From positions 1-16,500 of the forward strand of contig CAXIUT010000224.1 of NCBI GenBank assembly GCA_964035545.1: DNA of 16,500 nucleotides. The letters are read 5' to 3'. The position numbers and the translations under genes were made by a program. Of this stretch, positions 1 to 16,500 are shown one piece after another. The notes beneath the pieces were generated by a model. The model made no database searches, was not told where the DNA came from, and saw only the letters and a list, made by a program, of their open reading frames with translations. Each line of letters starts with the position of its first letter. The first letter of the stretch is position 1. Origin of the DNA: Bugula neritina (taxonomy: Eukaryota > Animalia > Bryozoa).

Positions 1-81
1 CCCAACCCCAACCCCAACCCCAACCCCAACCCCAACCCCAACCCCAACCCCAACCCCAACCCCAACCCCAACCCCAACCCC
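1..81 (+). repeat. Telomere, (CCCCAA)n, left chromosome end
   Basis: Perfect CCCCAA hexamer array at the window start; same repeat as Tetrahymena macronuclear telomeres. Confidence 0.98.
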
Positions 82-142
82 ATAATATATATTGACTGAT
101 ATAATAGTAATGACAGATATTAATTATTACAGAATGACAGAA

Positions 143-1515
143 TCAATTTTTTATTTTTTGGTAGTAATCGTGTTTTATGTACCATTCACTTTTTATGCCA
201 ATGTAAAAGTATCCGCATGGAACGGAGTCAAGACTGTCAAGAGTTCTATGCATCTCTTTTTATAGGTTTTTCACTGGAGGACTCTGATAAATATAAAACT
301 AGCCAATAATGATGTCTGCTGCTATTTTGAAAACATCTCCTAGAGTTTATAGTGGTCCAAAAAGTGCTTAGATGATGAGTTCGTTGGGCAATCGCAGCTT
401 AATGGTGGTTGATTTGTAGACTTGTTGTGTGACTAGATATTAAAATTAAGTTTTTCTTCTGCTTTGAAATTTAGCATTTTTCATGTTATTTTTAACTATA
501 TTTCTCCAGTATCCGACCATTTAGTTGTTATTACTATTTTACATCTAATTATCCATATCAAAAATAAGATGTTCTACTTCTTTTACATCATGTCTTTTAT
601 GATAGATTCTTATTTTTCTATTGGTTAGTGGTTTACTCATGATATTTTTTCTAAATGCTAGTAATTTATCAAGCATTTATGCGTAGTTGGCTTCTTCAAG
701 TTTTTATTTAGGAAATTATTTTTAGAGGTTTACGGTTTAGTTGCTTGGCAATTTAAGATCTTGAGGAAGAAAAAGGGGTTAATTATTTATAGGTTTTTAT
801 TTATTATGATTATGTTTATTATTATATTAAGATAGTTGATCTTTATGGTTTTTAAGAACTGTTTCAAGACATTATTAGACAAAGAATAGTGCTTGAGTAT
901 CAAAGGAATCAAGAAATATTTTTTATTAATCTTCTTAGAATCCGATTGATTTCAAAAAAGTTAAAACAAATTCATGATCTATCACTACTTGTTTGATTTT
1001 TGGGTTACTTTTTTTGAGAACTCTGTATTTTAAATCATATGAATCTTTAACAATATTTTTTATTATTTTATAAACAGTTTAAAGGATCTTTACTAGCTAT
1101 GATCCTACCCATCGGTACTTCTACAACAACTTATTTTATAAAGTTTAAGCCAATATTAAGATCCTTGCTTATGTTAGTTTGGGTTTTTATTATTTTACTT
1201 TAGTTATTGTACTTTTTTAAGGTTTTACAGGCTAATCTATTAAGCTTGGTTGTTCGGGTGACTACTTCTTTTGACCTAGAATTCTATCCATTTCTGTGCG
1301 GATGACTGCCACTACTCTTAAGGGTATTTCCATTTTTTAATATTGTTGGTCAGTGATGGTGTTGACGGCTTATGGAGAATCGTACCAATTTTTTCTGAGC
1401 CTAAATAAGCAAAAGAGTACTACTATTCCATGTGACTGAATGCTTAGTATGGTTTTCCAACCTTCTAGGAAACATGCTTGAAGAGTTCTTTAACGAAATC
1501 GTTGTCTTCTTTCAT
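143..1515 (-). CDS. PUB + UBX domain protein (UBXN6/PUX2-like p97/Cdc48 adaptor), ~450 aa
   Basis: TAR=Glu. ATG at 1515, 20-nt intron at 1401-1420, TGA at 143-145. PUB-like segment ILETVYKIIKNIVKDSYDLKYRVLKKSNPKIKQVV...FLKSIGFEE. UBX-like C-terminus YKSTTIKLRLPNELIIEALFGPLETLGDVF...FYIYQSPP...TLDSLDSVPCG. Confidence 0.8.
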
Positions 1516-1649
1516 CTATTTATCTCAAAAACTAATCAAATTATATAAAATTGATATTCAATCATAGAATAATTAATCAAAGAATGCGTTATTAATTTTA
1601 TACGATATAAAATTAGATGACAATATCAGAGGAAGATACACCTTATCGA

Positions 1650-3867
1650 TCATTGATATATTTTATATTTTTAGAGATCTTGTTGATTTCGATAAATACA
1701 GGTAAATAATCCAGCATTCTTTTATTTCTTCTTGTGGGAAGAACCGATGAAGTTGCCCATATCTCTTTGTAACATCTTGACCAACTTCTTTGTTACTGGA
1801 GTGGAATGGTCCATGGCAGGACTCATATTTATTTATATCAACCATGGATTCAAATTCTAGTCTATCATGAAATCATACCCTACCAACTAGAAAAACCCCT
1901 TCTTACCTGTTACACTTCCCTAACAAGCTTTTATGCTCCAAACTATTATATTTTTTATTTTATCTTGAATTATTTTCCATTTGTCTGCACCAATGTAGTC
2001 ACTAAATGTTTTCATGTCCCACATGCTATCTTAGATCATAGTTTTTTTATGATATTTCTGAATAGAGTTATTAGTAAGATGTTGAAATTTATTATGGATG
2101 TTATCTAAACTATATTAATCACCACAAAATCTGAAGTAACATTCTTAATAAAACCATATAACTGGAGGATTGTAGTCTTAGATTAAAACCCATTGTCTTA
2201 AATCAAATTTTTTACTATGAACTAGCAAAGGATTCTCTATGTATTTTTGAATAACGAATTGACACTACTTTCCTAAACAATAATTAGCTATATCATATAA
2301 ATTGTTCATGCATTTGATGCCTCTTCCTCTTGATAAAACTGAATAATGGTATAATTACAATTCGGTTTGGCGATCCATACGTTTCGGAATCCATTGATGT
2401 CTAGTTGTGGGTCTAACTTTTATAAACGGTTGATCATTATTCTTATCTATTTATCCATTCTGTCGAAAACGAATGATTAGTATTGTTCTAGTGATGGAGG
2501 TTGGAATGTGTCAGCTTAGCGGATTTTGTCCAATTTTTACTTCTTTAAAGATTAATCCCCTGAATATATATAATAATACAATCTGTTGTCTATGTAATTA
2601 TCTACCATTATTAGGGTGTAATGACTGGAAAAGAACCATTATTTATATTATTAACTAGTTAACTAAAGGCTAATAGTCTTCTTTTCAAGATGTCGAATAT
2701 CAATCTCATTTTTAGTTCAAGACCTTTGTACCTAGAATGATCAACAAGAAATCTTTTGGCACAACTCTATGCAAAACTGAACTTGAAATTTTATACAAAG
2801 TTTTAAAAATCTACTTGATCACCCAAATCAAAACATCTTGGATAAAATCGATCAATATCGATATTATACTGCAAGATAAGTGTTTTCAGGCGTCTAGCTA
2901 GCCCATATTTGCTAGTTAGATGATGATTATTGTTGAAATGGTTGACAGATTGTCCGTGTTTGAGGTTGCCATAGTCAATATCGCAAGTCTGAGTGGTCCA
3001 TTTGAGGTCAAAGAATTGAGAATAGACATCTTAGTTTTAAAACCAACCTTTATCATTGAGAGTTCTTCTAAATTAGTGATATCCTCCTTTAACTATATAT
3101 ACTTTTTGGTTCATTCCACAACCATTTCTTTTCTTCCAAGTAGCCATATCGATATTCTACTACTTGTATTCATCTTATTCTTCTTACTATTCACTGTCAA
3201 CATCCATATAATCTCCATTCTTTACTTTTGATTTTTTTGATAAATTTACTGTAGGCAATGGTTTTGCCTTATATTTCATACTGCGGAGTTGCTAGTTAGT
3301 CATGTGGTTGAATTTAAGACGAGGACGATCTTTTCCCTTGCTATCTAGCAGTTTAGATAAAGAATCTTAGACTTATTGGGTTTTCATGGGCATTATCGGT
3401 TATACTTTTTTACCTTTTAGATGGTTAAAATAGTCGTCTCGGCGATTGAGGATAGTCATCAAGGATACTATCTGGTTTCTGTAGAATGTTTTGATATTGG
3501 GATGGTCTAGAAGTTTAGCTTTGAGGCTGATTCTGTTTTTGGCAACAAATTTCTTTTTCGATTTGGGTCTGATGGCTCTTTAAAAGGTTTTTTTTTATTC
3601 AGGTTATGTACTTTCTATCATTTCTAGGCTATTTTTTCTACCAAGATCGTGTTTACTGGCTTTGAATCTAAGTCCTTGAACTAATCCATTAAATTACTGT
3701 TCGTCGGTATCGATATTTTCTATATTTCCATTACTTTTATAGACTTCTTTGATATTTTTGGGTACGGATGATGTTTCTAGATAATTTTTGAGTAGGGAAT
3801 GTAGAGTGAGTTGATTGTTGGGGTTTATTTTATCAGAAAATCCGTTAGTAAATCGATGCTTAAACAT
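1650..3867 (-). CDS. TTLL3: Tubulin-tyrosine-ligase-like protein, TTLL3/TTLL8 (tubulin glycylase) clade, ~725 aa
   Basis: ATG at 3867, 20-nt introns at 2560-2579 and 2339-2358, TGA at 1650-1652. Motifs KVYIVKGGY, KGWFEN, FYPRCFDL, NVWIAKPNFLSRGRGI, QKYIENPLL, KFDLRQWVL, HLTNNSIQK, FELVGYDFMID, PWLIEINMSP. Confidence 0.9.
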
Positions 3868-3921
3868 CAGTTGATAAAATTATTCCTTGATATAATCAAT
3901 CAAACAATAAAACATCTACTA

Positions 3922-4383
3922 TCATTATATCTCCTTATCTAAATCCTATCTATAATTCTACAACTTTAACATCAAATCGTTTTGATCACTGTTATAATAT
4001 GAATATTAGTACAGTATATCATATTGTCTTCTACTCTTTTAGGCGTCTGCCTCATTAGTAAATATGAAAGCTTTAAAATCTTTATTTAAAAAGTAAATGT
4101 AGTTGAATAAACATAACAAAGGAACTGCGAAGGGCATTGCTGAGGAAAGAATCGATTGAGGACGGAAAGTATAGTAGATGTTGGTAAGAGGTGGTAAAAT
4201 AAGCATTGCTAAAGCGGATTTTAAGGTTGAAGAAAAATGAGGACTAAAGGCATTGTTGGAATATATTATAGCTAGTTGTTTAAGGGCTTATTGTTTTAGT
4301 TAGTAAGCGCGAATGAATTATTTTATTTAGGATTTTGTTGGGTTTTATGATGAAGTAGGTTTTTATGATTTATTTTCTTACAT
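3922..4383 (-). CDS. Hypothetical protein, 153 aa, with 1-2 hydrophobic segments
   Basis: Continuous frame under TAR=Glu from ATG 4383 (MEENKSEKPTSSENP...) to TGA 3922-3924, filling the space between neighbouring genes. Hydrophobic stretches LKSALAMLILPPL and AMPFAVPLLCLFNYIYFL. No family recognised. Confidence 0.65.
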
Positions 4384-4770
4384 TTATTATTTTAAATAGA
4401 TTTGTTTAAATTTAATTAATATCTATGAATAGTTTATAAGCAATAGAAGGCTTTAAAGTTTACTCAAATGATAAGTTTTTATAAAAAATAATTTGAAATG
4501 GGACAAAAGTTGTGTAATTAATTAATCTTTCAATGTTCACATGATTTACCTTTTTATCCTTTCTTTTTATCAAAATAAATATCGAACAATAGATAAGAAA
4601 ATCTATCAATCAATAGACTTCTTATTCATTCTATAAAATTAAACATAAGTTAATGATGAGAGAAGTATGTGTGTTTTGGATTGATATAATAGATAAAAGT
4701 AGAACGTTTCATTATTTTGAGTTGATTTAACGTGGAAGCTGTGATGAAATTCTCAATAATAATTTGAATT
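4384..4770. promoter_or_regulatory. Probable divergent promoter region (largest intergenic gap, 387 nt)
   Basis: AT-rich spacer between divergent ATGs at 4383 (-) and 4771 (+). Positional inference only. Confidence 0.4.
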
Positions 4771-6852
4771 ATGCCACCGAAAGTCGTAGGAGCTAAGACA
4801 TAAACAGTCAAAGTCGTTGTCAGATGTCGCCCTCCATCATAAAAAGAAAAAAATGCTTAACATAGACTAGTTGTTCATGTTGATGAAGGCATGAGAAAAA
4901 TAAGTGTTGAAAATCCTAATGCATAAAAAACTAACTTACCTCCTTCTAGAGATTTTACCTACGATGCTGTCTTTGCACCTAATTGTAAACAAACTTCAGT
5001 CTTCTAAGAAACTGCTTTGCCCATCATTGAAAGTGTTCTTGAAGGATATAATGGAACCATATTTGCTTATGGTCAAACAGGAACAGGAAAAACTTTTACA
5101 ATGGAAGGTGTTAATGATGATCCTAGTCTTCAGGGAATCGTACCTAGATCTATTCAATACATCTTCTAGGCTATTAAGAATGCAGCTACGACTAAGAAGT
5201 ATTTAGTCCGTATAAGTTTTTTAGAGTTGTATAATGAAACTTTGGTTGATTTGTTAGTTAATCCTGCACATAAAGATGAGAAGGCTAAGAAGAAGAAGTT
5301 GTAGATTAGATAGGTGCCAAATGTTGGAATTCGAGTTGATGGTTTGATGTAATTTGTCATAGAAAATGAAAAAGAAATCTTTCATAAATATAATGCTGGT
5401 AAGAGTCATCGAGTGACTGCTTTTACTGAAATGAATGCCTAATCATCTCGATCTCATTCCATTTTTTCAATTATTATTTAAAATCAAGAAGAAGTTAATG
5501 GCAAAATATCAACTAGAGCTGGTAAGTTAAATTTGGTTGATTTGGCTGGTAGTTAAAGACAAGATAAAACTAAAGCAACTGGATTACAGAGATAACAAGC
5601 TATTAATATCAACTTATCTCTTTCTACTTTAGGATTAGTTATTAAGAGTTTAGTTGATTCTAAATCAAAACATATTCCTTATAGAGATTCTCAATTGACT
5701 AGATTACTTCAAGATTCTTTGGGAGGTAATACTAAGACAGTAATGATAGCTAATGTTGGTCCATCATTTTATAATTATGATGAAACTTTATCAACATTGA
5801 AGTATGCTAATAGTGCTAAAAATATTAAGAATGATGTGAGAATTAATGAAGATCCTAAAGATGCTCTTTTGAGACAGTTTCAAGAGTAGATTAAAAAGCT
5901 TAGATAACAGGTTGCTAAAAATATGACTGGAGAAGGAGGAGAAATGATAGAACATATTATTGAGGAAGAAGATCCTGAAGATATGGAATAAAAGTTGAGA
6001 AATTAGACATAAAATATGAGGAAAAAGTTTTAAGACGAAAAAGCTTAAATATATAAGAAAAAGAATATGCTTTAGGAGTAAAAAAAGGGACTTCTTAAAG
6101 CTATCGAAGAGAAAGAAAAGGAACAATCAACATATAAAAACAATCAATAGAATTTGATTAAGAAGTTAAAGAAGATGTAAGGCAAAGTGCAGACTGGAAA
6201 GGAAGAAGAGGAAGCAGCATTAAAGAAAGCTGAAGAATTGAAAAAGAAGATGAATGAGTTAGAGCAAAAAAGAGAGAATCAGAGGAAGATATAGTAAAAA
6301 TTAAAATAGAAATAAGACTCAATAGGGAAGATAGAGACAAAATACAATAGTTTAAAGGAAGAAAATGAAGATAAGAGTCTTCAAATAAAACAAAAAGTGA
6401 AAAGATTAAGAAATTTATAGAACTAAAATAAGTAACTTGAAGAACAATATGCGGCATAAATTGAAGATCTTCAGTAAAGAAGAAGAATTTTACAAAAATA
6501 ACTCAAACTAAAAAACTTTATTATTGACTACTTTGTTCCTGCTGAATACATCGAAATGATTAATTAAAAAGTGGTTCTGAATGAGTAAAATGACTAGTGG
6601 GTCTTACCGAATTTGTAAATATCAGGCAATTCTATGAGACTGCGAAATCCTGGAGTGAATTTCGATGAAAGATAAATGACTGAAGAAATGTTAGAGGAGA
6701 GAAAGATCAACTAATTCGTTAAAAACTAAATTGATACTCATCCTAACGTCTACTTTTCATACGGAGAAGATGGAGGTGTGATTAGACAGGTTCAGCAAGA
6801 TCCCACTAAAACAAAGAAGACGAAGAAGCGACCGTCATCAAAGAAGAAATGA
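4771..6852 (+). CDS. Kinesin-2 motor subunit (KIF3/FLA10-like), 693 aa, no intron needed
   Basis: [12 protein letters not shown]-loop GQTGTGKT, switch I NAESSRSH, switch [29 protein letters not shown]. Kinesin-2 neck [17 protein letters not shown], then a coiled-coil stalk and a tail with IIDYFVP. TGA at 6850-6852. Confidence 0.95.
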
Positions 6853-6900
6853 TTATCATATCTAAAATTATATTAAGAGTTATATTGATAGATAATATTT

Positions 6901-7134
6901 ATGTTTTGGGGACGTAATAAGACTGAGTTCGATATCGTAGTGGTGGATCTGGATAACTAGCCTCGAAAGTTGACTGTTAAGTTGGAGGTGAGTCCTGAGT
7001 AGATTCTTAAAGAGTTGAAGATCGAAGATGCTTACTTGATCATCTAGGGAGTATTTATTACTCAAAATGTGTTGAAAAAGGTCATTAAAGATGGAACTAC
7101 ATTTTACGCATGTCCAGTTAGAGACAAAGGATGA
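6901..7134 (+). CDS. Small 77-aa protein, possible ubiquitin-like (beta-grasp) fold ending in Gly
   Basis: MFWGRNKTEFDIVVVDLDNEPRKLTVKLEVSPEEILKELKIEDAYLIIEGVFITQNVLKKVIKDGTTFYACPVRDKG-TGA. Purine-rich like the other sense strands and flanked by AT-rich spacers. Hydrophobic spacing resembles ubiquitin. Confidence 0.65.
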
Positions 7135-7186
7135 TATGATAGTCATTTATTATTATACTTAATACATGAAATAATGCAATGTTTGA

Positions 7187-7879
7187 TCAATGGAAATATC
7201 TAGACTCAATGGATTAGTTGTTAATTATTTTGGCCAATCGATGATACATTGACTATTGTAGATTATTTTTCTTTTTTTAGTTCTATACTAATTTATAGAT
7301 ACTTTTCTCTTGAGAAAGATATGATCTGAGTCGTCTTAAAATGAGTAACGTGATTTAAAATCTTATTCTGATGTTTGTTCTTTTAGTGCTTTCATTTATT
7401 TATGAAAATCATCGTTTTATTCTTTTGTCATTAAGGAGTTATTATGAGATGTTTATTTTTTGGTTTTTTTGTCGTTATTTTAGTAAAAATTATATGCCAA
7501 ATCGAATAAATTCAAATTACCATATAAACCTTGTTTCTGTTATTTAGTTTATTATTTGACTTATTTTTATGCCTTAATATTTTTATCAACCGTTTCAGTT
7601 TATTTAACTTAAGCCTCATCTATTTTCTTCTGAACAATATTTTTAAAAATATTATTAGTATTTTATTTTTGATGTTACTATTTTGATAACTCTATTTCTG
7701 GTTCTTTTTTTACTTAAACAAGTTTAAGTTAATTCATATGTAAATGACCATTGGAAGGATGTTACTAATGCAAGTGTTTTAATGGAATAGTCGAGTTATT
7801 AACTTCTATCTAAAAATGAGATTATTAATACAAGAAGGATAAGGAAGAAGAGAATTAGATATTTCCTTTTAGTATTCAT
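7187..7879 (-). CDS. Hypothetical secreted K/E-rich protein, ~216 aa
   Basis: ATG at 7879 gives a signal-peptide-like N-terminus MNTKRKYLILFFLILLIEVNNS after removing a 22-nt intron at 7810-7831. A second inferred 20-nt intron at 7283-7302 leads to TGA 7187-7189. The model is not homology-anchored. Confidence 0.5.
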
Positions 7880-8043
7880 TCGATATTGAATTTATTTCTT
7901 CTATAATATAATAATAGAATTCATAAAAATAGTCTGATATTATTTTTGTATCATTTGATAAAATATTAATCTATTTATGAGATATTTACGACATTGATGA
8001 CTTATTTTTTTGATTTTTGATTATAATAATATTTGATTTAATA

Positions 8044-8651
8044 ATGGGAAACAATCATGATCAGTATTTTGGTAGTGATAAACGTAAAATAACAATACTT
8101 GGGTTATAGAATTCAGGAAAGACAAGTAAGATCTATGAATATGATAGCTTTTATTCGATTTTTGAGGACTGATATTGTTGACTTCAATACTAAAAAAACT
8201 AAAAATCTCAATATCTAAGACATTAATATCAGCAATTTACATGTCAGCTTTTTTGTATTGATGTAGAGATGTAGGATCTAGCAGGAGGAGAAAGACAAAG
8301 AGTATTTTGGAAACAACAGATAGAAGGAACTCAAGGCATTATGTTCTTTATTGATGCTAGTAGCTCCAATTAAGATAAATAAAAAAGCTTTGAAGAGCTA
8401 GATAAACTGTCTAAACTGGTAGGAGTTAATATTCCCATAGCTATAGCTCTGACAAAAGTTGATCTGATGTAGACCATATCTTGGAATAGTTTTAAAGCCA
8501 ACTTGAGTAAATCAATGCTGAGCAAATATTCATCTAGAAAGTATGAAATGAATGAGTTAGGTCATTAAAGGTGGGAGAAATAGACTATAAGAATAAAGAA
8601 AGTGTAAAAAGTTTAGTTGGATGGTTACTTGGATAAACAAAAGCTATATGA
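8044..8651 (+). CDS. Divergent Arf-like (ARL) small GTPase, 181 aa
   Basis: MG N-terminus; G1 GLENSGKTT; G3 FDLAGGERQRVFW; GIMFFIDAS; G4 TKVD. Introns at 8126-8147 (22 nt), 8255-8274 and 8541-8560 (20 nt) restore the frame. TGA at 8649-8651. Confidence 0.88.
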
Positions 8652-8760
8652 TATCTTTGGAATTAGTTCATAAGATATAATTGTCATATTTATCATTATG
8701 GTCATTGTTATCATTTTATCAAAATTATCATTATTGCTATAATTTATATTATTGGTTTTA

Positions 8761-8841
8761 GGGGTTGGGGTTGGGGTTGGGGTTGGGGTTGGGGTTGGGG
8801 TTGGGGTTGGGGTTGGGGTTGGGGTTGGGGTTGGGGTTGGG
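8761..8841 (+). repeat. Internal telomeric tract (GGGGTT)n, oriented as the right end of segment 1-8841
   Basis: 81-nt perfect array, the exact reverse complement of 1-81, followed directly by unique sequence. Confidence 0.97.
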
Positions 8842-8906
8842 AAATAACATTTTTAAGATATTTTGATAATATTATGATGCTTTAGTCTAATTTAAATTAC
8901 TTTTTA

Positions 8907-10130
8907 ATGAAAAAACTATCAGTCTAAGATGTACTTGATCAAAAAAATCCAAAAGATCTGATATAATAGTATGGATCTCCTCTTTATGTCTACAGTGAAA
9001 AGATACTCTAACAAAAAATCAAAAAGCTTTTAAAAGCAGCAAAAGGATTTTAGATAAGTTATGCACTAAAAGCAAACACCAATTCTTCAATTGTAAAACT
9101 AATCAGAAAATTAGGAGTAAAGAAAGTAGATGTAGTTTCACCAGGTTAGATATATAAAGCCTTATCATGTGGGTATTAACCAAAAGAGATAATGTATACA
9201 TAAAATTTTATATCGAGTTAATAGATAGAATATGCTTTAAAGAAAGGAATCACAATCAATGTTGGTGCTTTAGATACTCTGATAAATCATAAAGATAAAT
9301 TAAAAGGAAAAGACATTTTTGTAAGAATTAATCCTCAAATGGGTGCAGGGACAAGTTATCACGTCATTACTGGTGGACCACAAAGTAAATTTGGTGTTTA
9401 CTAATCTAGTATTGATAAGTTTATCTAAATAGCAAAGGAAAATGATATACATATCAAAGGACTTCATCAACATATTGGATCAAATCTTAAAAAAAAAGAT
9501 TAAGAAGTATTTTTGGAAACAACTGAATATATCTTTTCTTTGCTACCTAAGTTTGATGAAGTGACTACTGTCAATATTGGAGGGGGACTTGGAGTTAAAT
9601 ATAAAGAATAAGAAGAAATATCTGATCCTGAATAACTTTATGCTAAAGTGAGAGTAATGAAAAAAAGATGGGAATTAAAAATTGGTAGATAAATTAAAAT
9701 ATCAGTCTAACCTGGGAGATTTATAGTTGCTGATTGTGGGACACTTCTTTGTACTCTTACAGCTTGTAAATAAACTCCTTAAATGATATTTTTTGGAACT
9801 GATACTGGATTAAATCACTTGATTCGACCTGCTCTCTATGGATCTCATCATAATGTAATTAATTTAACAAATAATAAAGATTAAATAAAGAAAAAAGCTA
9901 CTATTTGTGGAAATATTTGCTAATCTTCAGATGTTTTAGCAAAAGATATTTAATTTAGTGGAAAATTTGGAGATATTTTAGGAATCTAAAACTCTGGAGC
10001 TTATGGATTTTGCATGAGTTCTAATTATAATGAAAGACCAAGACCAGCTGAAGTATTAATAAATCAATAAAATAAGAATATATTGATTAGAAAAAGATAA
10101 ACTTATGAAGACCTTTGCTAAAAATTATGA
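8907..10130 (+). CDS. lysA: Diaminopimelate decarboxylase (PLP-dependent), 407 aa, no intron needed; alternative in-frame ATG at 8874
   Basis: LIEEYGSPLYVY, YALKAN (PLP lysine), VDVVSPGE, VRINP, TGGPQSKFG, GLHQHIGS, NIGGGLG, EPGRFIVA, LIRPALYG, GNICESSD, GAYGFCMSSNYNERPRPAEV, RKRETYEDL. These motifs match LysA rather than ornithine decarboxylase. TGA at 10128-10130. Confidence 0.93.
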
Positions 10131-10169
10131 TAGTTATGAAGTTGATAAATTTATAAAAATTATTTGTTA

Positions 10170-11384
10170 TCAAGAGACAAAGGGTTTTCTATCCAAGTTG
10201 CAGAGGCCAAGGAAAAAGCCTTAGAGAAGATTGAAAGGATACATAACGTTTAGAATGAAGATATCTTCTGAAAACTTAGCGAACATTAAAGCAGCTTCTC
10301 CATGTTAGCTTTAAATAATCATATTTCTTGTCGAATTAATGATATTTTTTTCTTTGAAATCTAGCATTAATTTACCATCCTAGCCTTTTTCTGCTAGCCT
10401 TGTTGTAAATTTTTAAACTCTTTCGTATTAACATTTTTATTACACTGCTTTAAGATTGCTAAAACGATCTGTTTTATGTATAACTTGTTTTGGTTTCAAA
10501 ATAGATAGTTCTTGTTGATGAAATCCCAGTATATTAGATCGATATCCAATATAAGACACTTATTCTTCAACTGGATGTTCTTATTATTTCTTTTATACAG
10601 GTTCTATCTTTATAATCTATGAGATAAATCCTTTTTAGTTATGAATTTTCTTCATTAATTTGTATTAAGTTCTAGTCATATTAGATTTGATAGTCGCAAT
10701 ATTACCAATTATACCATTTTATTTTCTAAGAATATCTATGTGACTTGATATTTTGAATCCTGATTTTTTTGCTCTAAGAATGTGTCTTTTATCTTAAAGT
10801 AAATAAAGATCAAAAATGCTTTAAAGTGAAAAGAATTTATTACTTGTGATGATGACTAGACATTTAATCATTTTAGATTTAGGAATTGGGAAGGAAATTA
10901 AATCGTTTATGGTTGTTGATTTTAGTTGTTTCTTTGTTTTTAATGTTTCTAAATTATATTAGATATCTGAATTTTACTCTTAAGAAAAATCTTAGTTTTT
11001 AATTATTTATGACCTTATCATTTTCTAGGATGGTTATTATTAATACATTTTTGGTTTTTATTCAATTTTCTACTCATTTGTATTTTTGTACAGTTTTCTT
11101 AATGAAGATTGAGGAGAATATTAGAACTCCTATGATTCTTCATATTAAAAAACAAGTTAATTTTTATCATTTTCCTCATGATCTACTTTATTTACGACTT
11201 CTTGTTATCTAGGACTGGGTTCTGATGCTTGGTTTGTTGAATTTATATGACTTTTGTCCTTTTCCTCATGAATATCTGAGTTATTTTAGCTTGGCTGAAT
11301 CATTATAATTTGAGTTTATAAATGCTGAGGTTAGTTCTAAGTAATATTATCTGTTATGTTGACAGAAGGAGGTTAACTATTCAT
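10170..11384 (-). CDS. Tubby-like protein (divergent C-terminal Tubby domain, acidic disordered N-terminus), 404 aa
   Basis: ATG at 11384, TGA at 10170-10172. PIPKSKMIKC, FDLYL, IKSNMTRTEY, EVSYIGYRSNILGF, LDFKEKNIINSTRNM and LMFAKFSEDIFILNVMYPFNLLEGFFLGLCNLDRK follow the Tubby motif order. Confidence 0.82.
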
Positions 11385-11610
11385 ATTTGTGATTTGGATT
11401 ATTAATTGGGATAAAAGTTTAAAAATTTATTAGTAAATTCAATTGAAAATACTTTTCTTCTTTTTTAAATTAAATGATTAATCAAATGCATTATTTTTTA
11501 GATTTTTTGGGATAAAAAAGAAATCTAAAAGCTGAATATAAATGCGGTTATTTGATATAAATGGATTTTTTGATATTGAATAGATATAAGTTGTAATTAA
11601 TAGTTACATA

Positions 11611-13832
11611 ATGACCTAAATGTATGACTAATAAAGTCATAAACACTACAATACTAATCAACTAAGAAATAATATGATCAAAACTAAGAAGAATAGTATT
11701 CTTTATGATAGAGAGCAACTTTACGGATAAAATCTTTAACTAAGAACTAAAATTAAATAACTCATTGAGTTCAATACTAAAATTAAAACACAGTTATCAA
11801 TAACTTAAAAGTAAAAAGTTAATCTTTGTAATATTGCTGAAGATGAGGTTATTCATCCTAAATTAATACCAAGATCACAGTCCGGAAATGCCAGAAAATC
11901 TGGGACTAAAATCATGGCTCAAAGTGGTGCACAATCTGTTCTTAATAATACACTTCAAAAAGAGGTATTTTGATTGAAATGTAGAAACAAAATATGGCTT
12001 TAAAGAAGATGATTCGAGAACAGAATCTAGAGATATAAAAATTAAATAACTAAAATCAAAGACTGAAGAAAACAATGAAATATACGAGAATGACTGAAAT
12101 ATTGACAGAAAATAAAGAACTTATTGATTAAACTTTGAGATTGAAAGACATTATAGCTTAAAAAAAGGAAAATTAAGGAAAGTTATTATTATAATTCGGT
12201 GGATAAGTTGATTTTTTGAAAAAGAAGTTAAATTACTAACGAGACAGTGAAAAAAGAAATGGATATTAACTAAAAAAACAGTTAGATATGAATGCTGAAC
12301 TGAAGGAAAAGTTGACTGATATTGAAACTAAGAAGATATAAACTGAGAAAAGATTGAATAAATAAAATAAGGCATTGAGAAATTAGATAACTGAGTTGAA
12401 AACAAAAGTTTATTCTCAAACTGTTATTAAGAGTAAAGATTGTTAACGTGATGAGTGTAATAGAATAAAGAAAGAGAAGGCATAATTAAAAAGAAAGAAT
12501 TAATATTGTGAAAGATAGATTAAGAAACTTAAAGAATAAGCAACTTCTTTGAAGAGAAAATCTTTACATCAAAAATATTAAACTTAAAAGGTAGAACATG
12601 AAAGATCTGTATCAAAGAAGTCAGAAAATAAAAATAAATCTGTAAGAAAAGATACGAAAATTAATTTTACATAATCTCAACTTACATAGATGAAAGTTGA
12701 TACTAAAGATTAAAAAAAAGCAATATCAAATCATAAAGAAAAAGAGTTAAGTAATGTTTCTTTGTAAAAAAGTGATCAATCCAGAATAAAAAATGAAGAT
12801 AAAAAATAATAAAAAGGAAAGGAATCTTTTGTTAGTTTGCCATCTCCTAGTCAACCTTAAGTCGTTAAAAAATAAATAAAAAAAGAAGATAGTTATGAAT
12901 CTTATGATCTTTAAAGTTCAAATGAAAAATAATAAATTGTTGATAAAAAATAAAATAAAAAAGAAGAGAAAAAATAAAAATAATTATTAAAAGAAGATTC
13001 TGATGGATAATATTAATAGCTTGAATATGATGAATTTTTATCGAATTCTAAAGATGTTAAATAGTCTAAAAAATAAGCAAAATAAAACGATAAAAATCCC
13101 AAAAATGAGTCTAAAAAATCACTTAAAGAGCCTGAACAAAAAAAATAAGAGAAAGATAAAAAGAAGAAGTAAAAAAGTAAGAAAAAGTTAAAATAAGAAT
13201 ACGATGATTCTGATTAATAATTACTTTATAACTCGAAAAAAGAAAAATAAGTATAAAAAGTTGAATAAGGTGATAAAGCATAGTTGAAGGTCATAAAGGA
13301 AACTTTATATTACAAATTTTTGGCTCAAAATTATACTTATGACAATTTTTGTAAAGACATAAAGGAGAGTAAAATGACTCAATTTACTGTAACTGAAGTT
13401 ATGAATCTTCTCAGTGTTGAACCATTTTTACTTGATGATGTTCAAATATAAACAGTAATCATTTATTTATTCGAAACAACTGAATTGACTGGTAAAGAAA
13501 TAGTAACTTCTAAAGACTTCATGAAAAAGATGAAGAAATTTATCGGAAAAACTAAATCTATCAGTGAAGATTAATAACAATAATGTTTAACAGCTTTATT
13601 AGAAGTAATAAGACAAGATCTATTGGCTGATGACTAGATGAGTAAAATGTTTTAATAAAATGATCAAGGAGATGGTACATTGACATTATCGTCATTTAAG
13701 AAAGTGATGAAAAGATTTAAGATAAAAGATAAGGTGCTTGAATGTGCAATAGCACAGATAACTTTAGTTTCTCAGGATATAAATCATCTTAATTCTTAAT
13801 AGTTTTTAAAAAGATTTATGGAGTAATAGTGA
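11611..13832 (+). CDS. Coiled-coil protein with an IQCE-like N-terminal region, K/E-rich linker and degenerate C-terminal EF-hand, ~733 aa; alternative in-frame ATG at 11542
   Basis: Continuous frame under TAR=Glu with one 20-nt intron at 11965-11984 that removes an in-frame TGA. DREQLYGENLELRTKI and LKKTMKYTRMTEILTENKELIDETLRL resemble IQCE N-terminal motifs. MFEENDQGDGTLTLSSFKKVM is EF-hand-like. TGA at 13830-13832. Confidence 0.7.
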
Positions 13833-13874
13833 TTCAATCTATCATATATTTACTATTTAATAACTATAAATCAT

Positions 13875-15091
13875 ATGGAGCTAATCGCTTTGTTACTCAT
13901 TGTCTACTTCCTCATTGGAGCATGTATCTGCTTGCTGATATGTGTCAATCCCAATGACAAGGGTTTCTTAGGAGCTATGAATAGATTTTTCTTTAGAAAG
14001 TTTCCTACCTTGTTCAGGTAATGCATCAATTATTTAGTAATTTTATCAGAAGAGTTTTTGGGGAAACTGTTCTTAATTGTCTTGGAGGAGTTAAACATTA
14101 CTTAATGGAGACTAATCATCCAATTGTTCAGATATTCTATCTGGCTATTTCTCCTGGAGGGTACAATATACACTATTTAGATTTACGTGCTATCTAATCT
14201 ATGGTATTTTTAAACATATGCCCAATAATTAAGTATCTTCTACTCACGTGGTTCTTGCTAATTTTCTAGCTTTTGTTTGTTTCTGGGTTTACTACAAAGC
14301 CTGTGCGACTTCTCCTGGGCATATAACCTAAGAAAATTCACGAGAATATGTTAATAGGTTCAAAAACTACTATGATGGACTGATTTATAAGTAAAAAAAT
14401 CCTTGTAGAACTTGTAAATTTGATAAACCAGCCCGATCAAAACATTGTTCTATTTGTCAGATGTGTGTATCGAAGCATGATCATCACTGTATCTGGTACT
14501 TAATATACTATTTAGGATAAGACAGTGTGTAGGTTAGAAAAATTACAAATATTTTGTCTCATTTTTGTTTTTACATGCAATTTGGACTCTCTACTTGTCA
14601 TACATAGGCATTTTATCTTTAAGCGAATATATTAAAAGAATAAACTTCTATAATATGAAATTCAATATGGATGGAGTGATAGTTAAAGGTGATGGTTTGT
14701 TGGCTATTCAGGTATTTTATCATTTATTTAGTATCTTTTTTTGAGTGAAACTATATTCTTTTTTTTGATTGTTATGTGTGCTATAATGGGTTTTACTTTG
14801 TTTATTTTCGTTATGTATCATTTCTATTTGATTGGCAAAGGTCAAACAACAAATGAACGAGTCAAAAAAAATGATGATATTGAATACTATACGAAATAGC
14901 TAAAAGAAATCAAGAAGATAAAGGAGAAGTTTAAAGAAGGTGTTAATGAAATAGAATGGAGATAAAGTAGTGTAAATAGGGAAGATCTTTATCTATATGA
15001 AGAAAATTGTCAACGAAATAAAGCTACTTTGGAGAGAGTTATTGATAAAAAAGGATTTTTTGCCAGACTAGAAGATGTCTTCAAGGCTTGA
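13875..15091 (+). CDS. DHHC palmitoyl acyltransferase (Swf1/ZDHHC4-like), 378 aa
   Basis: [47 protein letters not shown] and QTTNE motifs, and transmembrane segments. Four 20-nt introns at 14018-14037, 14161-14180, 14496-14515 and 14712-14731. TGA at 15089-15091. Confidence 0.93.
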
Positions 15092-15151
15092 GATGTGAGT
15101 GTTATTCATACATTAAAATAATATACTGCTGTTGAACAATTACTTTAGTCA

Positions 15152-16247
15152 TCATTCTTACTAATTTGTTTCTTATTTTTTCTCCAACTATTATTTTTAT
15201 AATTCTTATTCTTCGTCTTCCTCTATCTTTTCTTCTTTTTCTTTTTCTTATTCAACTTATTAAACTTCTTCTTCTTTCTCATAATTATCAGCTGCTCCTT
15301 AGTCATCAACAAACAATCCTTTATCATAAATAAACAGTTCTCTTCCTGTCCTTAATTGACCTTTAGTTTTACCTTTCTTCTATTCTTCATCTTTCTTTTT
15401 CTTGCCATCTGCTTATTTACGCTTTTTTCTATCTTCTTTCCACTTCAAAAAGACCTCATATGTAACCAAAGGATCTGAATAAGGATATACGTACTTGATT
15501 TATTTTAGTTCATGAGTTTATTACGTTACTAGTCAATCTTTTATTCGATATTAATTTGTTCTTTTAGAATTTAATTTTTTCCTGCATCTTTTTTGAGTCG
15601 ATATCCTGGAGGAAGGCAATGTTTGTACTTACAACGATCTCCTCCATTAGGACAACTCCAATTCCATCCATATTTCTCTTTTTAACAGGCTTCCAGGAAG
15701 AACTTGCATACTATATCAGAACGGCAGCCTTTAACTATTTACCTTTCCTTTTAACCAATCATCTTACCCAGTTAGTCTTAACTGAGTTAACTTAGTTCTT
15801 TTCCTCCAATAGCATTCATAATTAACTGTGTTCTCTGGTCAACATAAAGATCGATTTCTTAAGTTCTGTCCATGGTTAGGTCATGAGAATAGATACATTT
15901 TTTTCCTTTTTGACAAAGTCCTTGTTTGAAGTAAGGACAGACGATATTAGCAGGATCTTATTAATCTGACTATTCTGCTTGTATTCGATTGACATCATGA
16001 TAGAGTGAGTTAAGTAGAGCTTTTTCTTACTCTTCTCTCTTTTTCATTTTTTTTTTCTCAAAAGCGTCTGCTTCAAGTTTACTCATGGCGACTCCTTGAT
16101 GTTTAACTGTTTGTTCTACTCCTTTAATATATCTGGATGATAAGATGGATACTTTTGAACTTGTTTACTTTTGTTTTTATTTTTGAGTCCGAACGTTCTA
16201 TCTTCTATAACTTTTTATTGTTTTTTCTTTTACGATTTTTTCGACAT
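15152..16247 (-). CDS. ZC3H15: Zinc finger CCCH protein 15 / Tma46 / DFRP1 homolog, 351 aa
   Basis: [104 protein letters not shown]. 20-nt introns at 16133-16152 and 15475-15494. TGA at 15152-15154. Confidence 0.93.
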
Positions 16248-16400
16248 TGAAGTGTTGAAATATAATAACAATATTCAAATATTTGTAAAAGAATTTACCT
16301 CAAAATAATCAAAATACTATCAAAAATTAAATAATTACTATTTAATCAATATCTTTTTAATATAAGATTGATATATCATTTAATCTTGTTCATATCCGAA

Positions 16401-16500
16401 TGGGGTTGGGGTTGGGGTTGGGGTTGGGGTTGGGGTTGGGGTTGGGGTTGGGGTTGGGGTTGGGGTTGGGGTTGGGGTTGGGGTTGGGGTTGGGGTTGGG
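16401..16500 (+). repeat. Telomere, (TTGGGG)n, right chromosome end
   Basis: Perfect array running to the window end (may be truncated by the window). Confidence 0.98.

Follow-up and report, generated by a model that had tools for sequence, protein, structure and literature searches.

A LysA-Type Diaminopimelate Decarboxylase Gene with TAR = Glu Codons on a Ciliate Chromosome and Its Possible Use in Lysine Salvage from Bacterial Prey

Introduction

LysA, or diaminopimelate (DAP) decarboxylase (EC 4.1.1.20), converts meso-DAP to L-lysine. A gene resembling prokaryotic lysA, carrying many in-frame TAA and TAG codons, lies on a contig of a bryozoan genome assembly. The window analysed here is that entire contig (C233), 16.5 kb in length, in an assembly of 216 Mb and 321 contigs. 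The locus raises a series of linked questions: whether such a frame is a gene at all, in which genome it resides and by which code it is read, whether its product is a DAP decarboxylase, where it came from, and what use a ciliate would have for it. A sequence-only reading of the window had described a prokaryote-like lysA recoded into the ciliate code, possibly acquired by horizontal transfer and serving lysine salvage from prey peptidoglycan. To our knowledge, lysine is a dietary requirement of the ciliates examined to date, which are without the DAP pathway. Context for this need and for the missing pathway is found in PMC4802802.

The lysA Reading Frame

The frame opens with ATG at 8907, and its sole in-frame TGA is found at 10128-10130, so that the limits given in the sequence-only reading proved exact. 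Between these two points, 26 codons are TAA or TAG (Table 1). The two other frames of the same interval contain 10 and 14 TGA, and a TGA-free frame of 407 codons is therefore not a product of chance. When the frame is read through, the NCBIfam lysA model TIGR01048 matches it with 340.6 bits, above the curated cut-off of 297.9, over model positions 11-414 of 417 and in a single unbroken frame; in that scoring, 21 TAA and 4 TAG codons (25 stops) contributed nothing. As the match is unbroken and stays in one frame, the gene is without an intron, and the earlier description of a full-length, intronless DAP decarboxylase is borne out in both respects.

The two-domain build of the family, with an N-terminal PLP-binding barrel (PF02784) and a C-terminal sheet domain (PF00278), is present. 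The stop-free pieces of the gene match PF02784 at positions 21-166 and PF00278 at positions 25-50, and reading through the stops extends the PF02784 match to positions 5-247 with 128 bits. A protein search with a 160-aa piece bore out the Pfam family. The N-terminus aligns with the start of prokaryotic LysA from about residue 10-16, hence the ciliate protein has no presequence, in line with the earlier remark that no long targeting presequence is obvious. The genes of ciliate relatives, introduced below, begin at the homologous methionine (MK(K/N)Y..), and the in-frame ATGs at 8874 and 8877, upstream of the lysA start, are not conserved among them.

Table 1. Features of the window, with coordinates on the contig and the evidence for each.
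Feature	Coordinates	Strand	Evidence or remark
Kinesin gene	4768..6849	+	PF00225, 70 and 114 bits on pieces; order kept in L007
Arf/Arl-like small GTPase gene	8021..8760	+	PF00025, 26.8 bits on the piece of the L007 orthologue; order kept in L007 and L092
Internal telomere-like tract, (GGGGTT)13	8761..8838	+	Directly upstream of lysA
Short 5' leader	8839..8906	+	Separates the lysA ATG from the internal G4T2 tract
lysA CDS	8907..10130	+	407 codons and TGA; intronless; 22 TAA and 4 TAG as Glu
Lys55 in YALKAN (E. coli LysA K54)	9069..9071	+	100% Lys in 200 prokaryotic LysA and in 6/6 ciliate genes
TAG = Glu81, SPGE motif	9147..9149	+	Column 100% Glu in prokaryotes
Gly225-Gly227, GGG phosphate-binding loop	9579..9587	+	Invariant in all homologues and ciliate genes
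TAA = Glu268, EPGR motif	9708..9710	+	Column 100% Glu in prokaryotes
TAA = Glu339, Cys-Glu-Ser motif	9921..9923	+	Column 99-100% Glu in prokaryotes
Possibly Tubby-like gene, convergent, downstream	10173..11438	-	PF01167 at both domain ends, both below cut-off
DHHC palmitoyltransferase gene	13833..15088	+	PF01529; pieces reach 27.2 and 19.8 bits, just short of the 28.7-bit cut-off

Ciliate Relatives and the Genetic Code

The longest stop-free piece of the gene, 59 aa, was searched against 1.84 billion representative proteins. Short fragments with 57-74% identity headed the matches, and full-length prokaryotic LysA came next. From the contigs behind these fragments and from a scan of JGI metagenomes, eight more complete or nearly complete lysA genes with TAA and TAG (TAR) as Glu were obtained (L007/L008, L091, L092/L093, L094, L095, L121-123, L124, and L125). 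All eight are intronless, encode about 400 aa, end with TGA and carry TAA or TAG on Glu columns; pieces from relatives are annotated with both LysA domains, and the L092 contig opens with a CCCCAA telomere. The next-best metagenome matches fall to 44% identity and are ordinary bacterial genes, and the scan gave no TAR = Gln or standard-code copy closer than 45%. Sequencing runs were also sought for the lysA stretch, and none of those carrying it is an RNA run.

For the code, the window gene was aligned, with X at each TAA or TAG, to 200 prokaryotic LysA and five of the ciliate relatives. Twelve of its TAR codons stand where conservation among the prokaryotic sequences is 80% or higher, and ten of these twelve are Glu columns, most of them 100% Glu; the SPGE, EPGR, Cys-Glu-Ser, and PAE motifs are among the 100% Glu columns with a TAR codon. 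Opposite the TAR codons, the prokaryotic residues (weighted count) are Glu at 22.4, with Lys next at 7.3, and those of the other ciliates are Glu (132), Lys (55), and Gln (10). The relatives themselves use standard codons at the same places: Glu81 is GAA or GAG in three of them and Glu339 in all five compared, while Glu268 has a standard Glu codon in L007, L091, and L095 and TAR in L092 and L094. Every ciliate lysA gene found stops with TGA. Since TAA and TAG occupy invariant Glu columns, the code is of the peritrich type (NCBI table 30) and not the classic ciliate TAR = Gln: both codons specify Glu, and TGA is the sole stop. The sequence-only reading had placed TAA and TAG at conserved Glu sites, and these columns are indeed 99-100% Glu in the 200 prokaryotic homologues. 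Its term "ciliate code" holds for the recoded stops and fails for the classic TAR = Gln type, as the TAR codons fall on Glu columns.

Chromosomal Setting and Nuclear Residence

The contig is a telomere-capped ciliate chromosome, carried as a passenger in the bryozoan assembly, with (CCCCAA)n at 4-81 and (GGGGTT)n at 16402-16497. Fifteen small contigs were sampled, with a mean length of about 30 kb, and nine of them likewise begin with the ciliate telomere; from this share and this mean size, the ciliate portion of the assembly comes to only about 5 Mb. The earlier attribution to a ciliate was thus right for the gene, while the genome as deposited is that of a bryozoan with the ciliate forming only that small part of it.

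The surroundings of lysA are shared with its relatives. The order kinesin, small gene, Arf-like gene, lysA, convergent gene, and coiled-coil gene is common to the window and L007, and parts of the window order are present in L091 and L092; the position of the possibly Tubby-like neighbour is conserved in all three. Relatives with the same gene order are without the internal telomere-like tract, which in the window is bridged, with identical spacing, by contigs of two sequencing runs. The DHHC palmitoyltransferase gene lies on the same side of this tract as lysA. The base composition of lysA (28% GC) is close to that of the contig (about 29%).

Elsewhere in the assembly, the only other matches to the decarboxylase fold are intron-split genes resembling ornithine decarboxylase (ODC) on the Mb-size host contig C4. 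Typical bacterial families are not seen: NlpC/P60, dapB, dapF (DAP epimerase), Amidase_2, and AnmK have no match across the 216 Mb, and bacterial contamination is therefore not an issue. The idea that the gene is a bacterial contaminant or a dead pseudogene has nothing in its favour beyond the prokaryote-like sequence and is refuted by the data to the point of deserving practically no weight. A bacterium would terminate at any of the 26 in-frame TAA or TAG codons on Glu columns, and the order with eukaryotic genes is conserved; the frame stays open over 407 codons against 10-14 TGA in the other frames, and the gene is under the purifying selection described below. The lysA gene is resident in the ciliate (macro)nuclear genome, and the sequence-only reading, which had called it a resident nuclear gene, is upheld by the recoded stops, the eukaryotic neighbours, the order kept in relatives, and the host base composition.

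Active Site and Enzyme Identity

The 200 prokaryotic LysA have 64 columns with conservation of 95% or more, and 56 of these are retained in all six ciliate genes compared, including K54, H191, G225-227, E268, R307, Y311, C342, E343, D346, and Y378 (E. coli numbering). In window numbering, K55, the HxHxGS histidine H189, G225-227, and Tyr366 of AGAYG are kept in 6/6 ciliate genes, and the catalytic motifs are thus intact, as had been noted earlier, throughout the clade. From established LysA structures, we take Lys55 to be the PLP Schiff-base lysine. The glutamate of EPGR, the arginine and tyrosine of LxRPxxYG, and the Cys-Glu-Ser contributed by the partner subunit are, according to published LysA structures, the residues specific for DAP; in the window protein, these are E268 (encoded by TAA), R307, Y311, C338, E339 (TAA), and S340. 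Cys-Glu-Ser marks DAP decarboxylases, with C338-E339 of the window corresponding to C342-E343 of E. coli. The serine of this motif is replaced by Cys in L007, L094, and L095.

Eight otherwise conserved columns differ across the ciliate clade. Clade-wide changes are S123A, H151T/P, D223N, P231K/A/S, F302L, and G345S/T/A, and a short loop that includes a 97%-conserved Arg is deleted. The deviating columns are not known to be catalytic. Together with the long stem branch of the clade in the trees below (0.73-0.86), these eight changes and the lost loop would suit a protein that has drifted to D-ornithine/D-lysine, ornithine, arginine, or carboxynorspermidine as substrate and no longer makes lysine. 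Such a drift is nevertheless very improbable: the curated cut-off for lysA is exceeded although the stops add nothing to the score, and the active-site columns, among them Cys-Glu-Ser, Arg307, and Tyr311, are retained. The best PDB matches of the stop-free ciliate pieces are all DAP decarboxylases, with a wide gap in score down to the solved chains of ODC, D-Orn/D-Lys decarboxylase, BtrK, and ADC. With the N-domain piece, no ODC chain scores above 42 bits, against 58-67 for the solved DAP decarboxylases, and ODC is absent from the PDB matches of the C-terminal piece; an identity as a eukaryotic-type ODC was rejected on these grounds. The ornithine or arginine alternative that the sequence-only reading had named was checked here by similarity, and it is disfavoured by the same gap between ODC or ADC and the DAP decarboxylases. 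We hold with high confidence that the window gene encodes a bona fide LysA-type DAP decarboxylase, a judgement drawn from its residues and similarity scores.

Age and Origin of the Gene

The window protein is 53-70% identical to those of the five relatives compared, with saturated dS and dN of 0.14-0.41. Across the ciliates, the GC content of lysA ranges from 28% to 44%, in step with the respective host genomes. In a near-identical strain, represented by contigs from the sequencing study of another host species, lysA has five differences, all of them synonymous third positions. On these comparisons, the gene is to be regarded as long resident and under purifying selection. Recent transfer, which the sequence-only reading had left open, is not borne out and is excluded, because lysA and the code are common to at least nine ciliate lineages, three of these conserve the order of genes, and dS has reached saturation.

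The nearest full-length relatives are prokaryotic, as the earlier description of the gene as prokaryote-like had it. With TAR read as Glu, ciliate LysA is 41-45% identical to a bacterial and archaeal LysA subfamily with the loop GHHxH(V/C)(I/V)TGG; a prokaryotic proxy query for it (P0015) was taken from the matches of the 59-aa search. By record titles, the subfamily includes Spirochaetota, Brevinematales, Clostridia, Bacteroidales, Desulfovibrionaceae, Patescibacteria (CPR), and others, and on the archaeal side Methanobrevibacter (methanogens), Bathyarchaeia, Woesearchaeota, and Nanoarchaeota (DPANN). For two long ciliate pieces free of stops, the scores are about 130 and 125 bits with this subfamily, 67 and 53 bits with Arabidopsis plastid LysA, and 58 and 68 bits with E. 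coli LysA.

Maximum-likelihood trees of 109 and 66 rows were built under LG+C20+F+G4, with TAR entered as X, rooting on E. coli LysA as outgroup, and SH-aLRT supports. They were composed of prokaryotic LysA and the six ciliate LysA; plants, oomycetes, choanoflagellates, and anaerobic or rumen ciliates were outside this sampling. All six ciliate genes group together as a single clade, with SH-aLRT of 99 and 100, on the long stem mentioned above, and this clade attaches at the basal polytomy of the subfamily, within it or next to it, with no supported sister group. Over prokaryotic and ciliate LysA, the phylogeny that had been proposed as a check is compatible with a transfer in the distant past and not with a recent one. 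Two proteins with an N-terminal extension came up as possible eukaryotic relatives: P0108 was rejected, as its gene sits among tightly packed bacterial-style genes, and P0020 is a candidate eukaryotic relative.

An origin of another kind would make lysA an old eukaryotic or plastid-derived gene, inherited vertically as a remnant of an alveolate DAP pathway. Deep-branching dinoflagellates retain a plastid-type DAP pathway (PMC4802802), the trees covered only prokaryotic and ciliate LysA, and Arabidopsis LysA is the top PDB match of the N-domain piece, though by only 6 bits. Against this stand the two-fold higher scores of the subfamily over Arabidopsis plastid LysA (130 vs. 67 and 125 vs. 53 bits), the outcome of the 59-aa scan of 1.84 billion representatives, which brought up nothing but ciliate-clade fragments and subfamily members, and the lack in the metagenomes of any TAR = Gln or standard-code copy closer than 45%. 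A vertical plastid-type remnant is thus highly improbable. Within this sampling, the tree placement and the bit scores favour an old prokaryotic transfer over such a remnant; an old prokaryotic origin is probable, with a prokaryote of this subfamily as the favoured donor to an ancestor of the TAR = Glu ciliates.

The DAP Pathway and a Possible Salvage Role

The sequence-only reading had found no other DAP-pathway gene in the window, and there is none in the assembly either. In the whole assembly, about 5 Mb of it ciliate, dapF, dapB, and ddh have no match, and what matches the dapA and dapL models stays below threshold and lies on Mb-size chromosomes of the host. Peptidase_S66, NlpC/P60, Amidase_2, and AnmK, families for the release of DAP from murein peptides, likewise have zero matches in this assembly with about 5 Mb of ciliate sequence. 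The genome search proposed earlier, over a small ciliate sample, found none of dapA, dapB, dapL, and dapF above threshold and none of the hydrolase families tested, and this sampled part lends no support to a release of DAP from peptidoglycan peptides. Because this sample is only about 5 Mb, the missing dap genes weigh little, and the stronger argument for a stand-alone LysA is the prior knowledge that the ciliates studied depend on lysine in the diet and have no DAP pathway, rather than absences from the assembly.

An account that would fit these observations runs as follows. An ancestor of these ciliates would have taken lysA from a prokaryote long ago, and the gene would then have been inherited vertically, recoded, shifted to the base composition of its host, and kept by purifying selection. 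Bacteria caught by filter feeding would be digested in food vacuoles, and free meso-DAP from their peptidoglycan would reach the cytosol. There, a PLP-dependent LysA, presumably cytosolic and active, may convert meso-DAP to L-lysine in a single-step salvage, yielding an amino acid that ciliates otherwise obtain ready-made.

The source of DAP might be different. LysA could close a lysine pathway whose other steps are all encoded in the ciliate, or one in which the DAP is delivered by a bacterial symbiont, with prey not being the source. Unseen dap genes are conceivable where about 5 Mb of ciliate sequence was sampled; many sessile ciliates bear ecto- or endosymbionts, and an insect parallel to symbiont supply is established. 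The murein-peptide peptidase that prey salvage might use was also not found in the assembly. On the other side, dapF, dapB, and ddh are unmatched, the dapA and dapL matches are sub-threshold and on host chromosomes, and no bacterial contigs are evident in the assembly. The presence of lysA in nine divergent environmental lineages would moreover require an equally conserved symbiosis, and the established lysine requirement of the ciliates studied, which are without the DAP pathway (context in PMC4802802), opposes a complete one. We consider a complete or symbiont-shared pathway unlikely, at about one fifth of the weight.

Salvage from prey by a stand-alone LysA is the reading to which we lean, slightly beyond an even chance. 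For the account as a whole, namely a working cytosolic LysA of old prokaryotic origin with single-step salvage of prey DAP as its most likely use, our confidence is moderate and somewhat better than even.

Comparison with Known Systems

The closest comparison is with the prokaryotic subfamily itself. Its members, annotated as diaminopimelate decarboxylase, have about 405-415 aa, the same two domains without extensions, and all active-site columns in common with the ciliate proteins. They differ in the motif GAGHHxH, which is GAG(T/P)S(Y/H)H in the ciliates, and the ciliate proteins are without the conserved-Arg loop and are changed in six other columns. The ciliate gene, in contrast to those of the subfamily, lies in AT-rich nuclear DNA and uses TAR = Glu.

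E. coli LysA and Arabidopsis plastid LysA each operate within a complete DAP pathway. Both (PDB 1KNW and 6N2A, respectively) have the same fold family and catalytic residues as the ciliate protein, but they are far more distant from it, with 58-68 and 53-67 bits compared to about 125-130 for the subfamily.

A nuclear lysA of bacterial origin has a counterpart among animals. In sap-feeding insects such as mealybugs and whiteflies, host genes of bacterial origin (lysA, dapF, and dapB) finish the pathway of the symbiont. The likeness lies in a nuclear eukaryotic lysA from bacteria whose upstream pathway is not in the same genome; the difference is that DAP comes there from an obligate endosymbiont, whereas prey would be the likelier source here.

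Two further comparisons are with other ciliates. According to PMC13198582, lysA belongs to the genes gained by lateral transfer in anaerobic ciliates (Armophorea, Plagiopylea, and Muranotrichea), where it occurs beside peptidoglycan-recycling genes. The system described there resembles ours in having a prokaryote-derived lysA in a bacterivore and an amino-acid metabolism linked to prey, but it concerns another class and habitat, whereas the present gene belongs to a TAR = Glu ciliate of the peritrich type, found in marine and other metagenomes. The proposed physiology, from bacterial-wall DAP to lysine, is that of rumen protozoa, which convert DAP to lysine as reported in PMC7058926, citing Martin et al. 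1996. Those are gut ciliates of another class and the report is a biochemical observation, whereas the present case is known from its gene. The main text of Ricard et al. 2006, on gene transfer in rumen ciliates, does not mention DAP or lysine. The idea of salvage is not new, given the published rumen conversion (PMC7058926) and lysA transfer in anaerobic ciliates (PMC13198582). The lineage, by comparison, appears to be new for lysA: peritrich-type ciliates, in nine environmental lineages.

Biological Significance

Peritrichs rank with the principal grazers on bacteria in water, biofilms, and sewage treatment. For the code of these organisms, lysA is a clean and independently checkable demonstration of TAR = Glu, with stop-type codons on catalytic glutamates that are invariant in 200 homologues. 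The gene order that is kept across the internal telomere-like tract is evidence on how the chromosomes of this ciliate are built.

If the enzyme works as proposed, peritrichs would gain lysine from a bacterial wall component that most eukaryotes are unable to use. Estimates of the amino-acid needs of peritrichs and of the nitrogen that passes from bacteria to their grazers would then change, and DAP as a bacterial marker would be biased, as is already known for the rumen. A broader and more tentative reading, to which we give a little less than an even chance, is that lysA is clade-wide and anciently acquired in TAR = Glu ciliates and that it may provide a standing route from prey DAP to lysine, independent of the anaerobic and rumen cases. 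Should this be true, a classic essential amino acid would be partly self-made in a whole group of free-living aerobic filter-feeders.

Gene block and the telomere-like tract within it

The ciliate lysA gene lies in a block of genes (see table), of which the section from the kinesin gene to the possible Tubby-like gene has a conserved order in L007 (positions 1-8441), a metagenome locus with a related ciliate lysA. Gene-order comparison showed that the Arf-like gene and lysA are also neighbours in L007 and in a second such locus, L092, but without a GGGGTT tract between them. Because this adjacency is found in both loci, unrelated chromosomes have not been falsely joined in the window contig. 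In addition, the tract is spanned by Logan contigs from two sequencing runs, X1 and X2, with an identical 98-nt spacing.

Features of the lysA block and its internal tract (window positions)
Feature	Position	Strand	Remark
Kinesin gene	4768-6849		block member
Arf/Arl-like GTPase gene	8021-8760		block member
Arf-like open frame	8182-8877	+	ends at TGA 8875-8877
Internal (GGGGTT)13 tract	8761-8838		between Arf-like gene and lysA
lysA	8907-10130	+	DAP decarboxylase gene
Possible Tubby-like protein gene	10173-11438		block member
DHHC palmitoyltransferase gene	13833-15088		block member

As read, the Arf-like frame contains no TGA upstream of the tract, although tiny introns could alter this frame; it encodes a hydrophobic tail, after which the tract itself is translated as (GV)n. 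Read without introns, its first stop is located 30 nt upstream of the lysA ATG. Should there be a form of the chromosome that terminates at the tract, the Arf-like gene, in this same intronless frame, would have no stop codon there.

Contig ends and host genes

Ciliate contigs start with a 6-nt CCCCAA repeat, whereas two contigs of host size in the bryozoan assembly, C5 and C7 (17.7 and 15.8 Mb), start with (CCCCAAA)n, a 7-nt repeat of the TTTGGGG type (positions 1-100 of each; L100, L101). A CCCCAA start together with several co-oriented internal GGGGTT tracts was seen in many further contigs of the assembly. On the host contig C4, several exon-split matches of the ornithine decarboxylase type occupy about 20 kb (2148000-2167200; L002, L003, L202-L206), and this cluster may represent tandem ornithine decarboxylase or antizyme-inhibitor-like genes.

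Occurrence in other sequencing runs

Parts of window positions 8843-10400 are present in runs labelled as organism B (X3, X4, X6, X11) and organism C (X7, X10), and in a marine plankton metagenome (X9); X6, X7 and X9-X11 hold a small share of the stretch. Because the contigs of X3 and X4, the two runs from which identity was taken, match the window at 95-100%, the same or a sister ciliate is also present in runs from another host species.

Carriers of the nearest LysA subfamily

The prokaryotic LysA subfamily nearest to the ciliate protein is commonly found in two groups with reduced genomes, the DPANN archaea (Woesearchaeota, Nanoarchaeota, Nanohalarchaeota, Micrarchaeota) and the CPR bacteria (Parcubacteria, Saccharibacteria, Peregrinibacteria), as represented by loci L013, L014, L016, L023, L038, L085 and L089 and proteins P0053-P0055, P0060 and P0090. 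DPANN and CPR lineages are thought to depend on other cells for living, and therefore they may likewise use a stand-alone LysA.
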